Shown here: positions 1-47,024 of the stretch, one piece after another
How positions within the stretch are numbered: position 1 is the first letter of the stretch
How the letters are laid out: the number at the start of each line of letters is the position of its first letter
NCBI GenBank assembly: GCA_043814765.1
Contig: JBDRJQ010000037.1
Span: forward strand, 1-47,024
DNA length: 47,024 nucleotides
Source: Nanobdellota archaeon
GTDB taxonomy: Archaea > Aenigmatarchaeota > Aenigmatarchaeia > QMZP01
Direction: 5' to 3'
Notes under the pieces: model-generated
The model's input: only the letters and a program-made list of their open reading frames with translations
What the model was told of the DNA's origin: nothing
Database searches by the model: none
Made by a program: the position numbers and the translations under genes

Positions 1-945
<945 letters not shown>

Positions 946-1272
946 TAAGAAATTAGCGGTTTGTACTCCTATTATAAACTCTTTATGGGATATCACACGT
1001 CATGAAGTCCTACATCAAACTTAATACGCATGTTTTAAGCTATCACATAAACGAAACATTAATGTTCGTCAATCCTCCGTTAAAGATAGTTATTAACGCG
1101 CCGGGAACGAACCCAACTCATAACTATTAGTTATATAGTGTAGTAATTATATGCAGTATAGCTATTTAAAAGTATAGTGAAACAGTTTCAATTGATGCCT
1201 TTTGAGCATTTTTAAATTAAAGGATAGAATAATAAAAACATGACGACTTGAATAAAGTCGTTCAGCCAGTAT

Positions 1273-1414
1273 GGCCGGTGTGGTGTAGTGGTTAGCATAG
1301 GAGCTTGTGGTAGCCTTTTTACAAGAGGCTTACGCCTTCTGCAAAAAGCCCAGGGAAAAACGTGAAAAGGTTTGCAAAAAGCTCTTGACGCGAGTTCAAT
1401 TCTCGCCATCGGCC
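1273..1414 (+). tRNA. tRNA-His(GUG) with encoded G-1 and a 69-nt intron at 37/38 (1311-1379)
   Basis: Acceptor stem GCCGGTG/CATCGGC, C73, anticodon arm GGAGC-TTGTGG|A-GCTCT, T arm GCGAG-TTCAATT-CTCGC. BHB central helix TTGT/GCAA. Confidence 0.93.
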
Positions 1415-1416
1415 CT

Positions 1417-1650
1417 ATGAATACAAGGGATTTCAAAGTGAGGAATACTTTTCTCATTTCTTCAGTCGTAACTCTAACAACTTTCATCTTCTATTACCTA
1501 GGTAACCAGCTAATTGGATCAGCAACTGATGCTGTAAAAGCAATAACTGTCTCACTTCTAGTGGGAGTTTTCTATTTCATCGTACATCACTATCTGAATC
1601 GCTACTCAAAAAAAAGACACAATAATGTGGCTGTGAATGAATTCTTGTAA
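1417..1650 (+). CDS. Small two-TM membrane protein (77 aa)
   Basis: ATG lies 2 nt after tRNA-His; two hydrophobic stretches. The longer ORF-track start overlaps the tRNA and was discarded. Confidence 0.55.
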   Translation: MNTRDFKVRNTFLISSVVTLTTFIFYYLGNQLIGSATDAVKAITVSLLVGVFYFIVHHYLNRYSKKRHNNVAVNEFL

Positions 1651-1658
1651 ATAAAATA

Positions 1659-1857
1659 TGCGGGAGGCAGGATTCCCGTCACCCTTTGGGGTGCAGACCT
1701 TTTTTAAAGGGTTGCATTCGAACCTGCGAAAGCACTAAGCTACAGGATGTGTTATCACAGCCTTAAAGACTCAACACTTAAGACGAATGACCTTAAGTTT
1801 AGCATGATTTGACAATATCAAATCAACCTGCTCCTTTGGCCACTCGGAAACCCCCGC
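1659..1857 (-). tRNA. tRNA-Leu(UAA) with three introns: 30/31 (1799-1826), 37/38 (1749-1791), 59/60 (1673-1716)
   Basis: Removing the three segments gives an 84-nt class II cloverleaf: GCGGGGG/CTCCCGC-A, CAGGA-CTTAAGA-TCCTG, long variable arm, GCAGG-TTCGAAT-CCTGC. Each junction forms a BHB-like motif. Confidence 0.9.
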
Positions 1858-1919
1858 ATATAGAGATATTTGTTATGTTTATAATAAAAGTTTAAAAGAT
1901 AAATTTTAAAGGTGTTTTT

Positions 1920-2642
1920 GTGAAGAGTATGAGTGCTGAGCAGTTTGAGTTATTGGGAATACATATAGGAGATGGGTGTCTAAGTAAAACTAATAAATAT
2001 AAAGAATATGCTCTCCTAGGAGATATCACAGAAGAAAGGGAATATTATGAATCACATATAATACCAATGTTTAATAAAGTTGTCATGAAACCACTTTTAA
2101 ATAAAAAAGTTGTTGGTAAATCATATCCTTCTATGGGAGTATTTGGTTTCCTCATTTTTAATTCTAAAATATTTGAACATTATATAAATCTTGGAATCAA
2201 GTCAGGACCAAAAACAAGCATGAAATTGCCAAAATTAATAACAAATGCTAAACCTGATTTACAAAGGGCCTTTCTTAGAGGGCTTTTTGATACAGACGGT
2301 TCAATTTACTTTGATAAAAACTATTCAGCAAAACATAATGAGCATCGTAGACCTAGAATAAAATGGGCAACTACGTCGAAGATTCTTAAAAATTAAGTCA
2401 AGAAAATATGTGAAAATTTTGGTTTTAAAATAATGAATAGGTCTCCGTATAAAGGAAAACGCGATAAAAACACTTTACACGAACTTATTGTTTATAGAAA
2501 AAATGATGTAGATAGATGGATAAATGAAATAAGCTTTAACAACCCAAAACATAAAACAAAGATAGCTGTCTGGAAAAAATTGGGCTATTGTCCTCCTAAG
2601 ACAACTATATTAGAAAGAAAGAGCATTTTAAAAAGAATCTAA
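1920..2642 (+). pseudogene. Free-standing two-motif LAGLIDADG (DOD-type) endonuclease interrupted by one in-frame TAA at 2394-2396
   Basis: Motifs ELLGIHIGDG and FLRGLFDTDG. ORFs 1920-2396 and 2433-2642 share a frame and the intervening codons are open (KN*VKKICENFGFKIMN). C-terminal ISFNNPKH matches IGFINPKH of the second copy. Confidence 0.8.
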
Positions 2643-2647
2643 GCAAT

Positions 2648-2658
2648 TGCCTCCCGCA
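2648..2658 (+). repeat. 11-bp inverted copy of the tRNA-Leu 3' end (TGCCTCCCGCA)
   Basis: Exact reverse complement of 1659-1669. Confidence 0.75.
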
Positions 2659-2661
2659 CCT

Positions 2662-3753
2662 TTATTTCAAGAACTTATCAATCTGAGAGCGAGCTTTCTC
2701 GCGCTTCTTCTGGTGCTCTATTAAGAACTTGGTTAACTTTTCAATCAGGATAGCTTTCAACTCCCCAGTCAAAAGCTTGCCAGACTTGTAATCATCGCTA
2801 ATCCTTTGAATTTTCTTGTCATCCGGCTCAAAGTGCGTGTACAGCATTTGATAAGAAACATCTATGTCTGGATTACCACCTTTCTTTCTGTGTTCTTCTA
2901 TTGTTGACTGTCCTCCAGAGAATGCATACTTGTTTATTTTATTCTTTATTGTTTTTGGGTCATCTGTGAGAGCGATATAAGATAACGGATTAGATGAAGA
3001 CATCTTTCCGCCTCTTAATCCCGGTAAGAACTTATGATAAGTGGATGCAGGCGGAACAAAACCAAACTCATTATTTGTACGGTTAGCTATGTCCCTAGTT
3101 AGTCTAATGTGAGGATCTTGGTCAACACCAACAGGAACAACTACATCTTTTATACCACCATATTCTTTCATTTGAGGATGCAAAATGTCAGCAACCTGTG
3201 TCATAACAGAAAAAACTTTTCCAGGAGAATTATCACCGTAAATATCTTGAAACTCATTTGCTGTAACCTTCTTGGCCAACATTTTTGACAATCTATAATA
3301 AGGAGTACTGTAATCTGATTGAAAATAGAAAACACAATTCTTTGGCTTCAAGCCAAGAGCTATGTAGTTTAGAAGGTATTCTTCAATTGCAGTTTTTTTT
3401 AATTCTTCAAGGCTTCCACCGCGCATGTTATACGCTTCAATATCAGCAACGCATAAGAATATTTTTGCCCCAAGCGACTGATAATAAATTATCTGTTCGG
3501 CCACCATTTTGTGTCCTAGATGAAACTTGCCGCTAGGCATCAACCCAGTCATCATAGCGAAAGGTTTTTTCTTCTTTATAGCTTCTGCTATTCTATCAAA
3601 ATCTCTATGACCAACTACGAGATCTCTTCTCATCAGCAATGGCGGATCTGGCAATTTCTTTACGAACGGCTCAAATGGTTTTATCCCAAACTCTGAAAAA
3701 AGCTTGCTGTAATCCTTTATTTCTTTTGTCTCCCATGGATTTATTTTAGTCAT
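2662..3753 (-). CDS. trpS: Tryptophanyl-tRNA synthetase
   Basis: TGLMPSGKFHLGH (HIGH), PVGVDQDPH, KMSSS, AFSGGQ. AGGAGG Shine-Dalgarno upstream. Confidence 0.96.
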   Translation of the reverse strand: MTKINPWETKEIKDYSKLFSEFGIKPFEPFVKKLPDPPLLMRRDLVVGHRDFDRIAEAIKKKKPFAMMTGLMPSGKFHLGHKMVAEQIIYYQSLGAKIFLCVADIEAYNMRGGSLEELKKTAIEEYLLNYIALGLKPKNCVFYFQSDYSTPYYRLSKMLAKKVTANEFQDIYGDNSPGKVFSVMTQVADILHPQMKEYGGIKDVVVPVGVDQDPHIRLTRDIANRTNNEFGFVPPASTYHKFLPGLRGGKMSSSNPLSYIALTDDPKTIKNKINKYAFSGGQSTIEEHRKKGGNPDIDVSYQMLYTHFEPDDKKIQRISDDYKSGKLLTGELKAILIEKLTKFLIEHQKKREKARSQIDKFLK

Positions 3754-3940
3754 AAAGAGCCTCCTGTTTTAATTATATCAGAACCTGCTGTTAAATCTAT
3801 CACGGTTCCGATACCTCCACAATAATAAAAACTAAAAGCAAAGCTTGTGCTAAGAAAATGAACCAATTCTACAATTCCTGTCGCATCCATTGGTACAGCA
3901 TCACAACCACTTGTTTAAAATTAAATAGCTGGTTTAAAAA

Positions 3941-4966
3941 TTAATCAGGAAACGCCTTTCTCAAAAGAGCTTTCTTATCCTCAAACCTCTTTCTTACATG
4001 CTCTAGCATTTCATTAATTTCTTCAGCCACAGCAGTTTTCAGGTCCTGCGGATGAAGCTTATTTTCTAGGAAATCTCTTTCCAGAAGTTTGTAGTCGCTA
4101 TAACTTAGATTACCGCCAAACTTTTCAGGCCTCTTTATAACAAATTCTTCCTTGTTGTCTTCCTTAATTACCATAATAACATGCTTCACAAAAGCCATCA
4201 CACCGTTTTCTTCTATCTCACCTGCAGGACAGTATGCAGAATTAATTTTCCTAACAACTTCCTCTTTACTGTCTAGAACATCTATCTTGGATCCTTCCAC
4301 ACTGGCACTCATCTTAGCACCCTGCAAACCAGGAAGCATGGGTGTCATTACCTCAACCCTTTGCTTGTAACCAAGTTTTGGTAAGCTTTCCCTAGCGAAC
4401 ATAAGTATCTTACGCTGATCTATTCCACCATACTGTACATCCACTTCCAGATACTCTTCGTCAAGCGCCTGCATTATCGGGTAGATGAAACCACTGAGTT
4501 TAGGCGTGTCACCGAAGCGAACAACTTCAGAAGCAGCGCGTCTGCACCTTTCTAGTGTACATGTAGCAGCCATGCGGTACATATCCGTGGTGTATTTTTT
4601 ATCCAGCTGATAATCAGAACCCTTAACAAATTCTATGTTTTTTGTATCAACTCCAAGTGCTTTAAGCAAACCTAGAGAAACTTCTTTATAGTATTTTGCC
4701 CTCCAATCCAGAAGTTCAAACGGAGCTTTTCTGTCATCCAAATGAGCGTGTAAATCTGCGAGTAATATAGTGAATTTAAAATCCGCATTAACAAAATCTG
4801 CAATCTTCATCATAGGAATAAAGTAACCAATATGCACTTTACCCGTTACAGCAAATCCTATGTATGCTTTAGGATTTTTCTTCTTCAAAACTTCTCTAAG
4901 CTCAGTTTCTGTTACGATATCCTCTGTATTGCGATTTATGAGCTTGAATCGCTTTTCAATATCCAT
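3941..4966 (-). CDS. tyrS: Tyrosyl-tRNA synthetase (archaeal type)
   Basis: YIGFAVTGKVHIGY, ADLHA, YPIMQALD, GGIDQRK, KMSAS, LHPQDLK. Confidence 0.96.
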   Translation of the reverse strand: MDIEKRFKLINRNTEDIVTETELREVLKKKNPKAYIGFAVTGKVHIGYFIPMMKIADFVNADFKFTILLADLHAHLDDRKAPFELLDWRAKYYKEVSLGLLKALGVDTKNIEFVKGSDYQLDKKYTTDMYRMAATCTLERCRRAASEVVRFGDTPKLSGFIYPIMQALDEEYLEVDVQYGGIDQRKILMFARESLPKLGYKQRVEVMTPMLPGLQGAKMSASVEGSKIDVLDSKEEVVRKINSAYCPAGEIEENGVMAFVKHVIMVIKEDNKEEFVIKRPEKFGGNLSYSDYKLLERDFLENKLHPQDLKTAVAEEINEMLEHVRKRFEDKKALLRKAFPD

Positions 4967-5014
4967 AATTTATCTTTAGCGAGCTAATTTAAATTTGAAG
5001 ATTAATTCTTGAGT

Positions 5015-5731
5015 ATGGATATCATTCTTCCTGAGCCAATGAAGTCTTTGCTTGGCACGCTAGAGAAAAAGGCCTTGATAAATTTCTACGGTGCGCCGGG
5101 CACTGGTAAAACCAACATCTGTTTGATTGCTGCTGTTGAATGCATAAAAAAAGGCGGAAAAGTTGCTTACATAGATACTGAAGGCGGGTTCTCTGTAGAG
5201 AGATTAAAACAGATAACAGGCGACTATCAGCAGATTCTTGATAACACCGAGTTAATAGAGCCAAGGAACCTTAAGGAACAGGGAGAAGCGATAAAAAAAC
5301 TAGAAAACACTGATGCTGATTTGATAATATTGGATTCTTCTGTTTCACTTTACAGACTGGAGTATTCAGACGGAAGGCAAGAGATAATAGACAATTCAAA
5401 TAAAATATGCACTCCGAATTCTAAAGTGCTAGAAGCTAACAGGGAGCTTTCAAAACAAATATCTGAGCTGTCATTCATAGCTCGCCAGAAAAACATACCA
5501 GTTATAATAACTGCGCATGCTTTCAAACCATGGAACGGGGAACCAATGGATTTGGTTGGTGGTGACATGATGAAATACTGGTCCAAAATAATTGTTCATA
5601 TAGAAAAAACCAATAAGATGTCTGAAAGAAAAGCAACCATACTCAAGCACAGATACATGCCAGAGGGCAAGACTATGAAGTTTGTTCTAGTTAACGAGGG
5701 AATAAAACCAGCTGGATTTAAGTTATTCTAA
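5015..5731 (+). CDS. radB: RadB-like RecA-family ATPase
   Basis: Walker A GAPGTGKT, YIDTEGGFS, IILDS, LVGGDMMKYWSK, KHR motif. Lacks the RadA N-terminal domain. Confidence 0.88.
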   Translation: MDIILPEPMKSLLGTLEKKALINFYGAPGTGKTNICLIAAVECIKKGGKVAYIDTEGGFSVERLKQITGDYQQILDNTELIEPRNLKEQGEAIKKLENTDADLIILDSSVSLYRLEYSDGRQEIIDNSNKICTPNSKVLEANRELSKQISELSFIARQKNIPVIITAHAFKPWNGEPMDLVGGDMMKYWSKIIVHIEKTNKMSERKATILKHRYMPEGKTMKFVLVNEGIKPAGFKLF

Positions 5732-5745
5732 GACAATAAAATAAC

Positions 5746-5982
5746 ATGGAGTGGACATTAAGAACTGTTGTTGTAGTAATTCTGCTTTTAGTTTTCTTGG
5801 CTGTAATGCTCCTATTAGTAGTGGATTTAGGTTCAGGGTCAAAAAGCATGATAAATCAGATTGGTGATTTTTTTCAGAACATAATCAGGGGCGGTGATCA
5901 TTTCGAATCAGCACCAACTGATATCCCACCATCTACTGATGATACTGGTACTTTTGATGATTTATTAAACCCAGAAGGATAG
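5746..5982 (+). CDS. Small single-TM pilin-like protein
   Basis: N-terminal hydrophobic helix (MEWTLRTVVVVILLLVFLAVML) followed by an acidic tail. Confidence 0.55.
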   Translation: MEWTLRTVVVVILLLVFLAVMLLLVVDLGSGSKSMINQIGDFFQNIIRGGDHFESAPTDIPPSTDDTGTFDDLLNPEG

Positions 5983-6534
5983 CTATTCATGGAAAATCTG
6001 TGCCTGAAATTTATACATTTTTACATCTTTCGATTTCCATGCATCTGCTTTTAAGCCAGCTTTCATGCATGTTTGGCTTAGAAATTCCTCTGAAGACATT
6101 CCATGTTCAGTAGCTACTTGTGGCAAAAGTAATCCACGATTGTAACCGCTTTCAGCTATTAGGCCATCTTTACCTATTTCTATGTTTTTGATATACTCTT
6201 CAGGCGAAGATTCTATCAACTCTGGTTTTGTTAGAATGGAAACCTCTATTTTTATCTCATCAAGCTCTGTCTTGCCTAACTCTGAGAATCTGGGATCCAT
6301 GGTAGCTTGTATAGCTGCATCTATCAACGCGTCTATAAGCGGTTTAACCGGTTCAGGATAACCAATACATCCTCTTAAATTATCATTCTTTGTTATAGTA
6401 ACAAAGACACCGCCTTTCTCTTTGAACTCTTCTGGGCACTTTGCTGGAACAAGCATGTCTTTTTCTCTCACCCATTTTTCTATTGCCTGTCTTGCAATTT
6501 TCAGTGCAAACTGACCCCTTTCTTGTATGTTCAT
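5983..6534 (-). CDS. AMMECR1-domain protein
   Basis: GVFVT, LRGCIG, DPRF, EVSILT, GLLLPQVA, CMKAGL. Confidence 0.93.
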   Translation of the reverse strand: MNIQERGQFALKIARQAIEKWVREKDMLVPAKCPEEFKEKGGVFVTITKNDNLRGCIGYPEPVKPLIDALIDAAIQATMDPRFSELGKTELDEIKIEVSILTKPELIESSPEEYIKNIEIGKDGLIAESGYNRGLLLPQVATEHGMSSEEFLSQTCMKAGLKADAWKSKDVKMYKFQAQIFHE

Positions 6535-6570
6535 GTCATATATTTATCTACAGAAAATAAAAGTGATTGT

Positions 6571-7257
6571 ATGGTTATAGCTGGCATAGATGAAGCCGGA
6601 AGAGGAGCTGTCATAGGTCCTCTAGTTGTAGCAGGAGTTTCTATACCAAAGGAAAACGAGCATAAACTGATAAAACTAAACTTGAAGGATTCAAAGCTTC
6701 TGAGTGCAAAACAACGTGAAGATTTTGCAAAAAAAATAGAAAAAATAGCAAAGGACATAATAGTTGTCAAAGTTGCTGCGTGCAAGATTGATAGCTATAG
6801 AAGTGAAGGTATTAACCTAAACAAGCTGGAAGCAATGAAGTTTGCTGACATATTAGATTATCTTAACCCATCAATGGCTTACATAGACTGTCCTGATACT
6901 GTTCCTAGTCGCCTTGAGTTATTTTTGAAAACAACAACTAAAAGTAATAGTGTTTTGTGTGTAGAACACAAAGCGGACATGAATTACCCAATTGTTTCTG
7001 CAGCTTCTATTATAGCTAAAGTAACACGAGATGCTGAAGTAGAGAAGCTAAAAAAAGAGCATAAACTAGACAATTTTGGATCAGGTTATCCGAGTGATCC
7101 GTTAACTAAGCAATGGATGGAAGACTGGCTTAAGACCAACAAGAAGTTTCCAGATTGCGTGAGAAAATCATGGATGACAACAGAAGTAATGATGGCAAAC
7201 AAGGAACAGAGCAAGCTTGGTCAGTGGCTAAGCAAATTTAAGAAGCAACCCATATAA
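6571..7257 (+). CDS. rnhB: Ribonuclease HII
   Basis: GIDEAGRG, KDSKLL, HKAD, VSAASIIAKV, GSGYPSDP, C-terminal PIP-box-like QSKLGQW. Confidence 0.96.
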   Translation: MVIAGIDEAGRGAVIGPLVVAGVSIPKENEHKLIKLNLKDSKLLSAKQREDFAKKIEKIAKDIIVVKVAACKIDSYRSEGINLNKLEAMKFADILDYLNPSMAYIDCPDTVPSRLELFLKTTTKSNSVLCVEHKADMNYPIVSAASIIAKVTRDAEVEKLKKEHKLDNFGSGYPSDPLTKQWMEDWLKTNKKFPDCVRKSWMTTEVMMANKEQSKLGQWLSKFKKQPI

Positions 7258-7281
7258 ATCTTTTCGCAACCAATTATTAAC

Positions 7282-7941
7282 ATGTCAGCAAAGAGAATTG
7301 GGGATATTGCCATGATATCTCTGTCGAGCAGTGATTCAAACATATACATTATTGAAGACACGGTTTTTGATGCAGGGACAGGTCTTAATTTTGTGCGCCT
7401 GAAAACATTTTTAGGTTTTTTGAAGAGAGAATTCGGAGACATTAAGCAGGTTTTCTTAACTCACGAACACTTTGATCACTTTGGCGGAGCAGGATTCTTT
7501 ATGAATGCTAAGATAGGAATGCACGAAGCTGCTGCACCAGTGTTAGAAAAAGGCGATGAAGAGGTCTCTGTTTGTGATTATTTTGATGGCAAAGTTAAGC
7601 CAAGACTGGTTGATATGAAACTCAAAGACGGAGATGTAATTAATGCCGGAAAAAAGGAGTTTAAAGTTATACACACACCTGGTCACACAGCAGGTTCTAT
7701 CTGTTTCTATTGTGAAAACGAGAAGCTTCTAATATCAGGCGATACTGTTTTTGCAACAGGCATAGGAAGAACAGACTTGCCTACAAGCGATCCTACAGCA
7801 ATGCAGGCCTCTTTGAAAAAATTAGCAGGATTGAAAATAGAGAAGATACTCCCTGGCCACGGAGCACACGTAGATAAAGGCGGCAGCAAGCTGATTGCTG
7901 ATTTCGCAAAGGTCAATACTATAGAAGAAGACGAGATGTAA
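7282..7941 (+). CDS. MBL-fold metallo-hydrolase (glyoxalase II-like)
   Basis: THEHFDHFGG, TPGHT, SGDT, PGHG. Confidence 0.9.
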   Translation: MSAKRIGDIAMISLSSSDSNIYIIEDTVFDAGTGLNFVRLKTFLGFLKREFGDIKQVFLTHEHFDHFGGAGFFMNAKIGMHEAAAPVLEKGDEEVSVCDYFDGKVKPRLVDMKLKDGDVINAGKKEFKVIHTPGHTAGSICFYCENEKLLISGDTVFATGIGRTDLPTSDPTAMQASLKKLAGLKIEKILPGHGAHVDKGGSKLIADFAKVNTIEEDEM

Positions 7942-8082
7942 TTATTTAAATCTTTCTAGCATTTTCTTCCAGATAAAATTATTTTATCATAAGGCGCAGC
8001 TTTTTCATAGCCTTTATTACTGAAAGCCTTATATACTAATTAATGCATAATTATTATTAGTTAATAATTATTTGTGATTAAT

Positions 8083-8343
8083 ATGCAAGAACTAAAACAC
8101 TCCCCAACACTCAATACAGTCATTATGGTAGAAAACACTCTCAAAAATATAGAAGAAAGCGTAATTACTGTAGCGGAGCTTAAGCGAAGACTTCCAAAAC
8201 AAGTAAATCATAACACGCTTAAAATCATCCTTGAATACCTCGAACTCAGCAATAAAATTGTAGTAACCATGAGAGGCATTACATGGATACACAACCCAAA
8301 TCCAAATTTACAAAAAGCAATTGCAGAGGGGCTCGAATTATGA
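8083..8343 (+). CDS. Putative antitoxin / small winged-helix DNA-binding protein
   Basis: Helix-rich 86-aa protein whose stop overlaps (ATGA) the start of a RelE-like gene. Confidence 0.55.
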   Translation: MQELKHSPTLNTVIMVENTLKNIEESVITVAELKRRLPKQVNHNTLKIILEYLELSNKIVVTMRGITWIHNPNPNLQKAIAEGLEL

Positions 8344-8693
8344 AAGCAATACGAATAAAACTGTCTCCAGAAGCAGAAGAAGTATTCAGATATCTTAACA
8401 AAGAAGCCCCCGATTCAAAAACAGAACGCATGATTCTCAAAGCAATAAACCAAAAAGTTGATTTGATTAAATCAAATCCCCACTTTGGCGATCCGATTGT
8501 GAAGAAACTTATACCAAAGGAATACAAGCAAAAATACGGAGTTACAAATCTCTTTCGTGTTGAACTTCCTGCTTTTTGGAGGATGTTATATACATTAACA
8601 GATGAAGAAAGCGAGGTGGAAATAATTGCATTCGTTCTTGATATAATTGATCATGAAGAATATGATAAAAAGTTTGGATACAGGAGCAGATGA
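8340..8693 (+). CDS. Putative RelE/ParE-superfamily toxin
   Basis: IKLSPEA...LIKSNPHFGD...LFRVELPAFWRMLY...IIDHEEYDK pattern typical of archaeal RelE-fold proteins. Confidence 0.65.
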   Translation: MKAIRIKLSPEAEEVFRYLNKEAPDSKTERMILKAINQKVDLIKSNPHFGDPIVKKLIPKEYKQKYGVTNLFRVELPAFWRMLYTLTDEESEVEIIAFVLDIIDHEEYDKKFGYRSR

Positions 8694-8699
8694 TTTATT

Positions 8700-9362
8700 A
8701 TGAACTTTTACGATATGCATGTTTCTGCAGAAGATGTAAAGAAAACTATAGAAATTGCAGAAAAACTTGGTTGGAGTGGGCTTGTTTTTATTAGAAAATG
8801 GAATGGCGAAAAGAAACCCGCAAACTTTGCAAACGAGGCAAAAAAACTGGACTGTTCCATGGGATTAATTGTTGATGCGAAAAAAGCGAATGACATGCAG
8901 AAAACAGTGAAGTCGACAAGGAAGCAAACAGAGCTTATTATAGTCAAGGCAGGTGATCTGGAATTCAACAGGGTGGTTTTAGAAACTCCTGAAGTGGACA
9001 TATTATCAGGATTCAATATACAGCTAAATCATGTTATGTGCGAGCTCGCAAAGAAGAACAACGTGGCTATAGAGTTCAACTTCCACGACCTCATTTCAAG
9101 CTACAAGAATACCCGTGAGAAGATTTTCAACAACATGATAGAAAACGCGAAATTCATCCGCAAATACAAAACACCGTTTGTTATAACATCTGGAGCAATG
9201 GACCCATGGGATATGAGATCTCCGCAGGACCTTTTGTCCTTCGGCCGCCTTCTCGGCTTCCAGGACCCTCAAATAAAGAAAGCTATGTCTTCGTCAGTCC
9301 TCACAGAGAACCGCAAACGCCTCTCAGACAAATGGATTGCCCCTGGGGTAGAGCTAGAATAA
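8700..9362 (+). CDS. rnp3: RNase P protein Rpp30
   Basis: FYDMHV, KLGW, NRVVLE...VDIL, LAKKNNVAIEF, VITSGA...DMRSP. Confidence 0.92.
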   Translation: MNFYDMHVSAEDVKKTIEIAEKLGWSGLVFIRKWNGEKKPANFANEAKKLDCSMGLIVDAKKANDMQKTVKSTRKQTELIIVKAGDLEFNRVVLETPEVDILSGFNIQLNHVMCELAKKNNVAIEFNFHDLISSYKNTREKIFNNMIENAKFIRKYKTPFVITSGAMDPWDMRSPQDLLSFGRLLGFQDPQIKKAMSSSVLTENRKRLSDKWIAPGVELE

Positions 9363-10721
9363 AGTTTTTTGGGTTTGCTTCTTGTGAGCAATTTCTTCTA
9401 TTGATTCAGAAATAGCAGGTTCAACCAGTTTATGCTCTTCCTCAGTTTTGGATGCAAGTTTAGACGTAGTCTCTGTTTTGGATTGAACCCTTTTCAAAGG
9501 TTCATTTTCTAAAGGTTGATTAGGAGCTTCTTTAATTTTTGCAATAGGTTCCTCTTCCCTATGATTCTCTCTCAAAAAATCAACAACAGAATCTCCTTTA
9601 CCATTTTCCAGCATATCAAAGACATTTTCAAAGGTCTTCGGGTCAAGCTTGGCTGTTTCTAGGTTCTGCCTTAGAAGCTTCTTACCCAAATCCTCGGCAG
9701 ACAATTTCTGCTCTTCTATAGTTTTTGTCTGAAGCTCTTGTTTGTCTATGTCTTTTCTAAAAGAAACAAGAGCTATATCCTGATACTTGTTTTTCAATGA
9801 CATTGTATCAACATTTGACTTGCCTGTAATCTTTACTCGTATTGCAGGCTTCTTTTCATGATACTGTGAAGTTATCTCCTTTATCTTCTGATCAATCTGT
9901 TCATGTGTAGTGTTAGGCATATTTTCAAAATAAACCTTCCTCTGGTTGTTTATCTCAACGTATTGTATGCCACTTCTCATCTGCTTTGTGTCAAATACCC
10001 AAAAACCTCGAGGTTTAACTGATTCTTTGTTCAATTGAGTCTGAATCGTTGAGCCTGTTATTACTAAGGGTTTGCTGTCATATGATGATATTTCAGGGTT
10101 GTGTATATGCCCATTTATGTACAGATCAAATCCTCTGGGAAGCGTGTTTAATGGAACTAAATGAGGAGCGTATAAAAACCCTTCAAGTGACTGGTGCAGC
10201 ATAAAAATATTGAAGCAATCCTTTATTGGTTTAGGTCCCCATTCTTCCAGAGCTTTTTCAACATACTGATCAGGAACACCAGACAACCCCTGTATACAAA
10301 TCTTTTCATCGCCTTTCTTGAGTGTTACACCATTACTGTCTAAATGTATTAAGAAACCAGCCCTTTCCATAGCCTCTATAGGATTGACAAGGCCACGAGT
10401 TCTGCGTTCATGTGTTCCGTGTATGGCAATCACAGGTATCCCTTTGAATCTTTTATGTTCAACATTCTCTATTCCCTTACCAACACCTTCTATTATTTCA
10501 ACCTCGTTGTTAACAGTGAGAAGCTTTACAAACATATTCAGTGCACGCGAAAGCGTTTCCTGGGAAGGAACTTTCTTATCAAATATGTCTCCAGGAAGAA
10601 GTATTACGTCAGATTCTGTACTCCGCTCAAGTATTTCTTTAACCGCTTCAAATGAGTCATTTTCTCTTTCTGTGCCCTCACCAAAACCAAAATGCGTGTC
10701 AGAAATAATAGTGATTTTCAT
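9354..10721 (-). CDS. mre11: Mre11 DNA double-strand-break nuclease with a low-complexity C-terminal tail
   Basis: Phosphoesterase motifs SDTHFG, PGDIFD, HGTHE, HQ, GHIH. Confidence 0.9.
   Translation of the reverse strand: MKITIISDTHFGFGEGTERENDSFEAVKEILERSTESDVILLPGDIFDKKVPSQETLSRALNMFVKLLTVNNEVEIIEGVGKGIENVEHKRFKGIPVIAIHGTHERRTRGLVNPIEAMERAGFLIHLDSNGVTLKKGDEKICIQGLSGVPDQYVEKALEEWGPKPIKDCFNIFMLHQSLEGFLYAPHLVPLNTLPRGFDLYINGHIHNPEISSYDSKPLVITGSTIQTQLNKESVKPRGFWVFDTKQMRSGIQYVEINNQRKVYFENMPNTTHEQIDQKIKEITSQYHEKKPAIRVKITGKSNVDTMSLKNKYQDIALVSFRKDIDKQELQTKTIEEQKLSAEDLGKKLLRQNLETAKLDPKTFENVFDMLENGKGDSVVDFLRENHREEEPIAKIKEAPNQPLENEPLKRVQSKTETTSKLASKTEEEHKLVEPAISESIEEIAHKKQTQKTLF
9435..9530. repeat. 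Palindromic repeat element, copy 1 (in frame inside mre11)
   Basis: Ungapped manual alignment to 21724-21819 gives 80/96 identity. Confidence 0.85.
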
Positions 10722-10788
10722 AAACAATTCTTAATAGTAACTAATAAATTACTGAATGTATTTAAGCAGTAAAACATTAAACTAAACC

Positions 10789-11832
10789 ATGATGCAAGAA
10801 CTTTTTTCTCTAACAGCGCAGAAAATAGTAGACGACTACTTGCGAATTTTGCCAGAAGAAAGATTTTTTATCATAACCGATAGAAGAAGAGACTTTTCTT
10901 ATAAACTTTCCAAGGCTTGTTATGATTATGCTAGTAAAAAGAAAATTGAAACAAAGATAATTGTTCAGAAACGGACATCATACGGACCTGCAGATCAAAG
11001 TGTTGTGAGACTTTTTTCTGATCTCAAAAAGAATGACTGTCTTTTCATCTGTCTTGAAGACAAGCTTGGAAACTTCTATAACAAATTTAACAAAGGGTTC
11101 CGTAGCGTTATGCGCCAGCAGGGTGCAAGGTTCGCAACAATGACTGGTCTGCGCAGCCTTAACAACGAAGAGCGCTTACTGAAAGCTATAATTATAGGTT
11201 CTGAAGAAGTTAGAGAAAATGGAAAGAGACTGAAAGAACTGCTGGATAAAGCAAAAATAATTGAGCTTATTGGAAAATCAGGCACTAACATAAGGGCCAA
11301 TATAGAAAATCGCAATGCATGGTTTAATTCAGGCGAATTTTTCAAGTCAGGAACAGGCGGAAATCTGCCATCTGGCAACATAGACATTTTCCCTGTAGAA
11401 GGGAGTGTATCAGGAAAAATAGTTATAGATCACAGCGTAAAGATAGAGGCTGATACTGTTGTTTTAAAAAAACCAATAGAGTTTGAAATAGAAAACGGAG
11501 AGATAGTTCAGATACATGGTGAACAGTATATTGTTGAAAGAATCTACAACGACTTAAACAACTTCTCCTTCATTAACCAGCGTGCTGGCTTCGATCCACG
11601 CGGCATATTCAGAATAAGCGGTTTATCATTCGGATTATTACCATTACAGCCTATAGGTCTAAATCTTATGGATGAGCGTCTTTTGGGCCTTGCTGCAGTA
11701 TCCAATGGTAACAGCTGGGGCAAGGGCGGCAGAAACAAATGCCGCGGACACCGTGATCATTTATTCTGGATAGATCATATTTTGATAGATGGTGAGAAAT
11801 ACACAGTTAATCAGTTGGGGAAGTTAGATTAG
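10789..11832 (+). CDS. M29 (AmpT/aminopeptidase II)-like protein with degenerate metal ligands
   Basis: GTNI, GGNLPSG, PVEGSVSGKIVID, IENGEI, MDER, HRD. Confidence 0.75.
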   Translation: MMQELFSLTAQKIVDDYLRILPEERFFIITDRRRDFSYKLSKACYDYASKKKIETKIIVQKRTSYGPADQSVVRLFSDLKKNDCLFICLEDKLGNFYNKFNKGFRSVMRQQGARFATMTGLRSLNNEERLLKAIIIGSEEVRENGKRLKELLDKAKIIELIGKSGTNIRANIENRNAWFNSGEFFKSGTGGNLPSGNIDIFPVEGSVSGKIVIDHSVKIEADTVVLKKPIEFEIENGEIVQIHGEQYIVERIYNDLNNFSFINQRAGFDPRGIFRISGLSFGLLPLQPIGLNLMDERLLGLAAVSNGNSWGKGGRNKCRGHRDHLFWIDHILIDGEKYTVNQLGKLD

Positions 11833-12529
11833 ATGATTTTTCTACAAACTTTCTGAAAATTTTATTAAAGTTGTTATTACTTTCTATAAGATTTTCTGGA
11901 TGAAATTGTACACCAATAACGAATTTGTCTTTATGTTCTATGGATTCTATTATTCCATCTTTAGATCTGGAACTTACGATAAAATCATCCGGAACTTTTG
12001 ATAAGTGCTGTCTATGGAAACTATTTACATTCAATATATCATTTCCTAATGTTTCAAAAAACCTGCTGTTGCTTTCTATTTTTATCGAATGAAGCGTTTC
12101 GTTTTCTGGCTTTTTTTGATAATGATTTTCAGTACGCTCTATGTTGTCTATACTGCCTCCAAACACCTCGCCTATCATTTGATAGCCTCTGCAAATTCCC
12201 ATAATCGGTATGCTCAAACTGAAGGCATTTTCTATTAGCATTTTTTCAAAATCATAACGTTTTGGATTCTGTTCCCTTAATGAAGGAATTTTATCAACTT
12301 CACCCTGATTTACCTTCCTGTTAATTTCTCCGGCTCCGTCGCTTATTAGAAGGCCATTTATTTTTTCCAAAAGAATCTTTGTATTATTTTCATCTAGCAT
12401 GGGTAGCATTATTGGTATGGCTCCATTCTTTTCTAAAACTTCAGAAAAAATAGAATAAACCTTATAATAGTTTTCCTTGCTATCAAAATGGCAAGAGATT
12501 CCAATTACCGGTTTTTTAGATACAATCAT
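11807..12529 (-). CDS. Peptidase C26 / PuuD-like gamma-glutamyl hydrolase (class I glutamine amidotransferase fold)
   Basis: KPVIGIS, GICRGYQ (nucleophile Cys), VNSFHRQ, GVQFHPE. Confidence 0.9.
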   Translation of the reverse strand: MIVSKKPVIGISCHFDSKENYYKVYSIFSEVLEKNGAIPIMLPMLDENNTKILLEKINGLLISDGAGEINRKVNQGEVDKIPSLREQNPKRYDFEKMLIENAFSLSIPIMGICRGYQMIGEVFGGSIDNIERTENHYQKKPENETLHSIKIESNSRFFETLGNDILNVNSFHRQHLSKVPDDFIVSSRSKDGIIESIEHKDKFVIGVQFHPENLIESNNNFNKIFRKFVEKSSNLTSPTD

Positions 12530-13304
12530 AATCAAACTCTTCTTTTGTTAAGTATTCAGCAGGACCTGTCATCAAAATGTTTTTCCCATTCAAATCAAAA
12601 TGCAGGCTACCTCCTAGAGAGATTACTTCTATTGGAAATTTACAACTATTTACTCTGTTTACAACATAAGCTGTGGCTGTAGCTCCTGTGCCACAACATT
12701 CTGTAATCCTTTCTACACATGCCTCGTATGTTTTTATTTTAACTTTATGGGGGTTTAAAACTTCAATCATATTAACGTGCATATTATCAGGATATCCTAA
12801 ACGTTCACAAATAGGACGATTATATCTCAAAGCAACACATCTTTTATATGCGTTTATTTTTTCCAAGCTGTTTACAAATTCAACTAAATGAGGTATACCA
12901 GTGAAAACAAAATAAAGATTTTTATCAACGCGTTTAAAACTTCTTGATACACCCATGTTAACTTCAAATAAATTATCGCCTTTGAAAGTTATTTGTTTTA
13001 CCCCATCGAGGGTATTTATTTCAAATTTTTTACCAGTAACATAACCCCTTTTCATGCCATATAACGCAACGCATCTTATGCCATTGCCACACATCGTTTC
13101 TTCTGTACCGTCCCTATCAAATATCCTCATTTTCATTATACCGTTTAATTTTGAAACAAAAAGCACACTATCTGGGTCAAAATTATCTTTAGCTACAACC
13201 CTAACAAAATCACTTTTTGCGTTTTCTGGTATTACCAAACTTGCATATTCGTCTACTAAAATGAGCCTGTTTCCAAGTGCTTGCATTTTTGAAATTTCTA
13301 CCAT
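12516..13304 (-). CDS. DapF-like PLP-independent amino-acid epimerase/racemase
   Basis: KMQALGN, MCGNGIRC, PH, CCGTGA, GGSL, MTGPA. The DAP distal-site residues are substituted. Confidence 0.88.
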   Translation of the reverse strand: MVEISKMQALGNRLILVDEYASLVIPENAKSDFVRVVAKDNFDPDSVLFVSKLNGIMKMRIFDRDGTEETMCGNGIRCVALYGMKRGYVTGKKFEINTLDGVKQITFKGDNLFEVNMGVSRSFKRVDKNLYFVFTGIPHLVEFVNSLEKINAYKRCVALRYNRPICERLGYPDNMHVNMIEVLNPHKVKIKTYEACVERITECCGTGATATAYVVNRVNSCKFPIEVISLGGSLHFDLNGKNILMTGPAEYLTKEEFDYDCI

Positions 13305-13308
13305 ATTT

Positions 13309-14328
13309 TCACCCTTTTAGTCTAAATCTTGCAGAATATGCCATATCCGACATAGATGCAGGGATTTCTATGCCATATCTGATTGCTCCGCCATGAACCA
13401 TCATATTAACCACTTCATCAAAACCCACACCATAATTATTTGCTGCCCTTCTGAGATAGCTATCATCGCCTAGCCCAGGGAAGAGGTTTGTTTCAATGAC
13501 ATAGATTTCGCCGTTTCTCATTCTTGTATCAACCCTTATAATATCTTTATAGCCAACTGAGTCAGATGCTATATCCGCAATATCTTTTAGGGCACGCATA
13601 GTTTCAATGTCCAGGTCAGGTTTTTTTACCTTGTCTGTTAAAGGATCGTTTTTTATGGCATCTGTTAAAATTTTTCTTCGATCTCCCCCAGGAAAAAGTA
13701 TTTCCAAGGGAAACATTGTCTTTTCTGACCCATTATATAGCACACAAACTGTTATTTCTCTAATATCTTCACCGCCAACATATTCTTCTAAAATAAGATT
13801 TTCATACATTTTCCATAGTTCATTGACAGCTGAAGGTAGTATGCCTGGAGATTCTATAAAAGTTATGCCTGCACTGCATCCAGCATCGTTTGGTTTCAAT
13901 ATCAGTGGATAATTTAAATCTATTTCATTATAATCAAATTCTATATTTCCTTTCTTTAGAACGCGAAATCTTGGTGTTCTTATCCCCGCTTCTTCAAACT
14001 TAACTTTAGAAAGATTTTTATTAATGGATGTCCTGATTGCTTCGGAATCTGATGCAACATAAGAAGCATTAATGGAATCTAATATATCTGGTATCCAACA
14101 AACATTACCATCTTCATCATATATATATTCTACTAAGCTCAAAACAATATCAGGTCTTAATTCCTTCACAGCTATTTCTAGTTTATCTGGGTATCGAAAA
14201 ATACATCTTTTAGTCTCATTTCCTGTGCTTTCAAGAGAATCTTCTATTTCGTCCATTACCTCTTCTGTTCTCCAATCATGCCATCCTTCAGGCCGATCTA
14301 AAAGACCTTTGAACAACAACACCTTCAT
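13309..14328 (-). CDS. D-Ala-D-Ala-ligase-like ATP-grasp enzyme
   Basis: NKNLSK...GIRTP, YPLILKPNDAGCSAGI, EEYVGG, REITV, RVD, IETNLFPGL. Confidence 0.88.
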   Translation of the reverse strand: MKVLLFKGLLDRPEGWHDWRTEEVMDEIEDSLESTGNETKRCIFRYPDKLEIAVKELRPDIVLSLVEYIYDEDGNVCWIPDILDSINASYVASDSEAIRTSINKNLSKVKFEEAGIRTPRFRVLKKGNIEFDYNEIDLNYPLILKPNDAGCSAGITFIESPGILPSAVNELWKMYENLILEEYVGGEDIREITVCVLYNGSEKTMFPLEILFPGGDRRKILTDAIKNDPLTDKVKKPDLDIETMRALKDIADIASDSVGYKDIIRVDTRMRNGEIYVIETNLFPGLGDDSYLRRAANNYGVGFDEVVNMMVHGGAIRYGIEIPASMSDMAYSARFRLKG

Positions 14329-15944
14329 TTTATCACCAAACCATTCAATCTTTCTTTCTCAGTTATCATTTCATCATTATCATCCACTGGTACGCATGCA
14401 CCATTTACCATTCTCGTTCTGACAGTACCCATAGCATAATAATTTTTTAACAGTTGAGGCGTATCCATAATCCCGCTTTCTATCATCTTTGATAAAAATT
14501 CAGGGTTTGATAAATCATCATAACTTGAGCCAAAAGTTTCTATAGAATGGTCTATGATGTATCTAACATCATTTTTTAAAGAGTCCTTTCTTTGTAAAAT
14601 TTCTGGGTCGCTGGAAATATCGGGTAATGAATCAAGTGATTGTGAAATTACGAATCTTGCCATTTTACAACTGTCTACTATATCTTTGCTTGTTGATGCA
14701 TGATGAGCTTCGGAATAGCTTACTACATGAACTATGTCAGGATTTAGATACATCTGCAAACCAACAGAATGAGCTAGGTGTGCTTTGGCTTCAGACATAT
14801 CTGCAGGATAACTCAACAGGCCTGTTCTAGTCTGGACAAGAAGACTTATGTCTGGTATTTCCTCTATAAGCTCTTTTTTTGCAAGCATTTTTGCCAGATC
14901 CATCTTTGTGCTTGTACCTACTGGAGTATGCATCATGCATTGCAAAATTATGTCGTCAACTCCTTGTTTGGCTGCATTTAAAGCACCTAAATAAGCACCC
15001 AAGACACTTATTGTATCATGAGCATCTCTCAGGCTCCAATGATGGGCCTCCAAAGGCTCTACAAACAAATCACGATCACCATACCATTTCATGAGTTCTT
15101 GATGCTCCTTTATAGAATCTTCAACTGACAGCGGACCCCTTCCATCCATATGGTTAAACCAGAATAATGGAATTGCAGCCCAGGCATTGTTTATTGTCCT
15201 GTCATAAAGCTCTGCAAGCTTTATGAAGTCATTGGTTCCTGCGTAAATTCTAAGAAGAGGGTAATTGCCTGTTCTTGAGGCTTCATAAATAGCCATCAAA
15301 TCATTTTCTGATCTTATTGGCACTCCGCCGGCGCCTGCTGTTTTTGGATCGTGTCTTTCTGGATGAAAAAAACTTTCTTGTGCTGTTTGGTCAGGCGCAA
15401 TTGATACGACATCAACGGTTTCAGACTCTGCTATTTCTCTGACAGCGTCCAATGTTTGTTCCATTGTAGGCAAACCTAGATGATGTCTTATTATAGGAAA
15501 TGGATAATTGGCTTCAATTCTTTCTCTCAATGTGTTTCCGAAAACTACTTCTTCTGGTTCCCCCAAATCACCTTTTAGGTATCTCAGCACCTTTCCACTA
15601 TCACCACTTGCGAAATATTCGTCAAAAAACCCGAATTCCCTAACAGCATCTAATACAGGCTCTGTTCCTGCTAAAACATATTGTTTATTATATAGACCTT
15701 TTATTTTAACAGCTTCAATAAAATCACGCACTTCACTTATTGCTGTTTCAGGCGTGAGCCTATAGCTTACGCCTACAATATCAGGATTATAATTTATTAT
15801 TGCATTTACAATGCCGTCTGTTCCGATGCCTGGACCTAAAAAAATGACTTCATAATCCAGCTTTTCAGCTATCTTTGAAAATTTATTTATTCCTGCAACA
15901 TGTACATCTTGCCCCAACGGAGCCACTAATATTTTTCCTTTCAT
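14325..15944 (-). CDS. Cobalamin-dependent enzyme: B12-binding domain fused to a glutamate-mutase-E-like barrel
   Basis: N-terminal base-off motif GQDVHVAG, FLG and IVGVS. The C-terminal region resembles GlmE (PLLRIYAGTND..LAE, GLLSYPADMSEA, SYSEAHHAST). Confidence 0.8.
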   Translation of the reverse strand: MKGKILVAPLGQDVHVAGINKFSKIAEKLDYEVIFLGPGIGTDGIVNAIINYNPDIVGVSYRLTPETAISEVRDFIEAVKIKGLYNKQYVLAGTEPVLDAVREFGFFDEYFASGDSGKVLRYLKGDLGEPEEVVFGNTLRERIEANYPFPIIRHHLGLPTMEQTLDAVREIAESETVDVVSIAPDQTAQESFFHPERHDPKTAGAGGVPIRSENDLMAIYEASRTGNYPLLRIYAGTNDFIKLAELYDRTINNAWAAIPLFWFNHMDGRGPLSVEDSIKEHQELMKWYGDRDLFVEPLEAHHWSLRDAHDTISVLGAYLGALNAAKQGVDDIILQCMMHTPVGTSTKMDLAKMLAKKELIEEIPDISLLVQTRTGLLSYPADMSEAKAHLAHSVGLQMYLNPDIVHVVSYSEAHHASTSKDIVDSCKMARFVISQSLDSLPDISSDPEILQRKDSLKNDVRYIIDHSIETFGSSYDDLSNPEFLSKMIESGIMDTPQLLKNYYAMGTVRTRMVNGACVPVDDNDEMITEKERLNGLVIK

Positions 15945-16023
15945 ATGCTTCCTCAATTATTGTTAGTTTTATGATACCACTATAAGATAGTTACATATAT
16001 AGTTTTTAAACTTTTTAGCAAAA

Positions 16024-17091
16024 TTAAGCCACTAATGGGATATCTTCTGATAACATGTATTCAAGCCCATTATTGTTAAAACCCATTTTTTCCAATGTTC
16101 TTCCAGTTTTCCTGAAATCGATTTTCATTACTTCAGAAGCTTCAGCTATCAAAACATCTATTGTCGGTGTCTTCACATCAAGAAGTTTGCCAAATTCTGA
16201 TATCGGAACCAATCCAGTTGGCACGTCTTCTGTTATATATCTAACATTAAGCGTTCTTGGTGCAGGAAGATTTTTGTATGCAGGATTCCTGTCTATCATA
16301 ATCCTCAAAGGTACGCCATTTCGAATGCCGTATGAAAAGGTTAACCAATCCTTTATTGGTAAGACATCCACGCCTAATGCCTTGGCAACATCCACCCTTT
16401 CTCTGTCAACAGCTTCTATTCTCATCTCAACATCCCTTGTTACACCTTCTCTATAAAAGTCAAAACCTTCCTCAAGCCTATCCCGATTGCTTAAAAGCAC
16501 TGTTGGGTGGAAAACTGCGCCTATATTGCTGAAACTACATTCAAAAATACCACCCACTTTTATTTGCGGATATACATCGCTTAATGCGTCAGACACAATG
16601 TAGCTGTCCTCTCTTCTCCTTGAAGCCAAGATTATATTATTTTTCACTTTACTTATTCTAACATTACCTGGTTCATGGCTTCTGCAAACATAAATTAAAC
16701 TCGATGTTTCAGCAATAATTGGTTTTGTTTTACCTAGGGCTTTCTCGAACTCGAAAACACCGCCTGTCCTACCGGGATTCAACACAACAATTTGGTCATC
16801 CCTTAAATAAGGAGACATTTTCTTTGCCATATCATAATGAGCATCTGCTGTAGTGACAACCATTATAATATCTGCATCAGATATGGTTTCATCCAAATCA
16901 CAGCTAAGTCTTTCTATTGGAGCAAAACCTTCTATTTCACCTTCTACGTATATTCCTCCAAGTTCTCTGACAGCTGCTATTTTTTCAGGATTTCTATCGT
17001 AGACACTAACATTTTTGCCTGCTAATGTAAGATGTGATGCAAAAGCATGTCCACCATTACCTAAACCCAGTATTGCGTATCTTTCAGTCAT
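16024..17091 (-). CDS. NAD(P)-dependent opine (octopine/nopaline) dehydrogenase family protein
   Basis: Rossmann GLGNGG, LNPGRTGG, AETSSLIY, NIGAVFHP, FYREG, VDRER, RYITEDVPTGL. Confidence 0.93.
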   Translation of the reverse strand: MTERYAILGLGNGGHAFASHLTLAGKNVSVYDRNPEKIAAVRELGGIYVEGEIEGFAPIERLSCDLDETISDADIIMVVTTADAHYDMAKKMSPYLRDDQIVVLNPGRTGGVFEFEKALGKTKPIIAETSSLIYVCRSHEPGNVRISKVKNNIILASRRREDSYIVSDALSDVYPQIKVGGIFECSFSNIGAVFHPTVLLSNRDRLEEGFDFYREGVTRDVEMRIEAVDRERVDVAKALGVDVLPIKDWLTFSYGIRNGVPLRIMIDRNPAYKNLPAPRTLNVRYITEDVPTGLVPISEFGKLLDVKTPTIDVLIAEASEVMKIDFRKTGRTLEKMGFNNNGLEYMLSEDIPLVA

Positions 17092-17130
17092 CAAACTAAC
17101 AAAAAAAACTAGGAACTAAAACCTGAACTA

Positions 17131-17160
17131 ATTATATATATATTAGCTATATAAATATTT
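17131..17160. promoter_or_regulatory. AT-rich divergent promoter region with TATA-like boxes between the opine operon and the EamA gene
   Basis: ATTATATATATATTAGCTATATAAAT in a ~120-bp divergent intergenic gap. Confidence 0.4.
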
Positions 17161-17210
17161 AAGATTTTTAAGACTTTTGTTTATTTCTGTAAATTCCCTA
17201 AGTAAATAGT

Positions 17211-18083
17211 ATGGAATGGATAATTTTTGCTTTGGTGGCAGCTTTTCTTTTTGGGTTTCAAACCATTCTTAAGAAGAAAGTTTTAAAGAAACAGGATACA
17301 TTCGAGTTTCTAACACTATTATATTTAATAAATTTCTTGATATTATTGCCATTCATCTTTAGCGTCAATTTGTTTCTGTCTTCATACTCACTTTTTTTAA
17401 TTTTTGTCAGATCAGTCCTGATGCTCGTGGCTATAGTTTCATTCACCGAAGCACTTAAGCATCTGCCAATATCTACTGTTACGCCGTTATCAAACTTAAA
17501 ACCGTTATTTACCCTAGTATTAGGTTTTATAATCCTCAGTGAAACAATAGGACCATTCCAGATAGTTGGTGTGATTGTAATCATAATGGGTTCTTATCTT
17601 CTGGATTCAGAAGGCAATCTAAAAGATTATAAAAAACCACTAAAGACGTTAATTGAGTCTAGGCAGATTCATTACATTTTAATATTTGCTGTATTTTATT
17701 CATTAGGTGCCATATTATCAAAAACAATATTAAAAACAATCGGGCCTCTGGATTTGCTTTTTTATCATTCCCTTTTCAGCGTTTTTCTCTACTTTGCAAT
17801 AATTTTCATTTTTTATAGTGGAGTAAAAGATTTGAAAAATAGTTGGAACATGGCTGGTTTTTGGATAATATTAATAGCAATATTGGGTGTTCTAGCAAGT
17901 TATACAAGTTTTTTGTCTTTTGCTTCAATTGATTCTAAAGTTATTTTGATTGTTCCAATACTACAGGTATCTAACTTGATAAGCGTTGTGCTTGGCGGAA
18001 AAATATTCAAGGAAAAACACATAGGAATTAAAATAATAGCATCGATTTTGATGATAACAGGAGTTGTTTTAATTCTCATTTAG
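17211..18083 (+). CDS. EamA/DMT family transporter
   Basis: About 10 TM helices in two repeats; ALKHLPIS...LGFIILSE and LGGKIFKE motifs. Confidence 0.9.
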   Translation: MEWIIFALVAAFLFGFQTILKKKVLKKQDTFEFLTLLYLINFLILLPFIFSVNLFLSSYSLFLIFVRSVLMLVAIVSFTEALKHLPISTVTPLSNLKPLFTLVLGFIILSETIGPFQIVGVIVIIMGSYLLDSEGNLKDYKKPLKTLIESRQIHYILIFAVFYSLGAILSKTILKTIGPLDLLFYHSLFSVFLYFAIIFIFYSGVKDLKNSWNMAGFWIILIAILGVLASYTSFLSFASIDSKVILIVPILQVSNLISVVLGGKIFKEKHIGIKIIASILMITGVVLILI

Positions 18084-18088
18084 TTTTC

Positions 18089-19225
18089 TCAAACAACCAA
18101 AAGTGCCAGTGCCATTATTCCAGCAAAAGCGAACGCAAAGGTGAATATGTTAGTTGTCAAAAACAAAGCAATTAACAACAAAATAAACAGCAATGTAAGT
18201 CTTCCTGTTTGAAGTCTAACTTCCCTTGAAACTACCATTGAAAGCGGATTGCGTTTTGAGAGCTTGGAAAACATTGCGAATATAGGCACGTCTATTAGAG
18301 CCAATGAAAGCCCTCCCAACAGTGATAATAGGAATATTTCCATCGGTGACGATGCGAATATTCTAGTAAACCACACAACTGCGAATATTACGCTGCCAAT
18401 TTTTATTATATTATTCTTGTCAACTTTATCACTCATCCTTCCAATAAAAACAGTGAAGATGGCAATGCCAAGAACATTCAAAGTTCCTGCTATGCCAACA
18501 GATACCAAATCTCCTAATACCATGAATATGTATATGGGCCAGACAACACCTTCTACTATCCAGAAAACACCCTGTATAAAAAATCTGTTTGAGAATTCTT
18601 TGGCTCTTTTCAGAGGCTTTTCTTTTCTTATGTTATAATTAAAGTTTATGAGGCACTCTCCTGTAAAGGACAAAGGAATAACAGATATGGCTGTCAATAA
18701 CATAACCAGTATCAGAACAGAGTGAAATCCAAAATATTCTAGCATTATACCTCCTAGAATAGGAGCAAATATGACAAAGATATTTGGTATAGCAGATAAA
18801 TAGCTTGACTGTGATCCAACCTTTTTGCTATCTGCATTTTTACAGAATTCTGAATTTAGTGGAGTCCAATAAAAAGCTGTTGATGTTCCTGCTAATATGG
18901 CTGCTGCATAAAGAAAGGCTGGATGCAAAAACTCTAAGTTAGTTAGCAAGAACAGAAAAGAGATTAATATAGGAACTCTCAATACTATTGTTCTTTTGAT
19001 GCCTATTTTAGATGATATATGAGCAGCAAAAAATATCATTATCCAAGCTGTTCCCCATAAAAAAATCAGGTAAACAAAAACTTCTGGTAAAGTAAAACTC
19101 ATCTTCAAAAGATATATCGGAATGAATATACCAATTAACGAAATAGCAAAAAGATCTATTATTCTGTTGATATAAAGTTCCTTTAATTCTACATTGCCTT
19201 TGAATATTTTGCTGAAATCGTACAT
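18089..19225 (-). CDS. MFS transporter
   Basis: About 12 TM helices; motif A-like ISSKIGIKR and GRMSDKVDK; APILGG. Confidence 0.85.
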   Translation of the reverse strand: MYDFSKIFKGNVELKELYINRIIDLFAISLIGIFIPIYLLKMSFTLPEVFVYLIFLWGTAWIMIFFAAHISSKIGIKRTIVLRVPILISFLFLLTNLEFLHPAFLYAAAILAGTSTAFYWTPLNSEFCKNADSKKVGSQSSYLSAIPNIFVIFAPILGGIMLEYFGFHSVLILVMLLTAISVIPLSFTGECLINFNYNIRKEKPLKRAKEFSNRFFIQGVFWIVEGVVWPIYIFMVLGDLVSVGIAGTLNVLGIAIFTVFIGRMSDKVDKNNIIKIGSVIFAVVWFTRIFASSPMEIFLLSLLGGLSLALIDVPIFAMFSKLSKRNPLSMVVSREVRLQTGRLTLLFILLLIALFLTTNIFTFAFAFAGIMALALLVV

Positions 19226-19256
19226 GTACTATTGTTAGTTTAACCAGAATAAAATA

Positions 19257-19568
19257 CTACTTCTTTTTCGTTTTAGCCGGAGCTTTTTCTAAAGGCTTTT
19301 TAGCTTCTTTTTCGAGAATTTCTATATTTTTGCTTAGTACAGTTCCAGGCAATCCTTTACTGAATCTTGCTCTTAATACACCACTGTTGCCATGTGTTTG
19401 GGTTATCTTTCCGTAAATTTTCTTACCAGCTGTACTTTGCCATAAAACACGTCTTCCTATAAACTGTGAAGCCATTGCACGTGTATCAACTCCAGGTAAT
19501 TCTAGCAAAAACTGGTTGGTCGTCTGTGTGTGTCTTCCTCTCCTGAAACTCAACACTATAGCTCGCAT
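19257..19568 (-). CDS. rpl35ae: 50S ribosomal protein L35Ae (eL33) with a basic C-terminal extension
   Basis: SFRRGRHTQ, IGRRVLW, GKITQTHGNSGVLRARFSKGLPG. Confidence 0.93.
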   Translation of the reverse strand: MRAIVLSFRRGRHTQTTNQFLLELPGVDTRAMASQFIGRRVLWQSTAGKKIYGKITQTHGNSGVLRARFSKGLPGTVLSKNIEILEKEAKKPLEKAPAKTKKK

Positions 19569-19604
19569 AAACACTATTTATCTTCTATATATTAATAAAT
19601 ACAT

Positions 19605-19892
19605 ATGGAAGTTGATGCAGTCTTCAAAGTAAAAGTGAAACCAAATGCAAAGGAATTCAGAATAAGAGTAAAAGAACTCACACTGTTTGTAGATGTTGTT
19701 TCTGCAGCTCAAGAAGGGGGTGCGAACAGAGAATTACTCAAAGAGCTTAAGAAAATCTTTAAGAGAGAAGTTTTTTTAGTAAGAGGTCATAAGAGTAAGG
19801 AAAAGGTTATTCTAGTTAAAAATTTGATGCCAGAAGACGCTGAAGCAATTCTAAATAGTTGCGAACGACTCAAGGAACCATCCACCGAATAA
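19605..19892 (+). CDS. DUF167 (YggU-like) protein
   Basis: VKVKPNAK, EGGANREL, GHKSKEK. Confidence 0.85.
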   Translation: MEVDAVFKVKVKPNAKEFRIRVKELTLFVDVVSAAQEGGANRELLKELKKIFKREVFLVRGHKSKEKVILVKNLMPEDAEAILNSCERLKEPSTE

Positions 19893-20342
19893 ACTTCCTA
19901 CATAAGCTGCTATTGCAAACTGTATAAACCTGCCTATTATGCAAACAACAAGGAATTTCTTAAAATTAAGCTTGAAAATACCTGCTGCCCAGGCAAACAC
20001 TTTGAATGGTATTGGTGTGAATGCAGCTATAAGAACTGCCCATGCACCATATTTATCAAACCACTTCTCTACACCACCCATATGTTTCTTGAAAAGTCTG
20101 TCAGCACCTTTACGGCCAAGTAAATGCCCTAAACCATAACCTATCACAGCGCCTATAACAGAGGCTATTGTGGCAATAATTGTTATTAGTAATGGATTAA
20201 CGCCAAGTGCTGCTGCTGGTGCAATAAAAACAGCAGTTGGTACTGGAAATATGAACGATTCGAGAAGAGATACTATAAATGTACCGGTCAAACCATATTG
20301 TGCAACAAATGCCTGTGACCACAAAACAAGTTCTGCAAACAT
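19851..20342 (-). CDS. DedA/VTT (YqaA-like) membrane protein
   Basis: ESFIFPVP, GAVIGYGLG, FDKYG, FTPIPFKVFAWAAG, GRFIQF. Confidence 0.9.
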   Translation of the reverse strand: MFAELVLWSQAFVAQYGLTGTFIVSLLESFIFPVPTAVFIAPAAALGVNPLLITIIATIASVIGAVIGYGLGHLLGRKGADRLFKKHMGGVEKWFDKYGAWAVLIAAFTPIPFKVFAWAAGIFKLNFKKFLVVCIIGRFIQFAIAAYVGSLFGGWFLESFATI

Positions 20343-20395
20343 ATACAACTATTTGTTTCCGGAAGACTTAAATCTCTTATTTTCAAAGATTTAAA

Positions 20396-20851
20396 ATGAA
20401 GGCTTTAAGCTCTGCGAAATTTTTGAAGAAAGAATCAGTAACGCTCACTCTTAAAAAAACATACGAAAATAAATTTGCTCATTTTTCTGATTCTAAGGGA
20501 AGCGGAGCAACAAGTGATTATGAACGCGGAAGCGTTTCTTATAAACTTGATTGGAACGTTTTTGAATCAAACAAAGCCCCTAAAGAAATGAGCATGAATT
20601 ACATTTTATCAGACAAACAACAATGCATCAAAGAATATGATGAATTTGAACTTCGGTTTGCATGGATATCAGGTAAAACAGTCGGATATTCAGATAAGAG
20701 CATTGTAAAAGGCGAGAATTGGACAGTTATCTGTAGAATCAGTACAGATGAATTCACACGATTAGAAGGAAGGTCTATAGAAGAAATAATTGAAGAGCAA
20801 CTATCACGGGATTATAAACCGCTCTGGTTTTATTGTAAAAACTCTTTTTAA
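20396..20851 (+). CDS. Hypothetical protein
   Basis: 151-aa ORF filling the gap with normal composition; no motif recognised. Confidence 0.55.
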   Translation: MKALSSAKFLKKESVTLTLKKTYENKFAHFSDSKGSGATSDYERGSVSYKLDWNVFESNKAPKEMSMNYILSDKQQCIKEYDEFELRFAWISGKTVGYSDKSIVKGENWTVICRISTDEFTRLEGRSIEEIIEEQLSRDYKPLWFYCKNSF

Positions 20852-22092
20852 TCTCCGGCTAAAAGTTCTTCTGCGAACTTATCGGGTTTGAATATCTCAA
20901 TATCCTGATATTCTTGTCCTGTTCCCAAAAATAATATTGGTTTCTTGATTGCCTGGCAAACCGATAGTATGGACCCACCCTTACTGTTTACATCAGTTTT
21001 AGTTAACACAACAGCATCTACACCAACTGCTTCGTTAAACGCTTTTGCCTGCTCAACAGAATCATTTCCTGTTAACGAATCTACAACCAAAACTTTCATC
21101 TGAGGGTTGTTGACTCTAACAACCTTTTTTATTTCATCCATAAGGTTCTTGTCTGCATGGGATCTTCCTGCTGTATCTGCGAGAACAACATCATAGCCAT
21201 TTTTTGAACCATGTTTTATTGCATCGAAAACCACTGCTGCTGCGTCAGCTCCATATTGGTGTTTTATTACTTTAATTTTTAGTTTGTCCGCATGGTGCTC
21301 AAGCTGTTCTATGGAGGCTGCTCTAAAAGTGTCTGCAGCCGCAAGAAGAACGCGGTATCCTTTTTTTGTCAGGAACTGTGCAAACTTTGCAATGCTTGTT
21401 GTTTTACCAGAACCATTAAATCCTAAGAAAATAAAACACGCAGATGTGTTTTGTTTTTTAGCATCTTTTATTAATTTATCAACATCAATCTTGCCTTGAT
21501 CAAGAATGCTTGTTATGCTCTGCTCAAAAGCATTCTTTATTTCTTTACTAGATCCAATACGTTTTGACGCCTTGTTGACAAGACTTTCTTTTAAGTTTTT
21601 TTTCATCTCATCAATAACTTCAAGTGCTATATTTGATTCTAAAAGATCCATCTCAACATCTTTAAAAAAATCATCAATGTCCTTTTCCTTCAATGTTTTC
21701 TGAAACAGTCCTTTTTCCTTGGTCTTTTCTTCAGTTTTGGGTGCAGCCTGAGACGTAGTCTCTTTTTTGGGTTGAACCTTTTCTAAAGGTTCATTTTCTA
21801 AATGTTGCTTTGGAACTTCCCTTTTGGATTCCTTTCTCTTGAATACCCTTTCAAAAAACTTTCCCTTTTTAGGCTCTTCTTCTTTGAATTCCTCTATAAT
21901 CCTTTCCTTTTCTTGAACTTCTTCCTTATACTTTATTTCAGCTTTATGTTTCTCTGGTTTTTTTAGTTCCTTCTTTAGCTTTACATCTGCTTTTTTCCCT
22001 TTGGCTAAAATCTTTTCCAAAGGTTTCTCTTCCACTTTTTTTGTTAAAGCTTTCACAGATTCAGAAAGCCTTTTCTTCAATCCACCGAACAT
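20848..22092 (-). CDS. ftsY: SRP receptor FtsY
   Basis: GFNGSGKTT, AADTFRAA, DTAGR, TKTD...KGG, GTGQ; charged N-terminal region. Confidence 0.96.
   Translation of the reverse strand: MFGGLKKRLSESVKALTKKVEEKPLEKILAKGKKADVKLKKELKKPEKHKAEIKYKEEVQEKERIIEEFKEEEPKKGKFFERVFKRKESKREVPKQHLENEPLEKVQPKKETTSQAAPKTEEKTKEKGLFQKTLKEKDIDDFFKDVEMDLLESNIALEVIDEMKKNLKESLVNKASKRIGSSKEIKNAFEQSITSILDQGKIDVDKLIKDAKKQNTSACFIFLGFNGSGKTTSIAKFAQFLTKKGYRVLLAAADTFRAASIEQLEHHADKLKIKVIKHQYGADAAAVVFDAIKHGSKNGYDVVLADTAGRSHADKNLMDEIKKVVRVNNPQMKVLVVDSLTGNDSVEQAKAFNEAVGVDAVVLTKTDVNSKGGSILSVCQAIKKPILFLGTGQEYQDIEIFKPDKFAEELLAGD
21724..21819. repeat. Palindromic repeat element, copy 2 (in frame inside ftsY)
   Basis: 80/96 identical to 9435-9530. 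Contains the hairpins TGAACCTTT-N3-AAAGGTTCA and GAGAC-N3-GTCTC. Confidence 0.85.
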
Positions 22093-22144
22093 ATTATCTA
22101 ATTAACAAGTTTGTTTCTTATATAAAATAAGTTCTATACTACAG

Positions 22145-22603
22145 CTATTGATTTGGGATACCAAAGCCATATTTTATATTTTCATTCAACTTTTCAATAT
22201 ATTCTTTAACTTTCAAAAATACATCTTCATCAAAATCAAGACAACGACAATCAGAATCTTTATCAGATCCAACACTCTCGTATGAAAACTTTATATAATC
22301 CACGCCCAAAATATCGCCGAGAGTTTTCCTATGATTATTACAATCGTCAATCAAATACCTAACTGGTTTTCCAGTTGGTCGACATATGGCTATACTCATT
22401 GATACGCGATACAGAAAGACAAGTTCATTAGCAATTTCGATTATATCATCATCTGGAACATGGTCAGCTCCCGTACAGGCTTTCGTATGGTAGTCTGATA
22501 TTTTCCCCTCCAAATAATTGCGTCTGGGTTCGAGTATGTTAAAATCCAGACCTTCTGTTGGCAAGGCCAAAATTTCATCAAACCGCTTATCATATTCTGA
22601 CAT
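22145..22603 (-). CDS. Hypothetical protein (acidic)
   Basis: 152-aa ORF; no motif recognised. Confidence 0.55.
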   Translation of the reverse strand: MSEYDKRFDEILALPTEGLDFNILEPRRNYLEGKISDYHTKACTGADHVPDDDIIEIANELVFLYRVSMSIAICRPTGKPVRYLIDDCNNHRKTLGDILGVDYIKFSYESVGSDKDSDCRCLDFDEDVFLKVKEYIEKLNENIKYGFGIPNQ

Positions 22604-22671
22604 GTTTTTAATTTAAAAATTAACTTTAAGAAGCTTTTCTTTTTTTAATACCCTGGCTTATAATAATATAT

Positions 22672-23565
22672 ATGGAATTTCAGCTGAAAGAAAGACACCC
22701 CATAATAAGCATTTTTGTAGGAGCATACTGTGCTATCATAGGCATCATAATAGCTTGGATATTATTCCCTTCCAACACAGGAATAGTGAGTGTTTTCTTC
22801 GCTTCTCTGGCTATGCTGCCTTTCCTGAAGAGAATGCTTCCACTCGAATCTGTTTTCAATAAGAAAAAAAAACAAATAAAGTTTACTGATGTTTTTGGCT
22901 ATTTTAAGAAATTTCTTAACTTTCATAAACTTACTAAGGAATATAAACAAGTTTTAGAGGTCTATATTTTTCTTTTCCTTGGTGTTTTTCTAGTTTTCAC
23001 AATCTTTCAGATGAATTTACCAGAGCCTTATGCACAGAGTTTCTTTACAGAACAAACTAACATACTGCATGGGGCAACAGACTTATCGTTTTTTGGCAAT
23101 GCTGAAAGACCCTTTATGTCGCCCAGCATATCATTGGAAACATTCTATGCAATAATTGCGAATAACATGGTTGTGCTTCTCGTGTCCTTTGTTATAGCTA
23201 TTGTTTATAGGGCAGGCATATTCATAATTGCATGGAATGCATCTGTTTGGGGAGTTATATTCGGTTCTGCTGTCACAGAATCAAGTAAGCTTCTCGGACA
23301 AAATGCCTGGATGCTTTTCGCATTGAGTGTTATTATTATTATTCCTCACATGATAGCTGAAGCATTTGCTTACATATGCGGTGTTGTAGCAGGAAGCTCT
23401 ATCTACATAACATTGTGGAACAATTTGAAAGAAAAGCAAAATTCCATAATAACGACAGATGCTATAAGATTCCTTATTCTAGCTGCAATTTTCATAATAT
23501 TAGGCTCTTTGATAGAGGTATATTTTGCTTTTCCAGCTATAAAACTGGTATTATGGGCAAATTAG
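22672..23565 (+). CDS. SpoIIM/DUF95-family integral membrane protein
   Basis: IIANN, WNASVWG, IPHMIAE, GSLIE motifs; multiple TM helices. Confidence 0.85.
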   Translation: MEFQLKERHPIISIFVGAYCAIIGIIIAWILFPSNTGIVSVFFASLAMLPFLKRMLPLESVFNKKKKQIKFTDVFGYFKKFLNFHKLTKEYKQVLEVYIFLFLGVFLVFTIFQMNLPEPYAQSFFTEQTNILHGATDLSFFGNAERPFMSPSISLETFYAIIANNMVVLLVSFVIAIVYRAGIFIIAWNASVWGVIFGSAVTESSKLLGQNAWMLFALSVIIIIPHMIAEAFAYICGVVAGSSIYITLWNNLKEKQNSIITTDAIRFLILAAIFIILGSLIEVYFAFPAIKLVLWAN

Positions 23566-23606
23566 GCGCTGCTTTTAAATATTTATACTAACGTTTATAG
23601 GAGATT

Positions 23607-24647
23607 ATGAACCCGCATATATTAGAACTTCCTAGGAAAATTGTAGTTGGAAAAAATGTGTTGAAAGAAATAAAAGAGATTTGCAATGAAATCAACGCTA
23701 CAGGCAAGCCAATAGTTTTAACAGGCCCCAATACAAAAGAGATAGCTGGCAACACTATATTAGAAACAATAAAAGACAAAGATCCGTACATTTTTATCAT
23801 AAATAACATAGATAAAGAGAAGCTGGATAGCATTCCAGAAAAGGCTAGAGACGCTGGAATGATAATAAGTGTTGGCGGAGGAAAGATACTGGATTGCGGA
23901 AAGCACCTTTCATCTTTAATGAACATACCTTCAATATCTGTACCCACAGCACCTTCTCATGATGGAATAGCGTCAGAAAGAGCAACACTAGAGCTAGGTG
24001 ATTCTAAATTTTATTCATCCAAAATAAAACCTCCTGAAGCGATAATTTTTGATGTGGATATAATAAAAAATGCTCCATACAGATTAATAGCTTCTGGATG
24101 TGCCGATGTAATAGCTAACGTAGTCTCTGTCTGGGATTGGAAACTGGCTCAAAAAGCAGGCAAACATGAATATTATTCTGGATACGCTGCACAGCTAGCC
24201 CTTCTTTCTAGCGAATTTGTTACCAGATCTGTTAATATGATAAAAAACAGAGAAGAGCGCGGCATAAGAAACCTTATACAGGCTATAATCAGCTCTGGCA
24301 TGTCAATGTCGCTTGCTGGTTCATCTGCACCAGCATCTGGTTCAGAGCACATGTTTTCTCACACTCTTGACAAATTTGGATCCAAAGCACTGCATGGTGA
24401 ACAATGCGGTGTTGGAGCAATTATGATTGCATATCTTCAAAATCAGGATTGGGAAAGGATACGCGAATCCCTTAAAACATTAAACGCTCCGGTAACTGCA
24501 AAGGAGCTTGGTGTTGATGATGAAATGATTATAAAAGCACTGGTTGATGCACCAAACATAAGGGACAGACACACTATTCTAACTGAAAAACCTCTGGATG
24601 AAGAAAAGGCAAGGGACCTTGCCATAAAAACAGGAGTAATAAAATGA
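23607..24647 (+). CDS. egsA: sn-glycerol-1-phosphate dehydrogenase
   Basis: GGGKILD, PTAPSHDGIAS, PASGSEHMFSH, LHGEQ. Confidence 0.95.
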   Translation: MNPHILELPRKIVVGKNVLKEIKEICNEINATGKPIVLTGPNTKEIAGNTILETIKDKDPYIFIINNIDKEKLDSIPEKARDAGMIISVGGGKILDCGKHLSSLMNIPSISVPTAPSHDGIASERATLELGDSKFYSSKIKPPEAIIFDVDIIKNAPYRLIASGCADVIANVVSVWDWKLAQKAGKHEYYSGYAAQLALLSSEFVTRSVNMIKNREERGIRNLIQAIISSGMSMSLAGSSAPASGSEHMFSHTLDKFGSKALHGEQCGVGAIMIAYLQNQDWERIRESLKTLNAPVTAKELGVDDEMIIKALVDAPNIRDRHTILTEKPLDEEKARDLAIKTGVIK

Positions 24648-25450
24648 ATCCTTATATAGAGATACTGAGGCCAAGTGTGTGTTTGATGACGCTTTTAGGC
24701 ATTGTTATAGGCAGTGTTGTTGCAGGCGTTCTGACTTCTCCAATACTCATAGTTCTTGCTGTCATAGCAAGTGTGTTGATAACAGGAGCAGGCAATGCTC
24801 TGAATGATTATTATGATATAGAGACAGACAAAATAAATGCACCTAAGAGGGTTCTGCCGTCAGGAAGAATGAAACCAAAAAATGTACCGCCATATACGTT
24901 TTTGCTTTATAGTTTTGGCATAGTTATATCATTCATTATCAGTTACTGGTTTTTGTTTTTAGCTATTCTAAACGTGTTTATATCAACAGCGTATGCAATG
25001 AAGCTAAAGAAAACTCCTTTAGTTGGCAGCATAGGCGTTTCATGGCTGGGCGCTTCTGCTTTCCTTGCGCCATCACTTTTCTTCAATCCAGCCATAATAT
25101 TAGAAGTTCTTTTGTTATCTTCAATTGCTTTCTTTGGAAGCCTTTCAAGAGAGGTTTTAAAGGCTATCAGAGATGTGGAGGGCGATAAAAAAATAGGAGC
25201 AAAAACCCTGCCTATTGTAATCGGAGAAAAGAAATCCTTTGCTCTGGCAGCTGTTTTTTTGTTAATAGGATGCGTTCTGCTTGCTGTTCCGTTCTTACTA
25301 TCATTGTTTAATGTTTTCTATTTGATAGGAGCTGTTCCTGCAATACTATTATGTTTGTATGCTTTAACACAGAAAGCGCCCAAAGCACAAAAATTGGTTA
25401 AAATCGCTATTTATTTGGTGTTTTTAGGTTTCATGCTGGGTTCTATTTAG
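24644..25450 (+). CDS. UbiA-family prenyltransferase, likely digeranylgeranylglyceryl-phosphate synthase
   Basis: NALNDYYDIETDKIN.P.R.LPSG and REVLKAIRDVEGDK; 4-bp overlap with egsA. Confidence 0.88.
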   Translation: MNPYIEILRPSVCLMTLLGIVIGSVVAGVLTSPILIVLAVIASVLITGAGNALNDYYDIETDKINAPKRVLPSGRMKPKNVPPYTFLLYSFGIVISFIISYWFLFLAILNVFISTAYAMKLKKTPLVGSIGVSWLGASAFLAPSLFFNPAIILEVLLLSSIAFFGSLSREVLKAIRDVEGDKKIGAKTLPIVIGEKKSFALAAVFLLIGCVLLAVPFLLSLFNVFYLIGAVPAILLCLYALTQKAPKAQKLVKIAIYLVFLGFMLGSI

Positions 25451-26316
25451 AATTCGTAGATTTCAGGTCCTATATGACTGAATATAACAACCCTTTTTTT
25501 TATCTCAGGTTCAAGTTTTTTGTGAATCATTGAAAGCTCTTCTTCCCTGTGCTTCTTTATATGTTCTACTTCATCACCACAATAACTCTTGCCATACTGC
25601 AATCCCTGATGAAGAATCATACTCCTCAATGATATGGCAACAAGATATGTGATATCCTTATCACTCCACGTCTTACTCATAGAAGCGTTCTGTGCGTAAA
25701 CAAAACTGTTATTTTTTAATTTTCCTGGCAACCACAGACCATCATTTATCTGACCTTTAGTATGCTTAATAATTATGTTTGCGTTTGGAAGCCCTGGAAA
25801 CTCCTTATTATTTGTTGCCCAATCAGATGAGTAATCGATTAATATATGCACTGTTAAACCTTTGTTTTCACTTGTTTCGTTTTCCAGTATGTTTAGAGAG
25901 TCAAGAAATTCCTTTGCTCCTTCAAACTCAATATTTTCCAGATCCCCTACAAATCTCAATCTTACGCCATTCTCTTTTGCATATTTTCTATAGACATCAA
26001 CTTCCTTTGTAAGCGCAGTTATTATTTCTTTGTAGTTCTCTCTTATCCTGTGAGATTTTCCTGTTGTAAGAACATAAAAATTCTTGCATCCAAGATGGTT
26101 AAGAATATGAATTAATCTTAATACGAACAAACCGCCATCGAAGTATGCTTCCCATCCGCTTAGTTCCGTGGAAGTTCTTGTGCCGTCAGTTAGCTCATAA
26201 ATTACCAAATCCTTTATGTCGCCTCTATTAGCATCTATTCCTATCTGTTTGCAGCACTCTTCGAAAATCTTCTCTGCTTCTTCTTTATTTATCAAATTCT
26301 GAACAGGTAATTCCAT
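25447..26316 (-). CDS. Divergent cis-prenyltransferase (UppS-fold)-like protein
   Basis: TDGTRT (cf. MDGNRR), NGVRLRFVGD, LENETSEN.GLTVHILIDYS, W near the C-terminus. Confidence 0.6.
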   Translation of the reverse strand: MELPVQNLINKEEAEKIFEECCKQIGIDANRGDIKDLVIYELTDGTRTSTELSGWEAYFDGGLFVLRLIHILNHLGCKNFYVLTTGKSHRIRENYKEIITALTKEVDVYRKYAKENGVRLRFVGDLENIEFEGAKEFLDSLNILENETSENKGLTVHILIDYSSDWATNNKEFPGLPNANIIIKHTKGQINDGLWLPGKLKNNSFVYAQNASMSKTWSDKDITYLVAISLRSMILHQGLQYGKSYCGDEVEHIKKHREEELSMIHKKLEPEIKKRVVIFSHIGPEIYEF

Positions 26317-26434
26317 GCCTTCACCTAGTAAAAAAGTATAATAATGGTTTAAAAAGGGAACTGTTTATTCATTACCAAACGAATGATTTAAGCTTAATTC
26401 GAAGCTAATAAATAAACACAGACAAATATTCTAT

Positions 26435-26548
26435 ATGAGAAAAGCCATTGCAAATATAATATCAAATTGGTTTATACTAGGAGCAATAGGGCTTCTTGTA
26501 TTTTTGTTAATAACTATCGTAATGATAACTCAAATATTCTACGGTTAG
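26435..26548 (+). CDS. Very small pilin-like peptide (37 aa, absent from the ORF track)
   Basis: MRKA-IANIISNWFILGAIGLLVFLLITIVMITQIFYG: basic leader + A + hydrophobic helix; first gene of the pilin array. Confidence 0.65.
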   Translation: MRKAIANIISNWFILGAIGLLVFLLITIVMITQIFYG

Positions 26549-26556
26549 TGATTTTT

Positions 26557-26739
26557 ATGAATAAAATAAAATATTTGCTCAAAAGAAAACGGAAAGGAGA
26601 TTCTACTCTCTTTGAAAATATGAATATAATTACAGCACTGATACTCGCTTTGATAGTTATAATTTTAATTATAGCATTCGTGTATACTATCTGGGCTCCT
26701 GGCATAGGAGAGGGCATTGGTAATATTTTTGGAGGTTAG
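26557..26739 (+). CDS. Class III signal peptide pilin-like protein (60 aa)
   Basis: KRKRKG|DSTLFE followed by a long hydrophobic helix. Confidence 0.75.
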   Translation: MNKIKYLLKRKRKGDSTLFENMNIITALILALIVIILIIAFVYTIWAPGIGEGIGNIFGG

Positions 26740-26742
26740 TTT

Positions 26743-26952
26743 ATGAAAAAAATAAAATCTTTTTTGAATAGAAAATTTTCTGGCATGGCACTACAGCAAA
26801 TGCTTTTGTTAGCCTTCACGATTATAATAGCTATTATAGCATTTTCTTTATGGCTAGGTTTTAGTGGAAATCTTGGTCCAGAAGTTAAAGAGGGTATTAC
26901 GACTTGGTACAACAGCATGTTTGGTGATTTTACCGGCACTATTTTTACATAA
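26743..26952 (+). CDS. Class III signal peptide pilin-like protein (69 aa)
   Basis: RKFSG|MALQQ + hydrophobic helix; GGAGGT Shine-Dalgarno. Confidence 0.75.
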   Translation: MKKIKSFLNRKFSGMALQQMLLLAFTIIIAIIAFSLWLGFSGNLGPEVKEGITTWYNSMFGDFTGTIFT

Positions 26953-26992
26953 TATTAATAGTTATTTAAGATGAGAGAAACAATTTAATATC

Positions 26993-27670
26993 ATGAAGGC
27001 ACAGTCAGATATATCTCCATGGGTTTTGTTCAGATTCCTTGTAGCAATTCTTGCTATTTTCAGCCTCATAATAATTATAGATTCTCTTGCCTTTTCGCTT
27101 CAGGGAGCTTCATGGACTCAGTTAAAGACAGAACTTGGTGACATAAGAGACAAATTTAGTTTTGGTAATGCGGCTACTCAAAAACCAGTAACAATAACCT
27201 CCATTGTTGCTAAAGTAGCTTTTGTTAACAGGGATGAGATATCATACATAATAGATGATGCTGATCTTAACAAAGAACTGAATTGCCCTGATGCTGATAT
27301 GTTTATAATAGCCTTTCCTTGCATAGAAGATTTTAGTCTTCCTGATATTGGGAATCCTGAAAAAGTTCAGGCTTATATAAAACAAACAGCTGGCGTTAAG
27401 AGGCCTCTCTGCTATGGCCTTCAGTTAAAAAAATGTCAGAACCAATATATAAACCAACCGCCTGTATGCACATCTTATTTTGTTTATGATACTGACAACA
27501 TACCTGAGATTAACGGTGACTGTGAAACCCGCTCACCAACAGAGGTAACAGTTACATTGAATCCTTTAGTCACAGATACTGGTGAAAAACAGTATCCTTA
27601 TTGCATTATTATGACTAGTGATGATGGTTCAGTAGATTACGATAGCTGTTCTGGTTACACAATGACATGA
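26993..27670 (+). CDS. Minor pilin-like protein with a Cys-rich globular domain
   Basis: MKA|QSDISPW + TM helix; 8 Cys. Confidence 0.72.
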   Translation: MKAQSDISPWVLFRFLVAILAIFSLIIIIDSLAFSLQGASWTQLKTELGDIRDKFSFGNAATQKPVTITSIVAKVAFVNRDEISYIIDDADLNKELNCPDADMFIIAFPCIEDFSLPDIGNPEKVQAYIKQTAGVKRPLCYGLQLKKCQNQYINQPPVCTSYFVYDTDNIPEINGDCETRSPTEVTVTLNPLVTDTGEKQYPYCIIMTSDDGSVDYDSCSGYTMT

Positions 27671-27681
27671 GGTGATTTTTT

Positions 27682-28131
27682 GTGGAAGCAATAAAACATA
27701 TTATAACTTTGGTGGCATTTTTAATGCTATTTATAATATCGCTTACTTTTATCTCTTCAATGATTTTAAAGAGTTTCGCTGTTCAGAGCGAACTAGAAAA
27801 ATCATTAATGGTATATACATTAAGTTCTACTGCAAACAGTTTAGCTGGTGTCGAGGAAGGTACTGTTTTTAACGAAGACTTAAAAAATGAATATGATATA
27901 AAGATTTTATGTTTTGGTAGAAGATGCAGTTTAAAAGTCAAAATTCCTGAAGAAAGTTGGACTACTAGAGCATTTGTAGGCGAACAAGAGTATGAAAGAG
28001 AATTAATGTTTTACACAAAATCTGCCTATTTCACTAATACAGATACTGTTTGTGTTGAAAAATCAGACGCTAGTACATATGTGTCAACAGACGATTACGC
28101 CATCAAAATATTGGAGAGGTGTTCAATATAA
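27682..28131 (+). CDS. Pilin-like membrane-anchored protein
   Basis: N-terminal hydrophobic helix; GAGGTGA Shine-Dalgarno before GTG. Confidence 0.68.
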   Translation: MEAIKHIITLVAFLMLFIISLTFISSMILKSFAVQSELEKSLMVYTLSSTANSLAGVEEGTVFNEDLKNEYDIKILCFGRRCSLKVKIPEESWTTRAFVGEQEYERELMFYTKSAYFTNTDTVCVEKSDASTYVSTDDYAIKILERCSI

Positions 28132-28146
28132 CGGAGGTAAATTACA

Positions 28147-28584
28147 ATGGATTTTGATGATGTAATGATAATAATTCTTCTAGCTGTGGTGCTTTTTGGA
28201 GTTGGCATTGGGATTCAAACCTTTTCTGAAAAAACACAAATGAATATACAGCTTGATATGAGACAAATGAGCTTGCTTGACAGCACAAGTATTCTCGAGG
28301 CTTGCCTCAAATCAGAAGATACGGATTATATTGATATAGAAACTCTGAGGAGTTTAGGATCAACCGCTACTGATTTTAGAGGATTTTGTGAAGGTACGGA
28401 AAGGAAGCAATTATATAATCTTCCTCAATTGGCTGGTGCTAAGGTTGTTGACCTTAAAACAAAAGAGGAATGGAAATCCATTGATTTTGACGAGCTACTT
28501 ACGCAAGAAAATACGCACACGGTTTTTGTTAACATAAATGACGATGAAACAGTTCATGTTGGAAAACTTTATGTCCAGATATAA
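28147..28584 (+). CDS. Pilin-like membrane-anchored protein
   Basis: N-terminal hydrophobic helix; GGAGGT Shine-Dalgarno; C-terminal GKLYVQI beta strand. Confidence 0.68.
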   Translation: MDFDDVMIIILLAVVLFGVGIGIQTFSEKTQMNIQLDMRQMSLLDSTSILEACLKSEDTDYIDIETLRSLGSTATDFRGFCEGTERKQLYNLPQLAGAKVVDLKTKEEWKSIDFDELLTQENTHTVFVNINDDETVHVGKLYVQI

Positions 28585-30316
28585 AAAGAGAAAGAAAGGC
28601 GTTGTGTTTCTCGCCTTTGGCATGACACATGTAGTTGTTATAGTAGTTTTGGTTATGATTCTTTTAGTAGCCTTTATATTTTTTCAGTTTTTAGCAGCAC
28701 GGAATATAGCTAACATAAGATCCAATATACAGTACACATTTACAGTAGACAAAGACGAAACATCTCTTGTATCACTTTTAGCAGCGACGTATCCAGACAA
28801 CAGGCAAATTAAATACGCAGAGTTTTTAGGATCTTTAGCAGCGAATCCATCTACGCGAAGCACGCCTGATTTCAATTCTATTCTAAGCGAAATGGGCATG
28901 GATGAATACTTGGCAATATCTGCAACACAAAGAGTTTCACAAGACTTAGCAGGTGGCAGCGGTCAGTCACATACTGTAGCAATTAATCAAATAGAAAACG
29001 TCTTGGTTATTGGTGATTCTATAACTTATCATGGAATTGATCAGCACTGTCAACCAATTGGTTCCTATACAGATGGTTATGTGGATTATCTTAATGCAAA
29101 CTCTGAAATAAATTTTAATGCAAGAGGATATATAGGATATCAAACACCTTCTATACAGTCATGTTTAAACAATAATGGACAAAGCTGTGATACAGGATCT
29201 TCTGAACTAGAACCAACTTTTAATATTGACGACTATGATACTGTAATCATATTAGCTGGCACGAATGATGTGGAAACCAGCAGAACAGCTTCAGATATAA
29301 TAGAAACCTTAAGTGAAATGTTTTCGGAAATGAAGCAACTGGATAAAAATGTTATTGCTGTTACAATTCCACCTAGAGATGGCTATAGTGATAAGATATT
29401 AGAAGTGAATCAATGGATAATGAGCGCCGAAGATACGGATTTGCGTGTAAATATTTATGATGATTTAGAATCTTCAGAAACGCCAGGAAGAATTGATGAA
29501 ACTCTCACCTCTGATGACACTTTTGTGCATCCAAATTGTGCTGGTCACAATATAATGGGACAGAAAATACTCTCAGCCATTGAAGGTACAGTATCAGCAA
29601 GCGGATTATCTTTCCAAGAATATAGTAAAATAAGTTTTCAAGACTTATCCATTTTTAGTGATATTGGAATGGAGATAGCATTACCTGGTGCAATAAAGGG
29701 AAGAACAAAATACTCAATAGGATTCGCAGATGTTCCATCGGCTACATACACTTCCGTAGCAAGAGACTTTATTATACCTTCTGATGAATTTGGAATGGCT
29801 TCTGTTGGATTGGAAACAGTTGGATCCGGTTACTGTAGACCTAGAGGAGAAGAAGGAAGCGCACGACAATATCATTATGGTTATGATTACTATGTTGCTG
29901 GAAATACACCTGTTATAGCTGTTTATTCTGGAAAAGTTGTTGCTTTAGTTTCAGATTGGGGAGGTAAAGGAAGTGCTGTTTGGATTAAAACCACACTTCC
30001 AAACAACGTTGACTTTACAGTTTCTTATGGACATATAAACATAGGTAGTGATATCACTTTCGGGAAAGAGATAAATCAAGGAGAGGAAATTGGAACAGTG
30101 TTTGATTATAGTACAGGATCAGGTTCTCATTTAGATGCAAAGATATTCTGGTGGCCTCTTGTGGGAGGAAATGAATGGTTCAAACAATCATTCGATATGG
30201 TCGATCCTAAAGAATGTTTTCACGACGAGTGTACCTTTATTGGAGCTGAACCTGAACCAGTTGATACACCTATATCAAATGAGTGTGTAACATCTATTGT
30301 TGAAACATCTAGATAA
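28571..30316 (+). CDS. Pilin-like protein carrying an SGNH/GDSL hydrolase domain and an M23 metallopeptidase domain
   Basis: KKRKKG|VVFL class III-like leader. SGNH blocks VIGDSIT, ILAGTND and DTFVHPN. M23 motifs HYGYD, TPVIAVYSGKV, YGHI, GEEIG, GSHLD. Confidence 0.85.
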   Translation: MSRYKKRKKGVVFLAFGMTHVVVIVVLVMILLVAFIFFQFLAARNIANIRSNIQYTFTVDKDETSLVSLLAATYPDNRQIKYAEFLGSLAANPSTRSTPDFNSILSEMGMDEYLAISATQRVSQDLAGGSGQSHTVAINQIENVLVIGDSITYHGIDQHCQPIGSYTDGYVDYLNANSEINFNARGYIGYQTPSIQSCLNNNGQSCDTGSSELEPTFNIDDYDTVIILAGTNDVETSRTASDIIETLSEMFSEMKQLDKNVIAVTIPPRDGYSDKILEVNQWIMSAEDTDLRVNIYDDLESSETPGRIDETLTSDDTFVHPNCAGHNIMGQKILSAIEGTVSASGLSFQEYSKISFQDLSIFSDIGMEIALPGAIKGRTKYSIGFADVPSATYTSVARDFIIPSDEFGMASVGLETVGSGYCRPRGEEGSARQYHYGYDYYVAGNTPVIAVYSGKVVALVSDWGGKGSAVWIKTTLPNNVDFTVSYGHINIGSDITFGKEINQGEEIGTVFDYSTGSGSHLDAKIFWWPLVGGNEWFKQSFDMVDPKECFHDECTFIGAEPEPVDTPISNECVTSIVETSR

Positions 30317-30330
30317 TTAAAAGTGTTAAT

Positions 30331-32226
30331 ATGAAAAGTAAAATGAAAAAAGGCATAACAAGTGTAAGTGCAATATTCTTCTTAGCCTTTATTATAGCGC
30401 TTATATTAGCTACTCTATCTGGTCTCTATGCGATGAATGTCCATTCAACAGCTGTAGAGGATCAAAGCAATATCCACTTCGATTTCTACAACTCAAAAAA
30501 TGCACTCAAAGCAGCTAAAACATATATGGAAAGCGCTCACTCCTTTTCTTTATATCAAGCAGTTTATGATAATTTCAGATTCGGTGGATACATGCCTGGA
30601 GAAGTGCCTAATTCTATTTCCAGTTCAGTCTCAGTTGATGATAAAGAATATGACATTAATTATGCTTTGTTTGGCACAGAAGATGATTTTCCTGCCTGGG
30701 AAGAAGTTATAGAAAATATAAAAACTTCCTTTAAGAATAATTTGAAAAAATACCTTGAAGACTATTATTTTTTAAACAGTTACATAGTTAGATTACCTTC
30801 CATAGACTCTTTTGATGTAAGCATTGAAGAAACTGTTAAAATAGAAGACGATAACTGTGGAGATGGAGTTGGGTGTGATCCTAATCCTGAAGTGGATGTT
30901 TTGAAACTTAAATCAACAACAACTAATGATAAGTTGGTGTTAAGCGGTACACATGAGTTGTATGGTCGAATGGAATTAAAAGAGAGCTTCTCTCTTGACA
31001 GAACATATAACATTAAAGCCAAGGGTCTTTATGAGAAAGCCAGAGAACATTTTGATACAGCAAAGCCAATGCTAACAGCTGCTAAAGATGCGGCATTGCA
31101 AGAGATAATTGATAACCCAGCTGTTTGGATACCAACAGGCAGCGGTTCTATAGACAGCATGCCAGAAGAGATATTTGCTAGTAATTTTGCTAATTTTGAT
31201 GAAAAGAAGGGTAATCTAATACAAAAACATTTTGGAGATTTCTTAAACAGTGAACCGATTGAAGAAGGGGATTACTTTATTGCCTATAATCTTGTAGTTG
31301 GTGACGTAGGTGTTGATCCGACTTGTGATAGCAGCTCTGGAACAAACATGTGTAATTTTGAATACTCAATTAACGCTGTAGTTAAGGTGGAGGTTTTTGA
31401 TAACTCGCAAACATTCCCTGTGGGTCATCATATCTTCATTGTAGAGCATCCTCTTTTCTTTAGGTTCTACTTAATGGAGGGCAATGTAGAATCAATACCA
31501 TCAGACGGTAGTGATGTAATTTCAACAAGCCTTGCAGCACCTATAACAGCACCAGATTTGGAATCATTATTTGAAACACTGGGAGCGGGTACAAAAATAT
31601 CTGTTACGCTTCCTAGTGGTAAGTATGTAACTGAAACTGTGGGAGAAGGGTTTTTAACGCCTGTTTTAACAGTAACAGAACAAAGCCTATTAGCAGCGAT
31701 GGAGCATGCAAAAACCACTTCTATATTAGGAAGAAATTGTCTTTGCGGAGATAATTGTGCTGATTATGCTAAATGGATTGTGCAGTACTCTGAAGAGATA
31801 GGCCTCAATACCTTAGGCGAAAATCCACCAGGACCATTGCTTGCACTTTCAATGATAATGCAAGAATCTAGCTGTAAAGAATTTAGCTGCAATCCTTGGG
31901 GATATGGCGGACTAATGCAAATAGATTGTAAGCCTCCTGGAGAAATTCCAAATTGGCAAAATCCAGAAACAAACATAAAAGAAGGGTTGCTGCATTTGAA
32001 GGGAAAATATGATCAGTTCAAAGACGGAAAACAGTTTACAGGAGCATGCAAAAACGATCCAAGATATATTGAACCGGTGGATAAATGGTATTACGGATGG
32101 CAGGCAGCTGTAAGAGGCTATATTGGATGGGGATGCAATGAAGATCTTCCACAACAAAATCTGTATGCAGAAGAAGTTTATCAAAGATATGATGAGCTGG
32201 CGAGCTATATTAGCTCTATAAGTTAA
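30331..32226 (+). CDS. Pilin-like protein with a C-terminal SLT lytic-transglycosylase (lysozyme-like) domain
   Basis: KMKKG|ITSV leader + TM helix. SLT motifs SMIMQESS (catalytic E), GGLMQI, NPETNIKEGLLHL, AAVRGY, YAEEV. Confidence 0.85.
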   Translation: MKSKMKKGITSVSAIFFLAFIIALILATLSGLYAMNVHSTAVEDQSNIHFDFYNSKNALKAAKTYMESAHSFSLYQAVYDNFRFGGYMPGEVPNSISSSVSVDDKEYDINYALFGTEDDFPAWEEVIENIKTSFKNNLKKYLEDYYFLNSYIVRLPSIDSFDVSIEETVKIEDDNCGDGVGCDPNPEVDVLKLKSTTTNDKLVLSGTHELYGRMELKESFSLDRTYNIKAKGLYEKAREHFDTAKPMLTAAKDAALQEIIDNPAVWIPTGSGSIDSMPEEIFASNFANFDEKKGNLIQKHFGDFLNSEPIEEGDYFIAYNLVVGDVGVDPTCDSSSGTNMCNFEYSINAVVKVEVFDNSQTFPVGHHIFIVEHPLFFRFYLMEGNVESIPSDGSDVISTSLAAPITAPDLESLFETLGAGTKISVTLPSGKYVTETVGEGFLTPVLTVTEQSLLAAMEHAKTTSILGRNCLCGDNCADYAKWIVQYSEEIGLNTLGENPPGPLLALSMIMQESSCKEFSCNPWGYGGLMQIDCKPPGEIPNWQNPETNIKEGLLHLKGKYDQFKDGKQFTGACKNDPRYIEPVDKWYYGWQAAVRGYIGWGCNEDLPQQNLYAEEVYQRYDELASYISSIS

Positions 32227-32322
32227 TGCCAATTCAGAACACTTAAAAATCTTCCAATCATATTATTATAAAATAGTTACAAACTAGTTGTTTCATTGGT
32301 TTACAGTCTGGGGGTGTCAATA

Positions 32323-32625
32323 ATGACAGAAGATGATAGAGAGACAAAAAGGGTCAGGAAAGACGACAATGTTATTTTTGTTGGTAAGAAACCAACTATG
32401 AGCTACGTCCTGGCAGTCATAACTCAGTTTTCAGAAGGCATAGATGAAGTTCATATCAAGGCCAGAGGAAGATCAATATCAAGAGCAGTAGATGTTGCAG
32501 AAGTTGTTAACAACAGATTCATGCGGGATGCAAACAAAGAAGTTTCAATAGCAACAGAAAAAATAGAAGACGAGAATAAGAACAAAATAAACGTATCAAC
32601 CATCAGCATAAGAATGTACAAATAG
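32323..32625 (+). CDS. albA: Chromatin protein Alba
   Basis: IFVGKKPTMSYVLAV, IKARGRSISRAVDVAE, VSTISI. Confidence 0.96.
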   Translation: MTEDDRETKRVRKDDNVIFVGKKPTMSYVLAVITQFSEGIDEVHIKARGRSISRAVDVAEVVNNRFMRDANKEVSIATEKIEDENKNKINVSTISIRMYK

Positions 32626-32639
32626 GTTTTTGTTTCAGC

Positions 32640-32981
32640 CTATTTTTCTTTATTTTTACCAGACTTTATAGTGCCTGTTACTTTCAATGTTTGAAACAAA
32701 ACTTCATGGTCTCCTATTTGATGTATTAAAGCAAGTGCTGTTTTGACCTCATCAACTGTTTTATGTGAGCACTGCATGTATCCGCTCTGCTTCTTTCCAT
32801 CCCAGAGATTCTTTATTACCCATATATTGGCTTGGGCAGCTCCTCTTTCACCTATCCAATTAAGAACAGAGTTCATTATAGCGTCTTTTACGTTATCGAA
32901 AGTAAGATTTTCATCAGAATGGACCTTAAAGATGATATATCTTTTCCTGTTTCTCAGGCTTGGAGGCTTTTTCAACTTCAT
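32640..32981 (-). CDS. rnp2: RNase P protein Pop5/Rpp14
   Basis: PPSLRNRKRYIIF, IGERG, VTGTIK. Confidence 0.92.
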   Translation of the reverse strand: MKLKKPPSLRNRKRYIIFKVHSDENLTFDNVKDAIMNSVLNWIGERGAAQANIWVIKNLWDGKKQSGYMQCSHKTVDEVKTALALIHQIGDHEVLFQTLKVTGTIKSGKNKEK

Positions 32982-33030
32982 GTTTAAAATTAGGTTTTGT
33001 TTTTTAAGTTTGTTTCGCGAAGAATAAAAT

Positions 33031-34308
33031 ATGTTCATTCATATAGAGGAAGTGCCAAAACATGTTGGTAAGAAAGTAAACCTAAGAGGATGGGTTTACA
33101 GGCACAGAGAAGGCAAGGATATAGTTTTCCTAATTCTGCGAGACGTCTCAGGAACAATACAATGTGTTGCAAAAGAGGATATTAAGGGATTTTCAGACGC
33201 CCAGAAATCCAGCATAGAAGCTTCTGTGGAGCTTTCTGGTGTTGTGCATAAAGACAAGAGAGCGCCAACCGGTTATGAGATTGAAATCAAAGAGATAAAA
33301 CTTATCGGTTCTTCTGATAACTTTCCTATAACAGAATATCAGAGCACTGACCATCTTCTTGACGTAAGGCATTTGTGGCTAAGAAGCAGGCGCTTAACAA
33401 ACATATTCAAGATACGTTCTGAAGTTTTTGGGGCAATTGATAGTTTCTTCCGTTCTAGAGACTTTTTTGAAATACAATCACCGTCATTAACAGCAACTAC
33501 GTGTGAGGGTGCTGGGACACTCTTTGAGGTCTCATATTTTGGCAAAAAAGCCTACTTAACGCAGAGCTGGCAGCTGTACGCAGAGGCAGTGCTCCCGTCT
33601 CTCGAGAAGATATACTGCATAGCCCCCAGTTTTCGTGCAGAAAAGAGCAGAACGCGCAGGCATTTGGCTGAGTACTGGCACTGTGAAGCAGAAATGGCTT
33701 GGGTAGGAAACGAAGAGAACATGAAGATACAGGAAGAGCTGATAACTCATATTGTTCAGACAGTTCTAAGCAAGAGGAAAAAGGAATTGCTAGAGCTTGG
33801 CAGGGATCTTAAAAAATTGGAAGGAATTAAACCGCCATTCAAGAGAATAAAATACGAAGAGGCTTTGGATGCCCTAAAAAAAGACGGTTTAAAGATGAAA
33901 TGGGGGGATGATTTCGGAGTCAAGGAAGAGAAACAATTAACAACTCATTTCAATAAACCATTCTTCATTACAAACTTCCCTAAAGAAACCAAAGCATTCT
34001 ACATGAAAGAAGATCCTAAGGACAATAAAACATATCTTTGTTCTGACCTCTTGGCGCCAGAAGGATACGGAGAGATAATAGGTGCAAGTGAAAGAGAAGT
34101 GGATGTAAACAAGCTAATAGAGCGTCTAAAGAAACAGGGAGAAAAGATAAGCAACTATCAATGGTATCTCGATATAAGAAAATACGGTTCCATTCCACAC
34201 TCAGGTTTTGGTCTGGGTATAGAACGTTTAGTTATGTGGATAACAGGCATAGATCACATAAGGGACACAACGACCTTCCCAAGAACAATGACCAGGATAT
34301 ATCCTTAG
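33031..34308 (+). CDS. asnS: Asparaginyl-tRNA synthetase
   Basis: OB-fold RGWV, RHLWLRS, YLTQSWQLY, FRAEKSRTRRHLAEYWH, APEGYGEIIG, GFGLGIER. Confidence 0.94.
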   Translation: MFIHIEEVPKHVGKKVNLRGWVYRHREGKDIVFLILRDVSGTIQCVAKEDIKGFSDAQKSSIEASVELSGVVHKDKRAPTGYEIEIKEIKLIGSSDNFPITEYQSTDHLLDVRHLWLRSRRLTNIFKIRSEVFGAIDSFFRSRDFFEIQSPSLTATTCEGAGTLFEVSYFGKKAYLTQSWQLYAEAVLPSLEKIYCIAPSFRAEKSRTRRHLAEYWHCEAEMAWVGNEENMKIQEELITHIVQTVLSKRKKELLELGRDLKKLEGIKPPFKRIKYEEALDALKKDGLKMKWGDDFGVKEEKQLTTHFNKPFFITNFPKETKAFYMKEDPKDNKTYLCSDLLAPEGYGEIIGASEREVDVNKLIERLKKQGEKISNYQWYLDIRKYGSIPHSGFGLGIERLVMWITGIDHIRDTTTFPRTMTRIYP

Positions 34309-34385
34309 TACTTTTCTTTACAGGAGTTAACACTTCCTCAAGAAAAGTACTCTATTAAAGAAACGTGAAACAAAAAAAGGATATA

Positions 34386-34537
34386 TGCCGGTGGTGGGAT
34401 TTGAACCCACGATCTCCAGATTTCACGCGTATTATCATAGCACAAAAGTGCTCAACACTCATAAACACTTTATGAGTCTGGCGCCTTTTACAGAATCTCC
34501 TTTTTTAAAAGAGGTTTAACCACTAGGCCACACCGGC
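34386..34537 (-). tRNA. tRNA-Met(CAU), elongator type, with a D-loop intron (~34488-34517) and a 37/38 intron (34422-34470)
   Basis: GCCGGTG/CACCGGC-A, GCCT/AGGC D stem, CCAGA-CTCATA|A-TCTGG, GTGGG-TTCAAAT-CCCAC; 73 nt after splicing. Ile2 is not fully excluded. Confidence 0.88.
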
Positions 34538-34540
34538 AAT

Positions 34541-35182
34541 TTATGTACTTTTAAACTTTTCTTCATGTTTAGGGTTTATAAATCCTATTACATCTCTAAA
34601 CTTTATTAAATTGTTATAACCATTTGACTGTAATCTATAATTTACGTACTTCTCTTTCTTTTCACTAAAAGAATTTATTTTTATAGTTCTATAAACGTTA
34701 ACAGTCATTCCTTTACTTATTAAGAATTTTTTGATTTGTTCCAATATTATTTTAGAATTGTTTTGTATTTCTATTCTAGGATAAAGCGTACCATTATTAT
34801 TGGTTAGAACAAGCGAGCCATCCGTTGCAAAGAAACCAGAAATTATATGGTTCCAAACTTTTTTTGGAAAATGTTTACTTATTTTAATATTTTTCTTTTT
34901 TCCAATAGGAAATTCTAATGATACAAACTTATTAAAAAGTTCTTTATCACTAAAATTGATTTCTATTTTTCCAAAATCAGGCCTTTTTCTATATTTAACT
35001 TTTTTATTTCTAATTTTTGCCATTTTTGGCACAACAATTTGCTTAAAAAATGGTTCATCATCATGAATATTACATGTAACTACAATTCCTCTATATTTAC
35101 CAGATTTGGATATACATCCATCACCTGCTAAAATTCCATAAATTAAAGCAAAATCTTTATTTATATAATTTTTAATTTTCAT
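34541..35182 (-). CDS. Free-standing two-motif LAGLIDADG endonuclease
   Basis: LIYGILAGDG and IISGFFATDG, YPRIEI, IGFINPKH. Confidence 0.88.
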   Translation of the reverse strand: MKIKNYINKDFALIYGILAGDGCISKSGKYRGIVVTCNIHDDEPFFKQIVVPKMAKIRNKKVKYRKRPDFGKIEINFSDKELFNKFVSLEFPIGKKKNIKISKHFPKKVWNHIISGFFATDGSLVLTNNNGTLYPRIEIQNNSKIILEQIKKFLISKGMTVNVYRTIKINSFSEKKEKYVNYRLQSNGYNNLIKFRDVIGFINPKHEEKFKST

Positions 35183-35270
35183 AATTTGATATTAGTGAAG
35201 ACGTATTATATCATTTTAATGGAGCGATTTTGTGAGGGAAAATGATAATAAATACGTCGAACATGTTTTA

Positions 35271-35386
35271 CGGGCCCGAAGGGAGTCGAACCCCCAACCT
35301 TCCGGTTTCCTCCGAGGAGATATTGGAACCTGTGCAAGGTTCTGATGTCCGAAGCCGGACGCTCTATCCAGTTGAGCTACGAGCCC
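35271..35386 (-). tRNA. tRNA-Arg(UCG) with a 42-nt intron at 37/38 (35307-35348)
   Basis: GGGCTCG/CGGGCCC-G, TCCGG-CTTCGG|A-CCGGA; BHB central helix CTTC/GAGG. Confidence 0.93.
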
Positions 35387-35465
35387 ATAAATAATTTTAT
35401 CATTGAGTTAATAAATATACTAAAAACTGAAAAAACTAATGAAACAGAAGGTTTAACCTCCTATT

Positions 35466-36149
35466 TTAATCACAAACTGTGATTGTTCTTACCTTTTCAA
35501 CGGGTTCCTGTTCTGTTACGAATTTGCAGTCCTGCTCTGTTCTTGTTATGTCGCCACAGAATTCTTTTGTTGGTACGCTTGTGAACTCTGCCCAGATTGT
35601 TTCCTCGGCTCCTACTTCAAATTCTCTCATAGTCCTAGAAGTTTTACCTTGTTCTGGGTTTAGTGTGTATACCAGAGAACTCAGTTTCTTTGGATTGTTT
35701 TCACAATTTAGTTGTCCAGGAAGGCACTCTCTATACCAACTAATATACCATGTTCCACGCTCTTCATCTAAATTCTTTACGCCGAATTTACATGATAGTT
35801 TGTAGTTGTTACATTTGTATACCCAAGCACTTGGAACACAGCTTCCGTCTTCATTTCTTTTAGTGCAAACTCTGATCTCATTTGAACACGACTTTTCACA
35901 TTCTAGGTCATCTATGTTAGATGAGTATTCTAACGGTCTTTGTTCACACCCGTATTCTGTATAAGTCACTGGCTCGCATTCTTGTACCTTTTTATCGACG
36001 TAATCTGTATAAGTCTCCTGAATGTCTTTACAGCTGGCTTTGTCATCTCCTGTATCGTATGCAAAATAACCTGTAGCATTTAAATAACCGGTTAATGAAA
36101 ATATAGCAACAATCACCACTGCTAATAGAACCCAAGCATATTTACTCAT
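35466..36149 (-). CDS. Secreted or anchored Cys-rich surface protein
   Basis: N-terminal hydrophobic signal; 14 Cys; central VKNLD...GTW...LNPEQGK Ig/CARDB-like motif. Confidence 0.75.
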   Translation of the reverse strand: MSKYAWVLLAVVIVAIFSLTGYLNATGYFAYDTGDDKASCKDIQETYTDYVDKKVQECEPVTYTEYGCEQRPLEYSSNIDDLECEKSCSNEIRVCTKRNEDGSCVPSAWVYKCNNYKLSCKFGVKNLDEERGTWYISWYRECLPGQLNCENNPKKLSSLVYTLNPEQGKTSRTMREFEVGAEETIWAEFTSVPTKEFCGDITRTEQDCKFVTEQEPVEKVRTITVCD

Positions 36150-36214
36150 ATATAAGCTTTGGTTTAGAACGTATATATATCTTAGATTAAAGCATTAAAC
36201 ATAGGCGATGCATA

Positions 36215-37135
36215 ATGATTTCGGATAAAAATGTATTGATTACTGGGGGATATGGCTTCATTGGCTCAAACCTGACAAAACACATAGCTGAGAACAGCCT
36301 AGCAAAAAATATTACGGTTCTAGACAGGGTTCGTCCTGAAAAAACAAGCCGACTAAACAGCCTAAATATAAGAACAATAAATGCTGACATAAGGAAACCA
36401 GAAGACTATGAAGATCAAATAAAGGACACTGATATAATTTTTCATCAGGCAGCTTTTGTTAGTGTTCCCAAATCCATAGAACAGCCTTCTGAAACAATTG
36501 AAACAAATGTTTTAGGAACAGTTAAGTTGCTGGAAGCCTGCCGAAAAAACAACATAGAGCGTTTTGTTTTTGCCTCATCTGCAGCTGTTTATGGTGAACA
36601 AGCAGAACCGCTTAAAGAGTTAAGCAATCTTAATCCATCATCTCCATATGGATTGAGTAAACTTATGGCAGAGGATTACTGTAGAATTTATTCCAAACTC
36701 TACGGAATAAAAACAACATGCTTGCGTTACTTTAATGTTTACGGACCAGAGCAGGCCTACAGAAAATATCCAAGCGTCATGTCAATACTTTTCAGTTGCT
36801 TGAAAGAAGGCAAGCCATTTATCGTTTACGGCGACGGCGAACATACCCGTGATTATGTGCATATTTCAGACATAGTGCAGGCAAATTTGCTTGCAGCCAC
36901 ATCTCCCACGCTTGTTAAAGGAGAAGCTGTCAATATAGCAACAGGTCATGCAGTTTCCTTGAACAAATTCATAGAACTAGTAAAAAAACTGACAGGCAAA
37001 AATATCCAAGTTTCATACAGCGCACCGCGCGCTGGGGACATGCTGCATAGCGTAGCTAACGTATCATTGGCAAAAGAAAGGCTCGGATTTGAAACTAAAA
37101 TAAGCATAGAAGAAGGGCTTAGAACCATATTTTGA
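36215..37135 (+). CDS. NAD-dependent nucleotide-sugar epimerase/dehydratase (extended SDR, GalE-like)
   Basis: TGGYGFIGS, HQAA, ASSAAVYG, YGLSK, LRYFNVYGP, GDGEHTRD. Confidence 0.93.
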   Translation: MISDKNVLITGGYGFIGSNLTKHIAENSLAKNITVLDRVRPEKTSRLNSLNIRTINADIRKPEDYEDQIKDTDIIFHQAAFVSVPKSIEQPSETIETNVLGTVKLLEACRKNNIERFVFASSAAVYGEQAEPLKELSNLNPSSPYGLSKLMAEDYCRIYSKLYGIKTTCLRYFNVYGPEQAYRKYPSVMSILFSCLKEGKPFIVYGDGEHTRDYVHISDIVQANLLAATSPTLVKGEAVNIATGHAVSLNKFIELVKKLTGKNIQVSYSAPRAGDMLHSVANVSLAKERLGFETKISIEEGLRTIF

Positions 37136-37324
37136 GCAAATTTTGAAAGAATTTTGGTAAACATATTTAAATGGCCTGATATAAGTATACCTTCTAGTAT
37201 GGTAACTTCATGATCAAAAAATCAACATAAAAATCTACGCTAGACAACTGTCTTGCGCTGATATATGCTAGGGAATTTCAGCCACAATGGCTTTTACACA
37301 TCAAAATTATAAACGGAGGAAGAG

Positions 37325-37888
37325 TTGATAACTCAGGGCACAAATATTTCCTTACAAGTTAAGGGAAACAGCCTAGCCATGTTGATACAAAACCCAATAG
37401 TTAGTATCAACAGCATACAACCTACGGACATAGTGAAATCAGGATTTGGCATTGTCAAATCGTACAGGGTGGATAAGCGTCCGGGGAGATGGCAAGGCGC
37501 GAGAATCATCTTTATTGACTGGCTTCACTATAAACATAGTGAAGTTTTTGGGCTTAGAATTGATCGAATCGACAACAACACAAACGGGCTCATGCTGATT
37601 TCAAGGTGCCTTTCACATAAGGACTTTATTAAGGTTCTTATGCTGAACGGAATAACACCGAAACTGTGTGGCACCGAGAGATTGGTGCTATCATCTAAAA
37701 GCGTTTTTGAAGGTTATGTTAGGGTCAATGGCAATGATGTTTCAAATGCATTGATTCCTCTAATCGAAGATTTGAAAAAACAAAACGGTTCTGGAAGGCC
37801 GTTGTTGCTTTCTGATGGAATCAAGGAATCAGTTTTGTCCAAAACCCTCTCTATTATAAGAGAGGCCAAAAGCTCATTAGCTCTTTAA
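37325..37888 (+). CDS. Hypothetical protein
   Basis: 187-aa ORF with GGAGG upstream of a TTG start; no motif recognised. Confidence 0.5.
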   Translation: MITQGTNISLQVKGNSLAMLIQNPIVSINSIQPTDIVKSGFGIVKSYRVDKRPGRWQGARIIFIDWLHYKHSEVFGLRIDRIDNNTNGLMLISRCLSHKDFIKVLMLNGITPKLCGTERLVLSSKSVFEGYVRVNGNDVSNALIPLIEDLKKQNGSGRPLLLSDGIKESVLSKTLSIIREAKSSLAL

Positions 37889-38021
37889 AACTAAGAATAA
37901 TCCTTCGGGATTATGCATCTAAGATGCCTTGGCACCCAGATTTTTAATAGTGGCTTGCACCGTCAGGCGACAGATTTGAAAACAACTGGGTGCCTTGTTG
38001 TTATTGTCAACTAAAAGGTAC

Positions 38022-38549
38022 TTAATCCTCATCCATAGAATTTACATGTTTGGTTAAATTCTCATCCAAAACCTCTGCAAGGTATTTTCCCATGTTTTCA
38101 TCAAGCCATTTCAGTGCAAATTCTTCCATTTTCTTTACTTTACCTGCTATATCACGGGGTATTTCAAAATCAGGAGCAATTTCATATAATAATTGACACC
38201 ATAACATTCCAGGTCTGCCAATAACATCTTTATCATATCCTTTTGAATATTCTTGAAATTCCTCATCTTTAGATATTATATGATATTTATCATCAAAGAG
38301 TTCTACATCAACTGTTTCAAAAACTCTCACCTTTATTTTATTTAACCAATTTTCATAGAAGTTGTCTGTTTTGATTTCTTTGCTTAACTGATTATGTATA
38401 TGGGGAAGAGTTTCTATTCCCATAGAAACAAGTTCTCTGTATGCATCACAATCTAGATACGGTCCACTCATTGAGAAATATGATTTTTCAGCGATATGCT
38501 TTCTCCATCGGTTTAATGCCAAGCGAAAATCTCTTTCTATATCACTCAT
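38022..38549 (-). CDS. Hypothetical protein
   Basis: 175-aa ORF; no motif recognised. Confidence 0.6.
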   Translation of the reverse strand: MSDIERDFRLALNRWRKHIAEKSYFSMSGPYLDCDAYRELVSMGIETLPHIHNQLSKEIKTDNFYENWLNKIKVRVFETVDVELFDDKYHIISKDEEFQEYSKGYDKDVIGRPGMLWCQLLYEIAPDFEIPRDIAGKVKKMEEFALKWLDENMGKYLAEVLDENLTKHVNSMDED

Positions 38550-38711
38550 AATAAATTCTTAATCACAATCTTTTTATCCCTATTTTTAACGAATAAAAGA
38601 ATATTATTATATAACCAATATAATGATGCCCCATAGCTGACGACTTGCGTAGATTGGATAGAGTCGTCTTTAATTGGTTAACATTTAATATGGTTAAGCG
38701 AAGATGATAAT

Positions 38712-39902
38712 ATGATCGAACTAAAATGGGACCCAAAAAAAGGAATATGGTCTGAAGAAGTGACTAGTGCTGAAAAACTAACAAGAAACTTCTATGGTAC
38801 TCGTAAGAAGAATGTTGTCTGGCTTCGTCCTGAAGAAGCGCTTTACATAATGAATTTTCAGAACGGTGCTTGCGAAGACAAAAATGGTAGTGTTACGTTC
38901 AATGATATGGCTTCCTTTTATTCTCAAAAAGAACCAAGGTTCTTCATCAAATATAATGCTTACAGAGACTGGCGTGACAGGGGTTTGATATCAAAAAGAA
39001 TAAAGGATGTTGAAAGCGCAGAAGGTAAAAAGGAAAAGATAAAGAAATACCCTTCCAATGATTTTGTTAAAAAGAAAATCAAAGTAACTGCTTATTGGTA
39101 TTCTGAATCATTGTACTCTGTTATAGAAGATTCAATTGTAGGACACATGCTCTTTAATGATCATTGGTTTGGCCAACTAGGCGTTTACAAACAGGAGCGT
39201 GGAGAGCTTCTGAAATTGGATTTTATGGAAACAATTTTCTTGGGAAAATACTTAAACATAAATATAATTAACGCAACCACAGGAAAACCAATAACTCCTG
39301 AAGTAATTCTTAATAGTGTAAAGAAAAAGATGGAATACGCAAAACAACTATACGAAGTTTACGAGGACTGGCGCCTGCGTAGCTATGTAGTAAAAACAGG
39401 CTTCAAGTTCGGAACGCATTTCAGGATATACTTTCCAGGCGCCAAACCTGGAAGAAGTGATGATAAATGGATACACTCCAAACATGTGATTCACATATTT
39501 CCTAAAACACAAAAAATGCTAGTATCAGAGTGGTCTCGTGCAGTGCGTGTAGCTCACGGAGTTAAGAAGACTTTCATTCTTTCCATTCCAGAGATGAAGA
39601 AAAATGATTACGTAGATTATCCAGCAGACTTCTTAGCGTATCGCAGAAAGAAAGATAAAGATTCCTGGATTAGAGAAACACCCAAGGATAGTCCCAGATA
39701 TTTGATCGTTCCAATGGCCGAGGATGAGTGCATAGGCGGCGTGGAGTTAGCATCGTTGCTCAAAAAAGCCAGCAACATGGGCCTAGAATTGCTCCTATCC
39801 ATTACTGACAGGGAAACTGCTATTACATACTACCTTTTGAAGCAAATAATCCTGCCAGGATCAAAATACGAGTACTATGAGATAGAGTGGATGAAACCAT
39901 GA
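38712..39902 (+). CDS. endA: tRNA-splicing endonuclease, three-unit epsilon2 (ARMAN-like) architecture
   Basis: 396 aa with duplicated L..EEALY/Y..YRDWR units; catalytic unit KTGFKFGTHFRIY...HS...VAHGVKK; C-terminal YYEIEWMKP. Confidence 0.93.
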   Translation: MIELKWDPKKGIWSEEVTSAEKLTRNFYGTRKKNVVWLRPEEALYIMNFQNGACEDKNGSVTFNDMASFYSQKEPRFFIKYNAYRDWRDRGLISKRIKDVESAEGKKEKIKKYPSNDFVKKKIKVTAYWYSESLYSVIEDSIVGHMLFNDHWFGQLGVYKQERGELLKLDFMETIFLGKYLNINIINATTGKPITPEVILNSVKKKMEYAKQLYEVYEDWRLRSYVVKTGFKFGTHFRIYFPGAKPGRSDDKWIHSKHVIHIFPKTQKMLVSEWSRAVRVAHGVKKTFILSIPEMKKNDYVDYPADFLAYRRKKDKDSWIRETPKDSPRYLIVPMAEDECIGGVELASLLKKASNMGLELLLSITDRETAITYYLLKQIILPGSKYEYYEIEWMKP

Positions 39903-39996
39903 ACTGAGCGAAACAATAAATTGCAAGTATTTACCTTTTGCTCTGCGGCTTTTGTGATAAGCCTTGCGTCTGGAAAAGCTGTAAGTGGATGAAACC
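39886..39996 (+). repeat. 13-bp direct repeat AGTGGATGAAACC (39886-39898 and 39984-39996) duplicating the endA 3' end
   Basis: Exact match; both copies read W-M-K-P-stop. Confidence 0.75.
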
Positions 39997-40030
39997 TTAA
40001 TCATTTATACACCCTTGATAATTAAACCAT

Positions 40031-40588
40031 ATGATAGAGAAGTATGGAGATATAATCGCAATCATGGGATTTGCAGTATTTTCTATATTCACCTTTATTG
40101 CTATATTTCTCACGCCGGGTTTTAATATAGCGACACAGTATTTTAGCGAACTTGGTGTTAGTGGATTATCCGCTGTGTTTTTTAATTCAGGCCTTATACT
40201 GTTTGGTATACTATTAATACCATTTTACATGAAGCTGCGATACGATTTAGGGAATTCAAAACTAATGAAAACAACTCTTATTTTGGGAATAGCTTCCTGT
40301 TTTGCATTAATGGGTATAGGGCTATTTCCATTAACGCAGAGAATAATGCATAATTTTTTCAACTACACCTTCTTCTCGCTTTTAACAGTTGTTATTTTTT
40401 TAACCAGTGCTATAATGATATCAAAAAAACAAATGTTTCATGGATTGGTAGGATTTGTTGTCATATTTTTCAATACAGTTTTTGCTTTCATAATCAACGA
40501 AACAGCTTTGCAAAAATTCTCTATATTTACCTTGGAATTGTGGGTTTTGACAGTGATTTTTTACCTGATGCTAGAGAGGTCATCGTAA
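40031..40588 (+). CDS. DUF998-like membrane protein
   Basis: PGFN...QYFSELG, FFN, GLFP...MH; multiple TM helices. Confidence 0.75.
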   Translation: MIEKYGDIIAIMGFAVFSIFTFIAIFLTPGFNIATQYFSELGVSGLSAVFFNSGLILFGILLIPFYMKLRYDLGNSKLMKTTLILGIASCFALMGIGLFPLTQRIMHNFFNYTFFSLLTVVIFLTSAIMISKKQMFHGLVGFVVIFFNTVFAFIINETALQKFSIFTLELWVLTVIFYLMLERSS

Positions 40589-40618
40589 TCTTTTTAAGCA
40601 AAAATCCAATTTTAAATC

Positions 40619-43039
40619 ATGACAGATATTGATGCTTATAAGATATGTGTTCTTGATATTGATTATATTCTGGATGACAAAGAACCACTCATTCGCTTAT
40701 GGGGCAAGACAAAATCTGGAAAGTCTGTGTTAGTTTTGGACAGAACCTTTAGCCCATATTTTTATGTATTGCCTAAGAAAAACATAGACAAACTTGTAGA
40801 ACAGATAAAGGTAACAGAGATTGAAGGAAGACGACCAGAAAATGTAGAAGTAGTGAAGAAAAAACTATACGGAAAGGAATATGAATTTATTAAAGTGTTT
40901 TCAAAGAACCCAACAGACATACCAAAGTTCAGGGACACTGTAAAAAACTATGATGATGTAAAGGAGGAATATGAATATACAATACCGTTCTATAGAAGGT
41001 ATCTAATAAACAAGGGAATAACACCAATGGGTTGGATAGCAGTTTCTGGTAAGAATGTAGAAACAGGTGCTGATGTTGACATTTCAATAGAAGCAGAAAA
41101 AATCGAGCTGATAGAAGATATTGAATATCCACCATTGAAAATTCTTGCGTTTGACATAGAAACGTCTCAGGCAGAAGGAGATGAAATAATAATGATTTCT
41201 ATGGCTGATTCTAAGGGATTTGAAAAAATCATAACATACGGAAAGAAAACCACCGGAGTAGAAACTGTATTGAATGAAGAAGAAATGATAAGAAAGTTTT
41301 TTGAAACAGTGAAAGCGCAGAATCCAGATATAATTGTTGGCTATAATACCGATAGATTTGATTTCCAGAAGATTTCAGAAAAGGCTGAAAAATACAGGAT
41401 ACCCATAATCCTGGGCAAGGACGATTCACATATGCTCTTTAGGCGCAGAGGATACACATCTGCAGCAAGATTCCGCGGCAGAATGCATATCGATCTGTAC
41501 GACTTCATAGAAAACATCCTAAGCGATTCCCTTTCAACAGAAGTATTATCACTTGATAGAGTTGCTCACGAGATTATCGGTTTGAAAAAAGAAAAGCTAG
41601 GATGGAAAGAAATAGAAGAGCTGTGGAAAAACAAGGATATAAAAACACTAGCTGAATACTGTCTTCAAGATTCTATTTTGGCTCTTAAACTAGCACAGAA
41701 TTTAATGCCACAGATATTTGAACTGTCTCGTGTTGTGGGACAACCACCTTTTGACACTTCTAGAATGTCTTATTCACAGCTGGTTGAATGGCTTCTCATA
41801 CGAGCAGCTTTCAACAATGATGAAGTGTCTCCTAACAGGCCAAAGTATGATGAAATAATGCGCAGGCGCAAGGCAGAGCCGTATGTTGGAGGTTATGTTA
41901 TATCACCTAAAGAGGGAATACATGAACATATAGCCCTTTTCGATTTTCAATCACTGTACCCATCTGTGACAATAACGCATAACATATCGCCAGAGACTGT
42001 TGATTGCAGCTGTTGTGAAGAGACAGAACAGGTACCAGATTATGAGCACCACTTCTGTGTTGAAAAGAAAGGATTCATTCCAAAAGTTCTTGAAGGTATA
42101 GTAAGGCGTAGATTGGACATTCAGAAAAGGATGAAAAAGCTTGAGCCAAAAACGTCAGAATATAAGAGATTAAACAACATGCAATATGCACTTAAGATAT
42201 TGGCCAATGCGAGCTACGGTTATTACGGTTATCCAGGATCTAGATGGTATTCGCGTGTTTGTGCAAAATCCATAACAGCGTGGGGAAGATACTATATTAA
42301 GAATGTCATGGAATTCGCAGAGAAGATGAAATACGAAGTCATATATGGTGATACAGATTCATTGTTCATTAAAATAAAAGCAAAGAAAGATGCAAAAGAA
42401 TTCCTAAAGAGTGTAAACGCCATGCTGCCAGGGGTTATGGAATTAGATTTCAAAGGCTTCTTTAAATCAGGCATATTTGTTCTTACAAAATCCGGAACTG
42501 CTGCAAAAAAGCGCTATGCTCTTATTGACGATGAAGGCGAGATGACAATTCGGGGATTTGAGCGTGTTAGGCGCGATTGGTCCAAGATAGCCAAAGACAC
42601 TCAGGAAAAGGTTCTTTTAGCAGTTTTACGGGACAGGTCAATACAAAATGCAATAATCATAGTTAGAAAAAAAATAAATATTATTCAAAAAGGCAAAGCA
42701 AAAATGGATGATTTGGTTATCTACACCCAACTCACAAAACCACTTACGCAATATGAACAAATAGGTCCGCATGTTGTGGCTGCACGCAAGATAAAGGAGC
42801 GCGGTGGCAATATTAAGGAAGGCTACACAGTTGGATATGTGATAACAAAGGGTACTGGTTCAATCTCATCGCGAGCAGAGCCTGCTGCAGACGCAAAGGA
42901 TTATGATCCTGAATACTATATTCATAACCAAATTCTTCCAGCTGCTCTCAGAGTTCTCCAGGGTTTGGGGGTAACCGAGGAGCAGATTCTTCATGGAAAA
43001 ATAGAACAATCCGATCTAACACGGTTTGTAAACAAATAA
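40619..43039 (+). CDS. polB: Family B DNA polymerase (no intein)
   Basis: Exonuclease FDIET and GYNTDRFD; polymerase DFQSLYPS, KILANASYGY, YGDTDS; KKRY; PIP-like QSDLTRF. Confidence 0.97.
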   Translation: MTDIDAYKICVLDIDYILDDKEPLIRLWGKTKSGKSVLVLDRTFSPYFYVLPKKNIDKLVEQIKVTEIEGRRPENVEVVKKKLYGKEYEFIKVFSKNPTDIPKFRDTVKNYDDVKEEYEYTIPFYRRYLINKGITPMGWIAVSGKNVETGADVDISIEAEKIELIEDIEYPPLKILAFDIETSQAEGDEIIMISMADSKGFEKIITYGKKTTGVETVLNEEEMIRKFFETVKAQNPDIIVGYNTDRFDFQKISEKAEKYRIPIILGKDDSHMLFRRRGYTSAARFRGRMHIDLYDFIENILSDSLSTEVLSLDRVAHEIIGLKKEKLGWKEIEELWKNKDIKTLAEYCLQDSILALKLAQNLMPQIFELSRVVGQPPFDTSRMSYSQLVEWLLIRAAFNNDEVSPNRPKYDEIMRRRKAEPYVGGYVISPKEGIHEHIALFDFQSLYPSVTITHNISPETVDCSCCEETEQVPDYEHHFCVEKKGFIPKVLEGIVRRRLDIQKRMKKLEPKTSEYKRLNNMQYALKILANASYGYYGYPGSRWYSRVCAKSITAWGRYYIKNVMEFAEKMKYEVIYGDTDSLFIKIKAKKDAKEFLKSVNAMLPGVMELDFKGFFKSGIFVLTKSGTAAKKRYALIDDEGEMTIRGFERVRRDWSKIAKDTQEKVLLAVLRDRSIQNAIIIVRKKINIIQKGKAKMDDLVIYTQLTKPLTQYEQIGPHVVAARKIKERGGNIKEGYTVGYVITKGTGSISSRAEPAADAKDYDPEYYIHNQILPAALRVLQGLGVTEEQILHGKIEQSDLTRFVNK

Positions 43040-43063
43040 AAGTATATTATATAATTAATTAAA

Positions 43064-43579
43064 ATGCGACCATTAAAAGAAGATATTCATGTGCTTGGAG
43101 ATAAGCTTGAATTCAAAACACCTTTGAGTGCAGAACAATCAGAAGATTATATAGGTAAAAAATTTCCTGATTCTGATGAAGGCAAGATAGAATTTGTTTC
43201 TGAGGTTAATAGAAAAATTGCTTCTGCTTTCGACATACCTTGGGCATGCGGTGAAGCTACGATAGGACCCTATATGAGAAGAATCAATCGAATAAAGAAT
43301 ACATTTTCTTATGACGACATGATCAAGGTAATAATATCGCAAGGAATAACAGATGAACTTGAAAGAGCTTCTATTATTGTGGATAGGCTGACATCGGAAT
43401 ATGATGAAAAAATAGAAAACGGCAAAGAGAGAGAAGATCTGGGTTTTTATCTTTCAGACGGTTTAGTTTGGAAAAGATACCTTTTCTTCAGACCGATAGA
43501 AACTGAGGATGGCACGGCTTATAAAGGATGCGTTAGACTTTTCTGCCAGGGCGTGACAGATACTGAGTGGAGATATTAA
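43064..43579 (+). CDS. Hypothetical protein
   Basis: 171-aa ORF; no motif recognised. Confidence 0.55.
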   Translation: MRPLKEDIHVLGDKLEFKTPLSAEQSEDYIGKKFPDSDEGKIEFVSEVNRKIASAFDIPWACGEATIGPYMRRINRIKNTFSYDDMIKVIISQGITDELERASIIVDRLTSEYDEKIENGKEREDLGFYLSDGLVWKRYLFFRPIETEDGTAYKGCVRLFCQGVTDTEWRY

Positions 43580-44985
43580 ACAAAATCCCTTCTAAAAAAC
43601 TTCTCTAAAAACCTTAAGAAAACAGCATTCTTTTTTGCTCGCGATGCAATCTGCGCTTGGTTCAAAACAACAAACTTTTGTGAAACAGCCTTGGCAACGT
43701 AGGATGCTATGCCCTTTGCTCTGAGATCCTTTAACGGGTCTGAAAGCGTGTCCTTTAGCTTTGGTTCAGCATCTTCATATTTCCTTTGAGTCTCTGCTAC
43801 CCAACGATCATTTTCTACCCAAACTCTGCCAAGACGCTTGTACTTGTTTGTGAACTCTTTGACACGATCCTCTGAGAATATGTCTGGACCTGTTATCTTT
43901 CTTATCTGCGGTAGCTTCCATACATTAAGTTCGATGAGTATGATACATCTGTTATCATCAGCCCAGATATCCCAGTTCATTATATCAAACTCATGTTCTT
44001 CCATTATGCCTTTTAGCCTTTTCCCTGTTCTTCTCAGTTGCGGCCATAAAACATCGTCTATCACATCGGGTTTTTTAAATTCTACGCCAAGAAGCATAGT
44101 CTCTCTTTTGTTGATGTCTGCTGTTATTCTCTTAATGCGCTGCGCTGATGATTTCGGAGGCTTCATCCACTCCAAGAACACCTGCGTTGACGGCTTCTTC
44201 ATAAATTTTTGTGATGCCAAAGAAAATTTAACAAAGTTAGCAGGTGACACGACAGCAGAAACATTCCTGTTCCTGTCAACAGGATCTATAACAATCATTG
44301 GTTGTTTTGAGAAGTGTTTAATGTTTTCTTTGTTTGCATGTTTTTCTATGTCTATCATAATCTTTCCGGGTTTCCATTTAGCTGCATCATGTATAGTGTT
44401 TTTGAAGCTTCCGTAGTGAACAGTTAGCAGTTCGCAGAGGTAGCCAGAAAACCCCTCAGTCCTGGTATCAGAGCCATATACGCCAATACCTTTTGTAAAC
44501 TGTTTCAGCAGTCTCACTTCAGCAGACATGTTTTTTCTCAAATGTCTGGACAGCCACTCGTTGTGCAAAGGCGTCCTATCAACAGCGGACTTTATCTTTT
44601 TTGCATCTTTCAGTTTGTAACAAGGAACGACATCTACATCATACTTGCCAAATCTTGCACGAACATAAGGATGTTCAGCATAGGCTATTTTGTAGCTGCC
44701 TTTTAGTTTTTTCACCAATTGCTTGCCGATAGCAAGCCCATGTTTCTCTAAGTCTTCTCGCGTAGTCTCTTCAGGAAACATAATAAAAACATCAAACTCC
44801 TTTTTGTCTCTCATCCAAGTGTCGCGCGCAAAACTGCCGGCTACTGTAAAACCAAGCCCTTTCGGCTTGAGCAAGTCGGACAAAGATGATGAAACAGTTT
44901 CAACGGTTTTTTCAGTCTCCTTCTGCTCATTTTCAGAAGGCGTTATCTTCTTCAGAACCGCGGACAAGACAGAATCAAGTGTCAT
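43576..44985 (-). CDS. cca: Class I CCA-adding enzyme
   Basis: GSFARDTW...EFDVF, YAEHPY, DVVPCY, SAVDRTP, GFSGYLCELL, IDPVD..RNV. Confidence 0.96.
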   Translation of the reverse strand: MTLDSVLSAVLKKITPSENEQKETEKTVETVSSSLSDLLKPKGLGFTVAGSFARDTWMRDKKEFDVFIMFPEETTREDLEKHGLAIGKQLVKKLKGSYKIAYAEHPYVRARFGKYDVDVVPCYKLKDAKKIKSAVDRTPLHNEWLSRHLRKNMSAEVRLLKQFTKGIGVYGSDTRTEGFSGYLCELLTVHYGSFKNTIHDAAKWKPGKIMIDIEKHANKENIKHFSKQPMIVIDPVDRNRNVSAVVSPANFVKFSLASQKFMKKPSTQVFLEWMKPPKSSAQRIKRITADINKRETMLLGVEFKKPDVIDDVLWPQLRRTGKRLKGIMEEHEFDIMNWDIWADDNRCIILIELNVWKLPQIRKITGPDIFSEDRVKEFTNKYKRLGRVWVENDRWVAETQRKYEDAEPKLKDTLSDPLKDLRAKGIASYVAKAVSQKFVVLNQAQIASRAKKNAVFLRFLEKFFRRDFV

Positions 44986-45211
44986 GTTTATTATTTTGCA
45001 AGGTGGGTTAAATGTCTTGTCTACAGTTAAACAATTTATCAGTTAAGCATACAAGAGATCTTGTCTCTTTTCAGTACAGAGAGACAAAAGACATCTCCAA
45101 CTCCATGCAAAGTGGGATATTGGACATCTCTCATTCTATGCAGTGGGAGATGTTATTTTGAAAGATAAGCATAAACGAAAGGTTTAAAAAAATAACTGAT
45201 TAAGTAAATAC

Positions 45212-46480
45212 ATGAGCATAGATACAGGCCTTATTTATCGTGGCGATTGTCATACTGTTTTGAAGCGGCAGTTTCCTTCAGGAGATGATGAACAGGGCAT
45301 AGACCTGATTTATGTTGACCCACCCTTTTCCTTTGATCCACAATATGCAAGATTGTGGTATGACAAAGAAACGTTGGAGATGTTTGAAGAACTAAGAAAG
45401 GGCGGAACAAAACATTATATAGCTTGGATGTCAAAAAGATTAGAACAATGCCATAGAGTTTTAAAAAATACCGGATCTATGTATTTGCATTGTGACTGGA
45501 AATTTGGGCATTATCTTAAAATAGAGATGGATAACATCTTTGGCAAAAATAATCTACAAAATGAAATTATCTGGCATTATAGAACAGGAGGAAGAGCCAA
45601 AAAACATTTTTCTAGAAAACATGATACCATATTTTTTTATTCAAAAGGAAAACACTGGGTATTTGATTTGGATGGCATAGGAACACCAAGAAAAATCTGC
45701 CCATATTGTGAAGAAGAGATGGAGAGTTGGAATCATTTAAGGAGACATGTTGATAAAGAAGAAAGAGTATTTAGGACCATAAAGTCTGACGGGAAAATAT
45801 ACAGATATTATGACGATGAAAGAGTGCCGCCATCAGATGTGTGGATTGATATAAGTCATTTACAGCAAAAAGACCCATCTAGAACTGGCTATCTAACTCA
45901 AAAACCAGACGGACTGCTGGAAAGAATAATTAAAGTATCTTCTAATCCCGGAGACATTGTATTAGATCCAATGTGCGGATGCGGAACAACAATAGCAGTT
46001 GCTCATGAATTGGAGAGACAATGGATTGGCATTGATATTTCTCCTCAAGCATGCGAAATCATGAAGGAGAGGATGGAAAAATTAGAGGGTCTTTATGGCA
46101 TTCCTGTTATAGGATTGCCATTAACTGTTAAGGATTTAAAAGAACTTGATCCTTTTGAGTTTCAAGACTACATATGTGAGATGACCAATTCTGAGAAACC
46201 TCCCAGAAGAGTTGCTGACGAGGGTATTGATGGTTATTATTTTGGAGAGATTCCTATACAGGTTAAGCAACAAGAAAGGGTCGGACGAGTCACGATTGAT
46301 AATTTTGAAACAGCACTGAGGAGGAAAGGAAAAAACAGGGGATATGTGATTGGATTTTCATTCACAAGAAATGCTCATGAGGAAGTGGCAAGAGCAATGG
46401 ATGATGGATTGGACATCAGTTTAGTATGTGTGGATGAGCTAATAATAAGAGACTATGAACTGGAAAGTGTAGAGGAATAA
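45212..46480 (+). CDS. N6A/N4C DNA methyltransferase (beta class) fused to a C-terminal Mrr-like PD-(D/E)XK domain
   Basis: DLIYVDPPF (motif IV) precedes TQKP and LDPMCGCGTT (motif I). C-terminal PFEFQ, DEGIDG, IQVKQ. Confidence 0.9.
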   Translation: MSIDTGLIYRGDCHTVLKRQFPSGDDEQGIDLIYVDPPFSFDPQYARLWYDKETLEMFEELRKGGTKHYIAWMSKRLEQCHRVLKNTGSMYLHCDWKFGHYLKIEMDNIFGKNNLQNEIIWHYRTGGRAKKHFSRKHDTIFFYSKGKHWVFDLDGIGTPRKICPYCEEEMESWNHLRRHVDKEERVFRTIKSDGKIYRYYDDERVPPSDVWIDISHLQQKDPSRTGYLTQKPDGLLERIIKVSSNPGDIVLDPMCGCGTTIAVAHELERQWIGIDISPQACEIMKERMEKLEGLYGIPVIGLPLTVKDLKELDPFEFQDYICEMTNSEKPPRRVADEGIDGYYFGEIPIQVKQQERVGRVTIDNFETALRRKGKNRGYVIGFSFTRNAHEEVARAMDDGLDISLVCVDELIIRDYELESVEE

Positions 46481-46575
46481 AACCGTAGTGAGAACTGAAT
46501 CAGCTGTCATAATTATTATTTTATTAGCTGGGTTAAATATTTTGTAAATAAAAAGCTTTCTGTTAATTATAACTT

Positions 46576-46848
46576 ATGGGAGCAGAAGAAAGCTTGGAAA
46601 TAGAATATAAATCAAAATGCCCGTTTTGTCAAGCTCCTATACCTGAGGATCTTCCAGAAGGGACAGAAAGGGGAATTTGTTATGATATAAGTGATCTAAA
46701 CCATAAATGTTCTTTAGGATTAGAATGTATTATTCCACATACCTATGATTTGATTAGAAATATTGAATCTATTTATTCTCATATCTCAACATCTGTTGGT
46801 CAAATTAAACAGGATGTAAATAAAATCGAAAAACATTTTAAACCATGA
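46576..46848 (+). CDS. Small hypothetical protein with a CPFC motif
   Basis: 90-aa ORF, 5 Cys, C-terminal amphipathic helix. Confidence 0.5.
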   Translation: MGAEESLEIEYKSKCPFCQAPIPEDLPEGTERGICYDISDLNHKCSLGLECIIPHTYDLIRNIESIYSHISTSVGQIKQDVNKIEKHFKP

Positions 46849-47024
46849 TATCTTTTTTTACACCACCTTTCCGTAACAAATACCGATAGCTTTATATACC
46901 CCTGTTCGAATTTATAAACTAGAGTGTTAACAAATATCTAGTGATGTCATGTTGCACTTTAGGCTTGAGGAGTTCATGAACCCCGGAAAGCCTGCAATCT
47001 CAATAGCTTCCAAGAACTTTTCAG

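Follow-up and report, generated by a model that had tools for sequence, protein, structure and literature searches.

Two 96-nt segments that lie in frame in the genes for an Mre11-like phosphoesterase and for FtsY, both in a 47,024-nt stretch of DNA from a Nanobdellota archaeon (hereafter the window, meaning the whole stretch that was analysed), are best explained as coding-compatible derivatives of a dispersed and selfish hairpin module, inserted or copied recently and read through in disordered protein regions; we assign this reading a probability of roughly 70%. Comparison of sequences indicates that the 96-mer is not a family in its own right and that its core belongs to a repeat family of ~40 loci, the main homes of which are tRNA introns and stop-codon-adjacent spacers. 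An earlier reading of the same DNA (the sequence-only reading) had described a self-standing 96-bp palindromic element. The dispersed, hairpin-forming repeat holds but the self-standing unit does not, and appears instead to be a coding-compatible offshoot of a family of 30-50-nt modules.

The two copies, A at 9435-9530 and B at 21724-21819, are both on the minus strand, each within a long ORF, and align without gaps at 80/96 nt; the 16 differences that we count reproduce the match claimed earlier. They form the longest direct repeat in the window (repeat search, family D1), and with copy A as BLAST query against the whole 859-kb genome copy B is recovered at E=1.6e-23. The in-frame placement is confirmed as well, the host frames remaining open through both copies, and the translations agree with the peptides first written for the Mre11 tail and the FtsY N-region: EAPNQPLENEPLKRVQSKTETTSKLASKTEEE in the C-terminal tail of the Mre11-like protein (residues 400-431 of 457) and EVPKQHLENEPLEKVQPKKETTSQAAPKTEEK in the FtsY linker between N-terminal helix and NG domain (residues 92-123 of 414). 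For each copy RNAfold predicts two hairpins, one with a 9-bp stem (UGAACCUUU...AAAGGUUCA) and a smaller one, (G)AGAC-UAC-GUCU(C), and both sequences show a partial tandem TTTAGAAAA(T/G)G, in line with the elements originally described. The main hairpin H1 with its linker, the portion common to the genome-wide family, occupies 9476-9504 of the minus strand in copy A (linker AAUCCAAAA) and 21765-21793 in copy B (linker AACCCAAAA). The small hairpin lies at 9462-9472 in copy A (AGAC-UAC-GUCU, in both minimum-energy and centroid structures), the same position as that of the GGAGC-loop-GCUUCC hairpin of intron copies, and at 21750-21762 in copy B (GAGAC-UAC-GUCUC), again on the minus strand.

The gene that hosts copy A (9354-10727, minus strand, 457 aa) matches Pfam Metallophos at E=1.4e-11 and NCBIfam Mre11 models at E=7e-27, and since the latter matches fall under the equivalog cut-offs we call its product only Mre11-like. 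The host of copy B (20848-22092, minus strand, 414 aa) contains SRP54 and SRP54_N domains and passes the TIGR00064 ftsY cut-off with 301 bits (cut-off 260.7). Orthologues are found in 39/46 other family genomes for the Mre11-like protein, with tails that are hypervariable beyond ~residue 388, and in 46/46 for FtsY. The inserts, including a third one in S24e described below, probably sit where the fold is undisturbed. In FtsY, the protein covered by structure prediction, residues 88-128 span the insert and have pLDDT <50 in an AlphaFold2 model; placement in the Mre11-like protein and S24e is judged from orthologue tails, which vary in length and sequence.

The module shared across the genome is ~30-50 nt long and consists of an A/U-rich stem-loop of 9-10 bp, TAAACCTTTT-loop-AAAAGGTTTA, followed by a near-invariant single-stranded AATCCAAAA and often by a small G/C-containing second hairpin; the core of the 96-mer has the same makeup, a 9-10 bp A/U-rich hairpin plus AAYCCAAAA and often a small second hairpin. 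An nhmmer HMM from 24 non-coding seeds, with the coding copies left out, gives 39 distinct loci in the genome at E<0.05 and finds all three of these coding copies, at E=2e-4 (Mre11-like), 6.6e-4 (FtsY) and 2e-3 (S24e). A covariance model, R1, built from only 7 non-coding copies, gives 74 matches in this genome (G000) at E<=1, both strands counted, and recovers the FtsY copy at 31.3 bits (E=1.3e-3), the Mre11-like copy at 29.8 bits (genome-wide E=2.8e-3) and the S24e copy at 25.2 bits, all full length and on the sense strand; the E-values of the coding copies, 1e-3 to 3e-2, are modest and the calibration of R1 is rough. The genome-wide copy-number search that the sequence-only reading had proposed thus arrives, by nhmmer and R1, at ~40 loci rather than two.

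Stem cells are paired in 98.9% of cases, with a closing pair that is UA in 27, GC in 13, CG in 6 and AU in 2 and a second pair that is AU in 34, GC in 12 and CG in 1 (stem pairs were also counted separately on 36 unique full-length rows). For covariation the stem scores 0.236, vs 0.082 for shuffles, of which 0/500 reach 0.236, and <=0.049 for slid structures. Across genera the linker hardly changes and the stem pairs covary, and with few exceptions the copies run in the sense of the local transcript.

The third copy lies in the C-terminal tail of S24e (contig C28, 35395-35448) and is identical to the FtsY copy at 52/54 nt; with it and the ~40 relatives of the hairpin core, the possibility entertained earlier that only two copies exist proves wrong. 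In a fourth coding case, a primase-like ORF, the final 22 codons are those of a canonical module (53.8 bits), read in the same frame. Altogether 4, perhaps 5, of the ~40 family loci are inside real ORFs, and the Mre11-like, FtsY, S24e and primase-like frames are all left open by the in-frame module. The Mre11-like, FtsY and S24e copies (96, 96 and ~58 nt) carry a stem variant, TGAACC...GGTTCA, which gives the frame in use GTT CAA in place of the GTT TAA of the common variant, and they have in common ~26 nt on the 5' side that are absent from other family members. Since their common flanks extend past the module, the three derive from each other, and only ~2 coding events here are independent. 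Weak PLEK-type likeness is also seen in other ribosomal-protein tails, those of L31e (contig C33, 16977-17002) and L35Ae (window positions 19271-19312), and in the congeneric genome G028 other modules lie in other ORF frames, for example in the 5' part of an aIF2-gamma-like frame.

Outside ORFs, many tRNA introns of this genome have the module as their 5' portion. After in-silico removal of bulge-helix-bulge (BHB) introns anchored at the module, ARAGORN recognised a tRNA in 9 of the 20 loci with an anchored BHB candidate, so that at least 9 tRNA genes carry it, and inspection gives ~15. The module is common to T-loop and anticodon-loop introns of Leu, Ser, Pro, Val, Cys, Asn and Arg tRNAs, starting one nucleotide past the 5' splice site in introns whose 3' end is complementary to the exon. 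The window also encodes, outside the repeat itself, a tRNA splicing endonuclease of the three-unit type (38712-39902, plus strand, 396 aa, Pfam tRNA_int_endo twice in one frame), the enzyme expected to excise the tRNA-intron copies; the best solved structure for it is 4fz2_A (395 aa, E=2.5e-94), which we take to be the ARMAN-2 epsilon2 endonuclease. That class of enzyme is described in PMC3488258 and PMC12397907. A further 22 module loci are spacers or gene ends, outside tRNA genes and ORFs, with 4 in ORFs; 9 of the 22 adjoin the stop codon of an upstream same-strand ORF, starting within -2 to +3 nt of it, where random intergenic sites lead one to expect 1.6% (282/17573).

R1 matches occur in 26/47 family genomes in very uneven numbers (43, 21, 19, 17 ... 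0). Tandem and nested module arrays occur, and an exact 28-mer of copy A recurs between genes, in tandem arrays of hairpins, both in named Ca. Aenigmatarchaeota MAGs and in family genome G040. Within the orthologue genes of family genomes an R1 search found the module in 0/29 FtsY, 0/29 Mre11, 0/29 S24e and 0/11 primase genes, and G028 (68-72% protein identity) is without the coding segments. The check for insertion against orthologues is thereby borne out as regards absence of the module from every orthologue gene examined, but not as regards exact breakpoints: the host regions are of low complexity and have diverged between G000 and G028, no alignment gave a clean empty site, and we speak of insertion on the strength of module absence. 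No target-site duplication or terminal repeat was identified and no consistent duplication is present at the module junctions examined, the sole inverted repeat in the unit being the central hairpin. In G000 (88% complete) Y1 transposase PF01797 has no match at E<=0.01 (6/14 control genomes are positive) and reverse transcriptase PF00078 was not detected either, and we therefore name no candidate mobilising enzyme.

Between the Mre11-like and FtsY copies pN/pS is 0.80, with differences by codon position of 6/5/5 and 11/32 residues changed. The peptide divergence is near neutral and conservation does not act at the amino-acid level. This value and the covariation score are the two comparisons that the sequence-only reading had put forward, and in place of the pair of copies that it considered as the contrary outcome, conserved as protein and with a stem that does not covary, we find further copies, near-neutral change and a covarying stem.

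We envisage that the module lands in many types of site by DNA-level copying and would be kept only where tolerated. In tRNA genes a bulge-helix-bulge would let the splicing endonuclease excise it, in short spacers it would come to rest directly on or past stop codons, and occasionally, in ORFs, a copy without a stop in the host frame could persist within a hypervariable, disordered K/E/P-rich tail or linker. Given the TGAACC variant and the ~26 nt of common 5' flank, one insertion was most likely re-copied between the Mre11-like, FtsY and S24e genes, by transposition or ectopic conversion. The ribosome would read through such copies, adding ~19-32 residues of type (E/K)PLEKVQ(P/S)K that would drift almost neutrally. 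Of the original proposal, a non-autonomous selfish repeat making new peptide in disordered regions, the dispersed hairpin repeat, in frame in disordered stretches of unrelated housekeeping proteins of a DPANN-type archaeon, stands; that it is mobile, translated, without function and selfish is how we interpret it. On a broader and more doubtful proposal, which we hold only tentatively, the tRNA introns of this lineage would not be specific to tRNAs in origin but one outcome of a general hairpin element that propagates itself and can insert, in sense orientation, at any place in transcribed DNA. Local tolerance would then set the outcome, which could be a spliceable intron where a bulge-helix-bulge can form, a hairpin at stop codons or 3' ends within spacers, or added protein sequence in disordered tails. 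More boldly, the element might spread via RNA, with the excised intron, once circularised, being reverse-spliced by endonuclease and ligase into both tRNAs and mRNAs; some mRNA copies should in that case still be partly spliced.

Strong conservation of the linker and the sense-strand bias could instead reflect a host function. The module might be a useful RNA or DNA signal, for example the site of a protein that recognises the hairpin and AAUCCAAAA, which could act at stop codons and 3' ends, in leaders or in pre-tRNAs and which the coding copies would place in 3-4 mRNAs. Covariation of the stem across genera and a stop-codon placement (9/22 vs 1.6%) that is highly non-random both fit such a signal, and yet the 47 related genomes, though similar in size, have anywhere between 0 and 43 copies, the orthologous genes are without the module, tandem and nested arrays occur, peptide drift and variable extents resemble decay, and no Rfam family matched in the scanned loci of 13 relatives. 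We consider this explanation improbable as a replacement for the selfish module, with which it can co-exist.

We give little credence to the idea that the coding copies are BHB introns of mRNAs, excised by the endonuclease encoded in the window, with an open frame that merely makes unspliced transcripts harmless. The same module does begin genuine BHB tRNA introns in this genome, the three-unit endonuclease closest to 4fz2 is encoded here, the segment length is a multiple of three, and archaeal protein genes with BHB introns exist (PMC2738675). A relaxed BHB scan that lists the expected intron in 6/7 tRNA controls, however, finds nothing frame-preserving around the coding copies: there are 0 candidates for S24e and 1 for the primase (length mod 3 = 1), while those in Mre11 and FtsY rely on U-runs paired with A-runs and have lengths for which mod 3 is not 0, or entail loss of conserved residues. 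Nor do the coding copies have the exon-complementary 3' end of tRNA introns, and the stop-removing stem variant in all of them is a prediction of translation rather than of splicing. With ORFs continuous through the segment, splicing of the coding copies is unsupported.

Equally hard to credit is a scenario with no mobile element at all, in which ectopic recombination or gene conversion among low-complexity K/E/P-rich coding tails produced the copies and the likeness to the hairpin family is chance in AT-rich, K/E-rich sequence. The 5' stretch confined to three copies, their differing 3' extents, like those of conversion tracts, and the weak PLEK-type similarities in L31e and L35Ae would all be in keeping with this, but all three are recovered, as full-length sense-strand matches, by models from which the coding copies had been left out, intergenic repeats of other genomes contain the identical 28-mer, the primase-like ORF has at its end a canonical module of high score, read in the same frame, and G028 has modules in other ORF frames such as the aIF2-gamma-like one. 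Conversion may still be the route by which the extended unit passed between the Mre11-like, FtsY and S24e genes. Least probable is a short linear peptide motif that selection maintains in the three proteins, as a docking site, for instance, for a partner that they share: FtsY and S24e do have PKQHLENEPLEKVQPK in identical form (pN/pS 0.31, based on only 6 differences), but that identity extends to the DNA (52/54 nt), as for a recent copy, the Mre11-FtsY pair has pN/pS 0.80 with a third of its residues changed, the orthologue genes examined are without the segment, and its DNA is a member of a non-coding repeat family.

Among known systems, a comparison with MITEs has to take account of a sole inverted repeat that is the central hairpin and of module junctions with no consistent duplication, the search for a parent covering PF01797 and PF00078. 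REPs near stop codons affect translation. REP/BIME elements are imperfect palindromes of 20-40 nt in many copies just after genes or between co-oriented genes (PMC3733652), and the module resembles them as a short extragenic palindrome at gene 3' ends (9/22 loci). It differs in its A/U-rich stem, that of REPs being G/C-rich, in the lack of a GTAG/CGTC head and of a Y1/RAYT transposase match in G000, and in its presence in tRNA genes and ORFs as well. The cbf5 pre-mRNA of Crenarchaeota (PMC2738675) has a BHB intron in an archaeal protein gene, and here too a tRNA-intron-type sequence is found in a protein gene of an archaeon with a broad-specificity splicing endonuclease; the cbf5 intron breaks the frame and is bounded by a BHB, whereas in our case the frame runs on uninterrupted and the scan gave no usable BHB. 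The tRNA introns described as transposed in Thermoproteales (Fujishima et al. 2010, as summarised in PMC4090602) have a BHB at their junctions, and their copying is presumed to occur at the DNA level. The module is like them in that near-identical intron sequence recurs in different tRNA genes and positions, and in that BHBs are present at the junctions of the tRNA copies. The module, however, is also found outside tRNA genes, in spacers, at stop codons and in ORFs, which means that it can arrive without a BHB target. The Rickettsia palindromic elements (RPEs) invoked by the sequence-only reading are, according to PMC10969869, bacterial, ~100-150 bp and mostly intragenic, whereas the module has a core of ~30-50 nt, an archaeal host and only 4-5 of ~40 loci in coding sequence, and also forms tRNA introns and adjoins stop codons, so that size and placement do not carry over. 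The likeness is one of description, with no sequence relationship expected. It does hold for the central trait: RPEs are described there as dispersed, hairpin-forming, non-autonomous and in frame in unrelated housekeeping genes, adding peptide without destroying the host protein, and the module too is a dispersed, multi-copy hairpin repeat that lies in frame in unrelated ORFs and leaves them open.

The 96-nt repeat singled out by the sequence-only reading is a real feature. It is the longest direct repeat within the window (repeat family D1) and is formed by copy A at 9435-9530 and copy B at 21724-21819, which match without gaps at 80 of 96 positions; a BLAST search of the whole 859-kb, 39-contig assembly with copy A returns copy B with E=1.6e-23. 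Both copies lie on the minus strand and in frame within long ORFs, bearing out the common orientation and frame first described, and their translations agree with those given initially. Copy A supplies residues 400-431 of a 457 aa protein with a Metallophos domain (9354..10727, minus strand), which we call Mre11-like because the Mre11 NCBIfam models match it (E=7e-27) under their equivalog cut-offs, while copy B supplies residues 92-123 of the 414 aa FtsY (20848..22092, minus strand; TIGR00064, 301 bits, above the cut-off of 260.7). In both copies RNAfold gives a 9-bp stem followed by a small second hairpin, in keeping with the hairpins originally drawn.

The repeat is not confined to these two genes, as had been considered, since a word-7 BLAST of the genome adds a third copy at C28:35395-35448 (contig C28), which agrees with the FtsY copy at 52 of 54 nt and occupies part of the C-terminal tail of ribosomal protein S24e, whose sequence ends ...VAPKQHLENEPLEKVQPKEEKPAEIPKEEGG and stop. 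Nor is 96 bp the true unit: the dispersed repeat with its hairpins stands, but among 47 same-family genomes only the central ∼30 nt is matched, many of these matches lying outside any ORF and one within a tRNA-Ser intron. After the genome had been scanned for the pattern, nhmmer with a profile built from 24 non-coding seeds, the coding copies left out, brought together 39 distinct loci (E<0.05) in a family whose consensus module is (A)TAAACCTTTT-loop-AAAAGGTTTAATCCAAAA, often then followed by a GGAGC-loop-GCTTCC hairpin. This non-coding profile recovers all three coding copies (E=2e-4, 6.6e-4 and 2e-3), and R1, a covariance model of 10 bp plus linker built from seven non-coding copies of equal length (alignment A4; MAFFT alignments A2 and A3, which placed gaps at the 5' end and not in the loop, were left out), matches all three at full length on the sense strand with 31.3, 29.8 and 25.2 bits. 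An exact 28-mer of the Mre11 copy recurs in tandem hairpin arrays lying between genes of named Candidatus Aenigmatarchaeota MAGs, one of which (locus L177, bases 575-660) carries three modules in a row between two genes. Because the models and the 28-mer place the coding copies within a non-coding family, the direction would seem to run from non-coding repeat to coding sequence and not the reverse. The arrays at L177, and also at L010 and L014 of family genome G040, are head-to-tail, each with two or three modules of differing stem variants, and occupy short intergenic spacers. PLEK(A/V) stretches are also found in the tails of L35Ae (window 19271-19312, weak DNA similarity to the module) and of an L31e-like protein (C33:16977-17002, likewise weak, with a 25-nt match at 92% identity), which could be decayed copies or chance similarities within K/E-rich tails.

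About 15 modules lie, by inspection, within tRNA genes, where the module begins one nucleotide past the 5' splice site. For introns in the T loop, pairing is between exon UUCG and a CGAG or CGGA close to the 3' end of the intron; AA|A and AA|U form the bulges, and the T stem serves as outer helix. As a strict scan for the bulge-helix-bulge (BHB) motif (hBHBh', h and h' >=2) missed true T-loop introns, a relaxed scan with controls was used instead; it lists the expected intron in six of seven tRNA controls. An anchored BHB candidate was present at 20 of 41 loci, at nine of which ARAGORN sees a tRNA after removal (Leu, Ser, two Pro, Val, one doubtful Phe, Cys, Asn and Arg). Intron-aware runs and in-silico splicing were required for this recovery, default ARAGORN settings reporting no tRNA at the module loci save L011 and none in the window. 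The window also encodes a tRNA splicing endonuclease (38712-39902, plus strand) of 396 aa with two catalytic-type domains in one chain; the closest solved structure is 4fz2_A (E=2.5e-94), which we take to be of the three-unit, broad-specificity type, and such a type fits the many non-canonical tRNA introns of the genome. Two further loci may be mentioned here. Window positions 1659-1745 (minus strand) resemble the 3' portion of a tRNA gene interrupted in its T loop by an intron of ∼44 nt, containing a differing hairpin variant, GCAACCC...GGTCTGC, then ACCCCAAAGGG, and flanked by exon sequence nearly the same as at C29:68263. At C35:29052-29582 three modules occur within 330 nt, two as introns of one tRNA-Ser(CGA) and one in a 107-nt T-loop intron of the adjacent tRNA-Val(GAC).

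A second setting is the end of genes. Among 22 loci hand-picked from the R1 matches as lying outside both tRNA genes and real ORFs (one of them turned out to belong to a tRNA-Cys gene, and another that was eligible is missing from the list), nine start between -2 and +3 nt from the stop of the same-strand ORF upstream, on it or directly after it: C29:87551, C29:49730, C32:33728, C8:15789, C35:39143, C9:3962, C36:4151, C39:14282 and C27:42458. Often the module itself provides the stop codon at such loci, either whole (TAA) or by adding its first G to a TA. The random intergenic expectation is 282 of 17573 trials (1.6%), corresponding to a binomial P of ∼3e-11 with a crude ORF caller. Several of these modules occupy 10-40-nt spacers ahead of ribosomal-protein genes. 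The bias toward the sense strand and the placement on stop codons could reflect selection on the RNA or a function for the host; we consider a host function behind both patterns rather improbable, and it would in any case be compatible with our preferred explanation, that one module arrives irrespective of context and survives according to where it lands.

The third setting, and the one from which the analysis began, is within reading frames. In addition to Mre11-like, FtsY and S24e, a primase-like ORF of 451 aa (C27:20040-21392, minus strand; weak Pfam DNA_primase_lrg match, E=1.6e-4) ends ...NPINHAF-KSLKPFLKKVSSKRSSRFQRKG and stop, its last 22 codons being a canonical module (53.8 bits) including the second hairpin. 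All coding copies use the same strand and frame of the module, giving (K/E)-P-(L/F)-x-K-V. In this frame the commonest variant of the same length (for example past the P1 stop in G028, a congeneric genome) would read GTT TAA; the coding copies have GTT CAA or GTT TCA in its place, with a matching change of the partner base in the opposite arm, so that the stem is kept. ORFs of 258, 105 and 138 aa over the modules at C8:18359, C20:30770 and C27:42458 are apparently spurious, low-complexity or antisense, and were excluded from the coding class. G028 has modules of its own in other frames, including one in the 5' part of an aIF2-gamma-like frame that is probably translated, judging from the only in-frame start candidate; an aIF2-gamma orthologue is absent from the G000 assembly, the source genome of the window (best tblastn match 25% identity).

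What is maintained appears to be the hairpin and not the peptide. In 61 R1-aligned matches from G000 and relatives (49 distinct rows) the closing pair of the stem is UA in 27, GC in 13, CG in 6 and AU in 2, the second pair is AU in 34, GC in 12 and CG in 1, and pairing holds in 98.9% of the stem cells. Covariation scores 0.236, where shuffles give 0.082 (none of 500 attains the observed value) and slid structures <=0.049, in an alignment that is model-fitted and includes antisense hits of the palindrome; a separate tally of 36 unique full-length rows leaves the picture unchanged. Between the Mre11 and FtsY copies, by comparison, pS is 0.198 and pN 0.158, a ratio of 0.80, with the 16 differences split 6/5/5 across codon positions and 11 of 32 residues changed. 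Since the stem covaries, pN/pS is 0.80 and more than two copies exist, the counter-reading of a lone pair conserved for its amino-acid sequence fails in both its parts. The inserts are tolerated where they are located. The disordered setting proposed at the outset holds for FtsY, for which an AlphaFold2 model built with 25 orthologues has pLDDT <50 at residues 24-56, 58-85 and 88-128, while the N-terminal helix, and the NG domain from residue 131 onward, are modelled with confidence. Tails of the Mre11-like protein and of S24e differ greatly between orthologues, both in length and in sequence.

The relaxed scan found no frame-preserving BHB around the Mre11, FtsY, S24e or primase copies. It gave no candidate at all for S24e and one for primase, whose length leaves a remainder of 1 on division by three. 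Candidates in Mre11 and FtsY pair U-runs with A-runs, and their removal would cause a frameshift or a loss of conserved residues; one BHB-like FtsY candidate of 131 nt, with an 8-bp outer helix, was rejected because its length is not a multiple of three and it would remove the conserved DIDDFF region. A search for sequencing runs matching window 12100-22092 listed none, of RNA or of DNA.

The coding copies also appear to be recent and lineage-specific. Of the 47 family genomes, 26 contain R1 matches, in numbers that differ greatly (both strands included): 43 in G000, 21 in G028, 19 in G008, 17 in G019 and 0 in many. R1 finds no module inside the orthologous genes for FtsY (0/29), Mre11 (0/29), S24e (0/29) or primase (0/11, the test having taken 11 of 29 loci); the 98 orthologue loci contain three R1 matches at E<=1, in two loci and all outside those genes. 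Protein identity between G028 and G000, which share a genus, is 68-72%. FtsY has 14 residues between two conserved motifs in G028 and 39 in G000, the Mre11 tail is shorter in G028, S24e of G028 ends six residues past ...EKRT, and its primase tail is shorter with a partial resemblance to the module, either a decayed module or chance. Primase orthologues all have short basic tails that differ in sequence, and the G028 ORF likewise ends in another way. Metagenome contigs searched with FtsY gave four loci, at best 48% identity and too distant to score presence or absence. The orthologue comparison proposed as the check on insertion found the module absent from orthologues but gave no clean breakpoints between G000 and G028: a clean empty site could be aligned at none of S24e, primase, FtsY and Mre11, because these regions are of low complexity and diverged. 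At S24e (C28:35361 against L092 of G028) homology is lost within the tail, just a few codons short of the module, and different genes follow downstream; a rearrangement breakpoint adjoins this copy.

As regards the mode of copying, neither a Y1 transposase nor a reverse transcriptase was detected in the 88%-complete G000, and no target duplication was seen. The three TGAACC copies have in common ∼26 nt of 5'-side flank that is missing from other members, and their 3' extents differ (96, 96 and ∼58 nt). Because of this extra flank they are probably copies of one another, the most recent transfer presumably being that between FtsY and S24e (2 differences in 54 nt); either transposition of an extended unit or ectopic conversion may have carried them between genes. 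Rfam searches at gathering thresholds of loci from 13 relatives gave only tRNA and RT-16 RNA, and nothing over the module. The RT-16 RNA (RF03019; L012:10-222 of family genome G004, 60.9 bits, above the gathering score) is ∼1.3 kb from a module in an apparent tRNA-Leu D-loop intron.

A single module thus occurs within tRNA introns, at stop codons and, in frame, within essential genes, while the orthologous sites of relatives are without it. Because the same module occurs in all three settings and is absent from relatives' sites, its arrival, which is independent of context, can be separated from its survival, for which either spliceability or an open frame within a disordered region is needed. 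The main interest is that intron gain, stop-codon hairpins and new protein sequence are tied to one element, which bears on the open question of how archaeal tRNA genes gain introns and offers very small genomes a route to new tail sequence on conserved proteins. The mechanism of archaeal tRNA-intron transposition is described as unknown in a 2014 review (PMC4090602), and a 2026 preprint on Asgard archaea tested copying, mobile elements and reverse transcription and left the route of arrival open (10.64898/2026.10.13.758758).

In open-access text we found neither a published archaeal tRNA-intron-type repeat inside ORFs nor an archaeal counterpart of the Rickettsia palindromic elements (RPEs). 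The tRNA copies resemble the transposed introns of Thermoproteales (PMC4090602), but the module also occurs outside tRNA genes. Bacterial REPs are the closest likeness for the spacer copies, here without a transposase, and by the tests applied here the coding copies do not qualify as mRNA introns of the cbf5 type (PMC2738675). The likeness to RPEs that was proposed at the start is borne out in part: judged against PMC10969869, the module departs from RPEs in size, in not being mostly intragenic and in having an archaeal host, but, as in Rickettsia, palindromic repeats stand in frame in housekeeping genes, and the module would be the archaeal counterpart of that phenomenon.

What the first reader, a model, noticed from the sequence alone, without database searches (positions are those of the whole stretch)
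26435..32226. Pilin-like operon ending in two large proteins with cell-wall hydrolase domains (SGNH esterase + M23 peptidase; lytic transglycosylase)
Seen: eight co-oriented, tightly spaced genes, each starting with a hydrophobic helix and most with a basic K/R-G/A class III-type leader. The last two carry intact catalytic motifs: SGNH (GDS, GTND, D-x3-H-P), M23 (HxxxD, YGH, with HLD in place of HxH) and SLT (QESS, GLMQI). Known: M23 enzymes cut peptidoglycan peptides, SLTs cut the glycan strands, O-acetylation of MurNAc blocks SLTs, and the de-O-acetylase Ape1 is an SGNH enzyme. Archaea have no murein, and peptidoglycan-hydrolase homologues have been reported in archaea including DPANN. Inference: a type IV pilus-like appendage displays a de-acetylate / cut-peptide / cut-glycan toolkit, letting a DPANN cell attach to, perforate or scavenge bacteria rather than (or as well as) an archaeal host.
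Basis: partly seen in the sequence, partly recalled or inferred. Interest (0 to 1): 0.87.

Follow-up and report, generated by a model that had tools for sequence, protein, structure and literature searches.

The report
Pilin-like operon carrying murein-cutting enzymes
A tiny symbiotic archaeon with no sign of a bacterial-type wall of its own carries a conserved set of pilus-subunit-like genes, and the last two proteins are fused to enzymes that cut bacterial cell walls, so it probably acts on bacteria.

Summary
Window 26435-32226 (+) has eight co-oriented ORFs, each with an N-terminal hydrophobic helix. The seventh carries SGNH and M23 domains; the eighth carries an SLT-type lytic transglycosylase domain.

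It is one copy of a cassette conserved across the order. The O7 N-module occurs in 84 of 91 genomes. O3-O4-O5-O6-O7 keep one order in 37-41 of 41 loci, usually beside Alba and Pop5.

80% of cassette proteins (154/193) have a K/R-G/A leader just before the helix, against 15% (40/270) of other N-terminal-helix ORFs in this genome. The O5 model is a pilin-like "lollipop", though Foldseek matched no solved pilin. In 5 of 20 relatives a T2SSE ATPase lies upstream in the same cluster.

The enzyme modules move between carriers. SLT sits on O4, O5 or O7. M23, M15 or glucosaminidase sits on O6. Amidase_3, YkuD or SGNH sits on O7. Order-wide, 43 of 50 M23-bearing and 32 of 45 SLT-bearing genomes keep them at this cassette. 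No Mur ligase was found in this genome.

Best reading (0.55): a modular, minor-pilin-like complex presents murein hydrolases to bacteria. DPANN transglycosylases and archaeal antibacterial hydrolases are published; my searches did not find the pilin-cassette context.

The parts
26435..26548 (+). O0, 37-aa ORF: leader MRKA followed by a hydrophobic helix; candidate very short pilin-like subunit
   Evidence: Translation. Small co-oriented ORFs (30-95 aa) with the same leader type lie within 800 nt upstream of O3 in 28 of 36 loci.
26557..26739 (+). O1, 60-aa ORF (inner ATG of the 26467 ORF): leader ending RKG, hydrophobic helix, Gly-rich tail
   Evidence: No orthologue by jackhmmer among 41 loci, but similar small helix-plus-Gly-rich-tail ORFs were seen in relatives.
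26743..26952 (+). O2, 69-aa small membrane protein; Ser-Gly rather than K/R-G before the helix
   Evidence: No orthologue by jackhmmer.
26993..27670 (+). O3, 225 aa, first core cassette protein (leader MKA, helix, globular part)
   Evidence: Orthologues in 37 of 41 loci at a fixed position. Motif in 27 of 36 orthologues. No Pfam family.
27682..28131 (+). O4, 149 aa, core cassette protein, short (enzyme-free) form; leader is M-E-A here
   Evidence: Orthologues in 39 of 41 loci. By local jackhmmer, 12 of 41 loci have a long O4 form (about 300-415 aa) carrying SLT. Pfam SLT matches 13 of the 20 long O4/O5 forms scanned.
28147..28584 (+). O5, 145 aa, core cassette protein with a predicted pilin-like lollipop fold; no G/A leader in this genome
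   Evidence: Orthologues in 39 of 41 loci. AlphaFold2 on 25 sequences: pLDDT 89.8, helix 3-54, strands 97-102, 108-111, 123-131, 136-144. Foldseek against PDB gave no hit below E 0.1.
28538..30316 (+). O6, 592 aa (likely start 28571, 581 aa): KKG leader, helix, conserved N-domain, SGNH, conserved 'LPG' strand, M23
   Evidence: An O6-family protein is present in 41 of 41 loci; the leader motif is in 38 of 41.
29006..29551 (+). SGNH/GDSL esterase domain of O6 (aa 157-338), sitting at the site where most relatives carry M23
   Evidence: Pfam PF13472 E 2e-12. GDS, GTND and HP blocks present. Homologous to the SGNH domain on O7-like proteins of two relatives, E 4e-12 and 4e-6. Profile against PDB: 3p94 at E 3.6e-15 and a sialate O-acetylesterase, 6njc.
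29678..29701 (+). Conserved 'A-L-P-G-A-I-K-G' strand of the O6 family (aa 381-388)
   Evidence: An [LMIV]PG motif lies within the last 45 residues in 27 of the 40 relatives' O6 proteins; five more have a close variant there, such as PAPG, FPG, LPN or LPC. Here it precedes the M23 domain.
29870..30145 (+). Peptidase M23 domain of O6 (aa 445-536); HxxxD intact, HxH replaced by H-L-D
   Evidence: Pfam PF01551 E 4.4e-11. Six-frame match at 29870-30145. Aligns to LytM across the HxxxD motif. H-L-D is also seen in two orthologues.
30331..31500 (+). O7 N-module (aa 1-390): KKG leader, 72-residue helix, beta-rich body; the most conserved carrier protein of the cassette
   Evidence: Profile A4 matches 84 of 91 genomes of the order, and 23 of 23 high-quality ones. 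AlphaFold2: helix 12-83, good confidence for 230-390. No PDB fold match.
31672..32214 (+). SLT-type lytic transglycosylase domain of O7 (aa 448-628), a Cys-rich variant; Glu512 in the Q-E-S motif

Best explanation
The eight genes are one copy of a chromosomal cassette conserved across an order of DPANN archaea. It encodes type IV pilin-like proteins with class III signal peptides. One to three very short subunits come first, then five core proteins, O3-O7.

Inferred mechanism. The prepilin peptidase cuts after the K/R-G/A leader, and the N-terminal helices assemble the proteins into a minor-pilin-like tip complex or short pseudopilus. O6 and O7 act as carriers onto which peptidoglycan hydrolase modules have been grafted. 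In this genome the payload is an SGNH esterase and an M23 endopeptidase on O6 and an SLT lytic transglycosylase on O7. The complex would therefore hold a peptide-cutting and a glycan-cutting enzyme against a bacterial wall and digest it locally, for attachment, penetration or feeding. The producer shows no sign of making murein itself.

Shown here: gene order and conservation, domain identities, leader-motif enrichment, the pilin-like shape of O5, linkage to an assembly ATPase in some relatives, and hopping of murein-specific modules between carriers.

Inferred only: leader cleavage, filament assembly, enzyme activity, and a bacterial target.
For: (1) Conservation. The O7 N-module is in 84 of 91 genomes of the order, and in 23 of 23 high-quality ones. 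O3, O4 and O5 are in 37, 39 and 39 of 41 loci, and O6 and O7 in 41 of 41, always in the same order. Housekeeping genes flank the cassette.

(2) Leaders. [KR][GA] lies within 12 residues before the first helix in 154 of 193 cassette proteins, against 40 of 270 other N-terminal-helix ORFs of this genome. It is near-invariant in the O7 alignment, where K7 is followed by G or A.

(3) Fold. The O5 model (pLDDT 89.8) has a 52-residue helix and a 4-stranded sheet. The O7 model has a 72-residue N-terminal helix.

(4) Machinery. The genome has a Peptidase_A24 match, four T2SSE matches over the cut-off and four T2SSF matches. An orthologue of the ATPase at own-genome C29:96437-98701 lies upstream on the same strand, 9.6-14 kb from O7 in the three cases measured, in 5 of 20 relatives with upstream sequence. 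A weakly TadC-like protein lies between them in two of those.

(5) Payload. Among 17 O6-position proteins of 230 aa or more: M23 14, glucosaminidase 1, M15_4 1, SGNH 1. Among 14 long O7 orthologues: SLT 6, Amidase_3 2, SGNH 2, YkuD 1. Among 20 long O4/O5 orthologues: SLT 13. Among 17 database relatives of the O7 N-module: SLT 6, glucosaminidase 1.

(6) Order-wide. M23 is in 50 of 91 genomes, and in 43 of those 50 it lies within 2.5 kb of the O7 gene. SLT is in 45 of 91, and in 32 of those 45 it lies within 4 kb. Both are present in 36 genomes.

(7) This genome has one M23 match, one SLT match and no Mur_ligase_M match.

(8) Among the small carriers (500 aa or less) of this SLT variant, 57 have an N-terminal helix, and 46 of those 57 also have the leader motif.
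Against: - Foldseek found no solved pilin, or anything below E 0.1, for O5 or O7.
- No Pfam pilin or class-III model hit any of the seven proteins scanned at E up to 1.
- O2, O4 and O5 of this window lack the K/R-G/A leader.
- In this genome no ATPase or platform gene is adjacent. The orthologous ATPase is on another contig.
- 18 of 41 cassettes carry no hydrolase I could detect, so the core function of the cassette is something other than wall digestion.
- The M23 domain has H-L-D instead of HxH. The SLT domain is under Pfam's cut-off when scored alone. The SGNH Asp is 4-5 residues before the His, not 3.
- Neither protein has a recognised peptidoglycan-binding domain.
- 32 of 91 genomes of the order have one Mur-ligase-family gene each.
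- The genomes compared are relatives, so the counts are not independent events.
Confidence: 0.55

Rival explanations
1. The proteins are made and may be processed as class-III-leader proteins, but they stay as individual membrane-anchored ectoenzymes or a loose surface assembly. This would resemble the class-III-leader sugar-binding proteins of Sulfolobus (recalled). There is no pilus or pseudopilus. The hydrolases work at the archaeon's own surface on whatever murein touches it.
For: No fold match to solved pilins. No Pfam pilin family. No assembly genes next to the cassette in this genome or in any of the 9 relatives of its own family with upstream sequence. Three window proteins lack the leader.
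Against: Five carriers in a fixed order resemble a minor-pilin set. O5 has the helix-plus-sheet shape. The ATPase is linked to the cassette in 5 of 20 relatives. Small helix-only ORFs with the leader lie upstream in 28 of 36 loci.
Confidence: 0.25
2. The hydrolases are not used on a host. They are used to lyse competing bacteria, or to scavenge amino sugars and peptides from dead bacterial wall material. The pilin-like part serves only as an export or anchoring device.
For: An archaeal M23 and an archaeal glucosaminidase protein that kill a bacterium are published (PMC12352652, passages read). M23 and SLT are patchy in the order, with neither found in 32 of 91 genomes, as expected of weapons or accessory feeding genes.
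Against: The genome is about 0.86 Mb at 88% completeness, typical of obligate symbionts. The enzymes are tethered to carriers rather than freely secreted. They sit in a vertically conserved core locus rather than on mobile DNA.
Confidence: 0.12
3. The enzymes act on the producer's own wall, or on the pseudomurein of a methanogen host. This would parallel the way bacterial secretion systems and flagella carry dedicated transglycosylases to pass their own murein.
For: SLT and glucosaminidase modules tied to filament machines are classical in bacteria; EtgA and EmtA appear among the PDB hits. 32 of 91 genomes of the order have one Mur-ligase-family gene.
Against: No Mur_ligase_M match in this genome or its congener. 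No genome of the order has more than one, and the control archaea that (from recall) lack murein, M. jannaschii and H. volcanii, also score. From general knowledge (recalled), Amidase_3, YkuD, M15_4 and M23 act on bonds of bacterial murein that pseudomurein lacks.
Confidence: 0.05

Closest known systems
Modular type IV pilins of bacteria (Streptococcus sanguinis PilB and PilC; bioRxiv 10.1101/2021.01.27.428410, passages read)
   Same: A short leader ending in Gly, a hydrophobic N-terminal helix and a small carrier module, with an unrelated functional module grafted on. These are thought to sit at the filament tip. That paper notes predicted peptidase modules (S74, M26) among 264 architectures.
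   Different: Those are bacterial, are defined by the IPR012902 N-methylation motif, and the characterised modules are adhesins. Here the carriers are archaeal and match no pilin family model. Several carriers in one cassette bear modules, and the modules are peptidoglycan hydrolases.
[quoted passage not shown]
   Same: The same kind of SLT domain in DPANN archaea, and the same inference that it binds or degrades bacterial walls. 27 of the 132 listed C-domain hits are proteins over 1500 aa, which fits that description.
   Different: Those are proteins of up to 3000 aa, and the passages I read describe no pilin context. Here the domain is on a 631-aa pilin-like carrier inside a conserved five-carrier cassette together with M23. 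I could not confirm that fam00969 is the same family, because supplements are closed.
Archaeal peptidoglycan hydrolases that kill bacteria (Halogranum salarium Woldo and Danwoldo; PMC12352652, passages read)
   Same: Archaeal M23 and glucosaminidase enzymes aimed at bacterial murein. That paper also reports M23 homologues in four Nanoarchaeia genomes.
   Different: Those are Tat- or Sec-secreted soluble proteins with PG_binding_1 domains. Here there is no binding domain, the leader is class-III-like, and the proteins are tethered in a cassette. The words 'pilin' and 'type IV' do not occur in that paper's main text.
Minor-pilin tip complexes (T2SS GspH-I-J-K; T4aP FimU-PilVWX with PilY1); recalled, and mentioned in the passages
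   Same: Four to five small pilin-like proteins encoded together. The largest (GspK-like) carries an extra domain and caps the filament.
   Different: No sequence or fold match was obtained here. The complex prediction gave no verdict. The payloads are enzymes.
Wall-piercing lysins on phage tails, and specialised transglycosylases of bacterial secretion and flagellar machines (VirB1, EtgA, FlgJ); a tape-measure protein and EtgA appear as PDB hits, the rest is recalled
   Same: It works alike: an SLT, M23 or glucosaminidase module fixed to the end of a filament or tube digests murein only where the structure touches it.
   Different: Unrelated carriers. The bacterial machines cut the producer's own wall, whereas here the producer appears to have none.

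Membership tests
Type IV pilin / type IV filament subunit | Class III signal peptide: a short basic leader ending in G or A, directly followed by about 20 hydrophobic residues | tested here: met
   Window: 5 of 8 ORFs (O0, O1, O3, O6, O7); O2, O4 and O5 fail. Orthologues: 154 of 193, against 40 of 270 control ORFs. I used my own simple motif, not FlaFind or PilFind.
Type IV pilin / type IV filament subunit | Lollipop fold: an N-terminal helix of about 50 residues and a beta-sheet head, similar to solved pilins | tested here: inconclusive
   The O5 model has helix 3-54 and four strands, pLDDT 89.8. The O7 model has helix 12-83. Foldseek against PDB gave no hit below E 0.1 for either. The Atlas gave only a below-the-bar TadE-cluster lead for O7 residues 21-232.
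Type IV pilin / type IV filament subunit | Match to a curated pilin or class-III family model | tested here: not met
   No pilin or class-III family among the Pfam or NCBIfam hits for seven proteins at E up to 1, nor for 25 O5 and 10 O7 orthologues at E up to 0.1, apart from one T4SS_pilin hit at E 0.019.
Type IV pilin / type IV filament subunit | Prepilin peptidase, assembly ATPase and platform protein in the genome, genetically linked to the subunits | tested here: inconclusive
   Present in the genome: A24 at 27.5 bits (cut-off 26.5), T2SSE x4 over the cut-off, T2SSF x4. None is adjacent in this window. An orthologous ATPase is linked in 5 of 20 relatives.
Type IV pilin / type IV filament subunit | Leader cleavage and polymerisation into a filament | not testable with these tools
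   Needs biochemistry or imaging.
Peptidase M23 (lysostaphin/LytM type) | Family model match over the curated cut-off | tested here: met
   PF01551, 43.3 bits against 28.7; 44.6 bits in the six-frame search.
Peptidase M23 (lysostaphin/LytM type) | Metal and catalytic residues HxxxD, a middle His, and HxH | tested here: inconclusive
   H446xxxD450 and H499 are present. The last motif is H531-L-D533, not HxH. The same H-L-D occurs in 2 of the 13 relatives' M23 domains aligned, while most others show HLH. Asp could bind zinc (inference); activity is untested.
SGNH/GDSL hydrolase | Family model match, and blocks I (GDS), III (GxND) and V (DxxH) | tested here: met
   PF13472, 48.4 bits against 32.9. 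GDS 159-161, GTND 241-244 and H331-P332 are present. The Asp lies 4-5 residues before the His instead of 3.
Ape1-type peptidoglycan O-acetylesterase | Specific sequence kinship to Ape1 beyond the shared SGNH fold | tested here: not met
   A profile of three cassette SGNH domains hit 20 PDB sequences at E up to 0.1. All are named as SGNH/GDSL esterases, lipases, acylhydrolases or a hypothetical protein, plus two designed proteins, and one is a sialate O-acetylesterase. None is named as a peptidoglycan esterase. A de-O-acetylase role remains a guess.
SLT (family 1 lytic transglycosylase, GH23) | Family model match over the curated cut-off | tested here: inconclusive
   Alone: 17.5 bits against 21.3. 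22.1 bits with neighbouring stretches. 27 of 27 homologues of the domain match PF01464 at E up to 0.01, best 3.7e-15.
SLT (family 1 lytic transglycosylase, GH23) | Catalytic Glu in the E-S motif, followed by the GLMQ motif | tested here: met
   Q-E512-S and GLMQ 527-530. Q and E are invariant in 27 homologues. The family profile aligns these onto the I-E-S-S and GLMQ stretches of MltC.

The most novel reading that the evidence does not exclude
A vertically inherited type IV filament tip complex, present in nearly every genome of a DPANN order, works in about half of the species as a murein drill. Five pilin-like carriers exchange SLT, M23, M15, amidase, glucosaminidase, YkuD and SGNH modules among themselves. 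If so, a large share of this archaeal order attaches to, feeds on or preys on bacteria rather than archaea, which would be cross-domain episymbiosis. The armed or naked state of the cassette would then predict host type from sequence alone.
Probability: 0.35. Interest if true: 0.85.

Novelty: new variant of a known kind. Interest (0 to 1): 0.72.

Why it matters
The hosts of most Woesearchaeota-like DPANN archaea are unknown. So far the idea that some live on bacteria rests on scattered transglycosylase genes (passages in PMC8204110).

This finding places the murein hydrolases inside a conserved, pilin-like surface apparatus. It also shows that selection keeps a glycan cutter and a peptide cutter there while the modules move between carriers.

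That turns a loose hint into specific tests:
- defined proteins to express and assay;
- a defined leader to test for cleavage;
- a genomic marker (armed or naked cassette) to compare with host identity in co-sorting or proximity-ligation data.

It would also extend the modular-pilin idea from bacteria to archaea, and from adhesins to enzymes.

Tried and rejected
Word-indexed protein searches. O6 and O7 returned only themselves. The SGNH part searched against shorter proteins returned nothing. These searches are limited by word matching, so I used the exhaustive search and six-frame genome searches instead.

Fold searches. Foldseek against PDB gave nothing below E 0.1 for the O7 model or the O5 model, so I claim no fold-level membership in pilins. 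The O7 C-domain was modelled poorly (pLDDT under 50) because alignment A1 held only six SLT-bearing rows there, of the canonical type, and none of O7's own SLT variant. The lysozyme fold was therefore not checked by structure, only by sequence profile.

Complex prediction of O5 + O6(50-425) + O7(34-390): no verdict, score 0.00.

Sequencing runs: none was listed, and no RNA holder was listed.

Atlas leads to DUF7286, DUF7287 and DUF7288 were tested and not confirmed:
- 1 of 25 O5 orthologues hit DUF7285, at E 0.026;
- none of 10 O7 orthologues hit any of these families;
- in this genome DUF7287 matches another place, below its cut-off, and DUF7286 matches nothing.

Naming the organism. The search for related loci with O7 found no relative. 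With the neighbouring aminoacyl-tRNA synthetase it gave only loosely named records. I therefore call the lineage DPANN (Nanobdellota/Woesearchaeota-like), only from the taxa of related Atlas clusters.

Rejected ideas:
- Contamination or a mobile element: archaeal housekeeping genes flank the cassette on both sides here and in relatives.
- Remodelling of the producer's own wall: see rivals.

Limits on what I could see:
- Supplements are closed. Supplementary Table 3 of PMC8204110 (the 51 families of its Module 98) and S2 Table of PMC12352652 may already list these cassette families or proteins, and I could not check.
- The claim that the pilin-cassette context is not in print rests on searches, and on term counts. 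It covers only the held library.

Sampling. The 40 relatives' loci were picked by me from the 83 relatives with a match, for score, contig length and spread over families. They are not a random sample. My ORF calling in scripts is crude (first start codon, greedy overlap removal).

Full report
What is in the window. Between 26435 and 32226 the + strand holds eight tightly packed ORFs: O0 (37 aa), O1 (60 aa from the inner ATG at 26557), O2 (69 aa), O3 (225 aa), O4 (149 aa), O5 (145 aa), O6 (592 aa, or 581 aa from the start used by the database's gene call) and O7 (631 aa). Each begins with a hydrophobic helix. Five have a basic leader ending in G or A right before it (O0 RKA, O1 RKG, O3 KA, O6 KKG, O7 KKG); O2, O4 and O5 do not. 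The flanks are archaeal housekeeping genes: a Fe-ADH_2 family dehydrogenase (probably glycerol-1-phosphate dehydrogenase, by my reading), a UbiA prenyltransferase and a weak prenyltransferase match (26 bits, just under its cut-off of 27) upstream, and Alba, an RNase P Pop5 subunit and an aminoacyl-tRNA synthetase downstream. The genome is 859 kb in 39 contigs, 88% complete. Related protein clusters in the ESM Atlas are mostly Nanobdellota or Candidatus Woesearchaeota. That is my only basis for calling it DPANN.

The enzyme domains. O6 matches Lipase_GDSL_2 (aa 157-338, 48.4 bits, cut-off 32.9) and Peptidase_M23 (aa 445-536, 43.3 bits, cut-off 28.7).
- GDS 159-161, GTND 241-244 and H331-P332. 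The Asp lies 4-5 residues upstream of the His rather than 3.
- H446xxxD450, H499, and H531-L-D533 in place of HxH.
The M23 part aligns with LytM across HxxxD.

O7's SLT match is below Pfam's cut-off on its own (17.5 against 21.3 bits), so I tested it further. The exhaustive search of 1.84 billion representatives gave 203 hits at E up to 0.001. Of the 149 non-self rows listed, 132 hit the C-terminal 180 residues. In an alignment of 27 short homologues, all 27 match Pfam SLT. The Q-E motif is invariant, and the S that follows it and GLMQ are invariant or nearly so. The family profile finds MltC (E 5e-11), EmtA and Slt70, with the catalytic E-S aligned. I accept it as a Cys-rich SLT variant.

A conserved cassette, not a one-off. 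With the whole proteins as queries, O6 matched only 5 of 41 related genomes and O7 matched 31 of 41, almost always through its first 80-390 residues. A profile of that N-module (A4) matches 84 of 91 genomes of the order, and 23 of 23 that are at least 90% complete. I fetched 40 relatives' loci (my own choice from the 83 relatives with a match). Iterative searches place O3, O4 and O5 orthologues in 37, 39 and 39 of 41 loci, and O6 and O7 in all 41, always in the order O3-O4-O5-O6-O7. In the loci I inspected, Alba, Pop5 and often GatA lie downstream. Small co-oriented helix-only ORFs with the same leader type lie just upstream of O3 in 28 of 36 loci. None of the five core families has a Pfam or NCBIfam name.

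Are they pilin-like? Evidence for:
- [KR][GA] lies within 12 residues before the first helix in 154 of 193 cassette proteins with an N-terminal helix (O6 38/41, O7 38/41, O3 27/36, O4 24/37 of those with a helix, O5 27/38). In the other N-terminal-helix ORFs of this genome it occurs in 40 of 270, a control set that itself contains other pilin clusters.
- The residue after the cut site is most often Gln (29 of 154). From recall, this is typical of EppA-type archaeal pilins.
- In the O7 alignment the Lys is near-invariant and is followed by G or A.
- AlphaFold2 on 25 O5 orthologues gives a confident model (pLDDT 89.8) with a helix at residues 3-54 and four strands. That is the classical lollipop layout.
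- The O7 model has a helix at 12-83 and a beta-rich body, confident for residues 230-390.

Evidence against:
- Foldseek found nothing below E 0.1 in the PDB for either model.
- No pilin family model hits.
- The Atlas offered only a sub-threshold TadE-cluster resemblance.

I therefore say "works like" a set of minor pilins, and I leave membership open.

Link to assembly machinery. The genome has one Peptidase_A24 match (27.5 bits, just over the cut-off), four T2SSE matches over the cut-off and four T2SSF matches, none of them in this window. I extended 20 relatives' loci upstream. An orthologue of the ATPase at own-genome C29:96437-98701 lies on the same strand upstream of O7 in 5 of the 20: one genome of family f3 and four of five tested in f6. 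It was found in none of 9 in the window's own family f1, none of 4 in f2 and not in the single f4 genome. In three of the five I worked out its start-to-start distance from O7 as 9.6, 10.6 and 14 kb; in a fourth, G038, the whole run from the ATPase to the start of O7 spans 11.5 kb. In two of the five (G026 and G038) the order is ATPase, a polytopic protein weakly similar to this genome's T2SSF proteins (phmmer E 1e-7 to 1e-9 in a small local database; no Pfam hit), a 900-1000-aa N-terminally anchored protein, small pilin-like ORFs, then O3-O7. The large protein flanks the cassette in at least 17 loci, and its homologue here is at C29:42102-45257. In this genome the parts of the locus are scattered.

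The payload moves.
- Pfam tallies for O6-position proteins of 230 aa or more (17, including the window): M23 14, glucosaminidase 1, M15_4 1, SGNH 1 (the window only), and one with none.
- The 14 O7 orthologues of 420 aa or more among the 40 relatives: SLT 6, Amidase_3 2, SGNH 2, YkuD 1, PKD 1. Four have no Pfam match at E up to 0.01 and one only weak fn3-type hits. One 1203-aa O7 orthologue carries PKD, YkuD and Amidase_3 together.
- The 20 long O4/O5 orthologues: SLT 13.
- The 17 database relatives of the O7 N-module: canonical SLT 6, glucosaminidase 1, fn3 1.
- By local profile searches, SLT sits on O4 in 12 loci, on O5 in 1 and on O7 in 7; M23 sits on O6 in 19 of 41.
- In all, 23 of 41 cassettes are armed and 18 show no hydrolase.
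- The window's SGNH domain is homologous to the SGNH on the O7 orthologues of two relatives in other families (E 4e-12 and 4e-6).
- The O6 family has a conserved LPG-type strand about 15 residues from its C-terminus. In most armed forms M23 is inserted before that strand. In the window SGNH occupies that site and M23 is appended after the strand.

Order-wide counts that do not depend on my choice of loci. M23 is in 50 of 91 genomes and SLT in 45 of 91; both are in 36, M23 only in 14, SLT only in 9, and neither in 32. In 43 of the 50 M23-bearing genomes an M23 match lies within 2.5 kb of the O7-family gene. In 32 of the 45 SLT-bearing genomes an SLT match lies within 4 kb; short contigs limit this count. 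The cassette is thus the main home of both enzyme types in this order. These genomes are relatives, so the counts are not independent events.

No sign of a wall of its own to cut. This genome has exactly one M23 match and one SLT match, both in this operon, and no Mur_ligase_M match; it is 88% complete. Across the order, 32 of 91 genomes have a single Mur-ligase-family gene and none has two or more. None is in the window's genus. Archaeal control genomes also score: M. jannaschii and H. volcanii, and M. acetivorans as well.

Most likely mechanism (inferred). The proteins are inserted with the helix in the membrane, trimmed by the A24 peptidase, and assembled through their helices into a tip complex or short pseudopilus, possibly driven by the C29-type ATPase. 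O6 and O7 hold the enzymes outward. On contact with a bacterium, M23 would cut peptide cross-links and SLT the glycan strands. The SGNH domain may remove O-acetyl groups that block transglycosylases, but its nearest solved relatives are generic SGNH esterases and a sialate O-acetylesterase, not Ape1, so this step is a guess. The H-L-D variant of M23 recurs in two orthologues, which argues against decay, but its activity is untested. Neither protein has a recognised murein-binding domain; the carrier complex may supply the targeting.

What is known and what is new. Three things are in print:
- Large murein-like transglycosylase proteins in Pacearchaeota and Woesearchaeota, with the suggestion of bacterial hosts (PMC8204110, passages; PMC10936187, passages).
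- Experimentally shown antibacterial M23 and glucosaminidase enzymes from a haloarchaeon, with M23 homologues noted in four Nanoarchaeia genomes (PMC12352652, passages; its main text has no occurrence of 'pilin' or 'type IV').
- Modular type IV pilins in bacteria, including predicted peptidase modules (bioRxiv 10.1101/2021.01.27.428410, passages).

My searches found no paper that places DPANN murein hydrolases on class-III-leader carriers in a conserved cassette or describes the module hopping. I rate it a new variant of known kinds.

Caveats. There is no expression, cleavage, assembly or activity data. There is no fold-level or model-level proof of pilin membership. Gene calls in relatives were made crudely. 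The loci were chosen, not sampled at random. All genomes are metagenome-type assemblies of relatives.

Noticed in passing
own genome C29:42102-45257 (- strand); relatives' loci such as L058:2925-5834 and L076:672-3713: A 900-1050-aa N-terminally anchored protein with no Pfam family lies just upstream of the cassette in at least 17 relatives. In this genome it sits on another contig, away from both the cassette and the ATPase.
   Followed up: partly
own genome C27:7965-12361, C28:25606-31933, C8:9864-11061, C9:6414-7092, C29:27480-28448: Several other clusters of ORFs with class-III-like leaders. Two lie next to T2SSF (three copies on C27) or T2SSE (C28) genes, so the genome seems to hold more than one type IV filament system.
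   Followed up: no
G009:C24:160633-161595 (locus L012): One relative without an O7-family match has a 1520-aa open frame that holds both an M23 and an SLT domain side by side, a different way of pairing the same two activities.
   Followed up: no
L082 (G088:C2), about 1.6-2.6 kb upstream of its O7 gene: The O4 position is broken into several short ORFs (59-81 aa), some carrying SLT fragments. This may be a decaying armed O4 or an assembly error.
   Followed up: no
alignment A8 (O5 family), first 25 columns after the leader: Many O5 orthologues read G-D-Y-E right after the leader, a conserved acidic and aromatic start of the mature protein. In the window's genus the leader itself is reduced to one or two residues.
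   Followed up: no
window 34541-35182 (- strand): A 213-aa ORF with two LAGLIDADG-like motifs (my reading of the translation; not scanned), possibly a free-standing homing endonuclease.
   Followed up: no
window 1-2000: G+C is 0.436 against 0.33-0.39 in the rest of the window. Possibly a structural RNA gene; not checked.
   Followed up: no
own genome C20:44174-44344 (locus L102): A sub-threshold match (19.4 bits, E 6e-4) to DUF7287, the family the Atlas suggested for O5, lies in a different 232-aa ORF elsewhere in the genome.
   Followed up: no
one search hit list, proteins P0020-P0023 and others of 1950-2960 aa: 27 of the 132 listed carriers of the O7-type SLT domain are giant proteins, with the domain around residues 1700-2300 of the protein. 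26 have an N-terminal helix but only 3 have the leader motif, so the same domain is used in two very different kinds of carrier.
   Followed up: partly
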